Source: Candidatus Parcubacteria bacterium (GTDB lineage: Bacteria > Patescibacteriota > Minisyncoccia > Phycocordibacterales > PALSA-1337). Taken from it: a stretch of 59,326 bases of DNA. Under the pieces are notes generated by a model, which had not been told where the DNA came from, did not search any database, and was given only the letters and a program-made list of their open reading frames with translations. Both the position numbers and the translations under genes were made by a program. Within the stretch, counting starts at the first letter, position 1; each line of letters begins with the position of its first letter. Below, piece after piece: positions 1 to 59,326 of this stretch. The stretch lies in NCBI GenBank assembly GCA_039799225.1, contig JBDLTF010000006.1:1-59326 (forward strand), written 5' to 3'.

Positions 1-1
1 C

Positions 2-121
2 AACGCTTACCAAGAAAACTACTTGGGCGCCATGTACTCAGGATGCGGCGGCGGGTATCTATTCGTCATCTCCGACAAACCAGTTCCGGGTGCATTCAAA
101 ATCAAAATCAAAACTCGCTAG
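2..121 (+). CDS. 3' end of a GHMP-kinase-like gene (partial, runs off the window start)
   Basis: Frame 2 reads NAYQENYLGAMYSGCGGGYLFVISDKPVPGAFKIKIKTR then TAG at 119-121. The Gly-rich SGxGGG..F segment resembles the C-terminal motif of GHMP sugar kinases. A hairpin terminator follows. Confidence 0.4.
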   Translation, partial: NAYQENYLGAMYSGCGGGYLFVISDKPVPGAFKIKIKTR

Positions 122-132
122 CACACATCACA

Positions 133-162
133 ACGGCACCGGATTTCCCTGTGCCGTTTTTT
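133..162 (+). terminator. intrinsic terminator hairpin between convergent genes
   Basis: ACGGCAC (133-139) pairs with GTGCCGT (151-157), followed by a T-run at 158-162. Confidence 0.6.
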
Positions 163-172
163 CATTCTCGAA

Positions 173-1024
173 CTATTCCCCCGTCACACTCTTGAGCAAA
201 CCAAGATCCTTCTTGGATGACCTGAGCAGGTCATAGTTCTTATCCTTGAAACTTTCGAGCGCCTCGATACCAGTAGCATCATTCGGATTACTCTTCTTGT
301 ATCCTTCAATGAATGCCTCGAAATCTTTGATGAAACAATTTCCTCCTGCGCCACGACCAGATTTGTGAACCGGTTGAATATGGTTGGTGCCGATACGTGG
401 ATCATGAGACATACCCTCAGCGACTGTATTCCAATCACATCCGAGCGAGGCAGAATAGTCATAGAGCATATTCATGTAGACGACCTTCGTATAAAAAAGA
501 CAATTGCCGCCATATTTGATAAGCTCAGCTTCTTGAGAAGAACAGATGAGCTCGTACGGCGGTTTCGGGAGGATCGCGAGAATCTGAGCAGCCTTCTTCT
601 TGTACTCATCAGAATCGACGGGCGTACCGACGATATTGCGCATAGGATGTCGAGCATCGTGTGCAGCCGTTACTTCGGTCAAGAATTCCGGTGAATGAAA
701 AACGAATATATCTGGATTCTCTTTCTGTATAGAAACTGTTGTACCAGGAAGGATGGTCGACTTTATTACCGCGATTTTACCTTTGCCGACGAGTTTAATC
801 ACCTCGCGAATGAGATGATCGTCAAACCCTTTTGGAGTTGTGGGAGTTGGCACAGCGATGAACACCATATCGCATTCTCCGATAGCATCTTTGTTACCAA
901 TATGTGCAGGCTCCTGACTATAGCGGGTCACCGAGTATCCACGCTCCTCGAAATCATCAGCATAATTCTTGCCGATGAATCCTTGACCGATGAATCCAAT
1001 GCGAGGTTTTGGGGCGGAAATCAT
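173..1024 (-). CDS. UDP-glucose/GDP-mannose dehydrogenase family protein, short form
   Basis: 283-aa ORF with an N-terminal Rossmann motif GFIGQGFIG. GGNCFIKD resembles the catalytic-Cys GGxCxxKD motif of the family. It appears shorter than typical family members. Confidence 0.65.
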   Translation of the reverse strand: MISAPKPRIGFIGQGFIGKNYADDFEERGYSVTRYSQEPAHIGNKDAIGECDMVFIAVPTPTTPKGFDDHLIREVIKLVGKGKIAVIKSTILPGTTVSIQKENPDIFVFHSPEFLTEVTAAHDARHPMRNIVGTPVDSDEYKKKAAQILAILPKPPYELICSSQEAELIKYGGNCLFYTKVVYMNMLYDYSASLGCDWNTVAEGMSHDPRIGTNHIQPVHKSGRGAGGNCFIKDFEAFIEGYKKSNPNDATGIEALESFKDKNYDLLRSSKKDLGLLKSVTGE

Positions 1025-1083
1025 AGAGAGATTCGTACGAGGTATAATACACTATTCGGCATTTTTGTGTTACTTTTATCTGC

Positions 1084-2229
1084 ATGAAGATAGTCATAGC
1101 AACCCCCATCTACCCTCCCGAGATCGGCGGCCCAGCCACCTATACCAAAGAGCTCTGCGAACGTCTCCACAGCGTCCACGATATTACGGTTGTTGCATAC
1201 ACCGACGTTGGTGCGGCATTCGAAGGGACCAAGCTCGTACCCGTGAGTAAGCGCAGACCTCTCCCGATTCGCCTCGCATTCTATATCCTCGCAGTATTCA
1301 AAGCTGCTCGCGGCGCAGATCTCATCTATGTGCAAAATGCCATGGCATCCGGTCTTCCTGTAGCGATTGTCTGTACGATTCTCCACAAACCATTCGTCCT
1401 CAAGTTTGTCGGTGATGAAGCGTGGGAACGTGCCACTCAGAAGCGCCTCACCAACAAGCGTCTCGAAGAATTCTTGGCTCACCCCGATGGTACCTGGAAA
1501 ATTCGTGCGATGATGCGCATTCAGGGTTGGGTACTCCGCCGTGCCGCATGTGTGACGACTCCTTCTGCGTATCTCTCCGAGGAATTGATCAAGACCTATG
1601 GAGTGCTCGCTGATCGTGCAATCGTGAATTACAATGCCGCAGAAGAAACCGAAGTTCTCCCTTTTGAACCGAAGCCTCCGGTAGCACACCAGATTGCTGT
1701 GACTGCACGCCTCACTGCCTGGAAAGGTATCGACGGCATCATTCGTGCCATGGCTATCATCCGCAAGAAATATCCTGATGCAAAAGTAATTATTGCTGGT
1801 GACGGACCAGAGACGGATACACTCAAGAAGCTCGCACATGATACCGGTGTCGAAGGAAATGTCTCCTTCCTCGGAAAAGTTTCGCGTGCCGAGACTTGGC
1901 ATGTCCGCAAGAATTCATCAGTCTATGTCCTCAACTCTACCTATGAAGGACTTCCTCACACCGTACTCACCAGCTTCGCCGCAGAGATACCCGTCATCGC
2001 TACGGATATTTCAGGGACCAATGAAGCGGTCTATCATGAGAAAACTGGTCTTCTTGTGAAGCCGGGCGATGATGCTGCGCTTGCTGCTGCAATAGAAAGA
2101 TTGTTCACTGATCAAGCGCTCTGCAAGAAATTGGTTGAAGGTGGCACGAAATTACTCAAAGAGAAATTCTCCTGGGAGGGGCATTTGAAAGGGTTGGAGG
2201 GGATCTTCAAAAAGATTACTGCGAAATAA
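1084..2229 (+). CDS. glycosyltransferase, GT4-like (GT-B fold)
   Basis: 381-aa ORF with ATG at 1084. The C-terminal region STYEGLPHTVLTSFAAEIPVIATDISGTNEAV is typical of the GT4 EX7E region. Confidence 0.8.
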   Translation: MKIVIATPIYPPEIGGPATYTKELCERLHSVHDITVVAYTDVGAAFEGTKLVPVSKRRPLPIRLAFYILAVFKAARGADLIYVQNAMASGLPVAIVCTILHKPFVLKFVGDEAWERATQKRLTNKRLEEFLAHPDGTWKIRAMMRIQGWVLRRAACVTTPSAYLSEELIKTYGVLADRAIVNYNAAEETEVLPFEPKPPVAHQIAVTARLTAWKGIDGIIRAMAIIRKKYPDAKVIIAGDGPETDTLKKLAHDTGVEGNVSFLGKVSRAETWHVRKNSSVYVLNSTYEGLPHTVLTSFAAEIPVIATDISGTNEAVYHEKTGLLVKPGDDAALAAAIERLFTDQALCKKLVEGGTKLLKEKFSWEGHLKGLEGIFKKITAK

Positions 2230-2257
2230 AAAACCACTGTCTCACAACAATGGTTTT
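2229..2257. terminator. bidirectional hairpin terminator between convergent genes
   Basis: AAAACCACTG pairs with CAATGGTTTT (one mismatch), flanked by A- and T-runs. It sits between the stop codons at 2229 and 2258. Confidence 0.55.
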
Positions 2258-3217
2258 TTATTTCACCCTCTTCTCTTTGAACCACTCCACCAACCTCCCC
2301 ATTCCATCTTCAAGAGATACTTTCGGTTCCCACCCAATCAATTTCTTCGCTTTTGAAATATCTGCACAAGTCGTCTCTACGCTTGCGGAATGACTTGGAC
2401 GCATCTTGCGAGTTGCCGTCTTACCTGTCGCCTTTTCAAGAATCGCGAGTAATTCAAGAAGCGTGGTTGGGTTGCTGTTTCCAATATTCAAGACCTCATA
2501 CCCAAGTGGCTTCTGCATCGCGAGAACTGTTGCGTCGGCAACATCACCTACATAGGTATAGTCACGCTTACGAGATCCATCACCAGAGATTTCGATCTCT
2601 TTTCCTGCAAGCAATGCATTGGTCCAGACATACGGAACCATTCCGGGACGATTGTTCTCACCATACGCATTAAAGTAACGAAGGCAGGTGACATTCAAAC
2701 CGAAGTTGTGATGATACGCGTATGCGAAAAGTTCAGTCGCGCGCTTGGTAGCACCGTATGGAGAAAGTGGCATATCAGCAGTCTCTGATTCAACCCACGG
2801 GAATCGTGGTGTATTTCCGTACACCGAAGAAGATGAGGCCATGGCTATATTCTTGACCTTGTAGTCGCGCGCAAAATCGAGCACATTGAGTGTGCCGTTG
2901 ATATTTACATCGACATATTCACCGGGATTGTCGACAGCATTGCGCGTATCGGCGAGTGCGGCGAGATGGATAACATATGCAGGCTTCTCTTGTTCGAAGA
3001 CTGCTTTGAGAGCCGCTTTGTCACGAATATCGACACGTTCAAGCTTGAATACATTCGGATACGCAAGAAGAGGTGCTACATTATCTTCTTTGAATGTAGG
3101 ATCATAGACATCATTGAAGTTATCGACACAGACGACGCGGTATCCAGCGTCGATAAGCTTGCGGACCACATGGGACCCGATAAATCCTGCGCCACCTGTT
3201 ATGAGTACGGTATCCAT
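2258..3217 (-). CDS. NAD-dependent sugar-nucleotide epimerase/dehydratase (extended SDR; UDP-glucuronate/glucose 4-epimerase-like)
   Basis: ITGGAGFIGSH Rossmann motif and SPYGATK (YxxxK). Start taken at the ATG giving MDTVLITGG (3217), not the ORF-track start at 3283. Confidence 0.85.
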   Translation of the reverse strand: MDTVLITGGAGFIGSHVVRKLIDAGYRVVCVDNFNDVYDPTFKEDNVAPLLAYPNVFKLERVDIRDKAALKAVFEQEKPAYVIHLAALADTRNAVDNPGEYVDVNINGTLNVLDFARDYKVKNIAMASSSSVYGNTPRFPWVESETADMPLSPYGATKRATELFAYAYHHNFGLNVTCLRYFNAYGENNRPGMVPYVWTNALLAGKEIEISGDGSRKRDYTYVGDVADATVLAMQKPLGYEVLNIGNSNPTTLLELLAILEKATGKTATRKMRPSHSASVETTCADISKAKKLIGWEPKVSLEDGMGRLVEWFKEKRVK

Positions 3218-3258
3218 AGATTGCGGAAAGTCGCTCTGTACTATAGGATAAAACGGTG

Positions 3259-4356
3259 ATGAAATCAACGCACTCCGAAGCACAATGGAAGGAATATGTC
3301 GCCGAGCAACTCTCCAAAATATCTGCTCTGGTCAAACCTCTCGGGTTCGAACTCGACGAACATCAGCCTCATATAAGCGGTGAACGCTACCTTATGACGC
3401 GCAACAAGCTCGTGCTTGCAGCGACTAGAACTTCCGACAAGAAGATTGTCATCATAAAAGCGAGCAACCATCCTGATGGTCAGAAAGAAATCTCCACCGA
3501 GAAGACTGCGCGTGACACTCTCATGTCGATTGATTTCGCCTCTGAATACATCCTCTTCCCTGCAGAAATATATTTTGGAACAAAGGATGGATACATGTTC
3601 TGGATCGCTGAATATGTCCCTCAGGACAAAGTCTTCGTTGATCACTCGACCGAGGAACAGTTCTTCCTCATCTTGCGCGCATTCGAGGCACAGGAATCAT
3701 TCCACGCAACCACTTTTGAGCATTTGAAAACTATCCAGAAAAACTTCACCGTCTTCGGTCCAGAAAAGTATGTCGAGTCATTCAAGGAATTCCCGGGGAA
3801 ACTCCACGCCGCACTCGCTGAAATACAAGCTGATACTCAACCTCTCACTGATGCGTTCAAGCTACTCCAGTCCAATTCCGCTATTCTCGGCAAATACGCC
3901 AACTATCTGACACATACCGACTTCGTGCCACACAATTTCCGTGTACGCGACCACGCCCTCTACATGCTCGATTGTTCTGCGGTGCACTTCGGTAACAAGT
4001 ACGAAGGTTGGGCACGCTTCCTAAACTACATGCTCATCCACAATCCCAAGCTCGAACAAGTCTTGAGTACATATATCCGCAGCAACCGTGGTGCCGACGA
4101 ATACCTCGATCTCCGCTTGATGCGCACCTATAAGATTGGCTATCTGCTCGAATACTATGCCCGATCTCTCGAGAAGACCTCTGGAGACCTGCGTGAGCTC
4201 ACCAAGCTGCGTTTGTCATTCTGGCTAGAAATGCTCAAAGCCGTAGTCAACGATGTACAGCCTGACGCGAAGATATCTGAAGATTATCGAAAGGGACGCG
4301 ACGGACTACGTTCACCAGAAGAGAAAGAGAGACAGCAAGAATTCGCGAAGGCGTAG
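3259..4356 (+). CDS. phosphotransferase-family (APH/choline-kinase-like) protein
   Basis: HTDFVPHNF matches the HxDxxxxN catalytic-loop pattern, followed by MLDCSAVHFGNKYEGWARFL. The first ATG is at 3259; the track start at 3256 is GTG. Confidence 0.55.
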   Translation: MKSTHSEAQWKEYVAEQLSKISALVKPLGFELDEHQPHISGERYLMTRNKLVLAATRTSDKKIVIIKASNHPDGQKEISTEKTARDTLMSIDFASEYILFPAEIYFGTKDGYMFWIAEYVPQDKVFVDHSTEEQFFLILRAFEAQESFHATTFEHLKTIQKNFTVFGPEKYVESFKEFPGKLHAALAEIQADTQPLTDAFKLLQSNSAILGKYANYLTHTDFVPHNFRVRDHALYMLDCSAVHFGNKYEGWARFLNYMLIHNPKLEQVLSTYIRSNRGADEYLDLRLMRTYKIGYLLEYYARSLEKTSGDLRELTKLRLSFWLEMLKAVVNDVQPDAKISEDYRKGRDGLRSPEEKERQQEFAKA

Positions 4357-4359
4357 AGA

Positions 4360-5142
4360 TTACTTCCCTGCGTCTACAATTTCCTGAAACAGCGCTTTTG
4401 TAGCGACTGAAAATACCTTTTGCGGCTTATCACTCAACTCAGCCTGATTTCCATTCTCGTCATAGATCTCACCTCCTGCCTCTCGTAGTATTCCAACAGC
4501 TGAAGAAATATCTTTAGTGGTGAGCGTTCCATACACAGACGCATCCACTCTCCCTGCGGCGACGAAACAGATATCGAGTGCGGACGAGCCGAGGTTGAGA
4601 TTTTTCTTCGCGGTAGCGAGCAATGTTCTCTGTAGTTTAAGACCCCAATCAGCGAGCTCAGGTTTGCGGCCGATATGGAGCAAGACATGTGCATCAGAAA
4701 GTTTTTCAATAGTACGAACCTTGATCGGTGAACCATTCAAGGATGCACCTGCACCGTTTTCGAAGCTAAATAAATCTTTAGTAACAGGATTGTACACTGC
4801 ACCGACTACAGGCTGACCATTTTCAACATACCCAATACAGACTGCATAGTGAGGAATTCCTTGGGAAAAATTTGAAGTGCCATCTATAGGGTCGATGGTC
4901 CAAAATGATCCTGACTCATCAATAGAGCTAGCTGATTCCTCAGAATAAACAATCTCTCCAGGAAATGTCGCTTTAATCGCTTTCTTAATGAATTCATCGA
5001 CGACAATATCGACTGAGGTAACGAGATCGCGACTATCGCCATTCTTGGAAGAAACAGTGAATTTTTCCTCGCGTGTCTTGAGCAGAAGTTCACCTGCTTC
5101 GATGATGGTGGAGAGGATAAATGAGGAGCGGTTGGTGGTCAT
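4360..5142 (-). CDS. inositol monophosphatase family protein (SuhB/IMPase-like)
   Basis: WTIDPIDGTSNF and upstream YSEES metal-binding motifs. Start at the ATG giving MTTNRSSF (5142). Confidence 0.85.
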   Translation of the reverse strand: MTTNRSSFILSTIIEAGELLLKTREEKFTVSSKNGDSRDLVTSVDIVVDEFIKKAIKATFPGEIVYSEESASSIDESGSFWTIDPIDGTSNFSQGIPHYAVCIGYVENGQPVVGAVYNPVTKDLFSFENGAGASLNGSPIKVRTIEKLSDAHVLLHIGRKPELADWGLKLQRTLLATAKKNLNLGSSALDICFVAAGRVDASVYGTLTTKDISSAVGILREAGGEIYDENGNQAELSDKPQKVFSVATKALFQEIVDAGK

Positions 5143-5270
5143 GAAAATATAATTAAGTGGCCTAATTGTAGCTTGTTTAAGGAGATTATCTAATTGACAT
5201 GCGCTTATAAATATGTTAATAAGATAAGGAAACAGAACAACAAAAATCAATATATAGAAGGATTCACTAC

Positions 5271-5936
5271 ATGAAAGTACGCATATCTATCGGGAACATC
5301 GCTACTCGATTCCTAGACACTTCAAATGGAAAGATCACTCACCTCGCTATTCTCAATTCGGGAGCTTGGAAAAAGGGCGACCTGCTCTTCGGTGCCATCG
5401 GCGGAGCGGCAGAACTGACTCCTACAGGTCGTACCTATCTTGAGAAAACATACCGCGCAACGGATTTCTACAAGAATGACGCTCGGTTCATCATTGATGA
5501 ACAGCATCTCGATATGGTTATGCGCTTCTTCCAAATGCGCGACCCTTTATTTTTCGAGATTGAACCTCTTCGGGAAATCATCGAGGAACTCACTACGACT
5601 GAGTTCCCTACGATAAGTGAGCGGCCTGGAATACTTCCGATACTCACCACCTCCGAAGCACTTCGATTTGATATCGTATATCATCGAACAGTCCGACAAC
5701 CTATCCCAAAAATGGGAGTGGGTACTTCGCCTCTCGAACAGAAAGATGTCCCTTCTCGACGACTCTTCCACGAGTTCACCATGATTGGCTCGCAAGAACT
5801 CTTGGACAAAATGCTCGCCTCGAAAGCAGTAATTGCATTGACTGAAAGCGAGCTTGCTTCTACTCAAGGTGGCACTTGCAAAGGTACGACAGCAAATGGG
5901 ATGGCGGCCATCGCCGATAATATCGGCCTTCTGTAG
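5271..5936 (+). CDS. hypothetical protein (221 aa, soluble)
   Basis: Clean ORF with ATG at 5271, followed by a strong terminator. I recognise no motif with confidence. Confidence 0.6.
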   Translation: MKVRISIGNIATRFLDTSNGKITHLAILNSGAWKKGDLLFGAIGGAAELTPTGRTYLEKTYRATDFYKNDARFIIDEQHLDMVMRFFQMRDPLFFEIEPLREIIEELTTTEFPTISERPGILPILTTSEALRFDIVYHRTVRQPIPKMGVGTSPLEQKDVPSRRLFHEFTMIGSQELLDKMLASKAVIALTESELASTQGGTCKGTTANGMAAIADNIGLL

Positions 5937-5953
5937 CACACCACTCGAAACAC

Positions 5954-5983
5954 AAACGGGAAGATTCAATCTTCCCGTTTTTT
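5954..5983. terminator. bidirectional intrinsic terminator
   Basis: CGGGAAGAT (5957-5965) pairs with ATCTTCCCG (5969-5977). AAA lies before it and TTTTTT after it. Confidence 0.8.
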
Positions 5984-5989
5984 AATACC

Positions 5990-7147
5990 CTATCTCCCCT
6001 CCATCCACCTCTTCATCTCCTTCGCAATCCCCTCCCATCCATATTTCTCATCGACCATCTTCTTCGCATTCCTCACCATATAGTCGCGTGATTCACGGTC
6101 CTTCATAAGCTTCTCAACTTTGAGGGCAATACTCTTGGGATCGTTCACTCCACAGAAGAGGCCAGTCTCACCATCGACAAGGAAGTCCAAGATACCCCCA
6201 ACCGGCGTCGCGATGACAGGAATCTCAGCGGCCATAGCTTCCAAGAATGAATTTCCGAGACCTTCAGAGAGTGATGGGCGGATAAATATGTCAGAAACCT
6301 GCACACGCTTCGCCATTTCTGCGTGCGGCATGAAGCCGAGGAACATAACTCTATCTTCGAGCTTAAGCTCAGCAGTTTGTGCCTTGAGCTCATACTCAAG
6401 TTGACCACTGCCCATAATAACGAATTTTACATTCGCAGGAAGATGTTCGAGAGCGGCGATAACATCGGCAATACCGTTCTTAGGAACCAACCGAGAAGTT
6501 GTGACGAGAAATACATCGCCATTTTTCTTGCCGAGCTTTTCTTTGACTTCGAGTGCCTCTTTGTCAGAAATCTTCGTGGAAAATATACTTGCGTCGACAC
6601 CATTTGGAATCACAGTAATAGGACAGGTTGCGCCCATTTGTTTTGACCAATCAGCAAGAAAGTTCGAAATACACTGAATGCGGGCGGAATGCTTGAATAT
6701 TTGTCTGAAAAACCAATTGAGGATTCCTGCACGGCGCTCGAAGTTGTCTCCTTCTTGGACAGTAAGGAGCATAGGTACTTCGGGGAAAAATTTCTTGAAG
6801 ATGAGTGCAGCAAATCCGCCATAGCTCGCCATGATTGGCCAGACGGCATCATATGGTTTCTCTTTATGCAGAAAAATTGATTTGAGTCCGGCCAGTGGTA
6901 TGTAGAGAATCTTCGACCAAGGAAAAAGTTTCGAGCCCTGAGTGTTCCTACCACTCCATGGAAAACCGACACGATGAACATTGATGTTACCGATACGCTC
7001 GAATACAGGAGCATGCTTGCGGAGAGTGATCATGTCGAACTCAATCTCGGAAGAATCGATGCGATCAGCAATCTCCTTCACAGCGACTTCTGCCCCTCCG
7101 ATGGCGCGGGGATAATATACGAGCGAGAATATGAGGACGCGGCGCAT
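5990..7147 (-). CDS. glycosyltransferase, GT4-like
   Basis: 385 aa. PSLSEGLGNSFLEAMAAEIPVIATPVGGILDFLVDGETG is a typical GT4 C-terminal signature. Confidence 0.8.
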   Translation of the reverse strand: MRRVLIFSLVYYPRAIGGAEVAVKEIADRIDSSEIEFDMITLRKHAPVFERIGNINVHRVGFPWSGRNTQGSKLFPWSKILYIPLAGLKSIFLHKEKPYDAVWPIMASYGGFAALIFKKFFPEVPMLLTVQEGDNFERRAGILNWFFRQIFKHSARIQCISNFLADWSKQMGATCPITVIPNGVDASIFSTKISDKEALEVKEKLGKKNGDVFLVTTSRLVPKNGIADVIAALEHLPANVKFVIMGSGQLEYELKAQTAELKLEDRVMFLGFMPHAEMAKRVQVSDIFIRPSLSEGLGNSFLEAMAAEIPVIATPVGGILDFLVDGETGLFCGVNDPKSIALKVEKLMKDRESRDYMVRNAKKMVDEKYGWEGIAKEMKRWMEGR

Positions 7148-7186
7148 TGCATCTTCATGATGGCATATATAGCCTCAAGATGACAA

Positions 7187-9205
7187 CTAGTCTATATCGA
7201 GCACGTTCTTGAGCACTTCTTCAGGAACTTCCTTGGGCTTCTCTTTCTCATCAGCCACCGGAGCAGCTTTCACTTCTTTTTCTATCTGAGCCTTTGATTC
7301 GGTGAACACAATCTTCGGCAATGGTTTCAATTTCTCAGCAGATTTGAGCGCAGGAATAGCGATTGGAGCGTCAGAGGATGGGGCAGTTTTTGGCGTTTCG
7401 CTTTTCTTCGCCATCGCGGCGGCAAGCGCATTCTTGAGACCACTTACATTCTCTTTCGTCTGAGCCTTGGGATCATGGCGTGGAGACTGAGGCTTGGACT
7501 CGAGCGTAGACAGAGAGACTGGTTTTGTCGCTTCTGGTGCAGGCTTCGGAGTAAGAGGTTTAGATTCTGAAGCAACAACTTTCACAGGCTCTATCGCCTT
7601 AGGTTTCGCCATTGCAGTAGCGAGTGCATCTTTGAGGCTTGGATGACCTTCAAGTTCAGGCTTAGGAACTGCAGTTGCGAGAGGTTGCTTCTTCACTGGA
7701 GCTACAGGAACAGGTGCTGACGCAATAACTGGCTTAGGTGCAGGAGCTGGCGCTTGAGCAACTGGAACAACAGGTTTAGGAACGGGAGTAACTGGTGCGA
7801 CTACAACTGGTTGGATCTTAGGCATTGCAGCAAGCGAAGCAGAACCAACCTTAGGAGATGGTTTCTCACGATCACCAAGCGCTTCAATTTTCTTCATCGC
7901 TGGTGTCGAGTCATGGAACTTCGAAATCTCCACTTCGACTTCAGCCTTTGGCTTCGAGAACTGCTCGCGAGATGCAGCAAGAATCTCCTCGACGTATGAC
8001 GTGTCAGGATGCGCTATTGGTGGCAAAGTTGTAGCTGAGAATGGTGACGAGCTCAAACCATCAATCATGAGTTTGAGATAGATCTGCGCGAAACCGAGGT
8101 TGACCAAGTCTTCAAGCACAAAGACTGGTGCAAATTCTTTTTCGAATACTTCACCATCAGTCGCACCAACACGGAATGCAATCATGGTTCCCACGTTACC
8201 AAATACCGCAGGACGGACGATCTCATCCATCTGTTCAATGTACTGGTGCGCAATTGTAAGATTGAGTTTGTATTTTCGAGCTTCAGAGAGAATATCTGCA
8301 AATGATGCGTTGGCGAAGTTCTGGAACTCGTCCACGAAAAGGTAGAAGTTCGGAAGCATCTTCATGACGCGATCTGGCACATCTGCGCGTGACATAGCTG
8401 CGAGATATATTTTGGTAACAAGGAGACCCCCGAGAAGTTTCATATTCTCATCACCAATCCTTCCCTTTGAAAGGTTAATGATAATAATCTTGCGCTCATC
8501 CATCGCCTTACGGAAATCGAATGAGGACTTGGACTGACCGATCATATTCCTGATGAGTGGATTGGCGGTGAACTGACCAACTTTGTTCTGAATAGCAGGA
8601 ACTGCCTCAGCCGCCATACGTTCGGTATAGTTGGCAAACTCTTTGACCCAGAATGACTTCACCGAAGGATCAGTGACATGCGAAATGATTTCATTCCTGT
8701 ACGCCTTGTCGGAGAGCATACGGTTCACACCGAGGAGTGTAGTGTCTGGCGCTTCGAGAAGTGCGAGGAGTGTGTTGGTGAGGATGTATTCCATACGCGC
8801 AGACCATGCATCTTCCCAAATCTTCTTGAAAGTACTCATGAGTCCACCGACGACGAGATGTCTCTTCTCTGGACTAACACTCTCGAGCACGTTGAAGGAG
8901 ATTGGATTTTCGAGGTCAAAAGGCGCAATAACAATCACGTCACGAATACGATCCTTGGGCACATATTCGAGCATGAGATCAGCTGTCTTTCCGTGCGGAT
9001 CGATGAAGCACATGCCTTCGCCGCCCTGGATGTCCTGGACGGCCATGTTCTCGAGAAGAGTAGACTTTCCCATACCCGTCTTTCCGATGACGTACACGTG
9101 GCGTGTACGGTCTTTGGCCTTGATGCCAAACTTGAGGCGCTTGTTACGAGCGTCAGTTTCGCCGAAATAGGTTATGCGATTCTCATCGGTGGATACAGGA
9201 GCCAT
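7187..9205 (-). CDS. P-loop ATPase of the TraD/TraG/VirD4 (type IV coupling protein-like) family with a Pro/Ala/Lys-rich C-terminal tail
   Basis: Walker A VIGKTGMGKST, Walker B LFVDEFQNF, and KYKLNLTIAHQ. I saw no TM segment. Start preferred at 9205 (MAPVST) because TGgTACAAT lies at 9216-9224; an alternative ATG is at 9214. Confidence 0.7.
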   Translation of the reverse strand: MAPVSTDENRITYFGETDARNKRLKFGIKAKDRTRHVYVIGKTGMGKSTLLENMAVQDIQGGEGMCFIDPHGKTADLMLEYVPKDRIRDVIVIAPFDLENPISFNVLESVSPEKRHLVVGGLMSTFKKIWEDAWSARMEYILTNTLLALLEAPDTTLLGVNRMLSDKAYRNEIISHVTDPSVKSFWVKEFANYTERMAAEAVPAIQNKVGQFTANPLIRNMIGQSKSSFDFRKAMDERKIIIINLSKGRIGDENMKLLGGLLVTKIYLAAMSRADVPDRVMKMLPNFYLFVDEFQNFANASFADILSEARKYKLNLTIAHQYIEQMDEIVRPAVFGNVGTMIAFRVGATDGEVFEKEFAPVFVLEDLVNLGFAQIYLKLMIDGLSSSPFSATTLPPIAHPDTSYVEEILAASREQFSKPKAEVEVEISKFHDSTPAMKKIEALGDREKPSPKVGSASLAAMPKIQPVVVAPVTPVPKPVVPVAQAPAPAPKPVIASAPVPVAPVKKQPLATAVPKPELEGHPSLKDALATAMAKPKAIEPVKVVASESKPLTPKPAPEATKPVSLSTLESKPQSPRHDPKAQTKENVSGLKNALAAAMAKKSETPKTAPSSDAPIAIPALKSAEKLKPLPKIVFTESKAQIEKEVKAAPVADEKEKPKEVPEEVLKNVLDID

Positions 9206-9337
9206 ATATACCATTATTGTACCATAATAAAACCCCGCCGCTCGATGAGCGACGGGGTAGACTTTTAACTGGTCTCCTTAGTCCAGCCTGGGGTTATTAT
9301 TAATCAACACATTCCACTTTGTTCTGACCGGAGCGCA

Positions 9338-9535
9338 TTAAATGCGGTGACGGTTGTTCTGAGTTGTCGCGCTCTCCCGACGATCACGCGAGTCTGCGAG
9401 ATCCGCATGAGTAGCTGGGACGGTTCCAAACGGAACTCCGAGAATGCTCATGGCATTCGCCGGCGCCGTGTGAACTCGTACAGGTTTGGGAGTTTTTGCA
9501 ACTACAGAACCAGTGGAGGAGGTTTGAGTTTCCAT
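9338..9535 (-). CDS. possible small protein (65 aa), uncertain
   Basis: ATG ORF in a 475-nt gap between genes, followed by a GC-rich hairpin at about 9229-9262. No recognisable motif. Confidence 0.2.
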   Translation of the reverse strand: METQTSSTGSVVAKTPKPVRVHTAPANAMSILGVPFGTVPATHADLADSRDRRESATTQNNRHRI

Positions 9536-9690
9536 AACTTTTGTTTTGCTTTCTTTTCGTTGTACTGACTTTTGTTTACATACGTCCTGACCAAGGTCAT
9601 CCAGGGCCTCTAAATAATCAAAACGTACGAGAATACTTATCCGGAAATAAATGATACCACCTTTTAAAAATAGTGCAAGTACCCTGTTGA

Positions 9691-10959
9691 TTACTTGGGG
9701 AGAAGTGCGTTGAGGTCATAAATACTGCCTGCATTCCAGAGCATCCAGCTGTCGAGACTCGAGTCATATGTCGCATCAATCTGCTTGCGAACCATCTCTG
9801 GCGTATAGACCGCACCGAGGTCGAATGCTTGCAACCAGGGGCGCAATTTATTCTTGTCATGAGCCTTCTTGGTATAGAGCTGGGGTGTCGTCGATGCGAT
9901 AGGTTCCTCCCCGAGCCATGAGATGCGTGTCGTGGTCGCTTCCGCCTTGGCGATACCTGCAATAAGAGCTGCCGATATCACTTCGTACGGATACTGAGCT
10001 GGCTTGGCATATCCATTGAAACCTTTTCCATAGTGTGACGGATAAATCATCGGTGAGACATAGTCGAAATATTCGAGACCATACTCGAGAATCTGTCCGA
10101 TGCCGAGATCACCTTCAGCAGCAGTCGTGAGTCCGAAAAGATCGACTGATGTTGGTATGCCCGTGCCTTCGAACTTACTATGCACATAGCTGAAGAAATC
10201 TTTCATGACTTCGTGACGTGGCCTACCTCCTGCCCAGGTGTATGAAATATTCTCGAGATTTCCATCTGAGGGGAATCTAATGTAATCAAAATTGAGTTCA
10301 TCGAAACCAACTTCATATGATCCATTACCGATAGCAACAAGATAATCCCATACCGGTGTTGCTGCAGCATCGAGCCACTTCACACCCTTATAGTCTTGCC
10401 ATATGTTGCCCTCCTTGGTTTTCACTGCCCATTCTGGATGGATATTGATGAGATACGAGTCTTGGAATGAAGAAATGCGACCGATGACGTACACATTTTT
10501 GCTGTGCAATTCTTCAATGAACTCTTTGATATCTGGTATTCTCTTTTCTATAGCACCTGTCTCTATGATTGCTGGATCATCCATCTCGAAGCTGATGCGA
10601 CCAGTGTAGTCCTTCACATCAATCACCACTGAATTAATTTCTGTAGTATCAACAAGCTCGAAGAGGTGCTTCCTAAATTTCTGACTACCTGCGGCCCAGC
10701 TCGTCATATAGACTGCCTTAACTTGATCAGGTGTAGAAATATGAGTCGCCTTCCATACAGGAGTTGTAGAAGCCACTTCAGCAGGAATTACGGCGGCAGC
10801 GAGAGCAGCGTCGACGGGAGACTGGAGCGTAGCTGAATAATCAATACGTCCCAGAGGAATGAACCATGCGAGAGCAAAGATGGCGACGACGATGAGAAAT
10901 GCTGTCGTGATTACGATTGCAGAGCGAGTGGATCCGTACTCACGCCAGAGCCCGATCAT
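9691..10959 (-). CDS. membrane-anchored putative glycoside hydrolase, TIM-barrel type (COG1306/DUF4015-like)
   Basis: N-terminal TM helix. VKAVYMTSWAAGS...INSVVIDVKDYTGRISF is the pattern I associate with this family. Confidence 0.55.
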   Translation of the reverse strand: MIGLWREYGSTRSAIVITTAFLIVVAIFALAWFIPLGRIDYSATLQSPVDAALAAAVIPAEVASTTPVWKATHISTPDQVKAVYMTSWAAGSQKFRKHLFELVDTTEINSVVIDVKDYTGRISFEMDDPAIIETGAIEKRIPDIKEFIEELHSKNVYVIGRISSFQDSYLINIHPEWAVKTKEGNIWQDYKGVKWLDAAATPVWDYLVAIGNGSYEVGFDELNFDYIRFPSDGNLENISYTWAGGRPRHEVMKDFFSYVHSKFEGTGIPTSVDLFGLTTAAEGDLGIGQILEYGLEYFDYVSPMIYPSHYGKGFNGYAKPAQYPYEVISAALIAGIAKAEATTTRISWLGEEPIASTTPQLYTKKAHDKNKLRPWLQAFDLGAVYTPEMVRKQIDATYDSSLDSWMLWNAGSIYDLNALLPK

Positions 10960-11210
10960 GCGTTCATTTGTTGATCAATCTTGATAATAGTATCGGACGG
11001 AGCTTTCATATCCATTGACCTGTGCTCGACGAATGAGACTGAATTCTTGTTAACCTGAACTTTCTCTTTTGGCTTCGTGGCGACCGCTATCGTGACAATG
11101 AGTGCACCAGCGGCGACAGCGAAGACTTGCTTCCATGCGGGCGGAAATCCGAGGAATGTGAATACCATAACCCAAATGCCGAGAAGTATGAGGAGTTGTC
11201 TTTTTGACAT
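10956..11210 (-). CDS. small membrane protein (84 aa)
   Basis: MSKRQLLILLGIWVMVFTFLGFPPAWKQVFAVAAGALIVTIAV indicates two TM helices. Its stop overlaps the downstream start in an ATGA at 10956-10959. A TATACT -10 box lies 6 nt upstream of the ATG. Confidence 0.6.
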   Translation of the reverse strand: MSKRQLLILLGIWVMVFTFLGFPPAWKQVFAVAAGALIVTIAVATKPKEKVQVNKNSVSFVEHRSMDMKAPSDTIIKIDQQMNA

Positions 11211-11234
11211 GGCAACAGTATACAACATGATGCT

Positions 11235-11705
11235 ATGATAATGCCAGAAAACCTTAACAAAGGAATAGCTATGAGTAATCCGTTTACGACTGTTCCTCTC
11301 ATTGAGGAGCATTTCGAGCAATACAAAACAAAGGAAGGACTCTTCGTTGCACGAGTCTTCCAACGACCGCATTTCTGGTATGTCGGTGTTCTCAGATGTA
11401 GCACACTCAACCATGTAGATATCGTCGCTATCGAGTTCAAAAGCTCTATACGTTTCGAACGAGATGGCAAATGCGATCCATGGCTTGCATGTGACACCCT
11501 AATCAAACCCTCAATCGACCGTGCTGTACCCGGGACAAAAGACAAACAGCGCCGATTCGTACTCTCGGATGCAGCCAGGATTGTCCACTCAACTCTTACT
11601 GAAAACAGTGGAGTACTCGGTATTCAATATCTAGACGGATTCGCTCATCTCTCTTATCGTCCGCCTGATATCCAGTTCGTGCAAAAAATTCTTGGGATTC
11701 CATAA
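11235..11705 (+). CDS. hypothetical protein (156 aa)
   Basis: ORF with ATG at 11235 (alternatives at 11241 and 11271), followed by a hairpin terminator. Confidence 0.5.
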   Translation: MIMPENLNKGIAMSNPFTTVPLIEEHFEQYKTKEGLFVARVFQRPHFWYVGVLRCSTLNHVDIVAIEFKSSIRFERDGKCDPWLACDTLIKPSIDRAVPGTKDKQRRFVLSDAARIVHSTLTENSGVLGIQYLDGFAHLSYRPPDIQFVQKILGIP

Positions 11706-11707
11706 CA

Positions 11708-11740
11708 AGCCGCACATGTTCACATGCGCGGCTCTTTTGT
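11708..11740 (+). terminator. hairpin terminator
   Basis: AGCCGCACATG pairs with CATGCGCGGCT (one mismatch), followed by CTTTTGTT. Confidence 0.55.
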
Positions 11741-11745
11741 TGGAT

Positions 11746-12450
11746 TTATTTCTTCTCTGAAACCATCACCACAAACTCTCCTCTCACTTTGTCTGCATTG
11801 TCTTCGAAATATTTCTTCACCTCAGCTGCAGTTCCCTGCACAACTTCTTCAAATATCTTGGTGAGTTCACGACACACTGTCACTGTCTTTCCTGATGGAC
11901 CAACATATGTCTCCAACGATTCAAGTGTTTTCATAATACGATGAGGGGATTCATAGAACACCATCGTGCGTTCTGCGACAGTAATCTCCTTAAACAACGT
12001 CTCCCTCCCTTTTTTATGCGGCAAAAATCCCAAGAATGTGAAATCAGCACAGGGCACACCTGCGATAGAGAGTGCGCTCGCAAGTGCTGATGGTCCTGGT
12101 ATAGCTTCAATTTTAAGATCACCTGTTTTCAGTTGTTCAGCAAATTCGGCACGAAGTATTTGAACAAGATGCGATCCTGGGTCGGAAATTCCTGGGGTGC
12201 CAGCATCAGAGACCAGTGCCAAATTCTTTCCCTCCTTTATATGCGCAACAATATCTTCTGTGCGCGCCATGGCACTCTGTGCATGATATGAAAGTGTTGG
12301 CTTCGAAATAGAATAGTGGTCGAGAAGCCTCTTGGTCATGCGCGTATCCTCGCAGAGAATAAGATCCGCCTTCTTGAGCGTCTCCAGAGCTCGGAGCGTG
12401 ATGTCTCCAAGGTTGCCTATAGGCGTACCGATGACGGAAAAAGTGGTCAT
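11746..12450 (-). CDS. rsmI: 16S rRNA (cytidine1402-2'-O)-methyltransferase
   Basis: GTPIGNLGDITLRALETLKKADLILCEDTR and the length (234 aa) are typical of RsmI. Confidence 0.85.
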   Translation of the reverse strand: MTTFSVIGTPIGNLGDITLRALETLKKADLILCEDTRMTKRLLDHYSISKPTLSYHAQSAMARTEDIVAHIKEGKNLALVSDAGTPGISDPGSHLVQILRAEFAEQLKTGDLKIEAIPGPSALASALSIAGVPCADFTFLGFLPHKKGRETLFKEITVAERTMVFYESPHRIMKTLESLETYVGPSGKTVTVCRELTKIFEEVVQGTAAEVKKYFEDNADKVRGEFVVMVSEKK

Positions 12451-12524
12451 AGGAGCATACTAATACGAATCCGTCGATTATGCGAGCCGTTTTAATTTGA
12501 GACATTTTCTGCTAGATTAAACCT

Positions 12525-13733
12525 ATGTCATCAGAACGACCACTCACCTATGTCACCCGCGAGATAGAGCGCGCACTCGGGGCAGATCCCGTGGGCAATT
12601 ACTATATAGTGGCTGGCAAAACCCCCTATGGCGAGAAGATTGCCGCGCAATTCCCGGGACATGTCATGTTGATAGACGCGCCCGAGACACTCGGTACTCG
12701 CGAACTTATCGAACAAGCAGCAGCGAAGCGTATGATGCCTCCGAATACCGATACCATCGTTTTCAAAAATACTTCCCGCGTCGAAGAAGCTGCAACCAAG
12801 GCTGGCATCAAACTTCTCAATCCGAAGGCCTCACTCTCAGAAACAATTGAGAACAAGATGACTCAGGTCGAGTGGCTCGGTGATCTCGGCAAGAAATACC
12901 TTCCTCCACACGCCATCCTTCCTACCAAGAAGCTTACCTGGACTGGTGAACCATTCGTCCTACAATGGGCACATGGTCATACCGGTGGAGGCACCATACT
13001 CGTCAATTCCGAAGCAGAGCTCAAGGATCTCCAAGAGAAATTCCCTTTCCGTATGTCGCGTCGCAGTCTCTACATCAAAGGATCTTCATACACGGTAAAC
13101 GCTGTAGTTGCCACAAACAAGATTCTTGTCGGAAATGTGAGCTACCAAATCACTGGTATGGAACCATTCACCGATGGCATATTCACAACTGTCGGCAACG
13201 ACTGGTGCATCTCTCAGGATCTCTTGAGTGAAGACGAACTCGAGTATGTACGCACTATGGTCAATGATATCGGCATGAAGCTCAACGTGAGTGGTTGGCG
13301 CGGTCTCTATGGCGTCGACCTTATCCGTGATGAAGAGCGTGGCACCATCCACCTCATCGAGATCAATGCACGCCAACCAGCATCAACAACGTTCGAATCA
13401 TATCTACAAAAGGAAAATCGTATCGCAGGCGTCAAAGGCCTAACTACCTTCGAAGCTCACCTCAAGGCACTCAACAATGAACCTATCGAAGACGACCTCA
13501 TTCCAGTAAATGATGGTGCACAAATCATCCAGCGCATCACCAAAAAGGTGACTTCTGTCTCCGAAAGTTCAATCTCTGGACTTGAAACAGCCGGCTACAA
13601 TGTCATCTCTTATCCGAATTCTGGTCACAACGAGGATCTCCTCAGAATACAAGGTGCACGCGGTATCATGGAGAGACATGGCGTATTCAACGAGCGTGGT
13701 AAGGAAATTAGCGTAATTCTCGGAAAAAAATAA
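12525..13733 (+). CDS. ATP-grasp family ligase (specificity unknown)
   Basis: 402 aa. The central region ends in GVDLIRDEERGTIHLIEINARQP, typical of the ATP-grasp Mg/ATP site. I saw no Ddl-specific motifs. Confidence 0.65.
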   Translation: MSSERPLTYVTREIERALGADPVGNYYIVAGKTPYGEKIAAQFPGHVMLIDAPETLGTRELIEQAAAKRMMPPNTDTIVFKNTSRVEEAATKAGIKLLNPKASLSETIENKMTQVEWLGDLGKKYLPPHAILPTKKLTWTGEPFVLQWAHGHTGGGTILVNSEAELKDLQEKFPFRMSRRSLYIKGSSYTVNAVVATNKILVGNVSYQITGMEPFTDGIFTTVGNDWCISQDLLSEDELEYVRTMVNDIGMKLNVSGWRGLYGVDLIRDEERGTIHLIEINARQPASTTFESYLQKENRIAGVKGLTTFEAHLKALNNEPIEDDLIPVNDGAQIIQRITKKVTSVSESSISGLETAGYNVISYPNSGHNEDLLRIQGARGIMERHGVFNERGKEISVILGKK

Positions 13734-13735
13734 CT

Positions 13736-14506
13736 ATGGACACGAAGACTCTTTCGCAAAGCGCTCTGTCCGTCATCGATCACTATCTTCATTTCAAGAT
13801 AGGTTCAGTATTCTGTTCTGTCCCTTATTTCAATAACAAAACCAAGCTTTCTCGCCTCGCCTTGCGCGTAAATGTTGGCAAAGGAAGTCCTGAAGATATT
13901 CTCGATGATGTCCAGTCACTCATAGTGAAGTCTCATGTTGCAGTCGATTCTCTTACCTCTGAATCACTCAAGAAAGTACTCGTCGATCAAAACATTGGCA
14001 TCGACTGCTCTGGTTTCGCGTACTATATATTAAATGCAGAATCCCTCGAAACAAAAAAAACTCCGTTAAAGAAACGTCTCACATTTGTAAACTGTCGTAC
14101 CATTCTCGACAAAATCCGCTGCACACTCCGCCCTGTCGAGAACTGTGACGTTGTAACACTTGCCGATGATAGAAACAGCTCAGTCATCTCAATCAAAGAT
14201 GTTCTTCCTGGTGATTTCATCACTATGCTTAACAATCACGCTGAGGGTGAACGAGATCACATCCTCATGATCCACCATGTCGAGCATCGCGAACAGACAC
14301 CAACGAAGCTCCACTATTCTCATGCGGCAGCATATCCAGAAGATGGTATCTACGGCACCGGTATCAAACAAGGTGAAATCGACATCACAAACATGGATAA
14401 GGCTATCAACGAACAGACATGGATTGAGGGCGGCAACCAAGGTGATTCTAATCGTATCTATTTGAGAGCGCAGAAATCGAAAACAGAACTGAGGAGATTG
14501 AATTAG
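13736..14506 (+). CDS. cytoplasmic NlpC/P60-like (papain-fold) cysteine peptidase/amidase homologue
   Basis: GIDCSGFAYYIL (catalytic Cys context DCSGF) and GDFITML...DHILMIHHVEH (His context). No signal peptide. The ATG lies 2 nt after the ATP-grasp stop. Confidence 0.5.
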   Translation: MDTKTLSQSALSVIDHYLHFKIGSVFCSVPYFNNKTKLSRLALRVNVGKGSPEDILDDVQSLIVKSHVAVDSLTSESLKKVLVDQNIGIDCSGFAYYILNAESLETKKTPLKKRLTFVNCRTILDKIRCTLRPVENCDVVTLADDRNSSVISIKDVLPGDFITMLNNHAEGERDHILMIHHVEHREQTPTKLHYSHAAAYPEDGIYGTGIKQGEIDITNMDKAINEQTWIEGGNQGDSNRIYLRAQKSKTELRRLN

Positions 14507-14513
14507 TTTCAGA

Positions 14514-14631
14514 CCCACGGCAGGAGCAGCATGTGTGCTCTGCACGTGTCATGTTTCGTACTGAAAATTAAAGCTTATTTAAGCACCTAAGCATGACACG
14601 TGCAGAGCACACATGTCGCTCCTGCCGTGGG
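14514..14631. repeat. giant hairpin element A (40-nt inverted arms, 38-nt loop)
   Basis: Arm 14514-14553 is the reverse complement of 14592-14631, except for one A.C mismatch and one G.T wobble. It shares the AGCATGTGT and TCTGC cores with element B at 20395-20514. Confidence 0.9.
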
Positions 14632-14675
14632 GGTTTTGATTGAAAATAGGCCATTTTCATGGTATCGTAGTCCCC

Positions 14676-15803
14676 ATGATAACTTTCCTGGAAGGAACCG
14701 CAGATCTGGCCTATATCATGGGTTTTGCGCTTGTTGGCGCCGCTTTTGCCTATCTCTGGGCACCCCTCCTCACCAGAATCCTCTACAAATTCAACATCAT
14801 CAAGGGAGCAAAGACTGAGCTCGCAGCTCTCGGTTCCCATGCTTATAAAGCAAATACCCCAGTCATGGGAGGCCTCCTCATCGTCGTCACCGTAAGCATC
14901 CTCACTATTCTCTTCAACTGGAACCGTTCATTCACCTATGTCCCTATCGGCGTCATGCTCATCTCTGCCCTCCTCGGTGGTATCGACGACCTCATGAGCG
15001 TCTATGGTACCGAGCGCCGCTCACGCAAGATGGGTCATATCATGAACCTCATCCGCATCCACAATGACTGGAAAATGCGCCTCTGGTATACCATCACACT
15101 TCCGTGGAGTGCATTCAAGCGTCTCTCAGTCTGGTTCGGTTCACACACAAGGAAAGGTGTCTTCGTCCACGAGAAGCTCATCCTCCAATTCATCGCTGGT
15201 GTCGTCACTGCATGGTGGGTCTATACCAAGCTCGGTCCTGCATGGCACTATCTCTATATTCCTTTTGGCCCTGGCATCGATCTCTCATGGCTCGTTATCC
15301 CTATCGTCATCTTCATCGTGATGTTCACTGCCAACGCAGTTAATATCGCTGATGGTATGGATGGTCTCGCAGGTGGCATGCTTGTCACTACATTCAGTGC
15401 ACTCACTATCCTCTCGTGGATCAACGGTTTCGGTGAGGTCGCCATCCTCAATGCCACCACTACCGGAGCACTCGTTGCTTATACCTATTTCAATATCAAA
15501 CCTGCTCGATTCATGATGGGAGACGTTGGATCCCTCGGTGTCGGAGCTCTTCTCGCCGTCAACGCCATGGCCATCGGAGAGACCGTTGCTCTCTTCTTCC
15601 TCGGCTTCATGTTCTATATCGAAGCACTCTCTGTTGTCATTCAGGTTATTTCCAAATACACTCTCGGTCGCCGCGTCTTCCGCATGGCACCACTCCACCA
15701 TCACTTCGAACTCAAGGGTTGGAGCGAGGAGAAGACTGTGATGCGCTTCTGGGTCATCCATTTCATGTTCGTCATCTTCGGCTTCTGGCTCGCGCTTCAC
15801 TAA
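14676..15803 (+). CDS. mraY: phospho-N-acetylmuramoyl-pentapeptide transferase
   Basis: TPVMGGLLIV, NAVNIADGMDGLAGG and PLHHHFELKGW motifs. The ATG at 14676 is preferred over the TTG at 14640, which abuts the hairpin. Confidence 0.9.
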   Translation: MITFLEGTADLAYIMGFALVGAAFAYLWAPLLTRILYKFNIIKGAKTELAALGSHAYKANTPVMGGLLIVVTVSILTILFNWNRSFTYVPIGVMLISALLGGIDDLMSVYGTERRSRKMGHIMNLIRIHNDWKMRLWYTITLPWSAFKRLSVWFGSHTRKGVFVHEKLILQFIAGVVTAWWVYTKLGPAWHYLYIPFGPGIDLSWLVIPIVIFIVMFTANAVNIADGMDGLAGGMLVTTFSALTILSWINGFGEVAILNATTTGALVAYTYFNIKPARFMMGDVGSLGVGALLAVNAMAIGETVALFFLGFMFYIEALSVVIQVISKYTLGRRVFRMAPLHHHFELKGWSEEKTVMRFWVIHFMFVIFGFWLALH

Positions 15804-16460
15804 ATGAACTACCTCCACTGGGATGAACAAGTCATCACCGATTTTTCGGAGAAAAACATCTCTGATATGTATTCTCGCGGCTACGTCTTCACTCGCATAG
15901 GCAAAGGTGCCATGCATCAGACTCGTTCGGTACGCATCGACCTCTCTGCATTCGAACCTTCGAGTGAGAACAGACGCATTCTCAAGAAGATTGAACCTGT
16001 TACCCTTTCCATCAAAACACTTCCTTTTGCTGACTATGATTTCAAGCTCGGCAAACTCGCGAAGGATTTCTATGACACGAAGTTTGGCCCTGGCATCATG
16101 AGCGCAGTGAAGGTCAAAGAGATGTTGACTGACGGCACAAAAAGTAATTTCAATACTCTGCTCGCATACGCAGGCACCGATCCTCTCGGTTACTGCATTG
16201 CGTATACAAATGCTGACATGCTGCATTACTCCTATCCATTCTATGACTTGAATGTATCTCCGAAAGATATGGGTCTCGGCATGATGACGCTCGCTATAGA
16301 ACACGCCAAGAATGCCGGTCTCAAATACATCTATCTCGGCTCACTTCAGCGTCCAACGGATACCTACAAACTCCAATTCAAAGGCCTTGAATGGTTCGAT
16401 GGATCTACCTGGTCTTCTGACCTCGAAAAGGTACGTGAAATCCTCTCTACGGAGAAATAG
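15804..16460 (+). CDS. arginyl/leucyl-tRNA--protein transferase (ATE/Bpt)-like protein
   Basis: The N-terminal region YSRGYVFTRIGKGAMHQTRSVRIDLSAFEPSSENRRILKK parallels ATE_N but without its Cys residues. The C-terminal YIYLGSLQRPTDTYKLQFKGLEWF parallels the YLGYW...YK..F motif of ATE_C. The ATG directly abuts the mraY TAA. Confidence 0.55.
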   Translation: MNYLHWDEQVITDFSEKNISDMYSRGYVFTRIGKGAMHQTRSVRIDLSAFEPSSENRRILKKIEPVTLSIKTLPFADYDFKLGKLAKDFYDTKFGPGIMSAVKVKEMLTDGTKSNFNTLLAYAGTDPLGYCIAYTNADMLHYSYPFYDLNVSPKDMGLGMMTLAIEHAKNAGLKYIYLGSLQRPTDTYKLQFKGLEWFDGSTWSSDLEKVREILSTEK

Positions 16461-16589
16461 CCTTGTTTTACCTGAGAAACGCTGTCCACCAGGCATGAAA
16501 TAGGCCTGAACCTCTTTTATATGGCTTAAAGCCTATAAAAACTGTGTATATCTCCAAAATAGCCTTATTTTGAGGCCTATTCGAGGGTA

Positions 16590-16618
16590 TTGACAAATGC
16601 AGTTGTCTATGATAAGAT
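16590..16618 (+). promoter_or_regulatory. sigma70-type promoter of the metalloprotease gene
   Basis: TTGACA (16590-16595), 17-nt spacer, TAAGAT (16613-16618), with TG one base upstream of the -10 box. Confidence 0.6.
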
Positions 16619-16679
16619 ATATACAGGTTTGTTAGGGAACCAAGAAACCAAACAAAAAACTTTAAAAGCTCCTTGAATT

Positions 16680-17702
16680 ATGAAAAAACTATTGCTACTT
16701 CTGGTAGTGGCGCTTGTTTCCCTTTGCGGAATACAACGTGCCAGCTCACTGACTATCGTCAGAATCTTCACCGGAGGAACTCCTCCGACGAATAGCATCG
16801 GTGCGGGCAACCTCACCGACATCGTGAACGCCGCCTGCGATACGTGGGAACTGGCTATTCGCGATGAACACACCGTGACCCTATACTATGGCTGGGCACC
16901 TGTCGGTGGAGGTCAGCATGATCTCCTCACACAGTGCGGTACGCCAAATCGTGAGACTTCCGGTTCGCTGTTGTTCAACAATGACAACGACCCGAATCAT
17001 CTCCCGTGGTATCTGGATCCTACACCGTATTCATGCTCTGATGCCACGAACTATGTGGTGAAGACAGTGAATCTCGGCATGGGTCCAATCAATGCGGGGC
17101 GGAATTATCTCTACCCCTCCACATCAGACAAACACATCGACCTGTTCACCATCGCACTGCATGAGGTTGGCCACGCGCTCGGCATGAGCTTCGGCAACTT
17201 CAGCTTCATCGATGAATGCACTGACGGAGACATCGATGTAACGCAAGGGCCATGTGCATGGAGCATCATCCCGATGCAGACAAACTCCATAACCGGTCTG
17301 ACCACAAGTCACATTGAGTATATCGGAGATTGCGTCATGTCGGGTTCCTTCGTTCCAGGTTCACGGATGATGCCGACAGCAATCGATATCATCGCGTTGG
17401 CGCAATTGAGCAAGTTCACTCAGCTCAATCTCGACTTGGTTCCAGTGCTTACGATGGGTACGCCATACCAAGTCATTCATATGCAGGGAAAGAAGAAAAC
17501 GGTAACCATGGAAGCCAAGCTTTCCTGGATTCAACCGCTTCCTCTCCCTCCTGGTAAGACATGCGTCATCCAGACATGCACCAACCTGAGTCAGGGTACA
17601 TGGTCAAATCTCAATGCGACCATCGTCAACAATAACGGACAGTTCTGTGCAGCTGTAGACGTATCTGGTAGCCAGAAGTTCTTCAGACTAGTCACTCAAT
17701 AG
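16680..17702 (+). CDS. secreted zinc metalloprotease-like protein (HEXXH) with a C-terminal beta-rich domain
   Basis: Signal peptide MKKLLLLLVVALVSLCG. HEVGHALGM zinc site and a possible Met-turn CVMSG. The C-terminal tail is ...GTWSNLNATIVNNNGQFCAAVDVSGSQKFFRLVTQ. Confidence 0.65.
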   Translation: MKKLLLLLVVALVSLCGIQRASSLTIVRIFTGGTPPTNSIGAGNLTDIVNAACDTWELAIRDEHTVTLYYGWAPVGGGQHDLLTQCGTPNRETSGSLLFNNDNDPNHLPWYLDPTPYSCSDATNYVVKTVNLGMGPINAGRNYLYPSTSDKHIDLFTIALHEVGHALGMSFGNFSFIDECTDGDIDVTQGPCAWSIIPMQTNSITGLTTSHIEYIGDCVMSGSFVPGSRMMPTAIDIIALAQLSKFTQLNLDLVPVLTMGTPYQVIHMQGKKKTVTMEAKLSWIQPLPLPPGKTCVIQTCTNLSQGTWSNLNATIVNNNGQFCAAVDVSGSQKFFRLVTQ

Positions 17703-17714
17703 TCTATTCACATT

Positions 17715-17748
17715 TCCCTCACTGCGACAACGCGGTGAGGGATTTTTT
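17715..17748 (+). terminator. intrinsic terminator
   Basis: TCCCTCAC pairs with GTGAGGGA, followed by TTTTTT (17743-17748). Confidence 0.75.
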
Positions 17749-17792
17749 ATTACGCATTAGAAATTAGGCTGATTCTGCGCTATCATAGCCCC

Positions 17793-19211
17793 ATGTCACC
17801 GTTACCCAAGAAAGTCCATATAGTCGGCATCTGCGGCGTCGCTACAAGCGCGCTTGCCATCGCATTTCATAAGAGAGGCGTGAAAGTCACCGGAAGTGAC
17901 AAGGGCTTTTTCCCGCCTGTTTCGACCGAGCTCGAGAAGCATAAGGTCTCCTTCTATGCCGGCTGGCATGTCGACAAGATGACTGAAGGAGGCGATCCTG
18001 ACGTCATTATCGTCGGTACAGCCTCGGGAAGTCAGAACCCTGAGACTCTCTATGCCAAGGAACATGGTATCCGCATGTACTCATTTGCAGAAGCTATTGG
18101 TGAATTCTTCGCCAAGGAAAACTGTGTCGTTTGTGTCGGTACCTGGGGCAAAACTTCCTCGACTGCCCTTCTCTCATTCATCCTCAATCACGCAGGCTGG
18201 AATCCTACCTATATGTTCGGTGGTGTTTCCCTCTCACATGACTCTTCAGCGGAGCTCACTGATGGTTCATGGAGCGTTTTCGAAGGAGATGAATACAAGA
18301 GCTCACCAACAGACCCGACTGCGAAATTTTTCTACTACAAGCCAACGCATCTTCTACTCACCGCCGTATCATGGGATCATGCCGATCTCTACCCTACTGA
18401 GAAAGAATACTTTGCCGCTTTTGAGAAACTCCTCAAGAATATACCTTCGCACGGATTCATCGCCGTATGTACAGATCATGAAGGAGCTCGCACTGTCATG
18501 AATGATTTCAACGGAAAGAAAATAACTTACGGACGAGAAGGTGGTGAAGGACAATATACTTATTCAAACATTTCTCAATCCACCGCAGGTATCAATCTCA
18601 CGGTCAGATTTAATAATGCTGATTACCAAATCAACTCTCCTATGCTTGGTGCGTACCAAGCCGAGAATATTACCGGGTGCTTCGCTATGGCGCACGCGCT
18701 CGGCATAGAGCCTACCAAGATTGTCGAAGCTATCGGACTCTTCCAAGGCCTCAAGCGTAGACTTGAGAAGCGTCTTGGTGGAGAGACTTCTGTATCTGGC
18801 GTCACCGTACTTGATGACATTGCTCATTCACCAGAAAAAGCCGCATCTGTGCTTTCCACACTCAAAGATATTTATGCGGGAAAGATTATAACTCTCTTCG
18901 AACCGAACATTGGCGGCCGTAGCCGTGAATCTGCTGCGAAATATGACCGAGCATTTGCAGAATCCGACACTGTCATCATTCCCCGTTTGACCAAGCTCAA
19001 AGTCGCTGAAGATGCAGCCGACCAACCTATGGAAGGCGATGAATTGACCGCCACTATAGCTAAGACGCACTCGAATGCACTCTACATGGATGATGATACG
19101 AAGCTCATCGAATATCTTATTTCGAATACGAAAAAAGGCGATGTTATCGCCTTTCTCGGATCGCATGGATTCAGAGGAATGATAGAAGAGATCGTTACGA
19201 AGCTCTCCTAG
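17793..19211 (+). CDS. Mur ligase family protein, Mpl/MurC-like (UDP-MurNAc:peptide or L-Ala ligase)
   Basis: HIVGICGVATSALA and FPPVST resemble Mpl (GICG, YPPMST). The P-loop is GTWGKTSSTA. Confidence 0.75.
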   Translation: MSPLPKKVHIVGICGVATSALAIAFHKRGVKVTGSDKGFFPPVSTELEKHKVSFYAGWHVDKMTEGGDPDVIIVGTASGSQNPETLYAKEHGIRMYSFAEAIGEFFAKENCVVCVGTWGKTSSTALLSFILNHAGWNPTYMFGGVSLSHDSSAELTDGSWSVFEGDEYKSSPTDPTAKFFYYKPTHLLLTAVSWDHADLYPTEKEYFAAFEKLLKNIPSHGFIAVCTDHEGARTVMNDFNGKKITYGREGGEGQYTYSNISQSTAGINLTVRFNNADYQINSPMLGAYQAENITGCFAMAHALGIEPTKIVEAIGLFQGLKRRLEKRLGGETSVSGVTVLDDIAHSPEKAASVLSTLKDIYAGKIITLFEPNIGGRSRESAAKYDRAFAESDTVIIPRLTKLKVAEDAADQPMEGDELTATIAKTHSNALYMDDDTKLIEYLISNTKKGDVIAFLGSHGFRGMIEEIVTKLS

Positions 19212-19216
19212 ACTTC

Positions 19217-19390
19217 CTATTTTCCTTCGTCGACAATCTCAGTCTTAACTGCACCATCAGCAGCGATTTCCTTCACGAGAAGGGTCATTCCACAGTGGTT
19301 ACACTCGACGACCATGCCAGCGGCAAGGTTCGGATAACGAGACAAATCTATAGTGTTTTTACATTCAGGGCATACACAGAGCATATTCAT
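19217..19390 (-). CDS. small zinc-ribbon protein, LysW-like architecture
   Basis: MNMLCVCPECKNTIDLSRYPNLAAGMVVECNHCGMTLLVKEIAADGAVKTEIVDEGK has CPEC...CxxCG spacing and an acidic tail as in LysW/ArgW carriers, but it ends in Lys rather than Glu. Start chosen at 19390; the ORF extends to 19432. Confidence 0.35.
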   Translation of the reverse strand: MNMLCVCPECKNTIDLSRYPNLAAGMVVECNHCGMTLLVKEIAADGAVKTEIVDEGK

Positions 19391-19457
19391 AGTTTTGAGG
19401 TTTTGATGAAACATACGGGTAATACAGTACAAAAACGACTCGAAAGTCGTTCTTCAC

Positions 19458-20390
19458 ATGGTACCCGAAAAAAGGTACTATGACAACATAGATTTTCGCA
19501 TATATTCAATGCCTACCCCCTTCGAATCATACCCCAAATTAGCGGCAAAAATAGGCCTCCCTGCCCTCTATTTCAAGCGAGAAGACCTCCATCCCTATGG
19601 GTCACATAAGGGACGCTCTATACCGCCTATGATCGACCACTACTATGCGCAGGGCGACCGTCGCTTCGTCATATCGTCTTCAGGTAATGCTGCTCTCGCC
19701 GCAGTACTCCATATCGTGAAGCTCACTGATGCATCTCTCGATGTTCTCGTTGGCACCCATATCTCTGAGAAGAAGTTCGACAAGATTCGCTCGGCAATAC
19801 CAGATCCTGTTACAAGAGAGCGTATCCGCATCCTCAAGAAAGAACGTCCTCTTCAAGCACTTATGCAATCAACGCAAGAAGGTATGCGTAGTCTCCGCCA
19901 GTCGACTGACGATATCGCTCTCGAAGGATATGAATCTCTCGCCGAAGAATTAATCGCGAGCTCGAAGAAGGATGCTATTGGTGCAGTCTTCATCGGCACT
20001 TCTTCTGGCACCACAGCTCAAGCTCTTGCGGCATATTTTTCCAAGAATGCATCTCCTATCCAAGTTCACATAGTTCAAACATCTTCCTGTCACCCAATGG
20101 CCGAAGTCTTCGAAGCATATGACGGTCATGATGAACTCTCAACTGCTGACGCTATCGTTGATCAGGTAGCACAACGCAAAGCGAAGCTCATTCCCCTTAT
20201 CGAATCAACTGGCGGCACCGGATGGATTGCTACCAATGACGACATTTCTGCCGCACAAGAATTCACCCGCGAACAAACAGGTCTCGAGATCTCAACCAAT
20301 AGCGCGCTCTCCGTCGCCGGAGCCATGAAAGCAGCTTATACTGGTCACGAAATTGACGGTGCAGTAGTGTGTATGATTTGTGGTGACTAA
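19458..20390 (+). CDS. PLP-dependent enzyme, fold type II (Trp-synthase-beta / Cys-synthase / Thr-synthase superfamily)
   Basis: LYFKREDLHPYGSHKGRS (PLP-lysine context) and VISSSGNAALA. An alternative start is at 19509 (MPTPF). Confidence 0.7.
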   Translation: MVPEKRYYDNIDFRIYSMPTPFESYPKLAAKIGLPALYFKREDLHPYGSHKGRSIPPMIDHYYAQGDRRFVISSSGNAALAAVLHIVKLTDASLDVLVGTHISEKKFDKIRSAIPDPVTRERIRILKKERPLQALMQSTQEGMRSLRQSTDDIALEGYESLAEELIASSKKDAIGAVFIGTSSGTTAQALAAYFSKNASPIQVHIVQTSSCHPMAEVFEAYDGHDELSTADAIVDQVAQRKAKLIPLIESTGGTGWIATNDDISAAQEFTREQTGLEISTNSALSVAGAMKAAYTGHEIDGAVVCMICGD

Positions 20391-20394
20391 AGAA

Positions 20395-20514
20395 CCCCGC
20401 AAGGCGCACAGCATGTGTATTTCTGCTGTGGCTTCGTTGTATTTGTACACTACACTTTAGCGAACCGTTCTGCGAAGCCACAGCAGAAATACACATGCTG
20501 TGCGCCTTGCGGGG
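20395..20514. repeat. giant hairpin element B (42-nt perfect inverted arms, 36-nt loop)
   Basis: 20395-20436 is the exact reverse complement of 20473-20514. It lies between convergent genes and is related to element A. Confidence 0.9.
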
Positions 20515-20527
20515 AATTTAAATTTCC

Positions 20528-21877
20528 CTACAATCCCCTCACGATACGCACGAATTTCTCGCCACGCTCTTTCTTGGATCCGTCGACACCTCCCGCGCCG
20601 AAACCTGGACTAAACAACACTTTATCTCCTTTCTGAGCACTCTCTGCGGCCAACAGAACCGCTTCTTCAAGACTAGGAACCACTTTGACTGTAGCTCCTT
20701 CGATACCCTGAATAGCTGTGCGCTCTTTCATACTGCCACTTCCGGGAAGAGAGATGACTGTGTGCGCATACTTCGGTATCTCCGCATACAATGTGCGGTA
20801 GTCATGTCCGAGATCTGCTCCTCCGATAATGAGTACCGTATCGCGACCTTTCGATATTGCTGACAGACCTGCAAGGACTGCATCGGGAGTCATCGACATT
20901 GTATCGTTGTAGAATTCAACAAATTTCACTTTTTTGACCAATTCAAGCCTGCCGCGAAGCGCTTTCCATGAACCGAGGATACGATGCGCCGCGTCATCAT
21001 CCAGCTTGAAAAGTCTCCCTGCCTGGAGTGCGAGAGCTGCGTTGGCACGGTCGTGCGAACCCCTGCCGAGGAAACCCCACTCGAGAGGAACGATTGCCGG
21101 CTTTGTACGGAGCATCTTCGCACGAGGCTGTACTGCACCGGCGCGTGCGATATCAACAATCTCATCTGATGCTACCAAGAAGTTGTTGTAGGTCTGATAT
21201 GCCAAGATCTCGAATGGCGAGTCTTTGTATGCCTGCTTCCCTGGAACACCGGTGAATATCGCGACATGGGGACTGATGCGCATAGCATGGAGCTCACCGA
21301 GAAGGATGTCGGGTATGTGCAGAAGCACAATATCTCCACTCTTGGCCTTCTTGAGATGCGCGAGCGCACCATCGGATGACTCAGGATCTATCGTGAAGAG
21401 TGACTGTCCTCCATGCTCCTTGCAGACATGCTCGAGCATTGGACCAAGGATAGATACAATCGTCGATTTGCCACACGGACCCATAACGCCCACCAGAGTT
21501 ACTGGAGGTGCGAGCTTGAAGAAAAGTGTCTCAGAATATTCGATAGCAATCTTCTTCTTATTATTCTCATCTGCATACTGATTGTGCGCATGTATACCCT
21601 TCAAGAATGAAGAGCTGCGGGGATACTCATGCGAGAGGATAATCATATCCATATCGAGCAAATCTTCAGACGGGATGGACCCGCACACATAGTTGGCGAG
21701 GCCAACCGAACGCAAGAAGAGCAGCTCGCTCTTGAGTCGGGCTTCACTCTTGAGGTCATAGATGGAGACCCATGCCCCTGCTTTGATTAGGTACTTCGCA
21801 TCCTCAATCATCTCGCCGTGCGCGCCGAGGCCGACAAGCGCCACGCGTTTGCCTTTGAAATAATCTTTGGATGACAT
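20528..21877 (-). CDS. murD: UDP-N-acetylmuramoylalanine--D-glutamate ligase-like Mur ligase
   Basis: N-terminal Rossmann motif RVALVGLGAHG and P-loop GVMGPCGKST. The ATG at 21877 (MSSKDYF) is preferred over the GTG at 21892. Confidence 0.75.
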   Translation of the reverse strand: MSSKDYFKGKRVALVGLGAHGEMIEDAKYLIKAGAWVSIYDLKSEARLKSELLFLRSVGLANYVCGSIPSEDLLDMDMIILSHEYPRSSSFLKGIHAHNQYADENNKKKIAIEYSETLFFKLAPPVTLVGVMGPCGKSTIVSILGPMLEHVCKEHGGQSLFTIDPESSDGALAHLKKAKSGDIVLLHIPDILLGELHAMRISPHVAIFTGVPGKQAYKDSPFEILAYQTYNNFLVASDEIVDIARAGAVQPRAKMLRTKPAIVPLEWGFLGRGSHDRANAALALQAGRLFKLDDDAAHRILGSWKALRGRLELVKKVKFVEFYNDTMSMTPDAVLAGLSAISKGRDTVLIIGGADLGHDYRTLYAEIPKYAHTVISLPGSGSMKERTAIQGIEGATVKVVPSLEEAVLLAAESAQKGDKVLFSPGFGAGGVDGSKKERGEKFVRIVRGL

Positions 21878-21901
21878 GCGCACAGTGTACACATGAAAGC
21901 A

Positions 21902-22246
21902 TCAATGTTCAATAGTGAACCTTTCGCGCATAAGACGCTTGATTTTGATGAGTTCTTGCAGGAATGCCTGAAGCTTCAACGAATCATCGTCAGTAATATC
22001 CATCTCCACAGCGAAGCGAGAAAGCTTCTTCATGAAGATGCCATACAGGTCATGGAAATACTGTTCGATAATCTTCTGATCCTTCTCTGAATATTCATGC
22101 TTCGGGCGGCCATCTTTGGGCCCCTTACTTGCAGGACCGTCCATAATGCGGAGTATCCTTTCTGGTCTCTCAATCCCTTCGTACGATAACGTATCATGCC
22201 GGAAAACCCCTTCGAGTGAGGGTGTAACAAGTTGGTAATCTCTCAT
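21902..22246 (-). CDS. hypothetical protein (114 aa)
   Basis: ATG ORF tightly packed between radC and murD. No motif recognised. Confidence 0.5.
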   Translation of the reverse strand: MRDYQLVTPSLEGVFRHDTLSYEGIERPERILRIMDGPASKGPKDGRPKHEYSEKDQKIIEQYFHDLYGIFMKKLSRFAVEMDITDDDSLKLQAFLQELIKIKRLMRERFTIEH

Positions 22247-22258
22247 AGCTATATGTAG

Positions 22259-22993
22259 TTAGTAGTCCGCTTTCACACTCGCAAAAGCGTCCTTGGTGAT
22301 GATGACATGATCAAGCACTCTGATGCCCAGGATCTTCCCTGCCTGGACTATCTGCTGCGTAATAGCGATATCTTGATCGCTTGGCGTTACCTCTCCTGAT
22401 GGATGATTGTGCGCAAGGATGACGGCAACGGCATTGTATTCGATAGCTGCACGGAACACTTCGCGCGGATGGGCGACATTGGAACTGACGGTTCCCATGG
22501 AAATCACTTCATTAGCAATCACCCGGTTGTGGACATTAAGATATATTCCGCGGAGCTGTTCTTTGGGTAGAGTTCGCATTTCAATCAAGTAGTCATAAAC
22601 ATCTTGAGCGTTACGGATGGTTGTGAACACCGATGAAGACCTATCATAGAATCGTCTCCCGAGCTCACCTGCGGCCACAATAGCCGCGGCTTTGGTGAGA
22701 GGTATACCAAGTTCACTCGCCAACTTCTTTGGATCACGGAATGAAAATACGCTCTTACCGCCATATTCTCTGATGATACGTGAGGTCATCTCGCGCACAT
22801 CTTCCTTAGTCGTCCCCGTCACGAGCAAAAGAGCCGTCAACTCTGCAACCGAAAGAGCCTCCGGACCTTGAGCATGGAGTTTCTCTCGTGGTTTCTCTTC
22901 AGAAGGCAGGTCCCTGAGCAAGAGTGGATACTCCTGCAGGCTTCCGTCGAGAATGAACGTGCTATCTGGTATGACATACATGCTCTTTTGCAT
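22259..22993 (-). CDS. radC: RadC-family JAB/MPN domain protein
   Basis: The HNHPSGEVTPSDQD JAMM motif follows an HhH-like N-terminal region. The ATG at 22993 lies 6 nt downstream of TATAAT (23000-23005); an alternative ATG is at 22999. Confidence 0.8.
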   Translation of the reverse strand: MQKSMYVIPDSTFILDGSLQEYPLLLRDLPSEEKPREKLHAQGPEALSVAELTALLLVTGTTKEDVREMTSRIIREYGGKSVFSFRDPKKLASELGIPLTKAAAIVAAGELGRRFYDRSSSVFTTIRNAQDVYDYLIEMRTLPKEQLRGIYLNVHNRVIANEVISMGTVSSNVAHPREVFRAAIEYNAVAVILAHNHPSGEVTPSDQDIAITQQIVQAGKILGIRVLDHVIITKDAFASVKADY

Positions 22994-23010
22994 ACCCATA
23001 TTATATAAGA

Positions 23011-23042
23011 AAAAATAAAACAAGGAAATAAATCCTTGTTTT
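23011..23042 (-). terminator. terminator downstream of pyk
   Basis: AAAACAAGGA pairs with TCCTTGTTTT, with a T-run following on the minus strand. Confidence 0.7.
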
Positions 23043-23065
23043 ATTCTATCTATTTGAAATAAAGC

Positions 23066-24484
23066 TTATACCGTCTCTACGAGGATCATGTTGGTATCCT
23101 TTGCAGTACCAAATGGCATACCTCCGACGATAACAACTTTGTCGCCCTTCTGGACGAGATTGGTATCGAGAGTAGCGTTGCGGACGATTTCCATGATCTC
23201 ATCGACAGTCTTGAAAGTCTTGGAAACCATTGGATAACAACCGAACGAGAGCATGAGCTTGTTGATGTTCTCTGCTTTGTCAGAGAGAGCCAAGATGCGC
23301 TCTGCAGGCCTGTAGCGAGCAATCATACGAGCACTTGTACCTGAACGGGTCAAAGCAACAATGAGCTTGGCACCGACAGCGTGAGCGGCACGGACTGCAG
23401 ACTGAGAAACAACATCAGTGACACCGTGTGACTCTTCGTATTCAGCAATGGTATCGCGTGTGTAGACTTCCTGTTCGACGCGCATAGCAACCTTGGTCAT
23501 AATCTTGACCGCTTCTATTGGGAAATCACCAAGAGTGGTCTCCTCTGAGAGCATGACTGCATCAGTACCATCAATGATAGCGTTGGCGATATCAGAGACT
23601 TCTGCGCGAGTTGGGACTGGACTCTTAATCATCGATTCAAGCATCTGAGTAGCAGTGATGACTGGCTTACCGACAGCATTACACTTGCTGATCATGAGCT
23701 TCTGAGCGATTGGAACCTCCTCTGCAGGAATTTCGATAGCGAGGTCTCCGCGAGCAACCATGAGACCATCAGCTGCGGCTACAATCTCGTCGATCACATC
23801 AAGCGCCTCAGGGGTCTCTATCTTAGCGATGATATGAGCTTTGGAACCAGCCTTGTCGAGAATATCGCGGAGCTCGATGATGTCAGCTGCACGGCGGACG
23901 AATGAGAGTGCCACGAAATCAACCTTGTTCTTGATACCAAATTCTACGTCCTTCTTATCCTTCTCAGTGAGAGCACTGATAGAGAGATTTGCTCCTGGGA
24001 CGTTGACTCCTTTCCTGCCCTTGAGCTCTCCGCCGATGATGACCTTACAGATGATGTCATTACCCTTGATTTCTACGACCTCGAGGCGCTTGCGACCGTC
24101 CTGGATGAGGATGGCACCACCAACCTTGACCTCCTTGGCGAGCAATGGATAGTTGACCGAAACCTTCTCCTCAGTACCATCGAAAGCATCTGTGGTGAGT
24201 GTGAACTTTGCACCCTCTTTGAGAGTGATAGCCTTGTCATCCTTGAATGTGCCGATGCGAATCTTCGGGCCACACAAATCCTGAAGAATAGCGACTGTTT
24301 TGCCTGTTTTCTTCATAACCTCGCGGATATTGTCGACGCGGTTCTGGTGCTCAGCAAAATCTCCATGAGAGAAGTTGAGGCGCATGACATTCATACCGAC
24401 ATTGACGAGTTCTGTGAGCTTTTCAGTGCTTTCTGTGACAGGGCCGATAGTACAGACGATCTTGGTTTTCTTGCCGAGGTTCAT
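23066..24484 (-). CDS. pyk: pyruvate kinase
   Basis: 472 aa with MNVMRLNFSHG, GPKIR, MVARGDLAIEIP and SEETT motifs. Confidence 0.95.
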   Translation of the reverse strand: MNLGKKTKIVCTIGPVTESTEKLTELVNVGMNVMRLNFSHGDFAEHQNRVDNIREVMKKTGKTVAILQDLCGPKIRIGTFKDDKAITLKEGAKFTLTTDAFDGTEEKVSVNYPLLAKEVKVGGAILIQDGRKRLEVVEIKGNDIICKVIIGGELKGRKGVNVPGANLSISALTEKDKKDVEFGIKNKVDFVALSFVRRAADIIELRDILDKAGSKAHIIAKIETPEALDVIDEIVAAADGLMVARGDLAIEIPAEEVPIAQKLMISKCNAVGKPVITATQMLESMIKSPVPTRAEVSDIANAIIDGTDAVMLSEETTLGDFPIEAVKIMTKVAMRVEQEVYTRDTIAEYEESHGVTDVVSQSAVRAAHAVGAKLIVALTRSGTSARMIARYRPAERILALSDKAENINKLMLSFGCYPMVSKTFKTVDEIMEIVRNATLDTNLVQKGDKVVIVGGMPFGTAKDTNMILVETV

Positions 24485-24532
24485 TGCTTTTGGTTGTGGG
24501 TTAGTGCGGTTTCTTCAATAAAATGAAGCGTC

Positions 24533-24560
24533 ACTATAGCACATTTTCTCGGATTCTCAA
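24533..24560 (-). promoter_or_regulatory. sigma70-type promoter of pyk
   Basis: On the minus strand: TTGAGA (24555-24560), 16-nt spacer, TGcTATAGT (-10 at 24533-24538). Confidence 0.6.
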
Positions 24561-24569
24561 ATTCTCACG

Positions 24570-24593
24570 AAAAATCGCCCTCAAGGGCGACCT
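24570..24593 (-). terminator. terminator of the upstream membrane-protein gene
   Basis: TCGCCC pairs with GGGCGA, with TTTTT on the minus strand. Confidence 0.7.
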
Positions 24594-24615
24594 TTCGATT
24601 CGTGTATATATTTTC

Positions 24616-25614
24616 TTACATTGCCGCTGGGACAGGCTTCATCGAAGGATACTTATCTGGGTCTATAGTTCTCGTGAAGCAAGCTCTACCCTCTTCATGC
24701 TTCCAATTGTCCTGATCTCCGATAATTGGGTATGCCATGTCGTATGATGGGTATGCGATTCCTATACCACCCCTGCCAGATCCATACTCTCCCTTGCCTG
24801 CATCATCCCTAGTAGGACGAGAGAAGGTGGCACAGAGCTCGAATGAGAGACCGCTTTGAGTATCTTTTGTTCCCATAACTCCCTTCACTGAATATTCATA
24901 CGCCTGCTTCGTCTCCGGATCCGTCGGAACAGTAAACCATGACAATGGGTCGCTGAGATCTGCCAAAGCCTGTGGAAGCTTCTCCTTCTGCTGCCAATAG
25001 CTGACAACTTGACCCTGGATACTCATAAGGTCATTCACGCGCTGACTATCGAAGCGATATGCACGCTGGGAAGCTGGTGATCCAACTGCGATGAATCCTG
25101 CAATGATTGCTGCAAGTACAAATATGATTCCAAACCATGCATTGGCCGTACGGGCCATCTTTGCCCAACGGAAATTAGGATACAAGCTATAGAAATAATA
25201 CTTTCCAATTGCACCTCCTACGAACAATACGACAATAATCTTGTATACGAAGCGCGAAGTAATTTCACCGCTTAGATAGGTGTTGAGGAGAGCGATAAGG
25301 TCGCCTCCCATGAGAATAACTGCTGAGAAGAGAATGATGTAGGTCTTCCATGAACGAATCCAAAGTCCTGCCTTCTCAGGCATCTTGGTAATATCACGAT
25401 TAATAACCCATTCAAGAACATAGAGAATAGGTACCAATACGACAAGCATTGATATCGGCCACGCGACGGCATTGCCGTAGAAATAGCCGGCGAGAGCATC
25501 AGGGAAATAATAATTGATGACACTAAACGAGAGATTGATAAGTGCACTTGCGGCTGCATAGAGCGCGACGATTGCACCAAGGTGCAAAAAGAAGTCTTTG
25601 GGTGTGGTTTTCAT
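24616..25614 (-). CDS. integral membrane protein (about 6 TM helices plus a C-terminal soluble domain), hypothetical
   Basis: Start at MKTTPKDFFLHLGAIVALYAA (25614). The longer ORF-track version overlaps the tRNA-like RNA. TGgTATAAT lies at 25624-25632. Confidence 0.7.
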   Translation of the reverse strand: MKTTPKDFFLHLGAIVALYAAASALINLSFSVINYYFPDALAGYFYGNAVAWPISMLVVLVPILYVLEWVINRDITKMPEKAGLWIRSWKTYIILFSAVILMGGDLIALLNTYLSGEITSRFVYKIIVVLFVGGAIGKYYFYSLYPNFRWAKMARTANAWFGIIFVLAAIIAGFIAVGSPASQRAYRFDSQRVNDLMSIQGQVVSYWQQKEKLPQALADLSDPLSWFTVPTDPETKQAYEYSVKGVMGTKDTQSGLSFELCATFSRPTRDDAGKGEYGSGRGGIGIAYPSYDMAYPIIGDQDNWKHEEGRACFTRTIDPDKYPSMKPVPAAM

Positions 25615-25679
25615 AATAGTTGTATTATACCAATATAGACGGAATAGCGCTGTAAATGTTACATGTTTGCGCGTATACG

Positions 25680-25704
25680 AAAAAACCGCCTTCAGGCGGT
25701 TTTC
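25680..25704 (-). terminator. terminator immediately 3' of the tRNA-like RNA
   Basis: CCGCC TTCA GGCGG hairpin flanked by A6/T-runs. It starts right after the ACCA end. Confidence 0.7.
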
Positions 25705-25835
25705 TGGTGCGCGCACTAGGGGTCTTTCCCTACGGGAACAGTATAGGTTTCGCGTCGTACTCGCTACGCTCCGTGCGACATGCTCAACCTTTTCGACCCC
25801 TAGCCGCATGTGCCATTAGGCACATGCTTACGCGC
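25705..25835 (-). ncRNA. 131-nt tRNA-like RNA (tRNA-Ile-derived acceptor and T stems, non-tRNA core)
   Basis: The 5' GCGCGUA pairs with UGCGCGC and is followed by ACCA. The 3'-terminal 20 nt are identical to tRNA-Ile (25705-25724 = 25860-25879). The D and anticodon arms are replaced by a 9-bp hairpin, GCAUGUGCC-UAAU-GGCACAUGC. The T stem is extended to 9 bp and encloses about 70 nt. Confidence 0.55.
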
Positions 25836-25859
25836 AAAAGTCTCCTTTCGGAGACTTTT
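25836..25859 (-). terminator. hairpin between tRNA-Ile and the tRNA-like RNA
   Basis: AAAAGTCTCC TTTC GGAGACTTTT. It abuts the CCA end of tRNA-Ile and the 5' end of the tRNA-like RNA. Confidence 0.5.
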
Positions 25860-25935
25860 TGGTGCGCGCACTAGGGGTCGAACCTAGGACCTTTCGAGTA
25901 TCAGTCGAATGCTCTACCAACTGAGCTATGCGCGC
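25860..25935 (-). tRNA. tRNA-Ile (anticodon GAU), CCA encoded
   Basis: Hand-folded cloverleaf: acceptor GCGCGCA/UGCGCGC, D stem GCUC/GAGC, anticodon loop CUGAUAC, T arm CUAGG-UUCGACC-CCUAG. 76 nt. Confidence 0.9.
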
Positions 25936-26123
25936 AAGTGAGGACAAAAAGAACAAACTCGTTTGGACTTTTGGTCCGAACGCCGCGCGGATATCGAGCG
26001 AAGCGAAGATATGCGCTACAGATAAGAGGTTACAACCTAGAACCCACAGAGAGATTGGATCAGAGCTGATACCTCAAACCAGTAAAGGTACATTACCAGA
26101 AATCCCCTATAAATTCAAGATAG

Positions 26124-26205
26124 TGGTCACGGGGGGAGTCGAACCCCCAACCCTTACGGGATACGCTTCTGAGACGTACGCGTATGCCAGTTCCGCCACG
26201 TGACC
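26124..26205 (-). tRNA. tRNA-Leu (anticodon CAG), class II, CCA not encoded
   Basis: Acceptor GGUCACG/CGUGACC, anticodon loop CUCAGAA, long variable arm UCCCGUAAGGGUU, T arm GGGGG-UUCGACU-CCCCC. Confidence 0.85.
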
Positions 26206-26313
26206 AGATTTCATTTTCAATAGTGAGTACTATATGCCAAATCAAATAAATAGGCAAAAGAAAAAGGGCCGCCGGATTGTACCAGCGGCCCACACATTCA
26301 TCTTTGAAACGGA

Positions 26314-26499
26314 TTACCATATGAAGAAGATGGCAGTGATGGCGTAACCAAACCCGAAGATGAAGACAGCTGCAATACCGATAGACGTCCACACCCATAG
26401 TGACATAGATCGTTGCGGCTCAGGTTCGACATCCATCACATCCTTCGTCGGTTTGATCTGAGTCAAATCATCATCTGTTTTCAAGAATTCACCACTCAT
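26314..26499 (-). CDS. small membrane protein (61 aa), hypothetical
   Basis: MSGEFLKTDDD... with a C-terminal TM segment SLWVWTSIGIAAVFIFGFGYAITAIFFIW. The ATG at 26499 is preferred over the TTG at 26544. Confidence 0.4.
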   Translation of the reverse strand: MSGEFLKTDDDLTQIKPTKDVMDVEPEPQRSMSLWVWTSIGIAAVFIFGFGYAITAIFFIW

Positions 26500-26622
26500 G
26501 ATTTCGGTTCTTTCTTTGATTGAATTGTTCCGGCGCTCTTTCAAACGCCCTGTATACTCTGTTACTATTATATCACCTTTCTATATCAAAGTCAATTAAT
26601 CCTCAGATATATTTCAGGTACG

Positions 26623-26650
26623 AAAAAACGTCCATTTCTGGACGTTTTTT
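26623..26650. terminator. bidirectional terminator ending the 16S transcription unit
   Basis: AACGTCCA TTTC TGGACGTT flanked by A6 and T6. It lies just beyond the pre-16S processing stem. Confidence 0.75.
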
Positions 26651-26842
26651 GTCACCGCGAGGTGAGTAGCGCTCTTTATTTTGTTCCGTTCGCCCATGAG
26701 TGATTCAATTGAGATCACCCATGTGTGTCCCCTATCTTCGGGGACTAAGGGTTCATGTTTAAGGCACATAGAACCATGGCCTCATCTGTAATTAAACAAA
26801 CGATCGACTATAAGTCACTGTCAAAGACAGCAACGTTGTTTC

Positions 26843-28384
<1,542 letters not shown>

Positions 28385-28693
28385 TATAAGCGAACGGAAC
28401 AAAATAGAAAGCGCTACGCTCCCTTACTTTATATTTCACTTACTGTCTGATCTAGCTCTCACAACTGATATTGAATCTATATCGTTGCTTGAATTATTAT
28501 TTGGAATATTTTGGTATTTGCACTTCACCGTGCAGGTGCCCCGCTAAGGACAGTCTGCATGGCTTCTTCCTCCACCCCTAGTTAAGGGGGTTTCGAAGAA
28601 TATTTAAATACATTCTCAATGCTCTATATTATTTCCTATAGAGCTTTTATGCGACTTTCAAAGTACCGACCCTGTTTTCAGGGCGTAGGGTCT

Positions 28694-28721
28694 ATATTAC
28701 AGGCCACAGAAATAAAGTCAA
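28694..28721 (-). promoter_or_regulatory. candidate 16S rRNA promoter
   Basis: On the minus strand: TTGACT (28716-28721), 16-nt spacer, TAATAT (28694-28699). It lies directly downstream of the secF terminator and about 300 nt upstream of the 16S 5' end. Confidence 0.6.
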
Positions 28722-28733
28722 GGGGTATGCAAC

Positions 28734-28768
28734 AAAAGACGCTTTATTCATCATAAAGCGTCTTTTTT
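28734..28768. terminator. bidirectional terminator after secF
   Basis: AAAAGACGCTTTA pairs with TAAAGCGTCTTTT (13-bp stem) with flanking T-runs. Confidence 0.8.
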
Positions 28769-28791
28769 GACCAAAATATGAGGTAGTAAAA

Positions 28792-29685
28792 CTACTGCTT
28801 CTTGCCCCACTTCTCCATCGTAACGAGCAATGGTGAACCGATGAATATCGATGAATATGTTCCTGCGGCGATACCAATGATGAGTGCGAGTGAGAAGTGT
28901 TCTGTTGATGGGCCACCGACGAAGTAGAGCACTACGAGCGCTATAAGCGTCGTGAGTGAGGTGTTGATCGAGCGGGTGAAGGTCTGACTCACACTCTCCC
29001 CTACCACTTCGCTGAATGGCTTCTTGGAAGATGCATGGTGAAGATTTTCGCGAACACGATCGAACACAACGATAGTATCGTGCACTGAGAAACCGAGGAC
29101 AACGAGAAGTGCGGTGACGAAGAGTGTATCGACTTCATATCCAGCATAGTGACCGAGAAATGCGAAGACTCCCGTCGGAATAATCACATCGTGAGCAAGA
29201 GATACGATGGCGATGAGACCGTACTTCCATGAAGAGACTGGCTCAGACACTTTGCGGAAGGCGAATGTGATGAAAAGCACGATTGCGAGCAAGACGAAGA
29301 AGATAGACATAAGCGACTTGCGGAGTGCCTCCTTACCGAGAACAGGTCCGATAGATGAGAAGTTCTTCTCGATAGCCTTGTTGGTCGCATCAGGTGAAAG
29401 TGCGGCGAATACTGTAGCCTTCTCTTCCTGACTAATAGGCTTCATGCGGATAATGTATCCGTCTGTACCCGCAGCACGAATCGATGCAGCTGAATCAATC
29501 GAGGTAAGCTCGGCCGCTATGACATCCTGAGCAGGACGCTCAGCTGTATATGAGACTTCGATGAGTGTGCCTCCAGTAAAATCGATGCCTGGCTTGAGTC
29601 CCCAGATGCCGAAGGATACGAATGATCCAACGACGAGGAGAAGTGCGATTGCGTAGAATATCTTTCTGTTATTGATGACCCACAT
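28792..29685 (-). CDS. secF: protein translocase subunit SecF
   Basis: Six-TM SecF-type protein starting MWVINNRKIFYAI (29685), placed 4 nt after the secD stop. Confidence 0.85.
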   Translation of the reverse strand: MWVINNRKIFYAIALLLVVGSFVSFGIWGLKPGIDFTGGTLIEVSYTAERPAQDVIAAELTSIDSAASIRAAGTDGYIIRMKPISQEEKATVFAALSPDATNKAIEKNFSSIGPVLGKEALRKSLMSIFFVLLAIVLFITFAFRKVSEPVSSWKYGLIAIVSLAHDVIIPTGVFAFLGHYAGYEVDTLFVTALLVVLGFSVHDTIVVFDRVRENLHHASSKKPFSEVVGESVSQTFTRSINTSLTTLIALVVLYFVGGPSTEHFSLALIIGIAAGTYSSIFIGSPLLVTMEKWGKKQ

Positions 29686-29689
29686 AGAA

Positions 29690-31048
29690 TTATTTGCGGA
29701 AGCCGTTACTGATAAGGAATGTTGTGAAGCGAGTCGTCTTCGACGGAGCGATCGCATAGAGGAACAATCGAGAAGCTGTGATAGCGGTGAACATCGAGAC
29801 GATAACACCGATCACGAAGACGAGGGCAAATCCGGTAATAACCGCTGTGCTTCCGAAGTAGAAGAGGATTGCTCCAGTGATGATACTCGAAATGTTCGAG
29901 TCGCGAATCGAGAGCCATGCGCGGGCGAAACCTTCATGCATAGCATCCCAGACTCCCCTGCCTCGGGCGAGCTCTTCCTTCATGCGCTCGAAGATAAGGA
30001 TGTTCGCATCCACCGCCATACCGATTGAGAGAATGAAACCTGCGATACCTGCGGCCGTGAGCGTAACAGGAATGAGCTTGAAGAGTGCGAGCATGATAAT
30101 CGTGTAGACCGCGAGTGCGATAACTGCGACGACGCCTGGCAAGCGATACCAGATGATGAGGAAGATTGCGATAATCAAGAATGACGCGATGCCTGCAGCC
30201 ATACCACCCTTGACCGCGGCTTGTCCGAGAGATGGACCAATGGTCTGAGTCGAGAGAAGAGTGATCGGTACTGGAAGTGCACCATAGTTGAGATCACGGA
30301 CGAGCTTCTTGGCTTCGTCGAGAGTGAATGTACCACTGATCTGTCCCTTGCCATCAGCGATCTGATCACGAATGACAGGAACAGAGATCGGAGCTCCATC
30401 GAGGAAGATACCGAGATAATTTCCGATATTATCCTTGGTGATAGTTGAGAAGAGATCACGACCCTCTGAAGTGAAGGTGAGTCCGACGACTGGCTGATTG
30501 GTCGTGGTGTTAAATTCAAGGTTTGCCTTGGCGACCATACTGCCTGTAAGACCTGTCTCTTTGAAAAGAGCGAGGTACTGGAAGTATGCGATAGTCTGAT
30601 CAGTAGTGCTCGACAATGTTGCGTTCTTCGTCTCAAATTCACGCATAGCGTCTGCTGTTACGAGTCTGAAATCGAGAGTAGGTGTAGCACCGATTGATTT
30701 GACCGCCTCGTCGACATCGGTAACTCCAGGAAGTTCGACGATGAGCTTGTATGCACTCTCCTTTGATGAGAGAGCTGCTCCCTGTTCAGTCTGAACGAGA
30801 GGCTCAGAGACACCGAAGAGGTTCACACGGCGTTCAACCACGTCACGAAGAGATGACATGGAATCAGAAATGTCCGATGAAGCGAGCTTGGATACGTCTG
30901 CCTGATATACGAGATGGGTTCCTCCAGAAAGATCGAGACCGAGACGGAACGGCTTTGAACCTCCTGGCTGCTGTGATGAATAAACGAAATAACCGACTGC
31001 TGCGGCTAGGATAAGGAGCATGACTGCTCGTGCACGGTGTTTTAACAT
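29690..31048 (-). CDS. secD: protein translocase subunit SecD
   Basis: 452 aa. N-terminal TM helix, periplasmic domain with LGLDLSGG, and a C-terminal six-TM bundle. Confidence 0.85.
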   Translation of the reverse strand: MLKHRARAVMLLILAAAVGYFVYSSQQPGGSKPFRLGLDLSGGTHLVYQADVSKLASSDISDSMSSLRDVVERRVNLFGVSEPLVQTEQGAALSSKESAYKLIVELPGVTDVDEAVKSIGATPTLDFRLVTADAMREFETKNATLSSTTDQTIAYFQYLALFKETGLTGSMVAKANLEFNTTTNQPVVGLTFTSEGRDLFSTITKDNIGNYLGIFLDGAPISVPVIRDQIADGKGQISGTFTLDEAKKLVRDLNYGALPVPITLLSTQTIGPSLGQAAVKGGMAAGIASFLIIAIFLIIWYRLPGVVAVIALAVYTIIMLALFKLIPVTLTAAGIAGFILSIGMAVDANILIFERMKEELARGRGVWDAMHEGFARAWLSIRDSNISSIITGAILFYFGSTAVITGFALVFVIGVIVSMFTAITASRLFLYAIAPSKTTRFTTFLISNGFRK

Positions 31049-31097
31049 AGTAGGGGTATCATATAACGATACGTAATGATTTGTAAATGGCCGCTAT

Positions 31098-32000
31098 TTA
31101 CAGCACCAAAAGCTCCCTTATCCCCTCACGAAGAGATATCTGTGGTTCCCAATGGAGAACCGATTTCGCTTTCGAAATATCAGCCAAAGAATTTTTGACT
31201 TCTTCTCTCGCAGGAGCATGCTCTATATTCCCTCCGATTATATTGGCGATATCTTTCACTGAGACTGCAGATCCAGAACCTATATTTATAACTTGCCCTG
31301 ATATACCAGGCTCATCCATAGCTTTCAGATTTGCAGACACAACATCGGAAACATGTACAAAATCACGAGTCTGAGACCCATCGCCAAAGATGGTCATTGG
31401 CTGCATATCCTTTTTGCGCTGAATAAACCGAGCAATCACTCCTGCATAAGGACTATCACCCCTTTGACGAGGGCCGTACACATTAAAATAACGCAGTATG
31501 ACTGATTCAAGGGATGACTGATGCGCATACTGCAAAAACTCCTTCTCGCCAGCTTCTTTGTCCATACCATATGGGCTCTGAGGATTTGCAGGTGTCGACT
31601 CGGATACAGCACTATCCGAAGTTGCTCCGTATACAGCTGCCGATGAACAGAAGACTGCTCTTTTGACTCCATTCTGCGAAGAAACCTCCAAGACATTCTT
31701 CGTACCTTCCCTGTTCACACTTTTAGTCTCTTCTGGATGCTCGATTGAATATTGAACACTGATGATTGCTGCGCAGTGAAAAACACCATCAATACCGTCG
31801 GTTTTAAATATACGATTCAAAGCATCAACATCGCGAATATCAACTTGATGGAATATTGCTTGCGAATTGACCATTTCCCTTGTTCCACTAGATAGATCAT
31901 CGATGACCGTGACTTTATCACCACGTGCAACAAGAGCGTCGGTGATATGTGATCCGATAAATCCAGCACCGCCCGTGACGACAAAATGTCTTTTTTTCAT
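31098..32000 (-). CDS. NAD-dependent sugar-nucleotide epimerase (GalE-like extended SDR)
   Basis: VTGGAGFIGSH and SPYGMDK (YxxxK). Confidence 0.85.
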   Translation of the reverse strand: MKKRHFVVTGGAGFIGSHITDALVARGDKVTVIDDLSSGTREMVNSQAIFHQVDIRDVDALNRIFKTDGIDGVFHCAAIISVQYSIEHPEETKSVNREGTKNVLEVSSQNGVKRAVFCSSAAVYGATSDSAVSESTPANPQSPYGMDKEAGEKEFLQYAHQSSLESVILRYFNVYGPRQRGDSPYAGVIARFIQRKKDMQPMTIFGDGSQTRDFVHVSDVVSANLKAMDEPGISGQVINIGSGSAVSVKDIANIIGGNIEHAPAREEVKNSLADISKAKSVLHWEPQISLREGIRELLVL

Positions 32001-32012
32001 GCGTAACTACTA

Positions 32013-33377
32013 TTATACCCCCTGCCTCGAAATGATTGCTTTTGCTGTCTGGAGTGCGATGCGGATATCAAGAGCAAGAGACCTGTGTTTGATATAGTAG
32101 AGATCATATGAAAGTTTGTCTCTCGTGTCGCCGACAGCTACCGCATGATGAGGATGTGCCTGATGCGATATTTGTGCCCAACCAGAAAGACCTGGCTTCA
32201 CTAGGTGGCGTGCATTGTAGTATGGGATCTCCTTCTCATAGACCTTAGTAAGAGCTGGCAATTCCGGACGTGGACCAATAAGCGACTGATCACCACGAAT
32301 GACGCTCCAGAGTTGTGGGAACTCATCGATACGAGTCATACGGATGAACTTGCCCACACGCGTGACTTTCAACTGGCTTCTGCCGCCATTCGCATCATAT
32401 GAACCATTGTCATTGGTACTCATGCTCCTGAATTTGGTCATTTTTATTACTTTCTCATTCTTGCCAATCCTTTCCTGTGTGATAAATACTGGACCACGGT
32501 CATCCGAACGGATAGCGATGTATACGAAAGGATACACGATAAGCGAAATTAGACCGACAATACTTGCAACGACGATATCCATCAGACGCTTGAATATGTC
32601 GTAAGTTCGACGGCTGCCGAGAGCTGTCCCTGAATGTTCGACGAGCCAACGCTCACCCACCATTGAGAGTGGGATACGGTCGAAGATAGATTCGTAGAGC
32701 TTCCCTGCATCAATAATCTGAATACCTGAGAAGACCAGAGAATAAAGGAACGGCATAGCAGCCTGGACAGCTGGATTGTTGAAGTCAGCGACAACAATGG
32801 ATGAACCTGTGCGTCGTGTTGTTTCAGATATGGCCTCCACCAAACTCTCCGTCGATCCTTGCGGAATTACCATGTCATTAAAATAGATTCCGTAACGGGG
32901 ATTGTCCTTAACCTCATTGTACAGATCCTGTATATCCTCACCGACACCAACCAATACGCTCGACTGTCTGCGAGAAGAATTGATGACTGGAAACATGACG
33001 AGACGCCAGAGGAACAGTATGAGCGTCGATACAATGAAGTAGATAAACAAGTTCGCTTTCGGCGCGATAACCACAGGTGCAAAATAGAAGAAGGTTATGC
33101 CGACAATAAGGTTAATGATCTGCACTCTAACGAGCAGACCTTTGATGCGGCCGCGGAAAAGAGCTGCTTGCTTATCATAGAGGCCTGCACTGAAGCTTAC
33201 GAGCAAGAATACACAGAATAGTGTAGCGAACGAAGGGAGGAGATGATTCATGAGCAAATCCCTGTGAGGCATCTCTCCGTAACGGATAGTCAGTGTCAAA
33301 ATAAGCGAGAATATGTAGGCGATAAGGTCGCCGGCGAGAAGAAAGAATGCTCCGCGAGAATTCGCAAATGAGGTCAT
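32013..33377 (-). CDS. polyprenyl-phosphate glycosyl-1-phosphate transferase (bacterial sugar transferase, WbaP/EpsB-like)
   Basis: Multi-TM N-terminal region plus a C-terminal domain with SLIGPRPELP and KPGLSGWAQI. ATG at 33377; the track start at 33383 is GTG. Confidence 0.85.
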   Translation of the reverse strand: MTSFANSRGAFFLLAGDLIAYIFSLILTLTIRYGEMPHRDLLMNHLLPSFATLFCVFLLVSFSAGLYDKQAALFRGRIKGLLVRVQIINLIVGITFFYFAPVVIAPKANLFIYFIVSTLILFLWRLVMFPVINSSRRQSSVLVGVGEDIQDLYNEVKDNPRYGIYFNDMVIPQGSTESLVEAISETTRRTGSSIVVADFNNPAVQAAMPFLYSLVFSGIQIIDAGKLYESIFDRIPLSMVGERWLVEHSGTALGSRRTYDIFKRLMDIVVASIVGLISLIVYPFVYIAIRSDDRGPVFITQERIGKNEKVIKMTKFRSMSTNDNGSYDANGGRSQLKVTRVGKFIRMTRIDEFPQLWSVIRGDQSLIGPRPELPALTKVYEKEIPYYNARHLVKPGLSGWAQISHQAHPHHAVAVGDTRDKLSYDLYYIKHRSLALDIRIALQTAKAIISRQGV

Positions 33378-33472
33378 GGCCACTACGTTACCATGATTTC
33401 ATGATTAATTCAATACCACCATGGGGCTCATGGAAGCATTACAAACATTCAAAACTGTGTTACTTTAGGGCT

Positions 33473-34603
33473 ATGAAGATACTCTACATCATCACCAAAT
33501 CGAACTGGGGTGGCGCCCAGCGACATGTGTTCGATTTGGCAACAGCCATGAAGGATCGTGGCCATGATGTGGCAGTTGCTCTCGGCGGAGATGGGACACT
33601 ACGTACACGACTCGAAGCGGCTGGAATATACACCCATTCGATTCAATCGTTAAATAGAGATGTATCAGCCAAGAATGATGTAGGCTCGCTCAAAGAAATA
33701 ATCTCTATTATCCGTCATCGTCGCCCCGATGTCCTTCACCTACATAGCCCAAAAGCAGCAGGTCTCGGTTCGTTCGCTGGTAGACTCTTCCGCGTACCAC
33801 TCATCATCAATACAGTGCATGGATGGACTTGGAATGAAGCTCGCCCACCACAACAGAAAATCCTCATCGCACTTTTCTCATGGTTCACCATGCTCCTCTC
33901 ACACAAAACCATCGTGATATGTGAACGAGATTACACTCAAGCAGTTCATTTCCCTGCGGTCAAAAATAAATTATCTCTCATACCTATAGGTATCAAAAGC
34001 CCAACATTCATCTCCATAGACGGTGCGAAGCAAGGCATCGCCAAGCACATATCTATGGATTTGATTGCATTCAATAAAAAAATAGTGATTGGCACCATTG
34101 CTGAGCTACATCCGAATAAAGGACTACCTCATCTCATAGAAGCATTTTCATCAGTAGCATCACAATATCCGCAAGCTATTATCATCATAATTGGCGACGG
34201 TGAAGACAAAGCTGCGCTCCATATGCTCATAAAAGAGAAGGGTCTTGAACAGAGCATATTCCTGGCTGGATATATGGATCATGCCGCTGAATATTTGAAA
34301 GCATTCACCATGTTCGCTCTTCCATCCATCAAAGAAGGAGTTCCTTATGTAATTCTTGAAGCCGGAGCCGCTTCCCTCCCTGTCGTAGCCACCACGGTCG
34401 GAGGCATCCCTGACGTCATAGAAGATATGCGCTCTGGTGTCCTCGTCCAGCCCAAGAATGTCCGCGAACTCGCACACGCTATATCATTCATGATTGAACA
34501 CCCTGATGAACGCAGGAAATATGGTGCAGCTCTCAAAGAGCGCGTAACGACAAAATTCTCTCTCGAGAAAATGGTATCTGGTGTCGAAGCGGTCTATAAA
34601 TAA
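33473..34603 (+). CDS. glycosyltransferase, GT4-like
   Basis: Starts MKILYIITKSNWGGAQRHV; also PSIKEGVPYVILEAGAASLPVVATTVGGIPDVIED. The upstream part of the ORF-track frame overlaps the divergent gene and is rejected. Confidence 0.8.
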   Translation: MKILYIITKSNWGGAQRHVFDLATAMKDRGHDVAVALGGDGTLRTRLEAAGIYTHSIQSLNRDVSAKNDVGSLKEIISIIRHRRPDVLHLHSPKAAGLGSFAGRLFRVPLIINTVHGWTWNEARPPQQKILIALFSWFTMLLSHKTIVICERDYTQAVHFPAVKNKLSLIPIGIKSPTFISIDGAKQGIAKHISMDLIAFNKKIVIGTIAELHPNKGLPHLIEAFSSVASQYPQAIIIIIGDGEDKAALHMLIKEKGLEQSIFLAGYMDHAAEYLKAFTMFALPSIKEGVPYVILEAGAASLPVVATTVGGIPDVIEDMRSGVLVQPKNVRELAHAISFMIEHPDERRKYGAALKERVTTKFSLEKMVSGVEAVYK

Positions 34604-34606
34604 AAA

Positions 34607-35767
34607 CTACTGCGGTCCGATAAATTCGTTGTTGACCGCATCACGATGGGCTCCGCGTGAATAGCGCCTCATTGATACCACAAGACCGAGGATAATAAAC
34701 TCTGTCAGAAGATGTGTTCCTCCATAACTCATGAGCGGTAGAGGTGTTCCCGTGACCGGAAGCAGCTGCATATTCATGCCGATATTGATGGCGATATGCA
34801 CGATAAAAAACACCGCCGCGCCCGCACCGAAGAGTATCTCAAAATTGCTCGCCCCATTCATCGCATTAAGTATGATGCGCCAGATGATGATTCCGTATAG
34901 ACCGAACAATATGATGACACCCGCAAAGCCCCATTCTTCAGCAAAAGCGGCAAAAATAAAGTCAGTTTGGTATTCCGGGAGGAACTTGAGACGCGACTGA
35001 GTACCGTATCCAAGGCCTTTGCCCCACATCTCCCCCGATCCTACCGCAACAGTGGACTGGTACGCGTTATAGCCCGCCCCATGGATATCAGAGAGTGGAT
35101 CGACGAAGTTGCGAATACGATCCTTCTGGTATTCCTTGAAACCGAAGCTCCAAAGCAGGATGAAGGTGACGAGACCAATACCAAGCATGGCAAACAGATG
35201 CTTCTTGGAAAGTCCCGAAACCATGGTCATGCCGAGCCAGATGAAGAAGATCATCATGGCCGAACCAAGGTCAGGTTGTACAAGGACAAGCGCGAAGAGC
35301 ACGAATGCATAAAGCCCTGAAATGATAATGTGCCTGACATTGGCGATCTCAATATGACGACGAGAAAAGTATTTCGCGAGTACAATTATAAGTGCTATTT
35401 TCGCAAAGTCAGACGGCTGGAATGAGAATGTTCCCAAATCAAACCATCCTTGAGCACCGTTCACGACCTTACCGAGGATTGAGAGAATAACGAGAAGAAT
35501 GAAAGCGATACCGAACGCACTTGCAGATACCCACGTTGATTTCAAGAACCGCGCATCAATCGAACTTACCACGAAGAAAATGGCGACGGCCACGAGAATC
35601 CACACGAATTGATGGCTTGCAAACGAGTTGTCACCCGTGAACGAATACATCGTCATGAGCCCTGCAACTAGTATGGGAACTGCGGCGCAGATAATCCACC
35701 AATCCATGCCACGGCGTATTGCGCCGAAAAGCCTATAGGTCGACGATTGTATCGGTAATGAATCCAT
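34607..35767 (-). CDS. SEDS-family peptidoglycan glycosyltransferase (FtsW/RodA/SpoVE)
   Basis: 386 aa and about 10 TM helices, with PSDFAKI, QTDFIFA and GTPLPLMSYGG motifs. Confidence 0.85.
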   Translation of the reverse strand: MDSLPIQSSTYRLFGAIRRGMDWWIICAAVPILVAGLMTMYSFTGDNSFASHQFVWILVAVAIFFVVSSIDARFLKSTWVSASAFGIAFILLVILSILGKVVNGAQGWFDLGTFSFQPSDFAKIALIIVLAKYFSRRHIEIANVRHIIISGLYAFVLFALVLVQPDLGSAMMIFFIWLGMTMVSGLSKKHLFAMLGIGLVTFILLWSFGFKEYQKDRIRNFVDPLSDIHGAGYNAYQSTVAVGSGEMWGKGLGYGTQSRLKFLPEYQTDFIFAAFAEEWGFAGVIILFGLYGIIIWRIILNAMNGASNFEILFGAGAAVFFIVHIAINIGMNMQLLPVTGTPLPLMSYGGTHLLTEFIILGLVVSMRRYSRGAHRDAVNNEFIGPQ

Positions 35768-35784
35768 TGACTGAGTCTACCGCT

Positions 35785-36540
35785 TCATTCCGCCACCGGC
35801 AATACTTCAATAGAGATAACTGCACCCTTACGATCAATAGGCCAAGTAAACGGAGCAAGCGCCTCGCCCTTTGCAGGAATCTCATCAACGACCGTCTTGG
35901 AGAATCCGAGAGCATTGCCATCCTTATCATAAAGAATCACATACACAGATATTCTCTCTATCGGGTAGACGCTCGGATTCTTGAGAGTCACTAGGAGAGA
36001 TGAACCTGATTCATCCTCAGTATATTTCTTGTCGCCAATTATAAGTGACTTTAATGTATCTACCTTCTTACGCCAAACAGGAGCAGAGGTGAACTCAAAG
36101 AGGGCCTTAGCTGGAATACGTTCTCCTACAGCCACCGCACCCTTATAAGCGAGGGTATTCCTATGTGGAGGAAGTGTGACTATGCCTGTGGTATCAGTAA
36201 TCAAAACTCCCCTACTATCATAAAGAGCGAGGTGGTACGGAGCATTGATAGCTTCTCCCTCAGTATTCGGATTTACTATATATGCGGCAATGTTATAGAG
36301 CTTCGGTGCAACCTCCTCGAAACGTGCCCAGGCGAGAGACGGCGGCAAGAATGAACTTTGACAGAGGCGCTCACATGATCCACCACAGTCGACTCCTTGC
36401 TCAGAGCCATTCCTCTTATTATCTGAACAAGTTGGTGCTTTGTAGAAAATCAGAAATGCAGGAATGAGCACCACACCTACGAGAAAAACTACGATGACTG
36501 TCGCGTAGAGTGTTCTGCGGCGTTTTGACCAAGAGGACAT
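35785..36540 (-). CDS. single-pass membrane protein with a Cys-rich CSDNKRNGSEQGVDCGGSC module, hypothetical
   Basis: N-terminal TM helix followed by the Cys-rich motif and a beta-rich domain. Confidence 0.6.
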   Translation of the reverse strand: MSSWSKRRRTLYATVIVVFLVGVVLIPAFLIFYKAPTCSDNKRNGSEQGVDCGGSCERLCQSSFLPPSLAWARFEEVAPKLYNIAAYIVNPNTEGEAINAPYHLALYDSRGVLITDTTGIVTLPPHRNTLAYKGAVAVGERIPAKALFEFTSAPVWRKKVDTLKSLIIGDKKYTEDESGSSLLVTLKNPSVYPIERISVYVILYDKDGNALGFSKTVVDEIPAKGEALAPFTWPIDRKGAVISIEVLPVAE

Positions 36541-36570
36541 GACTATTAAAAATTATGTTTACCCAGAATC

Positions 36571-37551
36571 CTATTGCTGACCTGCACTCGACTGAGCTTC
36601 CTGAATAAGTCTCTGTATCTCAGTTGAATTTGCTTCAGCACTCACTCGAGCAGCATCGGCATTCATTTTGATACCCTTGATATTCTTCATCATGAGCACG
36701 GGTGTAATGATAGCAACTGATAGGATAGCGAGTGCTCCAATCACCAGAAAACCTACCAGAATATTCTTGAACTTCTTCGAATCAACCTCAGGCTGACGAA
36801 TAGTCTTGAGTGCCGTGTACACCTTGTAGGTGAATATGACCGTCAGCGGAGAAATGATTGCACGGCTCAATATATCTACTAAACCTGAAATAACAGTTGG
36901 AGCATCTTTGCCTCCAAAAAGGCCCACAATGAGGCTAGCTATGAGAGAAACCACGAGACCGACAAGACCTATAAGAAGTGCACGGCCGAAGATTGCGAGC
37001 CATCGTCCACGAACAAGCTGATAGCTTTCTATAAGAGCACTGAATCCTTTCTTACCATCTATAACCAAGATGTAATTGTAAAAAATCACATAGACGCTCA
37101 CGATAATTCCAGGAACAATGAGAAGCATGAAGCCACCAATGCCCGCGAGTGCAGAGATGATTCCTACCAAGATAATTGACCAGAAATACTTGAAGCCGAG
37201 GCGATAATATTCCTTGGGTGAGATCTGAGCTGTCTGATCAGAATTCAAACGTTCAACAGCCTTGATGACTGCGGGAATAGCGACTACAGAGAATACTATT
37301 CCTGCAATTACGCACAAGATGCCGAGTATCGTGAAAAATATATTGTTTCCGAGACTGAAGAGAACCATCCCTACATAGGTGGTCACTGAAGGTACAATCG
37401 CCACAGGAATCAGTTTCTTCCAATTCTTGACGAACATATCCCCTGTGGACTTAAGTGTCACAAACGGGCTTTCGAGCTTAGGGAGCAGGGCTGGAGCTGT
37501 CTGATCAGTCGAAGAAACGGGTACTGGAGTAGTTGGTTCCATAGGATTCAT
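36571..37551 (-). CDS. polytopic membrane protein, hypothetical
   Basis: Starts MNPMEPTTPVP (37551) and has several TM helices. Confidence 0.6.
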   Translation of the reverse strand: MNPMEPTTPVPVSSTDQTAPALLPKLESPFVTLKSTGDMFVKNWKKLIPVAIVPSVTTYVGMVLFSLGNNIFFTILGILCVIAGIVFSVVAIPAVIKAVERLNSDQTAQISPKEYYRLGFKYFWSIILVGIISALAGIGGFMLLIVPGIIVSVYVIFYNYILVIDGKKGFSALIESYQLVRGRWLAIFGRALLIGLVGLVVSLIASLIVGLFGGKDAPTVISGLVDILSRAIISPLTVIFTYKVYTALKTIRQPEVDSKKFKNILVGFLVIGALAILSVAIITPVLMMKNIKGIKMNADAARVSAEANSTEIQRLIQEAQSSAGQQ

Positions 37552-37594
37552 TATATACGGGCTTTTAATACCCTTAATGTCTATAAGTATCCCA

Positions 37595-37629
37595 CAAAAA
37601 AACACCGCCTACAACGGCAGTGTTTTTTA
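37595..37629. terminator. terminator ending the 23S-5S unit
   Basis: ACACCGCC pairs with GGCAGTGT (one mismatch), flanked by A7 and T6, about 12 nt beyond the 5S 3' end. Confidence 0.7.
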
Positions 37630-37641
37630 TCGAATCCTCTG

Positions 37642-37751
37642 TTCTGGCGACAAGCTACTTTCGCCCCGTAGGACTATCATCGCCGCAACTATGTTTCACT
37701 TCCGTGTTCGGAATGGGAACGGGTGTTGCCATAGCGCCAAATCACCAGAAC
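37642..37751 (-). rRNA. rrf: 5S rRNA
   Basis: Minus-strand CCGAACACGGAAGUGAAAC and GCGAUGAUAGU...GGGGCGAAAGUAGC align with bacterial 5S. The ends pair (CUGGUGA.../...UCGCCAGA), and an extended flanking stem spans 37632-37647 and 37745-37760. Confidence 0.9.
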
Positions 37752-37829
37752 ACAGGATTCGATCCTGCTCACACATATTAAGTATCATAAAAATGATGTA
37801 TCTATCGTATCACAACAAGCGACGTTCAG

Positions 37830-41194
<3,365 letters not shown>

Positions 41195-41531
41195 ATCTAA
41201 AAACCGCTTGTTGTTACCCTCGCCGCAACCCTACAAGAGGAAGCGGCGAGTCTATCTATACTATACCTACATCATGCCCACCGGTTCGACCCGAACCGGT
41301 AGACCGCCTCGCCACAGGACTTGCCATCCTATGCGGGCTATGTCGACCTGAGCTCCTATGAGCGTCAGTCAACATTTACTTTACTTAATATATGTGATTT
41401 TCAAAGTGTCAGTCGCTCTGTAAAAGAAAAACCGCATTCTGAGCGGCTACGAGCTACGCCCCATCGCTGGAGTGTGGCTATAGCCGCGTCTGGATAGGGT
41501 TAATCTGTATAATCATTCGGTAGTGAGAGTA

Positions 41532-41559
41532 AGTATACTCACAGCCAAAAATATGTCAA
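41532..41559 (-). promoter_or_regulatory. candidate 23S-5S promoter
   Basis: On the minus strand: TTGACA (41554-41559), 16-nt spacer, TATACT (41532-41537). It lies directly after an upstream terminator and about 335 nt before the 23S 5' end. Confidence 0.6.
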
Positions 41560-41611
41560 GTCCTGCACCGATTTAGCCGTTTTGGGGATAGCGTGTGGAT
41601 AATATTCGAAC

Positions 41612-41638
41612 AAAAAAGCCCCCTTTCGGGAGCTTTTT
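41612..41638 (-). terminator. terminator of the TM-helix-repeat gene
   Basis: AGCUCCC GAAA GGGGGCU hairpin followed by a U-run on the minus strand. Confidence 0.7.
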
Positions 41639-41660
41639 GTGAACAAATTAAATGATGGAA

Positions 41661-42350
41661 TTATTCCTTCTCCATAACACCGTGAAGTGTCTTCTCGACA
41701 ATCTTCTGTGCGGCATCCTTGCCACCAAGACCAAATGCGAGACCGATAGCGAGAGCTGCTCCTGCAAAGACTGCAGTGAGAATCATCTGGATCAATCCTG
41801 GTGCGATACCGAGAGTGATAAGCGCGGTGAGAACTGCGAAAATCCAGATAGCCCACTTGGTGACACGACCGAGAAGCTCGGCGTTAACCACATGAGCGGC
41901 GCGTGATGAAGCAACAACCAACTTCTGCATAGCGTTGGCGATAATGACTGCCACCATCAAGATGAGAACTGCGATGATGACGTTCGGGAGATATCCGACA
42001 ACGTCGCGGAGGAAGCTCGTAACCTGAGTAAGACCGAGAACGTCGAATGAAGCGATGAGGAAGACGACGATCACGAACCACTTAACGAGCGCACCTACGA
42101 ACAAGCCAGAATTAAGATTGTGGCCTGAACGCTTAACAACGTCTTCGAGACCAGCGCTCTTGAGAGCAGCGTCGACCTTGAGACTCTTGAATACTGCCTC
42201 GACAAGCTTCTCGATGAGCGCAGCGAGCACCCATCCGATAGCGAAGATAATAAGGGCAATAACGAGGTTCGGCACAAAACTTGCTACGCCGTACCACACG
42301 CCCTGGAGTGAACGGGCGAATACATCACCCCAATTCTCAATGAACATCAT
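41661..42350 (-). CDS. conserved-TM-helix repeat membrane protein (MscS-related family)
   Basis: Four repeats of an amphipathic-plus-TM unit (for example VPNLVIALIIFAIGWVLAALIEKLV and YLPNVIIAVLILMVAVIIANAMQKLV). Starts MMFIENW (42350). Confidence 0.5.
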   Translation of the reverse strand: MMFIENWGDVFARSLQGVWYGVASFVPNLVIALIIFAIGWVLAALIEKLVEAVFKSLKVDAALKSAGLEDVVKRSGHNLNSGLFVGALVKWFVIVVFLIASFDVLGLTQVTSFLRDVVGYLPNVIIAVLILMVAVIIANAMQKLVVASSRAAHVVNAELLGRVTKWAIWIFAVLTALITLGIAPGLIQMILTAVFAGAALAIGLAFGLGGKDAAQKIVEKTLHGVMEKE

Positions 42351-42478
42351 AGAATTATGGTTAAAATAATAATTTCCTTGTAATGGAACTATTATACCAC
42401 GGATAGAGTCCCGCAAATCGAGGTTGGGGACAACCCGAGGTGCACTACCTCGGAGCAGTCCTCTGTGAGGGTAGTAAA

Positions 42479-43108
42479 TTACTGCTGAGTCTCAACTCCC
42501 ATCCTATCTATCAAGGTAATATGCGGGTAATCGAGGATATCTCTCACCAATCGATCATGTATACCAAGGCGATATTCGAAATCTGTTATCTCAAAAGCTG
42601 AATATGCGATCTCCTTCCCTATTTCTGACTCAATAGTCTGAATGACCGACTCTATTTTCGTAAGGTTCAAATCTTCACCAACAATGAGGAGGTCGACACG
42701 CGAATCCCAATTCTGGATGAATATACCTGAAGCAACGAAGAACTTGATGCGACCTGCGGCTGAGAAGCGCTTAGCAAGAGCTTCGTCCGCATGGAGACTA
42801 GCGACTGTAAGGAGATTCTTGAGCGGATCAAGATACGGGAACCTATCATCGAGAATGTACCCTTCCCCTTGGAGCTTCTTGAAGACGATCTTATCTCCCT
42901 GACGAGCTTCGACACTCTTCAATACCTGCTTGCGCTTGATGATACCTACCTTAGCAAGTGGACTAAGCTCTTTGCGTACGGCTGTAGGGGCACACTTGGT
43001 ACGATAAGCTAGTTCCTTGGGCAAGAATGGAGTCGTCGGGTTAAAGAGAAACTGTCTGAGGAGTTTAACCTTGGTCTGGTTGCCAAATAATGCGATAAGA
43101 GTTTCCAT
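42479..43108 (-). CDS. hypothetical protein with an N-terminal winged-helix-like region
   Basis: 209 aa. KVKLLRQFLFNP...PKELAYRTKCAPTAVRKELSPLAKVGII looks like a wHTH. Confidence 0.45.
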   Translation of the reverse strand: METLIALFGNQTKVKLLRQFLFNPTTPFLPKELAYRTKCAPTAVRKELSPLAKVGIIKRKQVLKSVEARQGDKIVFKKLQGEGYILDDRFPYLDPLKNLLTVASLHADEALAKRFSAAGRIKFFVASGIFIQNWDSRVDLLIVGEDLNLTKIESVIQTIESEIGKEIAYSAFEITDFEYRLGIHDRLVRDILDYPHITLIDRMGVETQQ

Positions 43109-43173
43109 ATAGTCAAATTATTGAATGTGAGGCTATTCTAGCAGAAAACGCCAAGAATGGAAGAATATGCGAA

Positions 43174-43196
43174 GAAACCCCCTTTCGGGGGTTTCT
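43174..43196 (-). terminator. hairpin downstream of rplL
   Basis: GAAACCCCC TTTC GGGGGTTTC is a perfect 9-bp stem. The U-tract is weak. Confidence 0.5.
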
Positions 43197-43223
43197 TGTA
43201 TCGATCGTAAGCGGTAAAGTCTA

Positions 43224-43610
43224 CTATTTGAGTTCGACCTTTCCTCCTGCAGTCTCGATAGCCTTCTTGAGAGCGTCTGCTTCCTCCTTCTTCATGTTGT
43301 CCTTGAGGAGAGCTGGAGCGCTGTCGACGAGAGCCTTTGCCTCAGCGAGACCGAGAGCAAGAGCTTCCTTGACGACCTTGATAACAGCAATCTTCTGCTC
43401 ACCTACTGCTGCGAGGTGAACTGCGAAGGTTGACTTCTCTTCACCTGCTGCGGCTGCTGCTGGAGCGGCTGCTGCTGATGCCTGAGCTGAGACACCGAAC
43501 TTCTTCTCGAACACTTTGACGAGCTCATTGAGATCGAGGACTGACATCTTCTCGATGGTCTCTACGATATCCTTGAACTTTGCCGGAACTTCTACTGATG
43601 TATTTTCCAT
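43224..43610 (-). CDS. rplL: 50S ribosomal protein L7/L12
   Basis: Ala-rich hinge AAAAPAAAAAGEEK and a C-terminal domain KIAVIKVVKEALALGLAEAKALVD...AGGKVELK. Confidence 0.95.
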   Translation of the reverse strand: MENTSVEVPAKFKDIVETIEKMSVLDLNELVKVFEKKFGVSAQASAAAAPAAAAAGEEKSTFAVHLAAVGEQKIAVIKVVKEALALGLAEAKALVDSAPALLKDNMKKEEADALKKAIETAGGKVELK

Positions 43611-43641
43611 GGTAATGATGATAATGCGATTTGATAATAAA

Positions 43642-44133
43642 CTATGCGATCTTCTTCTTGGCTATCTGATCCAATGCCACAGCAAATCCCTGGATAGGAG
43701 AATTGATGACGTTGACGAACATGCCATGAAGGACGGTAAGAGGAGGGATGGAAGCGATAGCAACCATTTCATCCTTATTCATATACTTGCTTTCGAAGAC
43801 TCCACCGATGATCGCGAGCTGGTCCTTGAATTTCTTCTGGAACTCATAAACTCCGCGAGCAGGAGCGACGAGATCGGCGCCATAGGCGAATCCAACCTCT
43901 CCGACGAGCTCTGGCATGTCGCCAGCATAGCCCTTCTTCTTGAGTGCGAGTGCAGTGAGGGACTTCTTCGCAACGAAGAATCCAACATTGTCGCTCTTGA
44001 GCTTGCGGCGCATTGCCGTAGCTTCGCCAATCTTGAGGCCGTGGATGTTCACGAACACGAGCGAGTTTGCTCCATTCATGAGTGACTCCACCTTCTCGAT
44101 GATTTCTACTTTCTGTGCTTTTGTACGAGCCAT
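43642..44133 (-). CDS. rplJ: 50S ribosomal protein L10
   Basis: MARTKAQKVEIIEKVE...; 163 aa, directly upstream of rplL. Confidence 0.9.
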   Translation of the reverse strand: MARTKAQKVEIIEKVESLMNGANSLVFVNIHGLKIGEATAMRRKLKSDNVGFFVAKKSLTALALKKKGYAGDMPELVGEVGFAYGADLVAPARGVYEFQKKFKDQLAIIGGVFESKYMNKDEMVAIASIPPLTVLHGMFVNVINSPIQGFAVALDQIAKKKIA

Positions 44134-44357
44134 GTTTGTTAAGTTCAAAATCCTAGACTCTGCATCCCACATCGGGACTCAGAAATCCGGTTCTGAAAAT
44201 ATATTATTATGTTATCGACCTCGGCCTGACTATATGAGATTGAAACCTCGGAAGGTCTTATCGCGTGAAAGCCCGCTTGTGGCGGACTTTGGCGCTATGC
44301 CTTCTGTCTTGAGCCTTATCGAGACGATACCACATCATCTGGATGCAATCAAGTATC

Positions 44358-46982
44358 CTATCTTAGGAGTTTCCTGATCGGGCAACGGAAAGGTCCTTGG
44401 TGACGACAGCTCATTCCCCTACTCCATTTCGATAACGGGAATAGGTCTGGCGAACCATTCCTGTCGATATCAACCCTAAGAATAGTCGATGAAGCGAGTA
44501 CTTGGGTCTGCCCTTCAATAGATGTAGTCACAGTCCCTGTAGCCATCGTGAGTGGACTAACTGGTATATCGAGATACTCTGCCCTATCTATGATTTCATC
44601 ACCCCTTATTCGCTCAACAATATAATCGAACGTTCCTATTCCTGTACCTCTGATAGCAACATCATATGTCCCTGAAAAATCACTTGGCATCGTTATGTAT
44701 GTTTCATTTCCATCCTCACCTTCATGAAGCTCGAAGCTCGTCCCCGGCACCTTCTCTTCATAGAATGAATAAAGATCTGCATCCAATTCATCATCATCTT
44801 CGAATTCCATTCCTACAGGAGGAGCTGTGAGTCCTGTGTGATTACCTCTCTCATCATATAGATGCAAATCAACCGGAGAGTGTGTACTTATCATAAGGAA
44901 CTCCTTTTCATCTAAATTACCAATCTCTCCAACACTCACCCCAGGAAGCTTCGCGAGTTCGCCTTGTATCTGTTCTTTTCGATCATCACTACTAGTCTGC
45001 GTCGTGATAATATCGCCTATCGCTTTTTGAATCGTTGAGGACTCAAGAATGTTCGCATGTTTTATAGTAGTCCCGTCAATATCACTCTGAACCGGCAGAT
45101 CCACTGAAATCAAAGTATCTGCATCATGCGCTGCACTTGAAGCTATTACTGTGCCGTCACCGAGCGATGTATTCGTAGGTTCATATACAGCTGAAGTATC
45201 GCATGCTGGCCTTTTTCCTGGACCACGACATTCAGTCTTCTCGGAATATATGATCCCCTTCGCTGTCTTGTTGCCCCATCCGACGAGTGCCCAGTGCGCA
45301 ATAGTAGATGGCCAGGAGAATGGATCGAGTATTGCATGTAGAGCTTCAGCGGCGTTGAATAAGAATTTATTCCCTTCGATTGGAAACGTAACTTTTGAGG
45401 AGGTAGTCGTGTCCCTTGAATTCTTCACATCTAGAATAAAATCTTTTTGTCCACTATATGTATCTATACTCTTCTGATATGCCCCCTCATTGATTCCTGC
45501 AATGGTAGTCGAGGCGAACGCTATTGATGGACCGAGTATCTTCGAAAAGTATTCCTTGGACGGAAGCAGCGAGTATGCACTCGACATATTAATTCCCAAT
45601 TCTCGCGCGATGCTCTGCTTCAATATCATTCCTCCTCCAATAGATTGGTTGTCTCCATGAAGCAGTCCAAGCATCGCCTGTGGTGTACCAAGATACGGAA
45701 CACCGGCCGATATGACTTGATCAACAAGATTCGTCTTGCCCATATCTTCCAATCTCTTCACGAGATACTTCGCGACAAGACCACCATTGCTGTGAGCAAC
45801 GATGCTGACCTTCCCTGTCTCGGATCGTGAAGCGAGGTCTTCGATGATTTCAACCAAAGATTTGTCGGTTGTTGTCGCTCTTCTCTGATTCCCCGCAACC
45901 ACCTCGACTATCGGCTTACGCCAGTCATAACCATAGGACTTCCACTCGCCAATCTTATCGCTCTTCTTAAGCCCATCGAGATACTCCATGAATGAACCAT
46001 ATACCTCGGCGACACCGAGAGCGCTATCTATAGGATTTCCTGCATATATAGTAGTATCCGTACTCGACCCTGTTGTATCCAAGAATAGTTTACGTACATC
46101 GTCATTACGATTGGGCTCCCAGAGTTGATTGGTGTGCATAACACCGAATGCATCACGCTCATCACGATACATACGACTCGCTTGAAGCCCTGGTATGAAG
46201 AGTACACTCGAACAGCATGTTGGAGACACTATCGCAGGATCAGCGACGAGCCAATTTTTGTAGGAAACAACACCTATGAGAGCACCTGAACCAGACAATG
46301 ATGGGCCATCCGGACTTCCCCACCAGTTCTGTTCAGCCATAACCGATGTCGGATTGCTGTTACGAATAGCGAAGTTTCCATTATCGACAATAGCGGATTC
46401 ACGCACGGATACCGATGCTTTCGACTCACCTATGGCATCTTTGGCGACAAATATTCCGCCTCCTAAGTTGTGCTCCAATCTACTACTACGAATATCGACC
46501 TTACCTCCCCATATGTATACTCCTGCACCCGTGGACTGCGAGAATGTCGAACTTGCGACAGAGACTGTAGACCAGTAAAGAAGTAGTCCTGGTCCTCCGG
46601 TACGTGTATCAACATACGATATATCAGCAGACCCACGTGCAACAGAGAATGCATATATGCCTTCGATAGTAATATGCTCTTCTGCAGTACCATGCAATAT
46701 CGCATTGCCATTTGAGACAATAACTCTGACGGACTGTACATCTGGATGACTTCGTATAACTACTCCTGGCTCGATCGTAAGCGTACCTTTCTCAATAGTT
46801 ACCGTATCCGTCAAAATATATGGACTACCTTTCTTGCTCCATACGATATTTCCGGTCAAAGTTCCTGAGACAACTGTACCCTGTGTTTCAGGTCCAGCCG
46901 AATAAGCAATCTGTACCATACCAACAAAGACAAAAAACCCTACGACGATTCCCGTCGAAATTATATAGAATATGTTCTTCAT
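44358..46982 (-). CDS. secreted fusion protein: right-handed beta-helix region plus alpha/beta-hydrolase (lipase/esterase, AHSxGG) domain
   Basis: N-terminal signal/TM segment MKNIFYIISTGIVVGFFVFVGMV, repetitive beta-helix-like segments, VSIVAHSNGGLVAKY (nucleophile elbow), and a long C-terminal beta-rich region. Confidence 0.6.
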   Translation of the reverse strand: MKNIFYIISTGIVVGFFVFVGMVQIAYSAGPETQGTVVSGTLTGNIVWSKKGSPYILTDTVTIEKGTLTIEPGVVIRSHPDVQSVRVIVSNGNAILHGTAEEHITIEGIYAFSVARGSADISYVDTRTGGPGLLLYWSTVSVASSTFSQSTGAGVYIWGGKVDIRSSRLEHNLGGGIFVAKDAIGESKASVSVRESAIVDNGNFAIRNSNPTSVMAEQNWWGSPDGPSLSGSGALIGVVSYKNWLVADPAIVSPTCCSSVLFIPGLQASRMYRDERDAFGVMHTNQLWEPNRNDDVRKLFLDTTGSSTDTTIYAGNPIDSALGVAEVYGSFMEYLDGLKKSDKIGEWKSYGYDWRKPIVEVVAGNQRRATTTDKSLVEIIEDLASRSETGKVSIVAHSNGGLVAKYLVKRLEDMGKTNLVDQVISAGVPYLGTPQAMLGLLHGDNQSIGGGMILKQSIARELGINMSSAYSLLPSKEYFSKILGPSIAFASTTIAGINEGAYQKSIDTYSGQKDFILDVKNSRDTTTSSKVTFPIEGNKFLFNAAEALHAILDPFSWPSTIAHWALVGWGNKTAKGIIYSEKTECRGPGKRPACDTSAVYEPTNTSLGDGTVIASSAAHDADTLISVDLPVQSDIDGTTIKHANILESSTIQKAIGDIITTQTSSDDRKEQIQGELAKLPGVSVGEIGNLDEKEFLMISTHSPVDLHLYDERGNHTGLTAPPVGMEFEDDDELDADLYSFYEEKVPGTSFELHEGEDGNETYITMPSDFSGTYDVAIRGTGIGTFDYIVERIRGDEIIDRAEYLDIPVSPLTMATGTVTTSIEGQTQVLASSTILRVDIDRNGSPDLFPLSKWSRGMSCRHQGPFRCPIRKLLR

Positions 46983-47077
46983 GGCGCATTATGAGATTAA
47001 CTCTCTGATAATGCGTCTATCGTATCAATCCCGTATGAAGGAATCGTGATGAACTGATAGAGAAAGTGTGATGGATC

Positions 47078-47191
47078 TTACTGCGGAATATTCCACTGTC
47101 CAACGAAATAGAGTACGGCGAAGCTCAGTGTGAGAATGATTAGAAAGCCAGAGAAGAATTTGAGGAAGTTGCGGTCGAAGGGGTTGGACAT
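47078..47191 (-). CDS. possible 37-aa hydrophobic peptide
   Basis: MSNPFDRNFLKFFSGFLIILTLSFAVLYFVGQWNIPQ. The ATG lies 8 nt after the upstream stop. The ORF is below the ORF-track length cut-off. Confidence 0.3.
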   Translation of the reverse strand: MSNPFDRNFLKFFSGFLIILTLSFAVLYFVGQWNIPQ

Positions 47192-47198
47192 AGGAATG

Positions 47199-47762
47199 TT
47201 AGATTATAGTGAAGGAATCCAGAGACGTCAGCACATATCCTTTCTGCTGCTCCCAAATCTTCGAATAGACATCTATACCGATCACATAGTACGCATCATC
47301 GGTCAAAGTTACATAGAGCTCTTGTGTCACCTCTTTCTGACTCTTCAGACCTACATATGTTCCTGCGATTCTGTAATATTTCCTATCTTTCATCATGACA
47401 GTCTCATTTGCTGTCTCATTGTACTTATTGAGACTGAGTTTAATATTGTTGGCCGTGAGCTGGAAGAATCCTTCCTCAGTATATTTCTTCATTTCTGCAT
47501 TCGACTCAGGAGTCCTATCAAATCTCGTGATAGCCATTCTCATCAAAGCATCACCATTATCCTGCTTAGGACCGACGAACCATGTCATAGAACTCGATGT
47601 TGCATGGACGACATCTTGGAACGCCCAACCTTCGGGAATCATGACCGAAAACTTCCCCGCAGGGTCCGTGTACGTACGAGCGTCCTGACGGTACAAACCA
47701 TAAGCAACCGCTCCGATCGCTACAAGAATCAATATACCTATACCTATGTTCTTTTTGTTCAT
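47199..47762 (-). CDS. membrane-anchored or secreted hypothetical protein (187 aa)
   Basis: N-terminal TM/signal segment IGIGILILVAIGAVAYGLY. Confidence 0.6.
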   Translation of the reverse strand: MNKKNIGIGILILVAIGAVAYGLYRQDARTYTDPAGKFSVMIPEGWAFQDVVHATSSSMTWFVGPKQDNGDALMRMAITRFDRTPESNAEMKKYTEEGFFQLTANNIKLSLNKYNETANETVMMKDRKYYRIAGTYVGLKSQKEVTQELYVTLTDDAYYVIGIDVYSKIWEQQKGYVLTSLDSFTII

Positions 47763-47782
47763 AATATTGTGTGTTATTTATA

Positions 47783-49801
47783 TCATATATACTTGAAGAA
47801 GAAGAGTTCTATTTCCGGGAAATTCTTAATTGATGTCTCCACGTACTTCATAACCTCAGCACTCTGTTCGATCTTTGGATTGAGATCATATGCTTTCTTC
47901 GCATACTCGCGCGCCAGATCGAACTTCTTCATATACACATAGGCGACGGCTTTCATCCAATATGGTTGTGGAGCCTGCGGCACCAGCTCTATCGCCCTAT
48001 CGAGAACCTTCTGAGCATCCGCAAGTTTATCGACACCGAACAAGCGCTCATAGATTAAGGTATCGGCGAGATTGAGGTGGGCGCGGAAGTGGAGGGGATT
48101 CTCCTCAACATACTTACGATATTCAGTTTCAAATAAAGCAATTTCATTCCTGAGACCAGCGACCTTGGCAGGGTTCTCCAAAACTCTTGGATCCTGCCCG
48201 ATGCCACGCTGGAAATCAGTTGTCGTTCTCCAGAGGAACAGATGTTTATCAACAGACGAACCGAACAGTATCGGATATATTGGCAGACGCTTCGTGGAAT
48301 CCCCAATTGTGCGGATAGTGCCATTAGAAATTTGCGCACGGACAAATGGAATCCAACCCCAGAATAGAGACCAGCAAGAAAATGCAATGATGGCTGTACC
48401 GAGTATGTACTTAAGTGGAACATTCAAAATATATTCCGGCGCCTCATTCTTTTTCTTGTTATGCGCCACCGTCCTCTGGAAAAGGATGATAGCGGATGCC
48501 ACCATGAATATTACGAGCGGGTATGAGATGCTCGTATCAAATGCCGTCTGTAACTCTGCAAAGTGGAGAGCAAAATATATGATGAGCAGAGATGCAAATA
48601 TTCTATCTTCCTTCTCATGCGATTTGAGGGTGACATATATAAGGGAAAGAATAATCGTAATATATATTGCCAAATACGATGCGAGTCCGAAAATACCATT
48701 ATCCACTGCCTGATCGATGAAAACATTGTGTGCACGATCAAACCACGGTTCATTACCATAGTCAGGTTGGAGGAGTCTGTTGTCATAGTTCAACTCGAAG
48801 ACTCGTTCGAAGGTGTCGATTCCCCATCCGAAGAATGGTCTCTGCATGATAACCTTTTCCGACATATCCCAGATGAGTGGTCGAGCTGCAGTAGCTTGAG
48901 AGAGATACGCTTGCCTCAAATACCCATCATTTGAGAAAAGAGACCATGAAGCGAGAGTAGCTACAACGAGAGAAGCTCCGAACAATGAATATAAAACAAC
49001 GGAGCGCTTCTTCGTATTAGTAATCTTCGAGACAAGCCACGTAACAACCAGTGCAATCAACGAAAGTATAAGTACATATGCTGACGAACGCGCATCACCT
49101 ATCAAGCCACCGGACAGATCACCAAACCACACCTTGTGATTGAGTATGTATGGGTTGATGACCATGACGACCGGAAGAACATACATCCACCATTTCTTCA
49201 CCTGTGCCTGGAGAAGATAATACAAGGACAGTATAAATGCTCCGAAGAGATACATAGCAGCAAACGTTGAGTTCCCAAATGTGAAGCCGTAGTTGAACCA
49301 GCCTTTAAAAAACAAATTGATACCCTCTGGGCTCAAAAAAGCGAGAAACGAATAGAGTGCGGTAGACAGAACGATTGTTAAGATTAGCTTGCGATGATTA
49401 CTCTTGTCCGAGATCAATCCAACCAAGAAAAAAAGAATCAATCCTAAGTGCAAGAGATACCATATACCCGTAGTACGCGTTGCTGTAGACCAGAATGAGG
49501 TATGAGGATCGATGCCCGCTATTCCTGAAACAATGACAATAGCGAAGTAGACAAGCAGTGCTATACCAACATAAGAGCACGGGACTGAGACTTCACTCTT
49601 GGACTTGAACACCCATATAACGAACAGAATAGACAATGCGATGGAAACACCCATAAGGGTAACTGCTCTTGTAGAACTTCCTCCATACAGGAAGCTATTG
49701 AACATGATGAACGGGAATGTCGCGAAAAAAACGAACACGATACAGTTCATCCATTTCCAGAGTGGAGAACCGCTTCCTTGATAGGCTATCAGATTGGTCA
49801 T
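47783..49801 (-). CDS. O-antigen ligase/polymerase (Wzy_C)-like polytopic membrane protein with C-terminal TPR repeats
   Basis: At least 10 TM helices, then TPR-like HLNLADTLIYERL...AQKVLDRAIELVPQAPQPYWMKAVAYVYMKKFDLAREYAKKAYDLNP. Confidence 0.65.
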   Translation of the reverse strand: MTNLIAYQGSGSPLWKWMNCIVFVFFATFPFIMFNSFLYGGSSTRAVTLMGVSIALSILFVIWVFKSKSEVSVPCSYVGIALLVYFAIVIVSGIAGIDPHTSFWSTATRTTGIWYLLHLGLILFFLVGLISDKSNHRKLILTIVLSTALYSFLAFLSPEGINLFFKGWFNYGFTFGNSTFAAMYLFGAFILSLYYLLQAQVKKWWMYVLPVVMVINPYILNHKVWFGDLSGGLIGDARSSAYVLILSLIALVVTWLVSKITNTKKRSVVLYSLFGASLVVATLASWSLFSNDGYLRQAYLSQATAARPLIWDMSEKVIMQRPFFGWGIDTFERVFELNYDNRLLQPDYGNEPWFDRAHNVFIDQAVDNGIFGLASYLAIYITIILSLIYVTLKSHEKEDRIFASLLIIYFALHFAELQTAFDTSISYPLVIFMVASAIILFQRTVAHNKKKNEAPEYILNVPLKYILGTAIIAFSCWSLFWGWIPFVRAQISNGTIRTIGDSTKRLPIYPILFGSSVDKHLFLWRTTTDFQRGIGQDPRVLENPAKVAGLRNEIALFETEYRKYVEENPLHFRAHLNLADTLIYERLFGVDKLADAQKVLDRAIELVPQAPQPYWMKAVAYVYMKKFDLAREYAKKAYDLNPKIEQSAEVMKYVETSIKNFPEIELFFFKYI

Positions 49802-49833
49802 GGGACCATTATAAAGTACTACCCAGGAATAAC

Positions 49834-49859
49834 AAAACCGCCCCTTTCGGGGCGGTTTT
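49834..49859 (-). terminator. terminator of the surface-protein gene
   Basis: AAAACCGCCCC TTTC GGGGCGGTTTT is a perfect 11-bp stem with a U-run. Confidence 0.85.
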
Positions 49860-49899
49860 GTAGTGACAATACTTACAACTTACAATCTTCTAACCGAGG

Positions 49900-51819
49900 T
49901 TAGTTAAGACCGATGTAGTCAGTCTTGAAGTTATCAAGGTTTGAAGTGTAAACGTTGTCTGGAGTTGCATCATCATCAGTATCCCAATCGATTCCGGCAA
50001 GAGCTGCACGGAACTGACCAGCTGATCCTGCTGCAGGCAACTGAGCAGTGGTCGTAAGAGTGAATGAGTGTTCCTCACCATCTTCGATCATGTAGTTACC
50101 AGCTGCTGTGAGATCAGTGTCAGTGTTATCAATGATAGTGACTGATGTTCCACCAACTGTGGCTGTACCAGCACGATCAACGATGACTGAGGCACCAACG
50201 TTAGCTGTACCCGAGAGGGTTGCGCCAGCGAGAGATGCTACGTAAACAGTATCACCGATAGCCTTGACCTTGAACTTGATAGTGAAGGTTGCAAGGTCAT
50301 CGCTTGATGACTGTCCTGCGGTAGAACCAGCAGTTGTGCTGATGAGCGTGAGTGCAACACCATCGGTGCGGAACTCCTGAGCCTCACCAGTAGCTGAACC
50401 GGTCTTCTCGCCTGCTGCGAGCTGATCTCCCTCTTCGTTCTCAGCATCAATCAAACCGCGATCGGTTGATGTAAGTGAGGCCTTGAGGGTATCTCCTCCT
50501 GCGAATACATTGGTTTCGAGGTCATTGATGTCGGCGTACACCTTGAAGGTGACGGTCGAACCAGCTGAGATGTCGAAATCAAGATTGTCGAAGGTGATAG
50601 TTCCTGAAGTTCCAGATCCGCTCAAACCTGCTGTGGTTGAAGAAACTGTCTCAGAATACTCCTCTCCACCAAGCACGAGCTTGAGAGAGTTTGTGATTCC
50701 AGCAATGCTGTTTCCAGTTGAGGTGAGAGTAGTCCTGAGTGCATCGATGGTGACATCTGATGTACCTTCGAGCTTCATCTTACCAACCAAGAGGAGAACA
50801 TCATCTGTGTTGTCGGTATCATCGACAGTGACCAAATCTGCATCCGGAGTAGAAGAATCTGTTGAGATCTTCAACTCTGTATCAGCAGCTGTTGAGAAGC
50901 TGACGAATGAGAGAGCGACGTTGTCGAGTGAACCACCGAGGTCACCAGTTGTGTCGTCTGAAGTGACGACTCCTGATCCATCCTCGAACCTGATGTTGTT
51001 GACATCAACGGTCCAAAAATCGTTTGCGATATCTGTAGAATCAAGGTTGCTTACAGAGTCAATTGCAATGTAGAACTTCTCCTTCTTGTCTGCGCGGACA
51101 ACTGTGTCGCCAGAAAGTGAGAGGGTCTTTGAATAGACGCCTGTGCTGTCCTTGTTGAAGGCTGAAGCATCAGCTGAGCCGATCTTCGTTGAACCCTTCC
51201 AGATAGAGACTGTCTCAACATAGTCAACAAGCTTCTTTGAAGCTGTGCTGGTGTTTGCTGAACCATCGAAAGTCAAGTTAACTGACTTAAGAGCAATATC
51301 TCCATCGTTTGAAGCCTCAACTTCCAAACCGACGATCTTAACATCGCTCTGTCCATCACCGACTTCCTCGTTGCTGTACTGAGAAAGGGCCTGAACATCA
51401 GAGATGTTTCCGTCAGTTCCAGCGAGACCGCCAGTTGAAACAACTGGTGATCCTCCGCCAACTGGAGTACAGATCATGCCAACTGGGCATGCTGCTGAAG
51501 GAAGGGTGACAACTGCGCCACCTGCATTGAGAGCTCCGCGTGTGAGAGGTCCTACGAAACCTGTCGAAGGAATTCCACGTGCGGCCTGATAAGCCTGAAC
51601 TGCTGCCTTGGTCTGTGAACCGAAGTAGCCCTTAGCTGCTGCGCCCGAAGCGATGCTTGGGATGCTGTAGCCGTTGGCGATGAGCCATGACTGGAGAGCA
51701 ACAACGTCAGAACCGGTTGAACCAACGGTGAGGTTGGTGTTGAACGCGGTTCCCTGTGCTGCTGCAACTGAAGCGAAAGCCAAAACGGCTACGCCTGAAG
51801 CGATAAGAAACTTTTTCAT
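49900..51819 (-). CDS. secreted cell-surface (S-layer-like) protein with an N-terminal peptidoglycan-binding domain
   Basis: Signal peptide MKKFLIASGVAVLAFASVAAA. PG_binding_1-like GSTGSDVVALQSWLIANGY...GYFGSQTKAAVQAYQAARGIPSTGFVGPLTRGAL, followed by about 500 aa rich in Thr/Ser/Gly/Asp with beta character. Confidence 0.65.
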   Translation of the reverse strand: MKKFLIASGVAVLAFASVAAAQGTAFNTNLTVGSTGSDVVALQSWLIANGYSIPSIASGAAAKGYFGSQTKAAVQAYQAARGIPSTGFVGPLTRGALNAGGAVVTLPSAACPVGMICTPVGGGSPVVSTGGLAGTDGNISDVQALSQYSNEEVGDGQSDVKIVGLEVEASNDGDIALKSVNLTFDGSANTSTASKKLVDYVETVSIWKGSTKIGSADASAFNKDSTGVYSKTLSLSGDTVVRADKKEKFYIAIDSVSNLDSTDIANDFWTVDVNNIRFEDGSGVVTSDDTTGDLGGSLDNVALSFVSFSTAADTELKISTDSSTPDADLVTVDDTDNTDDVLLLVGKMKLEGTSDVTIDALRTTLTSTGNSIAGITNSLKLVLGGEEYSETVSSTTAGLSGSGTSGTITFDNLDFDISAGSTVTFKVYADINDLETNVFAGGDTLKASLTSTDRGLIDAENEEGDQLAAGEKTGSATGEAQEFRTDGVALTLISTTAGSTAGQSSSDDLATFTIKFKVKAIGDTVYVASLAGATLSGTANVGASVIVDRAGTATVGGTSVTIIDNTDTDLTAAGNYMIEDGEEHSFTLTTTAQLPAAGSAGQFRAALAGIDWDTDDDATPDNVYTSNLDNFKTDYIGLN

Positions 51820-52273
51820 TGATTTTATAATTTAGCGCATGTCCTTCTATTACTTGTAATATCGAAGAAGGTTTAATGCGTTTTGTAATACTAATAATTT
51901 TCCACTTATTTTATTCACGCTATCGACACGCAAATAAAACATGTTGTGGTAAGACAATAACAAACTTTAACTGATTATTAAGTTGTCAAAGTTCGTTCTA
52001 CCGCAGATTGCTCTGGGTACGAATGTATAAAAGCGAGTAGGCCCTTACACACTCGTTACAAAGCATTGTACCCCATTTCTAGACCACGGCGCAAAAAGCG
52101 TTTGTGGATAACGCTGGCCGCCTATATGAACCTGTAGAAATGGCTCAAAATGGTCATTTATGGGTAACAGGCCAATATTAGCAGAAACGAGGTCTATGGT
52201 CAATGACGCACCGGCAGGCTATCTATTACATATATAGACTGCCAAAATAGGTGTTTTTGATACTTTTTGAGCT

Positions 52274-53059
52274 CTATTTCAGAGAATATCTGCTCCAACG
52301 ACGCTCACCCTCCTTTTTGACGATTCCTCGGTCCACAAGATCAATCAATTCCCTCTGAATAGTCTTTTCACTGCAGTCTTTGATGACCTTTGAGAAGTCT
52401 TTGATGGTCAAATTTGACTGGCCTTTAAGGACATTGATGATAGCCTCCTGGCGACCATCCTTCTTGGCCTGAACAGTCGTATGTCCTTCCAAAACCCTTG
52501 TTTTTCCTTGTTCTGGCTTCGTATGCATCGAACCCTGTCCTTGAGTACCTTTTCGTGAAGAACTATCCGGACGATGGTCGGCTTTGAACCCACTTGAGAA
52601 CATATCTGGCGTCCTAAAGAAGTTCTCAGAAAGGACATACCCTGCGTTTTCGGCGTTCTCAGCGAGGCGATCACGGAGCATGGCGACCACTCCATCAATC
52701 TCACGTACGAGGAGTGAATGGTTCATCTCAGAGATGAGATTGGATATCTTGGCAACATTGAGAAGAGAGATTGTCTCAAGTGCAGCTGTGAATAACGATT
52801 GGATAACTGCGCTCTTATCGCCCGGCATATTGCTTGATGCCATAAAGGACGAAGACATAAGGTCCATACCGTGGTCGCGCAATTCCCACTTCATTGGCTC
52901 GTCGTCCTTGAGAAGTCCGGACACGAGATAGAGGGCTGCGGTAATCTTTTCTGTCTTTTTGAAAACATACAGAAGATACTCCTGCGCCGAGAAGAAGCCC
53001 AGTGATTTCCAATTCAGAGGGTCTCCAGCGAATCCTTGGTTGTTTTCTTTTTTGTCCAT
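52274..53059 (-). CDS. putative transcriptional regulator with a C-terminal DeoR-like winged helix
   Basis: The C-terminal LTIKDFSKVIKDCSEKTIQRELIDLVDRGIVKKEGERRWSRYSL looks like a winged helix. Starts MDKKENN (53059). Confidence 0.5.
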   Translation of the reverse strand: MDKKENNQGFAGDPLNWKSLGFFSAQEYLLYVFKKTEKITAALYLVSGLLKDDEPMKWELRDHGMDLMSSSFMASSNMPGDKSAVIQSLFTAALETISLLNVAKISNLISEMNHSLLVREIDGVVAMLRDRLAENAENAGYVLSENFFRTPDMFSSGFKADHRPDSSSRKGTQGQGSMHTKPEQGKTRVLEGHTTVQAKKDGRQEAIINVLKGQSNLTIKDFSKVIKDCSEKTIQRELIDLVDRGIVKKEGERRWSRYSLK

Positions 53060-53206
53060 TATGTGAATATATTCTGTCCTATATGTCTGACATGAAAGTC
53101 CTTTACAAAAGGTGTACTTTATTGTCCTTGATGTGTCCATTATAGACGACTCTGGCTAGGATGCAAGTCCCGCTTTATAGGCGCTTTTCTATTTGGTGCA
53201 TGACGG

Positions 53207-53215
53207 TGCTATAAT
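53207..53215 (+). promoter_or_regulatory. extended -10 promoter element placing the TSS at or next to the ftsK ATG
   Basis: TGcTATAAT, with only 7 nt between the -10 box and the ATG at 53223. Confidence 0.5.
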
Positions 53216-53222
53216 CCTATGC

Positions 53223-55508
53223 ATGGCAAAGAAAAAAAATGACCTCGGCAAGAAAGCCCACTTCTGGGATGAACTCAAAGATGAGACTGTCCACACTATA
53301 TTAGCTCTCTTCTCATTCCTGATAACAATCCTGTCCCTTCTCGCAGCCTTCGGCAAAGCAGGCTTCGGCAACTATATATACAACTTCCTCCTCCAGCTCT
53401 GTGGAGTCGGCTACTATCTCATTCCGATCATGTTCGCCATGCTCGGCGTATCATTCTTGCAAGGACTCAAGAAGAAGGTAGAGATCACCAAGCTCATCGG
53501 TGCTAGTCTCTTCCTACTCTCAGGACTCGGCATCATCCATATGTCGTATGCAGAAGCAGGTGGCAGTGTTGGTCGTTGGATAGCAGGACCTCTGGTCACA
53601 TTCGTAGACTTTTGGGCCGCACTCGCACTCCTCATCGTTATATTTGTTGTATCAGTCATCATGACCTTCAATCTACACATCTCTGCACAGCATCTGATGT
53701 TCTGGAATTACTTCAAAAAGGCAGAAGTCGATGGAGAGGACGCGAAAACGGCAGCTGAACTTGAGGAAGATGAAGAACAACATATAGATGGTGTCGTCGC
53801 CAAGGCTACTGGTATGAGCAATCTTGAGCGTGCAGAAGCCATGCGCGTCGCAGAGGAACAACGTAAGCGTGATGAGGCAAACAAGAGACAGACGAGCAAG
53901 AAGAGTTCTTCAGGTGGTCTCCTCGATGACGATGGATCATTCGCTATGGTTGCCGCCATCACCCCCCACCTCAAGCCATTCAATCCTCCCCCACTTTCAC
54001 TTCTCGAAAAAGATAAGGGTAAGCCAGAAACTGGCGACATCAAGGCGAACGCCAACATCATCAAGCGTACTCTTCAAAATTTCAATATCACCGTGGAGAT
54101 GGACGAGATATCTATCGGTCCTTCAGTCACTCGATATGCTTTGAAGCCAGCTGAAGGAGTGAAGCTCTCGCGTATCGTCGGTCTCAACAATGACCTCGCA
54201 CTTGCACTCGCCGCTCACCCTATCCGTATCGAAGCTCCAATTCCAGGTAAGTCACTTGTTGGTGTCGAAGTCCCAAACACAGCCAAAACCACTGTCGGTC
54301 TCGCTACCCTGCTCAGTTCATCGGACTATCAGGGATCAGATAAACCTCTTCTTATGTCACTCGGTAAGGACATTACGGGAAAAGCTCACTTCTCGAACCT
54401 CGCCAAGGCTCCTCACGCCCTTATCGCTGGAGCAACTGGTTCTGGAAAGTCCGTGACTATTCATGCCATCATCACCTCACTCCTCTATCGCAACTCTCCT
54501 GAGAATCTTCGCTTCATCATGATCGACCCGAAGCGCGTTGAGCTCACCCTCTACAACAAGATTCCTCATCTTCTCACTCCCGTTATCACTGACCCTAAGA
54601 AATCTATTCTTGCTCTCAAATGGGCTGGTAAAGAAATGAGTCGCCGCTATGATGTGCTCGAGAAAAATGGCGTGCGCGATATCGACTCATATCACAAGAC
54701 CATTCTCGCCCCTGCACTCGATGCTTGGAAGAAGAGTGGTGCAGATAAGCAGCCTGAAGAAGGCGATGAGGCAGTGAAGCTCCCAGAAACCATGCCATAT
54801 ATCGTCGTCATCATCGACGAGCTCGCCGACATCATGCAGACCTATCCTCGAGAGCTCGAGTCCGCTATCGTCCGTCTCGCACAGATGAGCCGCGCTGTCG
54901 GTATCCATCTCATCCTCTCGACCCAGCGTCCGAGTGTGAATGTCATCACTGGTCTCATCAAGGCCAATATTCCTACTCGTGTCGCGCTTCAGGTCGCTTC
55001 ACAGATCGATTCACGCACCATCCTCGACCAGCAAGGTGCTGAAAAACTCCTCGGTGCGGGAGACATGCTCTATCTTGGAGGAGAGATGGCCAAGCCTATC
55101 CGTCTGCAGTCCGCATATATATCTGAAGCTGAGGTCAAGAAGGTCGTGAAGCACCTCGTCGACGAATACAAAGATGAAATCATGGATGAGGTCAATATTA
55201 TGCCGACTGAAGTCGGAGCAAGCGCCGCATTCGACTCAATGCTCAATAGTGACTCTCTTGAAGAAGAGGATGATCTCTATGAATCCGCTCGCGAAGCTGT
55301 CATTGCCGCTGGGAAAGCATCGACTTCATATCTACAGAGGAAGCTTGGTGTCGGATATTCTCGTGCAGCAAAGCTCATGGATCTCCTCGAACAGCACAGC
55401 GTCATCGGTCCTGCCAATGGGTCCAAGCCTCGAGAAGTCCTCGGCAGTAGTGCAGACCAGACTGCTATGGCCGAAGCTCTTCCCGCTTCATCTGAAGAGC
55501 CTGTCTAA
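53223..55508 (+). CDS. ftsK: DNA translocase FtsK/SpoIIIE
   Basis: N-terminal TM helices, Walker A IAGATGSGKSV, Walker B VVIIDELADIM, and a C-terminal gamma wHTH STSYLQRKLGVGYSRAAKLMD. Confidence 0.9.
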   Translation: MAKKKNDLGKKAHFWDELKDETVHTILALFSFLITILSLLAAFGKAGFGNYIYNFLLQLCGVGYYLIPIMFAMLGVSFLQGLKKKVEITKLIGASLFLLSGLGIIHMSYAEAGGSVGRWIAGPLVTFVDFWAALALLIVIFVVSVIMTFNLHISAQHLMFWNYFKKAEVDGEDAKTAAELEEDEEQHIDGVVAKATGMSNLERAEAMRVAEEQRKRDEANKRQTSKKSSSGGLLDDDGSFAMVAAITPHLKPFNPPPLSLLEKDKGKPETGDIKANANIIKRTLQNFNITVEMDEISIGPSVTRYALKPAEGVKLSRIVGLNNDLALALAAHPIRIEAPIPGKSLVGVEVPNTAKTTVGLATLLSSSDYQGSDKPLLMSLGKDITGKAHFSNLAKAPHALIAGATGSGKSVTIHAIITSLLYRNSPENLRFIMIDPKRVELTLYNKIPHLLTPVITDPKKSILALKWAGKEMSRRYDVLEKNGVRDIDSYHKTILAPALDAWKKSGADKQPEEGDEAVKLPETMPYIVVIIDELADIMQTYPRELESAIVRLAQMSRAVGIHLILSTQRPSVNVITGLIKANIPTRVALQVASQIDSRTILDQQGAEKLLGAGDMLYLGGEMAKPIRLQSAYISEAEVKKVVKHLVDEYKDEIMDEVNIMPTEVGASAAFDSMLNSDSLEEEDDLYESAREAVIAAGKASTSYLQRKLGVGYSRAAKLMDLLEQHSVIGPANGSKPREVLGSSADQTAMAEALPASSEEPV

Positions 55509-55514
55509 TCAAAC

Positions 55515-55868
55515 ATGACTCGCACCTCCCTCCTTCGTATCCTCAAGATTGGTGCTAGCATACTCCTCGTCCTCATCGTCGCGGGATATTCCATCTGGAG
55601 ATCTTCAGACTACGCACGTGGTCCACGCATCAACATAACGGATCCTCTGAACTGGAGCTCTATACAAGCATCCACTACTCCTATCCACGGCATTGTTGAA
55701 CGTGCTCATATCGTCACTATGAATGGTAAGCCGGTATCCATAGACGAAGCAGGAAATTTCAGTGAAATCATCATTGTATTCCCTGGCACGAATCTCATCA
55801 CCTTCATCGCAAAAGACCAGTTCGGTAGGTCGGTCGAGGAACGTCTCATCCTGACCAAAACTCCTTAG
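55515..55868 (+). CDS. single-pass membrane protein, hypothetical (117 aa)
   Basis: TM segment ILKIGASILLVLIVAGYSIW. Starts 6 nt after the ftsK stop. Confidence 0.55.
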   Translation: MTRTSLLRILKIGASILLVLIVAGYSIWRSSDYARGPRINITDPLNWSSIQASTTPIHGIVERAHIVTMNGKPVSIDEAGNFSEIIIVFPGTNLITFIAKDQFGRSVEERLILTKTP

Positions 55869-55978
55869 GATACGCAGAGATTAGGACACGGACGCGATAT
55901 TCGTTCAATATTTCCATCCCCTTCTTTTTCCCGTATCATTATAGGTACCTGCGACTTTACCAATACTAAACACACCCT

Positions 55979-57073
55979 ATGTCCACAAAGAAAAGCAAAG
56001 GAAAAGCGGCCGCATCCGAGGAAGTCGCTTCACCTCTAGAAGAAACTACTGAAGAGTCCGCTGAATCTACCGCATCCAAAGCCGCTGAGAAGAAAACTTC
56101 CGCCGGTATTATGGATGCTCTCGATGCCATCCGCGGCAAATTTGGCGATGACGCCATCATGAAGCTCGGTGACAAGCCCAAGGTTAATGTCGGTGCCATC
56201 CCTACCGGATCACTTGGTCTCGATTGGGCGCTCGGTATCGGCGGTATGCCCCGCGGACGCATCATCGAAATATTCGGTCCAGAATCTTCCGGTAAGACCA
56301 CTCTCGCCCTCCACGTCGTCGCTGAGGCCCAGAAGCTTGGTGGTGTCTGCGCCTACATCGATGCAGAACATGCTATGGACCCTGAATACGCTGGTAAGCT
56401 CGGCGTGAAGCTCAGTGACCTCCTCATCTCTCAGCCTGACACTGGTGAACAAGCTCTCGAGATCGTCGACAGTCTCATTCGTACCAACAAGATGGATGTT
56501 ATCGTTATCGACTCTGTCGCCGCACTCACTCCCCGTGCAGAAATCGAAGGTGATATGGGAGCACACCATGTCGGAGCTCAAGCTCGCCTCATGTCGCAAG
56601 CCCTCCGCAAATTGACCGCCATCGTCGCTAAGTCCAAGACTGTCGTCATCTTCATCAACCAGATCCGTATGCAGATCGGCGTCATGTTCGGCAATCCTGA
56701 AACTACCCCAGGAGGTAAGGCTCTCAAATTCTACGCCTCTGTCCGTCTCGACATCCGCCGTATCGCCCAGATCAAGAAGGGTGAAGAGATTATGGGAGGT
56801 CGTTGTCGTGTGAAGGTCGTCAAGAATAAGGTCGCTGCCCCATTCAAGCAAACTGAGTTCGATCTCATGTACAACGAAGGTATTTCCCAAGAAGGTGAAA
56901 TTATCGCGCTTGGCGAGAAGTATGAACTTCTCCAGAAGTCAGGTTCTTCATATTCCTACGGCGAAGTGAAGCTCGGTCGCGGCTATGATGCAACAAGACA
57001 ATTCCTCAAAGAGAATCCAAAGGTGAAGAGTGAAATCTTGAAAGCAATCCGTGGGAAGTTGAATGCTCAGTAG
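55979..57073 (+). CDS. recA: recombinase RecA (with an N-terminal acidic extension of about 30 aa)
   Basis: [33 protein letters not shown] and [22 protein letters not shown]. Confidence 0.95.
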
Positions 57074-57102
57074 TTAAATAGAATTTATCAGATAGAGTAA
57101 TT

Positions 57103-57126
57103 CCCCGCTGAAAGGCGGGGTTTTGC
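57103..57126 (+). terminator. terminator after recA
   Basis: CCCCGC TGAAAG GCGGGG followed by TTTT. Confidence 0.7.
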
Positions 57127-57189
57127 TTTTTCCTCTCAAAACGGCTATATTGTTCGGGCTTACAAGAATCAATAACTAGCCCGACTCCT

Positions 57190-57762
57190 ATGGCCATCCT
57201 CGAATATAGTGAAATCACCGAAAAGAAATTCATCGTCCTCGACGGATCGCCGTATGAGGTCCTCTCATCTCATGTCTTCCGCAAACAACAGCGCAAGCCA
57301 GTGAATGCCACTAAGCTCAAGAACCTCATGACCGGCAAGGTTACCGAGTACTCATTCCATCAGTCTGAGAAGGTGCAGGAAGCTGAGATTGAGTCTCGCG
57401 AGGTCAAGTATCTCTACAACAGCCGTGGCGAGTGGTGGTTTTGCGAGGCAAGCGACCCATCCAAGCGATTCAAGGTCACCGATGAACAGGCTGGTCCGCA
57501 AGCGCGTTTCCTCAAGGCAAATAGTACTATCGATCAACTCCTCTTCGATGAGCAGCCTATGGGATTCAAATACCCTATCACCGTCGAACTCAAGGTGACT
57601 GAGGCTCCTCCAGGCATCAAGGGCGACACCGCGACTGGTGGTAGCAAGATTGTTACTCTCGAGAATGGCACAACCATCAATGCTCCCCTTTTCATTAACG
57701 AAGGAGATATCATCAAGATCAATACCGAAGCCGCAGAGTACCGCGAGCGCGTCGGAAAATAA
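57190..57762 (+). CDS. efp: elongation factor P
   Basis: 190 aa with three-domain EF-P length and motifs (FIVLDGSPYEVL, KLKNLMTGK, GDTATGGSK). Confidence 0.85.
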   Translation: MAILEYSEITEKKFIVLDGSPYEVLSSHVFRKQQRKPVNATKLKNLMTGKVTEYSFHQSEKVQEAEIESREVKYLYNSRGEWWFCEASDPSKRFKVTDEQAGPQARFLKANSTIDQLLFDEQPMGFKYPITVELKVTEAPPGIKGDTATGGSKIVTLENGTTINAPLFINEGDIIKINTEAAEYRERVGK

Positions 57763-57776
57763 TATTACCGGCAAAC

Positions 57777-57805
57777 AAAAAAGAGGCTTCAAAGCCTCTT
57801 TTTTG
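57777..57805. terminator. bidirectional terminator between efp and rpsR
   Basis: AAGAGGCTT CA AAGCCTCTT flanked by A- and T-runs. Confidence 0.8.
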
Positions 57806-57820
57806 TTATCTCTCGTGAGA

Positions 57821-58024
57821 TTAACTTGCAACGTATGGAAGGAGTCCCATGAAGCGTGCACGCTTGACGGCGACGTCGAGCTGGCGCTGATACTTTGCGG
57901 CGATACCTGTGCGCTTCCTTGAGAGGATGCGTCCGTGTGGGTTGAGAAACTTCTTGAGAATCTCAGTATCCTTATAATCGATGAACTTTATATTGTGTTG
58001 GCTGAAATAGCACTGCTTTTTCAT
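57821..58024 (-). CDS. rpsR: 30S ribosomal protein S18
   Basis: IDYKDTEILKKFLNPHGRILSRKRTGIAAKYQRQLDVAVKRARFMGLLPY. Confidence 0.95.
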   Translation of the reverse strand: MKKQCYFSQHNIKFIDYKDTEILKKFLNPHGRILSRKRTGIAAKYQRQLDVAVKRARFMGLLPYVAS

Positions 58025-58062
58025 AATAGTAATTTTAGGGTTTAGGGTTTCGTATTTAGGAT

Positions 58063-58512
58063 TTAGAACGGTATGTCCTCTGGGTTGATTTCTTCAGTCG
58101 GATAGTCGATCTTGTCTCCTGATGGCTCTCCAGCTTCTGGAGCCTTGGCTCCTGAACTTGCTGATGATGACGGAGCTCCTGTTGTTGGGCGGCTGCCAAA
58201 CTGGACAGTCTCAGCGATAATCTCGGTGCGGTATTTCTTCTCACCATCCTTACCATCCCATGAACGAGTCTGGAGGCGGCCTTCAACATATGCCTGTGAT
58301 CCCTTCTTGAGGTACTGAGCGACGAGTTCGCCCGTGCGTCCGAAGGCAGTTATGTTGTGGTACTCAGTAGAGTCCTGGCGAGTGCCCTCCTTATCTTTGA
58401 ATGAGCGGTTGGTAGCGAGTGAGAAACTGCAAACCTTGATGCCCGACGGCAAAGCCTTGAGCTCTGGGTCGCGGGTAAGGTTACCGATGATGAATGCTTT
58501 GTTGAGATACAT
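58063..58512 (-). CDS. ssb: single-stranded DNA-binding protein
   Basis: OB fold starting MYLNKAFIIGNLTRDPELK, a Gly/Pro/Ser-rich linker, and an acidic tail ending DIPF. Confidence 0.95.
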   Translation of the reverse strand: MYLNKAFIIGNLTRDPELKALPSGIKVCSFSLATNRSFKDKEGTRQDSTEYHNITAFGRTGELVAQYLKKGSQAYVEGRLQTRSWDGKDGEKKYRTEIIAETVQFGSRPTTGAPSSSASSGAKAPEAGEPSGDKIDYPTEEINPEDIPF

Positions 58513-58523
58513 AGTGGTATATA

Positions 58524-59006
58524 TTATACCTCTTTGACCATGTTTTCGATACTCTTGTCCATCTCTTCGATGGTTGCTGGAGCGGCGTCCTTCTTGTCTT
58601 CAACCTTGTCTCCCAATGGAGCTGAAGCTGAAACGAGGGCCTGAGCGCGCTTGCCGAGATAAGTGTTCTCGCGAACAGTTGATATGAGGAGCATGCGGAG
58701 CACTGAAGGATGGAGCTCGATGGCCTTCTTAACAGCCTCGATCTTGTCCGAGCCGAGCTCGAACTTGGTCCAACCGAAGTATGCGATGTCATACTTGTCA
58801 TAGCCTCCTGAAACAGTCTTCTTGCTCATCGTATATGCAAGGTGCTGGCGATGAGGAGCTTCCTCGGCGAGGACTGATGCTCCTGATCCGGTAATAATGC
58901 TCTTGACTGCATCTGCCTCTCCCTGGACCTTTTCCTCAGGAATGGACGATGCGATCAAATACCCTATCTCGTACACGGACTGTTCGTCGTGAATTGCTTC
59001 TGTCAT
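58524..59006 (-). CDS. rpsF: 30S ribosomal protein S6 (with a C-terminal extension)
   Basis: YEIGYLI...RQHLAYTM...GYDKYDIAYFGWTKFE...VLRMLLI. It heads the conserved rpsF-ssb-rpsR order. Confidence 0.85.
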   Translation of the reverse strand: MTEAIHDEQSVYEIGYLIASSIPEEKVQGEADAVKSIITGSGASVLAEEAPHRQHLAYTMSKKTVSGGYDKYDIAYFGWTKFELGSDKIEAVKKAIELHPSVLRMLLISTVRENTYLGKRAQALVSASAPLGDKVEDKKDAAPATIEEMDKSIENMVKEV

Positions 59007-59247
59007 GTGTAGTGCAGTCAGCTCCCCTTCGGAATGATCCTCTGGGACCCTGTATTGCCAGGATTATGGCTCAACAGGGACTTACTGCGATTACTAATAA
59101 TGTATATGGAGACTACCACGACAATTCCTCATGCGCAAGAGTATCGCTTCCCTGCAGGGAGGATATGGAGAGGCTTCACTACCATACCATTCTGAGATGA
59201 AGAAATCGTGAGGAACCGATAGAGTTTCCGTGACGAAACCCCCGCAA

Positions 59248-59288
<41 letters not shown>

Positions 59289-59326
59289 GTGGGTGGTGGA
59301 GTTATTTTTTATAAAAAAGATAAAAA

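Follow-up and report, generated by a model that had tools for sequence, protein, structure and literature searches.

Here, we identified a giant intergenic hairpin (element B, positions 20395-20514) in a window of 59,326 nt, i.e., the whole stretch of DNA that was analysed, from a Candidatus Parcubacteria bacterium. With a probability of about 0.5, it is a palindromic element resembling REP/REPIN or MITE sequences and located in a terminator slot, whose perfect arms would be maintained through DNA-level exchange and which probably serves as a strong 3'-end hairpin; the mechanism, the mobility and the terminator role are what we infer from comparison with related genomes. The best explanation for B and for a second hairpin of the window (element A) is that both belong to a class common in the Paceibacteria/Taylorbacteria lineage, characterised by arms of 28-50 bp, an asymmetric core of 20-190 nt and a position behind stop codons.

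The window is ordinary chromosome, with envelope and peptidoglycan genes, SecD, FtsW, FtsK, RecA (encoded at 55979-57073), rRNAs and two tRNAs. No transposase, recombinase or reverse transcriptase was found among the ORFs of these 59 kb. Searches with the flanking proteins retrieved syntenic loci in metagenome-assembled genomes (MAGs) labelled Paceibacterota, Taylorbacteria or Parcubacteria. The features discussed below are as follows.

11699-11744, an ordinary-sized bidirectional terminator-like hairpin, which the A/B covariance model ranks first among non-members (17.5 bits, E ~0.05)
13736-14506, plus strand, NlpC/P60-like gene (weak Pfam match, synteny with relatives), whose stop codon lies 7 nt before A
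14514-14556, 5' arm of element A, 43 nt, homologous to the arms of B and of the hairpins at loci L135 and L123
14557-14588, loop of element A, 32 nt, between the arms, with no significant likeness to the B loop
14589-14631, 3' arm of element A, 43 nt, with 3 mismatches including a TC/CT swap, followed by GGTTTTGATTG
14640-15803, plus strand, mraY (glycosyl transferase family 4), on the downstream side of A; its start is at 14676 in an independent gene call
19458-20390, plus strand, gene for a PLP-dependent enzyme (Pfam PALP, 2.3e-31), whose stop codon lies 4 nt before B
20395-20436, 5' arm of element B, 42 nt, the exact reverse complement of 20473-20514, with CCCCGC at its outer end
20437-20472, asymmetric loop or core of element B, 36 nt, between the arms
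20473-20514, 3' arm of element B, 42 nt, followed by AATTTAAATTT on the plus strand; on the minus strand the hairpin is followed by TTCTTTAG
20528-21892, minus strand, convergent Mur ligase (murD-like) gene (Pfam Mur_ligase_C), whose stop codon lies 13 nt past B

The preliminary description of this DNA had reported an exact inverted repeat with a 36-nt loop between the convergent PLP-enzyme gene and murD, and recomputation reproduced both the geometry (42 nt per arm at 100% complementarity) and the position. Element B occupies the whole gap between the two stop codons, and the murD-like gene has orthologues of 55-88% identity in conserved synteny. The arm ends (CCCCGCAAGG/CCTTGCGGGG) are perfectly paired, the 5' arm includes a 10-nt alternating purine/pyrimidine run (GCATGTGTAT), and the element is flanked by ...TAAAGAA before and AATTTAA... 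after. A perfect inverted repeat of 42 nt within 200 nt is expected by chance about 1e-18 times per 59 kb. Folded as RNA, B reaches -93.9 kcal/mol on the plus strand and -95.2 kcal/mol on the minus strand against a shuffle mean of about -36 (z = -15 and -17.6, respectively; equalled by none of 200 shuffles), and folded as DNA it reaches -61.1 kcal/mol (z = -15.4). A coding function was rejected, as ORFs across B are not frame-conserved between the window and its relative L122. No promoter-like match was observed within 20395-20514 (B) or 14514-14631 (A). The repeat had not been recognised as a described family, and searches against Rfam 15 agree with this: no match was obtained at A or B at gathering thresholds, and E-value mode returned only MIR837, mir-969 and MtlS, all far under threshold and generically miRNA-precursor-like. 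Extending the Rfam search to the window, L127 and 18 other loci, in both modes, also gave nothing real. Literature searches on CPR hairpins, terminators and invertons likewise turned up no account of such elements in CPR.

An assembly artefact, in which the assembler would have made a chimeric inverted duplication, has practically no probability. Some contigs do behave suspiciously at such sites: in an independent Logan assembly the contig ends 30 nt into the left arm of B, the L132 contig stops within an element, and in L129 such a site contains a run of N. The Logan break is however expected because a k=31 graph must break at a 42-nt inverted repeat. Against the artefact, B is internal to its contig and flanked by syntenic genes, A is identical in the Logan assembly, and diverged orthologous hairpins with mirrored substitutions are present in MAGs from unrelated studies. 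The concern about assembly duplication or inversion raised in the preliminary description is thus effectively ruled out.

The window has no giant hairpin besides B and element A, which is a true relative (paralogue) of B. In global alignment the arms of A and B scored 8 against -6.9 +/- 3.8 for shuffles (p = 0.0002), and the 9-mer AGCATGTGT is found in A and B only. A pattern scan of genome contigs with AGCATGTGT N60-85 ACACATG gave chance matches only. The arm of A also aligns with those of the murD-junction hairpins of L135 (p < 0.0002) and L123 (p = 0.0004), and it is nearer to the L135 arm than to that of B. The arms of A and B are about 60-65% identical and share the outer CCC and (C/A)AGG, in line with the earlier estimate that they differ at roughly a third of positions; self-complementarity is near-perfect in each copy, as had been claimed (100% in B and 93% in A). 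The two loops show no relationship (p = 0.37). Element A is bounded by ...TTTCAGA before and GGTTTTG... after, and a sigma-70-like match lies at 14640-14668, immediately ahead of the mraY start.

A covariance model was built from B, three of its orthologues and A, and the window was scanned with filters off; A and B were the sole members found. The stem of the best non-member, the hairpin at 11699-11744 (AACAAGCCGCACATGT), is similar to the outer arm of the A, B and L123 hairpins. Restriction to two copies, which would have spoken against a repeat family, holds for this window alone, whereas the class is abundant in the lineage (see below). The preliminary description had also placed both copies immediately 3' of plus-strand genes in a peptidoglycan neighbourhood. 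The placement is correct, but the neighbourhood is incidental because the same kind of hairpin occurs at many 3'-end junctions in relatives.

Hairpins orthologous to B were detected directly 3' of murD in several related loci, listed here with the identity of their MurD to that of the window.

L122, MurD 87% identical, arms of 43 nt, loop of 36 nt
L123/L137, MurD 80% identical, perfect arms of 37 nt, loop of 36 nt
L135, MurD 88% identical, arms of 51 nt, loop of 25 nt
L127, MurD 65% identical, perfect arms of 31 nt, core of 102 nt

A metagenome scan with MurD yielded nine loci only, L135 and its close relative L136 among them. In a five-sequence stem alignment (B, L122, L123, L135 and A), 94.6% of cells are paired, and both sides have changed with pairing kept in 24 of the 35 stem pairs. 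None of 500 shuffles reached this number, and slid partner columns yielded 3-6 such pairs. The covariation test that the preliminary description had proposed is therefore positive, and every double change in the stem is Watson-Crick.

These comparisons also reveal sequence constraint. Four-fold degenerate sites of murD are 44% identical between the window and L122, i.e., saturated, whereas the B arm is 81% identical to its L122 orthologue (8 differences, mirrored across both arms) and the two loops are identical at 36 of 36 positions. The L123 loop matches that of B at 28 of 36 positions in the orientation of the window minus strand. A recent recombination tract as the source of the likeness between B and L122 was ruled out, the flank identity being ordinary (0.83-0.90 per 60-nt window). 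Such conservation at saturated neutral distance implies that the element is old and constrained: B is conserved above the neutral level, and its loop more so than its arms.

Two features suggest that the matching of the arms arises at the DNA level. One is the inversion of the loop. In the assemblies, the B loop is inverted relative to that of L122 with respect to murD and the PLP-enzyme gene, and L123 has the other orientation. A second flip separates L170 from L171, which are 96% identical over 3.3 kb and have identical 37-nt arms; their 194-nt elements are 99.5% identical, but only as reverse complements. The default largest k of SPAdes is 55, and the orientations in L170 and L171 are probably read-supported because their contigs are SPAdes-style and a k of 55 exceeds the 37-nt arms. 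The other feature is the composition of mismatches. Among 1735 arm pairs of 46 giant hairpins, 95 are not Watson-Crick, with 22 G·T and 25 A·C, and on the sense strand of co-directional sites G·T amounts to 15 and A·C to 12. This lack of a G·U excess speaks against selection at the RNA level because such selection tolerates G·U but not A·C. Equal numbers of G·T and A·C, perfect arms and flipped loops together point to exchange between the arms of a DNA inverted repeat. The evidence on arm matching thus leans to a DNA-level process, such as gene conversion, template switching or reciprocal recombination between arms.

The preliminary description had offered two explanations for the preserved complementarity, compensatory change under selection on the hairpin, or propagation as palindromic units. 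With no wobble excess and with flipping loops, the balance tips to the DNA-level alternative. Recombination or template switching from arm to arm was absent from both of its explanations. Copying of the arms from neighbouring sequence was rejected, since their loci hold no second arm copy, and the ~27-nt gaps at empty sites could not have provided such long arms. Outward copying of the flank explains a few bases at most, such as the stop-codon overlap in L127 and L135.

To place A and B in the lineage, we use a census of 90 related loci (1.34 Mb in total), in which arms had to reach 24 nt and 90% pairing; it identified 57 giant hairpins with an arm length peak at 28-48 nt. All 46 clean ones are intergenic and start 0-13 nt past the upstream stop codon. 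They occupy 27 co-directional, 15 convergent and 0 divergent junctions against a background of 833, 185 and 168, so that about 6 would be expected at divergent junctions, the loci being non-independent samples. The arms of 60 elements have nothing in common beyond orthologues, i.e., they are locus-specific, and the flanks of the 46 hairpins have no overall T enrichment. The two junctions represented in the window compare across relatives as follows.

murD/PLP junction, giant hairpin in 14 of 78 loci, median gap 27.5 nt without and 158.5 nt with the hairpin
mraY/NlpC junction (that of A), giant hairpin in 8 of 54 loci, median gap 44 nt without and 210 nt with the hairpin

The longer gaps where the hairpin is present indicate that the entire hairpin is added DNA (~130-165 nt). 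The murD/PLP gap spans continuously from -4 to 351 nt in 73 loci, among which 20 are essentially without a spacer and 23 have 75 nt or more of sequence that folds strongly. Between L135 and L136, whose murD genes are 99.6% identical, only L135 has the giant hairpin. At this junction L136 has an 11-bp stem (TAGAACCCCAC/GTGGGGTTCTA) with a 14-nt loop, and in the L135 hairpin this stem base recurs, with a 105-nt palindrome inside it. The gap sizes and this contrast point to discrete elements that are gained, lost or replaced by other alleles, and the hairpin-free junctions speak against the hairpin being essential at murD/PLP.

In relatives, many such hairpins enclose a core of one family ('family 1'), ~30-190 nt long. 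This core begins with TGCGGAACTC, finishes with CTCARACAGTCCTC and contains the boxes TGCGGAACTC ... TCARACAGTCCTC, along with an asymmetric internal loop and an internal hairpin with a conserved A·A mismatch. Many phyla have it in multiple copies, and the stem that closes it is in every case variable in sequence; cores with the boxes TGCGGAACTC ... CAGACAGTCCTC are present in Aminicenantes, Desulfobacterota, Clostridia, Myxococcota, Gammaproteobacteria and CPR. No gene recurs beside elements with the widespread core, and their neighbours are all housekeeping genes. Plasmid and phage collections gave no match to it, and IMG/VR gave three short-form matches only; the literature on the box sequences likewise offered nothing relevant. 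Neither 'family 1' box sequence occurs in A or B. The B loop was considered as a reduced 'family 1' core, and the likeness is not significant (p = 0.11 against the minimal core); for the A loop, with neither box present, p is 0.04 against the minimal core and 0.005 against the longer form of L284.

In each of several genomes (for example L127, L153 and L240/L243), two or three hairpins agree at 97-98% in their cores and have unrelated outer arms. The pattern in the window is reversed, with related arms and unrelated loops in A and B. The arm and core modules evolve semi-independently, with core conversion between copies or exchange of modules as candidate causes. On a broader reading, the giant hairpins would represent in CPR a hitherto undescribed class of structure-specific DNA elements found across bacteria, with a conserved asymmetric core and a free, locus-specific stem. 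They would be serviced by a putative trans-acting enzyme or by host recombination that would homogenise the arms and flip the core, and this 'flip-flop' driven by recombination would have a regulatory role or one in genome structure. We consider this distinctly unlikely.

On the reading we prefer, the element would have entered as additional DNA and been passed on vertically since, apart from sporadic losses, gains or replacements of alleles. When one arm mutates, the change would be either removed or copied to the other arm via DNA-level recombination or template switching, so that the arms would stay Watson-Crick perfect as their sequence drifts, and inversion of the core would result from reciprocal exchange between the arms. 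The loop, and less so the arms, would be under purifying constraint. As a very strong hairpin at the 3' ends of both genes, the element would most likely terminate the convergent PLP-enzyme and murD transcripts or insulate them from each other. Terminator-like traits are visible in the CCC(C).../...GGG(G) base of the stems, in the TTTT after A and in the TTCTTT after B on the murD strand.

Several observations bear on parts of this reading. The occurrence of only two copies in 59 kb, with locus-specific arms, runs counter to mobility, and conservation of the loop and arms above the neutral rate to a purely selfish palindrome. A terminator is dispensable at murD/PLP, where 20 of 73 relatives do without any spacer. 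A plain terminator is doubtful because the hairpin is oversized, the flanks of the class are not T-enriched and the junction can do without it.

Among the other explanations, a functional RNA-level element would turn the arm changes into compensatory substitutions, whether it acted as an intrinsic terminator in both directions, as a site for RNase III processing or for stabilisation, or as a small RNA with the 36-nt loop as its active part. It is unlikely, although a good deal of the evidence fits it: convergent genes transcribe both strands into B, the fold is extremely stable with formally strong covariation, the loop is conserved more than the arms and both are above neutral, and the hairpins directly follow stop codons and are absent from divergent promoter regions. 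Exclusively Watson-Crick pairing could even be selected, since both strands must fold at a convergent junction, but a G·U excess is missing at co-directional sites as well. Moreover, the loop occurs in either orientation with respect to the genes, neither termination nor RNase III needs perfect stems of 40-50 bp, Rfam offers no match, and the 20 of 73 relatives mentioned above have no hairpin at the junction.

The flipping of loops brings in two further candidates. The core could be an invertible switch, flipped by RecA-type or dedicated recombination and toggling an orientation-dependent signal (promoter, terminator polarity or antisense RNA) beside cell-envelope genes. Arms of 28-50 bp are at or above the minimum length for homologous recombination, two independent flips with unchanged arms are seen among close relatives, RecA is encoded in the window, and the cores are asymmetric and conserved. 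Flips are nevertheless expected as a by-product of any long inverted repeat, and there is nothing obvious to toggle between convergent 3' ends. Without a promoter-like match inside A or B, an invertase gene in the window or a common recombinase-binding motif among the arms, such a switch is very improbable. A DNA hairpin or cruciform recognised by a protein, serving as a site for recombination, nicking or replication (a HUH target or attC-like substrate) with the loop as single-stranded DNA, would account for the DNA-level signature of the arms and for orientation independence. It gains from the many giant hairpins of relatives that enclose the 'family 1' core, multi-copy across phyla, with its conserved A·A mismatch and asymmetric internal loop. 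The B loop is however not significantly like that core, B has no extrahelical bases or R-box motifs, and no candidate enzyme gene is recurrent near core elements or present in the window, which leaves this a very doubtful reading of B.

CPR/Patescibacteria genomes are tiny and tightly packed, yet up to a third of relatives have 100-300 nt of highly structured extra DNA at one junction, which needs explaining. Hairpin 'covariation' arising via DNA-level concerted evolution would be a caution for covariation-based RNA discovery. In addition, giant hairpins break short-read assemblies and may be assembled in either orientation, and following them up here revealed a conserved core motif, present in multiple copies in many phyla and without a counterpart in Rfam. 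Should they prove to be terminators or switches beside cell-wall genes, they would count among the earliest cis-regulatory elements to be defined in this uncultivated lineage.

Among known systems, REPINs are doublets of REP sequences that form hairpins and are mobilised by RAYT transposases; their arms carry an invariant 16-mer present in tens to hundreds of copies per genome (Bertels and Rainey, 2011; PMC3116915). Element B resembles REP, BIME and REPIN sequences in being an extragenic hairpin of ~100 nt with two inverted arms and a less conserved spacer, in the common occurrence of compensatory changes on both sides, and in its location at 3' ends of genes, exclusion from promoters and vertical persistence at orthologous sites (PMC3116915). 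On the other hand, arms of the B class are locus-specific or strongly diverged, with no invariant arm sequence in many copies, they are longer and perfect, in many relatives the core and not the arms is conserved, and no RAYT (Y1 transposase) was seen within the 59-kb window.

Hairpin MITEs, such as the Correia elements of Neisseria, the enterobacterial ERIC/IRU sequences and cyanobacterial Nezha, are non-coding insertions of 100-200 nt with inverted ends that form long hairpins; their presence varies between close strains, and they can provide terminators or processing sites. The likeness lies in the size of the hairpin insertion, the inverted ends and the presence/absence polymorphism. They differ from the elements described here, which have no direct target-site duplication at the flanks of A or B, no partner insertion sequence in the window, and perfect arms. 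As for conserved terminal inverted repeats, A and B have the outer CCC and (C/A)AGG in common, and the arms in relatives are unrelated. Integron attC sites also keep their structure while the sequence varies and lie 3' of genes; however, B lacks R''/R' boxes (RYYYAAC / GTTRRRY), extrahelical bases and arrays, and the window encodes no integrase. Invertons likewise have a segment found in both orientations, as is the case here between genomes (B and L122, L170 and L171), but they combine a promoter with a site-specific invertase, neither of which was found in A and B or among the window ORFs.

A bidirectional intrinsic terminator shares with B the position after both stops and the GC-rich stem base. 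The tail of B is TTCTTTAG on the murD strand, which may count as T-rich, and AATTTAAATTT on the PLP strand, and the flanks of the class are not T-enriched. The terminator stem of ~5-15 bp and the loop of 3-8 nt contrast with the 42 bp and 36 nt of B, the loop of B is conserved, and the hairpin is missing at the junction in many relatives. Ordinary bidirectional terminators are present in the window at 9232-9258, 17715-17742, 23012-23047 and 11699-11744, and a terminator scan detects only sub-hairpins of A. The closest process, as opposed to a family, comes from E. coli genetics, namely quasipalindrome correction and spacer inversion by template switching or recombination. It accounts for Watson-Crick arms, mirrored substitutions and indels, and spacer inversion with no dedicated enzyme. 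This process has been described at artificial or short natural quasipalindromes, and we know of no case in which it maintains a lineage-wide class of 100-200 nt elements. Palindromic intergenic repeats as such are well known; what is unusual here is that the arms are very long, perfect and free in sequence, that the asymmetric cores are conserved and that the loop inverts.

Many of the giant hairpins found in CPR relatives, in which two long near-perfect arms enclose an asymmetric core just 3' of stop codons, contained a core defined by the boxes TGCGGAACTC ... CTCARACAGTCCTC, recorded at 120 or more loci in the scan. It was present in multiple copies in MAGs of Aminicenantes, Desulfobacterota, Clostridia, Myxococcota, Gammaproteobacteria and several CPR groups. 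The core measures 30-190 nt; its interior varies, the sequence of its closing stem is free, and it belongs to no Rfam family. Among the matches listed, its direction relative to genes was random (25 sense and 23 antisense), about half of the copies were flanked by additional, locus-specific inverted repeats, and no recurrent neighbour gene was found. Some cores were arranged as head-to-tail tandems (L250, L234 and L299). Two further repeats were identified: a second core family, GGATATTTTTCTGCTGAAAAATTCC..GCTCGCGCCAGTCGCGCTCGC, whose copies within one genome are 98% identical and are enclosed by perfect, unrelated arms, and a separate repeat, GTCATTCCCGCGAAGGCGGGAATC, a small hairpin in itself, which four unrelated CPR MAGs carry as the arms of long inverted repeats.

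Copies of the three repeats (L-numbers are loci from other assemblies)
TGCGGAACTC ... CTCARACAGTCCTC core: L127:5275-5376, L127:9873-9974, L170:440-559, L149:1499-1601, L284:1331-1465 and loci L212-L331
GGATATTTTTCTGCTGAAAAATTCC..GCTCGCGCCAGTCGCGCTCGC core: L132:5837-5953, L132:8444-8532, L153:11349-11465, L153:15977-16105, L157:8687-8798
GTCATTCCCGCGAAGGCGGGAATC-armed inverted repeats: L141:653-840, L168:12724-12813, L183:11443-11554, L191:9796-9998

Alternating purine/pyrimidine runs were over-represented in hairpin arms, as were nested palindromic hexamers (GCATGTGTAT, GTGCAC and CACGTG), for example at window 20404-20420 (hairpin B, beside murD) and 14528-14552 (hairpin A, before mraY), as well as in L123, L124, L135, L127 and others. 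Runs of at least 9 occurred in 12 of 42 arms, compared with 5.5% of random windows, and many arms carried a CATTT(T/C) tract 10-20 nt away from the core.

Short-read assemblies stop or gap exactly at giant hairpins: Logan contig L121, from the same region, ends at window 20424, L129:3220-3317 is a run of N, and the L132 contig also ends at a hairpin. Thus, the abundance of giant hairpins in MAGs is probably underestimated.

Several other features were observed in the window. The 16S and 23S rRNA genes are separated by approximately 9.4 kb containing protein-coding ORFs. The 23S match spans 3357 nt versus 2925 nt in the model and therefore includes an insertion of approximately 430 nt, for which no intron family was detected at Rfam's thresholds. 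The 22-nt inverted repeat bracketing the 5S gene is likely a processing stem. One ORF situated amid envelope genes specifies a 675-aa VirD4/TraG-like coupling ATPase, and a canonical terminator comes after it.

Other features of the window
7187-9214: VirD4/TraG-like ORF
9232-9258: canonical terminator
26843-28387: 16S rRNA gene
37629-37763: 5S rRNA gene with its inverted repeat
37834-41190: 23S rRNA gene

Immediately past hairpin A, a sigma-70-like match (14640-14668; TTGAAA, 17 nt, TG-TATCGT) ends 8 nt upstream of the ATG at 14676, the mraY start in an independent gene call. With this arrangement, a leaderless mraY transcript could begin just behind the hairpin.

The genomes of L135 and L136, whose murD genes are 99.6% identical, are distinguished by a 105-nt palindrome. 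In L135 (11376-11502) it stands in place of the 14-nt loop that an 11-bp terminator-like stem encloses in L136 (11376-11411). The flank on the PLP-enzyme side shows locally raised divergence, which suggests allele replacement by recombination. In the window, a bidirectional terminator of normal size lies between convergent genes (11699-11744), and its stem (AACAAGCCGCACATGT) is similar to the outer arms of hairpins A and B and of the L123 hairpin. The resemblance hints at a relationship between giant hairpins and ordinary terminators, or at the latter serving as the base of the former.

Follow-up and report, generated by a model that had tools for sequence, protein, structure and literature searches.

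A conserved, folded and apparently undescribed non-coding element family behind tRNA genes of Patescibacteria

Introduction

The tRNA-like domain of tmRNA and the bacterial YrlA (Y RNA-like) module imitate only part of a tRNA: other structures take the place of the D and anticodon arms, and a large domain has been added. tRNA-like structures serve as processing scaffolds in plant mitochondrial t-elements, MALAT1 mascRNA, MHV68 tRNA-miRNA transcripts and plant tRNA-snoRNA dicistrons. There are also tRNA-derived retroelements, and the Neurospora Mauriceville retroplasmid has a tRNA-like 3' end. Archaeal tRNA introns occur at non-canonical positions, the T loop included; to our knowledge, bacteria lack the archaeal-type tRNA splicing endonuclease. 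Some recombination sites are folded single strands, as in attP of the CTX phage, used with XerCD, and integron attC, used with integron integrases. Finally, phages and islands integrate at tRNA genes, and Williams is reported to have located their att sites, in 2002, either within the T loop or at the 3' end.

Here we describe an element located behind tRNA-Ile(GAU) on contig JBDLTF010000006.1 of a Candidatus Parcubacteria bacterium. The whole stretch of DNA analysed, 59,326 nucleotides, is called the window. An initial annotation, made from the letters of the window, had read the element as a tRNA-like RNA derived from tRNA-Ile. Our analysis indicates that it is one copy of a conserved, folded, non-coding element family that lies behind Patescibacteria tRNA genes and is apparently undescribed. 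A full-text literature search found no description of such an element; a paper on TIGR-Tas mentions Patescibacteria, and its subject is something else.

Results

A tRNA-like scaffold encloses a 70-nt core

The features of the locus are collected in Table 1. The initial description of the fold holds on the minus strand. The acceptor stem (25835-25829/25715-25709) has 7 base pairs, one of them G-U, and is followed by ACCA (25708-25705). One 9-bp hairpin with a UAAU loop, H1, does replace the D and anticodon arms, and the lengthened T stem, P1, encloses exactly 70 nt where about 70 had been given. The 24-nt hairpin before the element is also present, as is the 20-nt identity of the tail with tRNA-Ile (25705-25724 = 25860-25879). 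Past this repeat, the next 34 nt, which correspond to the adjoining duplicated hairpin, are only about 62% alike.

The 70-nt core, hereafter the cargo, contains the two local hairpins that had been noticed. J1/2 (GAAA) is followed by P2 (AGGUU/AACCU), a tandem GA/GA and P3, which carries AU and AC bulges and a GUA-capped tip. Then come J2/4 (AUACUG), P4 (UUCCC-GUA-GGGAA) and J4/1 (A). The minimum free energy of the element is -64.7 kcal/mol, compared with -42.7 +/- 3.7 kcal/mol for shuffled sequences (z = -6.0; 0 of 200 shuffles as stable). An independent Logan assembly of the source metagenome matches window positions 25300-25892 with 0 mismatches, so the element is not an assembly artefact.

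Table 1. Features of the tRNA-Ile locus and of the element in the window.
Feature	Position	Strand	Remarks
tRNA-Ile(GAU), CCA encoded	25860..25935	-	ARAGORN; Rfam tRNA 74.2 bits; 3' half mirrored by the element
Spacer hairpin AAAAGUCUCC-GAAA-GGAGACUUUU, 24 nt	25836..25859	-	between tRNA-Ile and the element
Whole element, 131 nt	25705..25835	-	tRNA-like scaffold and three-way-junction cargo
5' strand GCGCGUA	25829..25835	-	complementary to the acceptor 3' strand UGCGCGC of its own tail and of tRNA-Ile
Hairpin H1, GCAUGUGCC-UAAU-GGCACAUGC, 9 bp	25806..25827	-	occupies the place of the tRNA D and anticodon arms
P1 5' strand CUAGGGGUC	25795..25803	-	pairs with GACCCCUAG (25724-25716) as the lengthened 9-bp T stem
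Cargo core, 70 nt	25725..25794	-	inside P1; recurs in other contigs and loci
Tail GACCCCUAGUGCGCGCACCA	25705..25724	-	direct repeat of tRNA-Ile positions 57-76
Terminator-like hairpin AAAACCGCC-UGAA-GGCGGUUUUUU	25680..25704 (hairpin 25703-25680)	-	after the element; read by eye
Promoter-like site TTGCCT-17-TATAGT	26229..26257	-	ahead of tRNA-Leu

Gene order, flanking hairpins and transcription

The genes follow the order 16S, terminator-like site, promoter-like site, tRNA-Leu and tRNA-Ile, with the 23S gene 9 kb upstream. The idea that the element fills the usual slot of tRNA-Ala is not borne out by this order, and relatives are without tRNA-Ala there too. ARAGORN calls tRNA-Ile and tRNA-Leu at the locus and nothing else. 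Judging from its sequence, the promoter-like site ahead of tRNA-Leu is likely the start of a transcription unit formed by tRNA-Leu, tRNA-Ile and the element. In the window scan, no promoter-like site was found between tRNA-Ile and the element.

Visual inspection gives the downstream hairpin 5 G-C pairs along with the U6 run initially annotated, and the spacer hairpin a U4 run. A simple terminator scan flagged neither of them because their U runs lie partly within the stems, so that "terminator" is here a reading of the sequence and not a scored call. That the downstream hairpin is dedicated to the element is put in doubt by its resemblance to the native terminator of the tRNA in a relative, which is at least as strong as that of the upstream hairpin; in L006, a hairpin similar to the downstream one follows tRNA-Ile. 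In favour of co-transcription, the spacer is only 16-45 nt and free of hairpins in several family loci. A hairpin and U run ahead of the element, as in the window, could stop transcription coming from the tRNA promoter.

L024 is a relative whose element occupies the corresponding locus. Contigs from wastewater cDNA libraries cover this homologue, but no more deeply than the neighbouring sequence or the 16S unitigs of the same organism; DNA carry-over would account for such coverage equally well. The metatranscriptomes of the same study do not cover the window organism.

No further copy was found in the window by blastn, HMM or covariance model (CM); a weak CM match within the 5S gene (37585-37674, 13 bits) was dismissed as noise. 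A look-up gave no exact match on record for the protein of the neighbour gene. The genes of its homologues P0002, P0003, P0004, P0010 and P0024 have different upstream genes, and neither a tRNA nor an element is present there.

The element belongs to a family found behind tRNA and tmRNA genes

An exact-core scan of species-representative genomes gave 17 matches, 14 of which are true loci; L016, L020 and L026 were excluded as chance matches within coding regions of other organisms. A metagenome scan added 6 loci, one duplicating L015. Other contigs from the source metagenomes carry the core with about 90% identity, and 20 loci of public genomes and metagenomes have it too. When the collected loci were searched by HMM and CM, 24 true matches emerged, so that the core is known from at least 24 sites on Patescibacteria contigs. 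For 20 of the 24, the gene immediately upstream, on the strand of the element in every case, encodes a tRNA or tmRNA, and at least 12 anticodon types are represented. The neighbours are genes for tRNA Ile, Ser, Leu(UAA, UAG), Val, Ala, Arg(UCU, GCG), Tyr, Glu, Trp and Cys, and for tmRNA; in L018 and L027, the contig holds only the 3' part of the tRNA. The true tmRNA of L019 is detected by the same tools (ARAGORN and Rfam).

A family model, R1, was built from 18 sequences. The window element matches it with 139.2 bits (E ~1e-33, model positions 1-133), second best of the 24 true hits, a score that is partly by construction since the window sequence is among the 18. Copies outside the training set score 24-107 bits.

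Family copies measure about 130-160 nt, contain no protein gene and lie on the tRNA strand. All share one modular plan. From 5' to 3', it comprises a strand that can pair with the acceptor 3' strand of the neighbour, H1, a second strand matching the neighbour's T loop and T-stem 3' strand in the same antisense manner, the cargo and a direct repeat of the neighbour tRNA, which begins at T-loop position 57 (or 54) and stops a few bases beyond the tRNA end. H1 and the 70-nt core are common to elements behind tRNA-Ser, Leu, Val, Ala, Arg, Tyr, Glu, Trp and tmRNA; the derivation from tRNA-Ile initially put forward is therefore kept for the stems and the 3' tail, and given up for H1 and the core. 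The commonest cargo, also that of the window, is a three-way junction with almost invariant junction nucleotides. In two further copies, one after tRNA-Cys and one after tRNA-Leu(UAA), H1 and the scaffold are combined with a different cargo.

A tRNA 3' segment directly repeated on either side of a short insert is the classical signature of integration into a tRNA gene, and would also be left as a functionless scar if attL and attR of a larger integrated element were joined by internal deletion. The interior (H1 and core, about 110 nt) keeps a constant size behind at least 12 kinds of tRNA gene and shows compensatory changes, whereas independent deletions would not produce a constant, covarying interior. 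Moreover, searches of viral, phage and plasmid collections found no larger parent. A scar is thus highly improbable, and this reading is already nearly refuted.

The fold is conserved and the tRNA-sense strand is the folded strand

In the family alignment, 90.7-92.1% of cells in the modelled helices are paired, versus 69-73% after shuffling and 27-46% with partners slid, and 27-32 pairs have changes on both sides. All 8 modelled pairs of H1 covary (93-96% of cells paired), as do 7-8 pairs of P1 (91-92%) and 5 of 5 in P4 (99-100%). P2/P3 are paired in 99-100% of cells and covary in divergent copies found without the core pattern; that they do not vary within the 18 seeds is in part a consequence of the way in which these sequences were found. 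The junctions follow the pattern GAAA / tandem GA / RUACYG / GUA loop, with GAAA, GA/GA, AUACUG and a GUA loop in the window. Pairs of the G-U type far exceed A-C (59:22, or 37:9 without the acceptor stem), which designates the tRNA-sense strand as the folded one.

The least conserved helix is the acceptor stem, with 63-73% of cells paired. Together with the CCA end it had at first been taken as the strongest functional sign, but the two form the most variable part of the family and several copies have lost them. In contrast, the view that the element is not random decay is upheld by homologues in many relatives that keep the same fold through many compensatory changes. The search for homologues and covariation in relatives, recommended in the initial annotation, thus yielded both, and neither an isolated element nor a known-family match was found. 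A decaying partial duplicate of tRNA-Ile, or a chance fold, would account for the 20-nt identity with tRNA-Ile and for an element unmatched by models of tRNA or other RNA families. It does not account for homologues that follow many other tRNAs and keep both the core and the covarying helices, for a fold z of -6, or for 139 bits against a family model that is itself partly built from the window element. Homologues, covariation and model score together refute this reading, whose probability is negligible.

L024 has its element at the locus occupied in the window, and a visual estimate on the alignment puts the likeness of the two at about 90% over the stretch from H1 to P4. Their H1 hairpins differ by a compensatory U-A/A-U swap. 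Divergence is far greater in the adjacent DUF5671 proteins (63-69% identity with the window protein, among the listed relatives with this gene order), and the flanking spacers hardly align.

These data bear on a further explanation, a non-mobile host gene for a non-coding RNA. The tRNA-like scaffold would then only release the cargo from the tRNA transcript and stabilise it, by means of RNase P, 3' trimming and the CCA enzyme, and local gene conversion would keep the likeness to the tRNA. Parallels are known in tRNA-linked snoRNAs, mascRNA and the t-elements of plant mitochondria. Purifying selection on helices and junction nucleotides fits such a gene, as do the likeness of the window and L024 elements amid diverging flanks, the position on the tRNA strand with no promoter of its own, and the excess of sense-strand G-U pairs. 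The tail, 100% identical to the tRNA next to a duplicated hairpin that is about 62% alike, is compatible with selection or gene conversion acting on the tail. However, the acceptor stem that processing would need is missing from several otherwise intact copies, and the patches of 5-7 nt on the 5' side would be hard for gene conversion to rewrite. The number and variety of copies, presented below, also speak against a host gene, which we regard as rather unlikely.

The 5' half mirrors the 3' half of the neighbour tRNA

The P1 5' strand and the next 3 nt are the exact complement of the T loop and T-stem 3' strand of tRNA-Ile, UUCGACCCCUAG. In this part, complementarity reaches 12/12 with tRNA-Ile and 9/12 with the element's own tail. 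The acceptor part is complementary to tRNA-Ile over 7/7 positions (one G-U). The element starts 24 nt after tRNA-Ile. The spacer hairpin extends into a long helix of the tRNA-Ile 3' half with the element 5' half (-48.8 kcal/mol). The latter pairs with the 3' half of the upstream tRNA at least as well as with its own tail. The minimum free energy fold of the precursor, tRNA-Ile plus element (-126.6 kcal/mol), has the form of a single tRNA-Ile whose T loop is interrupted by 155 nt between positions 56 and 57.

In 16 loci, the direct repeat of the tRNA 3' segment spans 9-35 nt, often going 2-15 nt past the tRNA end. Tails have decayed in L013, L021, L024, L025 and L027, where the 5' half still matches the tRNA. 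In L015, L021, L025 and L027, complementarity extends further, across discriminator, trailer and hairpin stem, with -56 to -75 kcal/mol. A retro-copy with repeats ending at the mature CCA was considered and rejected, because in most loci the repeats run 2-15 nt past the discriminator into the trailer.

The presence of both direct and inverted copies of the target could be explained by a folded single-stranded DNA recombination substrate. A helix of the tRNA 3' segment with its inverted copy, together with the H1 branch, would mimic the duplex tRNA-gene target, and a host or helper recombinase would integrate a tiny single-stranded circle; the cargo would serve in replication or recognition. 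Such a substrate would need both copies of the target, accounts for complementarity running through discriminator, trailer and hairpin stem in the four loci mentioned above, and on integration would leave the order that is observed: repeat, loop, inverted repeat, cargo, repeat. The tip of P3 is a mini-hairpin of the GCGAAGC/GCGUAGC type, which is known for its unusual stability as DNA. On the other hand, no circular or single-stranded form was seen among the source metagenome contigs, no recombinase linked to the elements was found, and the GAAA junction, tandem G-A pairs and G-U excess look more like RNA; covariation by itself cannot tell RNA from sense-strand DNA. We consider this explanation improbable.

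Comparison with described systems

Rfam searches at the gathering score (whole window and five loci) and at E <= 10 on 25550-26300 reported tRNA, tmRNA and rRNA only, with nothing other than noise over the element. The ARAGORN and Rfam check proposed in the initial annotation thus found no known RNA-family model matching the element. Its statement that the element is not a tmRNA agrees with the absence of any ARAGORN or Rfam match (RF00023, permuted forms) over 25705-25835. A canonical tRNA (RF00005) was also rejected: a single 9-bp hairpin with a 4-nt loop replaces two arms, ARAGORN makes no call and no tRNA model matches at E <= 10. Instead of a canonical T arm (5-bp stem, 7-nt UUCRANY loop), the element has 9 bp closing a 70-nt three-way junction. 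The tRNA end of the window element is canonical, with a 7-bp acceptor stem, discriminator A and CCA. For YrlA (RF02553), the sole weak match (14.7 bits) falls on tRNA-Leu.

Like the tRNA-like domain of tmRNA and the YrlA module, the element is a partial tRNA mimic with two arms replaced and a large domain inserted. Unlike them, it has no RF00023, RF01849-type or RF02553 match and is without an intact T loop, a tag reading frame or pseudoknots. In a comparison by eye, hammerhead, group II domain 5, k-turn and sarcin-ricin motifs did not fit the core.

With tRNA-like processing scaffolds, the element shares an acceptor/T-type coaxial helix (with CCA in the window copy) beside or fused with another RNA, and a putative tRNA co-transcript. 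By analogy, release by RNase P or RNase Z is plausible. The cargo, in contrast, lies within the T loop and not beside the mimic, the stems copy the adjacent tRNA exactly and several copies dispense with the acceptor helix. Plant tRNA-snoRNA dicistrons figure in the reference list of PMC12045711. The precursor fold recalls archaeal introns in the T loop, but the upstream tRNA-Ile gene is already complete (74 bits).

Like integrative elements of tRNA genes, family members are inserted at the 3' end of tRNA or tmRNA genes in a fixed orientation and leave the gene intact. The direct repeat starts in the T loop and stops just beyond the 3' end of the gene, tandem copies occur and the outer repeat decays. 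What differs is the small size, about 135 nt between repeats with no integrase or other gene, the inverted target copy broken by a hairpin, and an interior that is a conserved folded domain. An insert of 135 nt is too small for a gene, and the element encodes no integrase or recombinase.

As in CTX attP and attC, an inverted-repeat hairpin rebuilds a duplex chromosomal target, extra-helical features are present and the order repeat, inverted repeat, cargo, repeat is the expected one. Here, however, a tRNA gene serves as the target, the motifs of the conserved cargo are RNA-like, and no single-stranded form, recombinase or dif-like site was identified. The family also resembles tRNA-derived retroelements in being tRNA-derived, non-coding, multi-copy and joined to tRNA sequence, and the window copy has a tRNA-like 3' end with CCA. 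It differs in that no reverse transcriptase lies nearby, the repeats mostly do not end at the mature CCA and copies lie beside tRNA genes rather than dispersed.

Multiple copies and swapped modules

Several copies are found per genome: L013 and L022 belong to one genome, L017 and L018 to one as well, and L015 contains 4 copies in 8 kb, including a tandem pair. Decayed or orphan copies are seen in L022 (3606-3752), L032 and L033. Modules appear to be exchanged. L031 and the tRNA-Trp copy of L022 have a common H1 and different neighbours, L014 and L031 have the same locus and core with a different H1, and the same scaffold occurs with other cargos. For a host RNA gene, copies within a genome that differ in H1, P4 and even cargo, tandem, decayed and orphan copies, and H1 modules common to unrelated loci would all be difficult to explain. 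Multiple, tandem and decayed copies with swapped modules rather suggest a small non-autonomous mobile element.

An all-against-all comparison of ORFs within 4 kb of 21 loci revealed no recurrent neighbour protein (integrase, reverse transcriptase or other), orthologous synteny aside. The scanned stretch of the window contains housekeeping genes only, which counts against mobility. No excised or circular junction (back-joint) was found in the source metagenome contigs, and phage, plasmid and viral collections gave no match to the element (two viral-contig scans, blastn). In L006 and L007, no element separates tRNA-Ile from the DUF5671 gene, although a weak match points to a possible 45-nt remnant. 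As this only "empty" orthologous site may hold a remnant, a clean presence/absence polymorphism is not established.

Discussion

With middling confidence, we propose that the elements form a small non-autonomous family, mobile or duplicative, that enters tRNA genes and is transcribed with the tRNA. Entry would take place at the T loop or the 3' end. Like integrative elements that target tRNA genes, the element would bring its own copy of the tRNA 3' segment and hairpin, so that the gene stays intact and the displaced 3' segment remains as the tail. It would be transcribed by read-through from the tRNA promoter. The RNA could adopt one fold with a tRNA-like scaffold (acceptor/P1 stack), excisable by tRNA-processing enzymes, and another, together with the tRNA, as one tRNA bearing the 155-nt T-loop insertion. 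The cargo would be the part under selection and presumably binds a partner acting in trans, either a mobilising enzyme or a host factor.

Several observations sit uneasily with mobility. A model based on a double-stranded integrase leaves the inverted target copy unexplained, and the mechanisms proposed do not explain how both 5' strands are matched again to each new tRNA. Moreover, the elements of the window and L024 are strongly conserved at one locus, as a vertically inherited host gene would also be.

A bolder form of the mobile reading, which we find fairly unlikely, is a new class of protein-less, self-targeting element. It would be a tRNA-shaped RNA or single-stranded DNA in which the final 20-35 nt of the tRNA gene are present twice, once in antisense and once in sense orientation. 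By that complementarity, acting as a folded target mimic or a guide, it would home to the T loop or 3' end; it would swap cargos and use a host or helper enzyme that recognises the three-way junction.

Patescibacteria are a large, little-studied bacterial branch with ultra-small genomes. If our reading is right, many of their tRNA genes would be shadowed by a conserved, folded non-coding element. Such elements break or confuse tRNA annotation and assembly near tRNA and rRNA loci in metagenome-assembled genomes, and the family provides a ready covariance model for finding further copies. It would constitute a new structured-RNA family with an almost invariant three-way junction which, if the family is as it appears, implies some binding partner or activity. 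It would also be a natural counterpart of the laboratory "tRNA scaffold" for RNA expression, and may represent a new route for a gene-less element to recognise and enter tRNA genes.

A tRNA-like element between tRNA-Ile and a membrane-protein gene

The window belongs to a member of Patescibacteria. All relevant genes at the element locus lie on the minus strand. On that strand, the element starts with the 5' strand GCGCGUA, joined by a single A to hairpin H1 (GCAUGUGCC-UAAU-GGCACAUGC), which stands in the place of the D and anticodon arms. A GG linker leads to the lengthened T stem, P1 (CUAGGGGUC/GACCCCUAG), whose strands enclose 70 nt. The acceptor 3' strand UGCGCGC and ACCA complete the element. 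Its last 20 nt are identical to positions 57-76 of tRNA-Ile. The predicted fold reaches -64.7 kcal/mol, 6 standard deviations better than shuffled sequence. These observations confirm the initial annotation as to the parts, the 20-nt identity and the fold, and an independent assembly of the source metagenome reproduced the sequence. The proposed origin from tRNA-Ile holds for the stems and the tail, not for the remainder. Neither ARAGORN nor any of the 4227 Rfam models recognised the element.

Features of the element locus and of related loci
Sequence	Feature	Coordinates	Strand	Remark
Window	23S, then 5S	23S 41190-37834	minus	first in gene order
Window	housekeeping block		minus	9 kb, between 23S-5S and 16S
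Window	16S	28387-26843	minus	followed by terminator-like and promoter-like sites
Window	terminator-like site	26291-26266		after 16S
Window	tRNA-Leu(CAG)	26205-26123	minus	after promoter-like site
Window	GCGAAGC mini-hairpin motif	about 25996-26010	minus	
Window	tRNA-Ile(GAU)	25935-25860	minus	CCA encoded (25860-25862)
Window	spacer hairpin		minus	24 nt, between tRNA-Ile and element
Window	element	25835-25705	minus	CCA encoded in tail (25705-25707)
Window	recurring interior	25718-25796		
Window	second hairpin with U6 run		minus	3' of element
Window	TATAAT box		minus	after second hairpin, before DUF5671 gene
Window	DUF5671 membrane-protein gene	24616-25614	minus	adjoins element
Window	mechanical ORF, 397 aa	24616-25809	minus	artefact
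L006	end of tRNA-Ile gene	about 1040-1046		without CCA
L006	possible remnant	1070-1120		after tRNA-Ile terminator
L024	end of tRNA-Ile gene	about 3379-3382		without CCA
L024	contig junction	3162/3381		runs X26, X33
L015	scaffold-type element	2986-3143	plus	Parcubacteria GW2011_GWA2_43_11
L015	scaffold-type element	3172-3303	plus	
L015	scaffold-type element	4850-4990	minus	
L015	scaffold-type element	1405-1549	minus	
L028	core with longer insert	7584-7724	plus	near contig end
L019	locus with tmRNA neighbour	5057-5436		

The rRNA genes of the window are unlinked; the block separating 23S-5S from 16S encodes SecD/SecF, an epimerase, sugar and glycosyl transferases and FtsW/RodA. The 23S match spans 3357 nt against a model of 2925 positions and therefore holds about 430 nt of extra sequence, in one or more insertions. 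No ORF of at least 150 aa was found inside the 23S gene. The 397-aa ORF starts within the element, crosses the terminator-like hairpin and the promoter and enters the DUF5671 gene. It is an artefact, the true start being the ATG at 25614 with TATAAT in front. Hundreds of DUF5671 homologues carry the names Parcubacteria, Taylorbacteria, Paceibacteria or Minisyncoccia. In two relatives, L006 and L024, the tRNA-Ile gene reads ...GCGCACAAG; a single A-to-C substitution would explain how they differ from the window.

A family of elements beside tRNA genes

The interior of the element recurs at about 90% identity in other contigs of the source metagenomes; their flanks differ, and the depth of some equals that of the window. 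A 20-nt core word, searched in one genome per species, matched at 17 loci, of which 14 are true and 3 are chance matches in coding regions. A gapped core pattern added six loci from JGI metagenomes, one of which (L030) duplicates L015. HMM and covariance-model searches of the collected loci yielded four further copies, divergent or decayed. Most true matches (20/24) immediately follow a tRNA or tmRNA gene, at its 3' side and in the same orientation. The neighbours are Ile, Ser, Leu(UAA), Leu(UAG), Val, Ala, Arg(UCU), Arg(GCG), Tyr, Glu, Trp, Cys and tmRNA. Three copies are orphans and L011 is ambiguous; the contigs of L018 and L027 begin within the tRNA, and its 3' part alone is visible. With no match in Rfam and no description found in full-text literature searches, these tRNA-shadowing structured elements apparently form an undescribed family.

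Every copy follows a five-part plan: a 5' strand complementary to the 3' acceptor strand of the neighbour; H1, of 8-10 bp, its base often AGCAAG...CUUGCGU; a strand complementary to the T loop of the neighbour and the 3' strand of its T stem; a cargo domain; and a direct repeat of the neighbouring tRNA that starts at T-loop position 57 (or 54). The cargo of the window and of most copies is a three-way junction. It comprises J1/2 (GAAA), P2 (AGGUU/AACCU), an internal loop of tandem GA/GA, P3 with two bulges and a variable tip, J2/4 (RUACYG), P4 with a GUA loop and J4/1 ((A)GA).

Some genomes hold multiple copies. L015 has four in 8 kb, behind three of its four tRNA genes; tRNA-Lys has none. Two stand in tandem after tRNA-Leu(UAA), the others behind tRNA-Cys and tRNA-Leu(UAG). 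The first tandem copy and the tRNA-Cys copy keep the scaffold with different cargos, each its own. In the second tandem copy the usual cargo is present in an A+U-rich form with identical fold, A-U replacing G-C pairs in P2 and P3.

In L028, the usual core has a longer insert in place of P4. It sits near a contig end within a larger G+C-rich, hairpin-filled region, with no tRNA gene detected upstream, and may represent a larger relative of the family. Short GAGCGAAGCGA / CGAACGAAGUGAG-type motifs containing a GCGAAGC mini-hairpin recur in tRNA leaders, in tRNA-element spacers without a terminator-like hairpin (among the spacers with the motif are those of L012, L014, L015, L025 and L029) and at many P3 tips.

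Covariation and the folded strand

Pairing was scored in a MAFFT alignment and in one fitted to R1, our sequence-plus-structure model.

Base pairing in two alignments of the family
Measure	MAFFT (18 copies)	Model-fitted (25 matches; leans towards the model)
Cells paired	90.7%	92.1%
Shuffled control	72.5%	68.9%
Partners slid	27-46%	27-46%
Pairs changing on both sides	27	32
H1 paired	93.5%	96%
P1 paired	92%	91%
P4 paired	100%	99%
P2/P3 paired	100%; invariance among seed copies partly by construction, as seeds were found via exact core words	99%, four covarying pairs
Acceptor paired	62.6%	73%

Every pair of H1 and P4 covaries in the MAFFT alignment. The family structure is under selection. The null of random decay is rejected, as the initial annotation had anticipated. 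That annotation had stressed the acceptor pairing and the CCA end; the conserved parts are instead H1, the T-like helix and the three-way junction. G-U pairs outnumber A-C oppositions 59:22 (37:9 without the acceptor), so the folding strand is the tRNA-sense strand.

Pairing with the upstream tRNA, and transcription

At all 16 loci examined, the strand preceding the cargo is complementary at 11-12 of 12 positions to the T loop and T-stem 3' strand of the upstream tRNA. Where the tail has decayed (L013, L021, L024, L025, L027), the 5' strand still matches the tRNA acceptor 3' strand. At many loci complementarity continues through discriminator, trailer and spacer hairpin, giving helices of -56 to -75 kcal/mol. 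The element might be a recombination substrate of folded single-stranded DNA. This would best explain the inverted target copy, but we consider it improbable.

The minimum-energy fold of the whole window precursor (-126.6 kcal/mol) is a tRNA-Ile with a 155-nt T-loop insertion. The tail pairs with the tRNA's 5' parts, and the element's 5' half with the tRNA's own 3' segment. The locus therefore has two equivalent readings: a tRNA with a tRNA-like element behind it, or a tRNA gene whose T-loop insert brings a replacement 3' end.

Co-transcription of element and tRNA is the simplest reading, because a promoter-like site is present before tRNA-Leu and absent before the element, and the spacer is short and unstructured at several loci. 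The metatranscriptomes of the window's own study do not cover the organism. In wastewater cDNA libraries, one contig of depth 40-145 extends from the 3' end of tRNA-Ile across the L024 element and reaches into the DUF5671 gene. Depths are similar for the neighbouring L024 genes and for the 16S unitigs of the same organism, so DNA carry-over is a possible source.

Mobile element or resident gene

The 9-35 nt direct repeat of the tRNA 3' segment, often reaching 2-15 nt beyond the tRNA end, is what integration of an element into a tRNA gene leaves behind. Further signs of mobility are copies that are multiple, in tandem, decayed or orphaned, and the exchange of modules. L031 (tRNA-Val) and a decayed L022 copy (tRNA-Trp) have near-identical H1 hairpins; L014 and L031 share locus, neighbours and core, with unrelated H1 hairpins. 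Separately, L011, L017 (tRNA-Ala) and L019 (tmRNA) have a homologous spacer hairpin and left end beside differing neighbours, suggesting that there was transfer among genes whose Ala-type acceptor and T arms are alike.

No recombinase or reverse transcriptase was linked to the elements among neighbouring genes, no relatives were found in phage, plasmid or viral collections, and no excised form was seen in the source metagenome. L006 and L007 lack the element but, given a possible 45-nt remnant with a weak match, offer no clean empty site. The L006 stretch, GCGCAAGAGGGTGAGCCTAACTGACCCTGTA, aligns with three parts of the element (the 5' strand, the start of the core and the region of P4); it may be a deleted remnant, although the match could be due to chance. 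In runs X26 and X33, an other-strain contig skips 218 nt of L024, joining the tRNA-Ile 3' end region to the DUF5671 start. This could be an allele without the element.

Other observations are signs of constraint at the level of the host. In the window and in L024 the element occupies the same locus, flanked by tRNA-Ile and the DUF5671 gene. Judged by eye on the alignment, these two copies have a similarity of about 90% over the stretch from H1 to P4, and H1 shows a compensatory swap. Divergence is far greater in the neighbouring proteins (63-69% identity to the window's protein among listed DUF5671 relatives with the same gene order), and the spacers can scarcely be aligned. Within each genome, the bases at tRNA T-loop positions 59-60 agree with those in the 5' strand of the element and in its tail (CC/GG/CC in the window, AU/AU/AU in L024). 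The 20-nt tail of the window's element equals the tRNA, yet similarity drops to about 62% in the duplicated hairpin next to it. These data fit three segments held in step by selection or gene conversion; repeated site-specific re-integration would fit them equally well. The main rival to mobility is a resident small-RNA gene using a tRNA-like scaffold for processing, a possibility we rate well below it. The best reading, to which we give about an even chance, is a small non-autonomous mobile element that would insert into the T loop or 3' end of a tRNA gene and be transcribed together with it.
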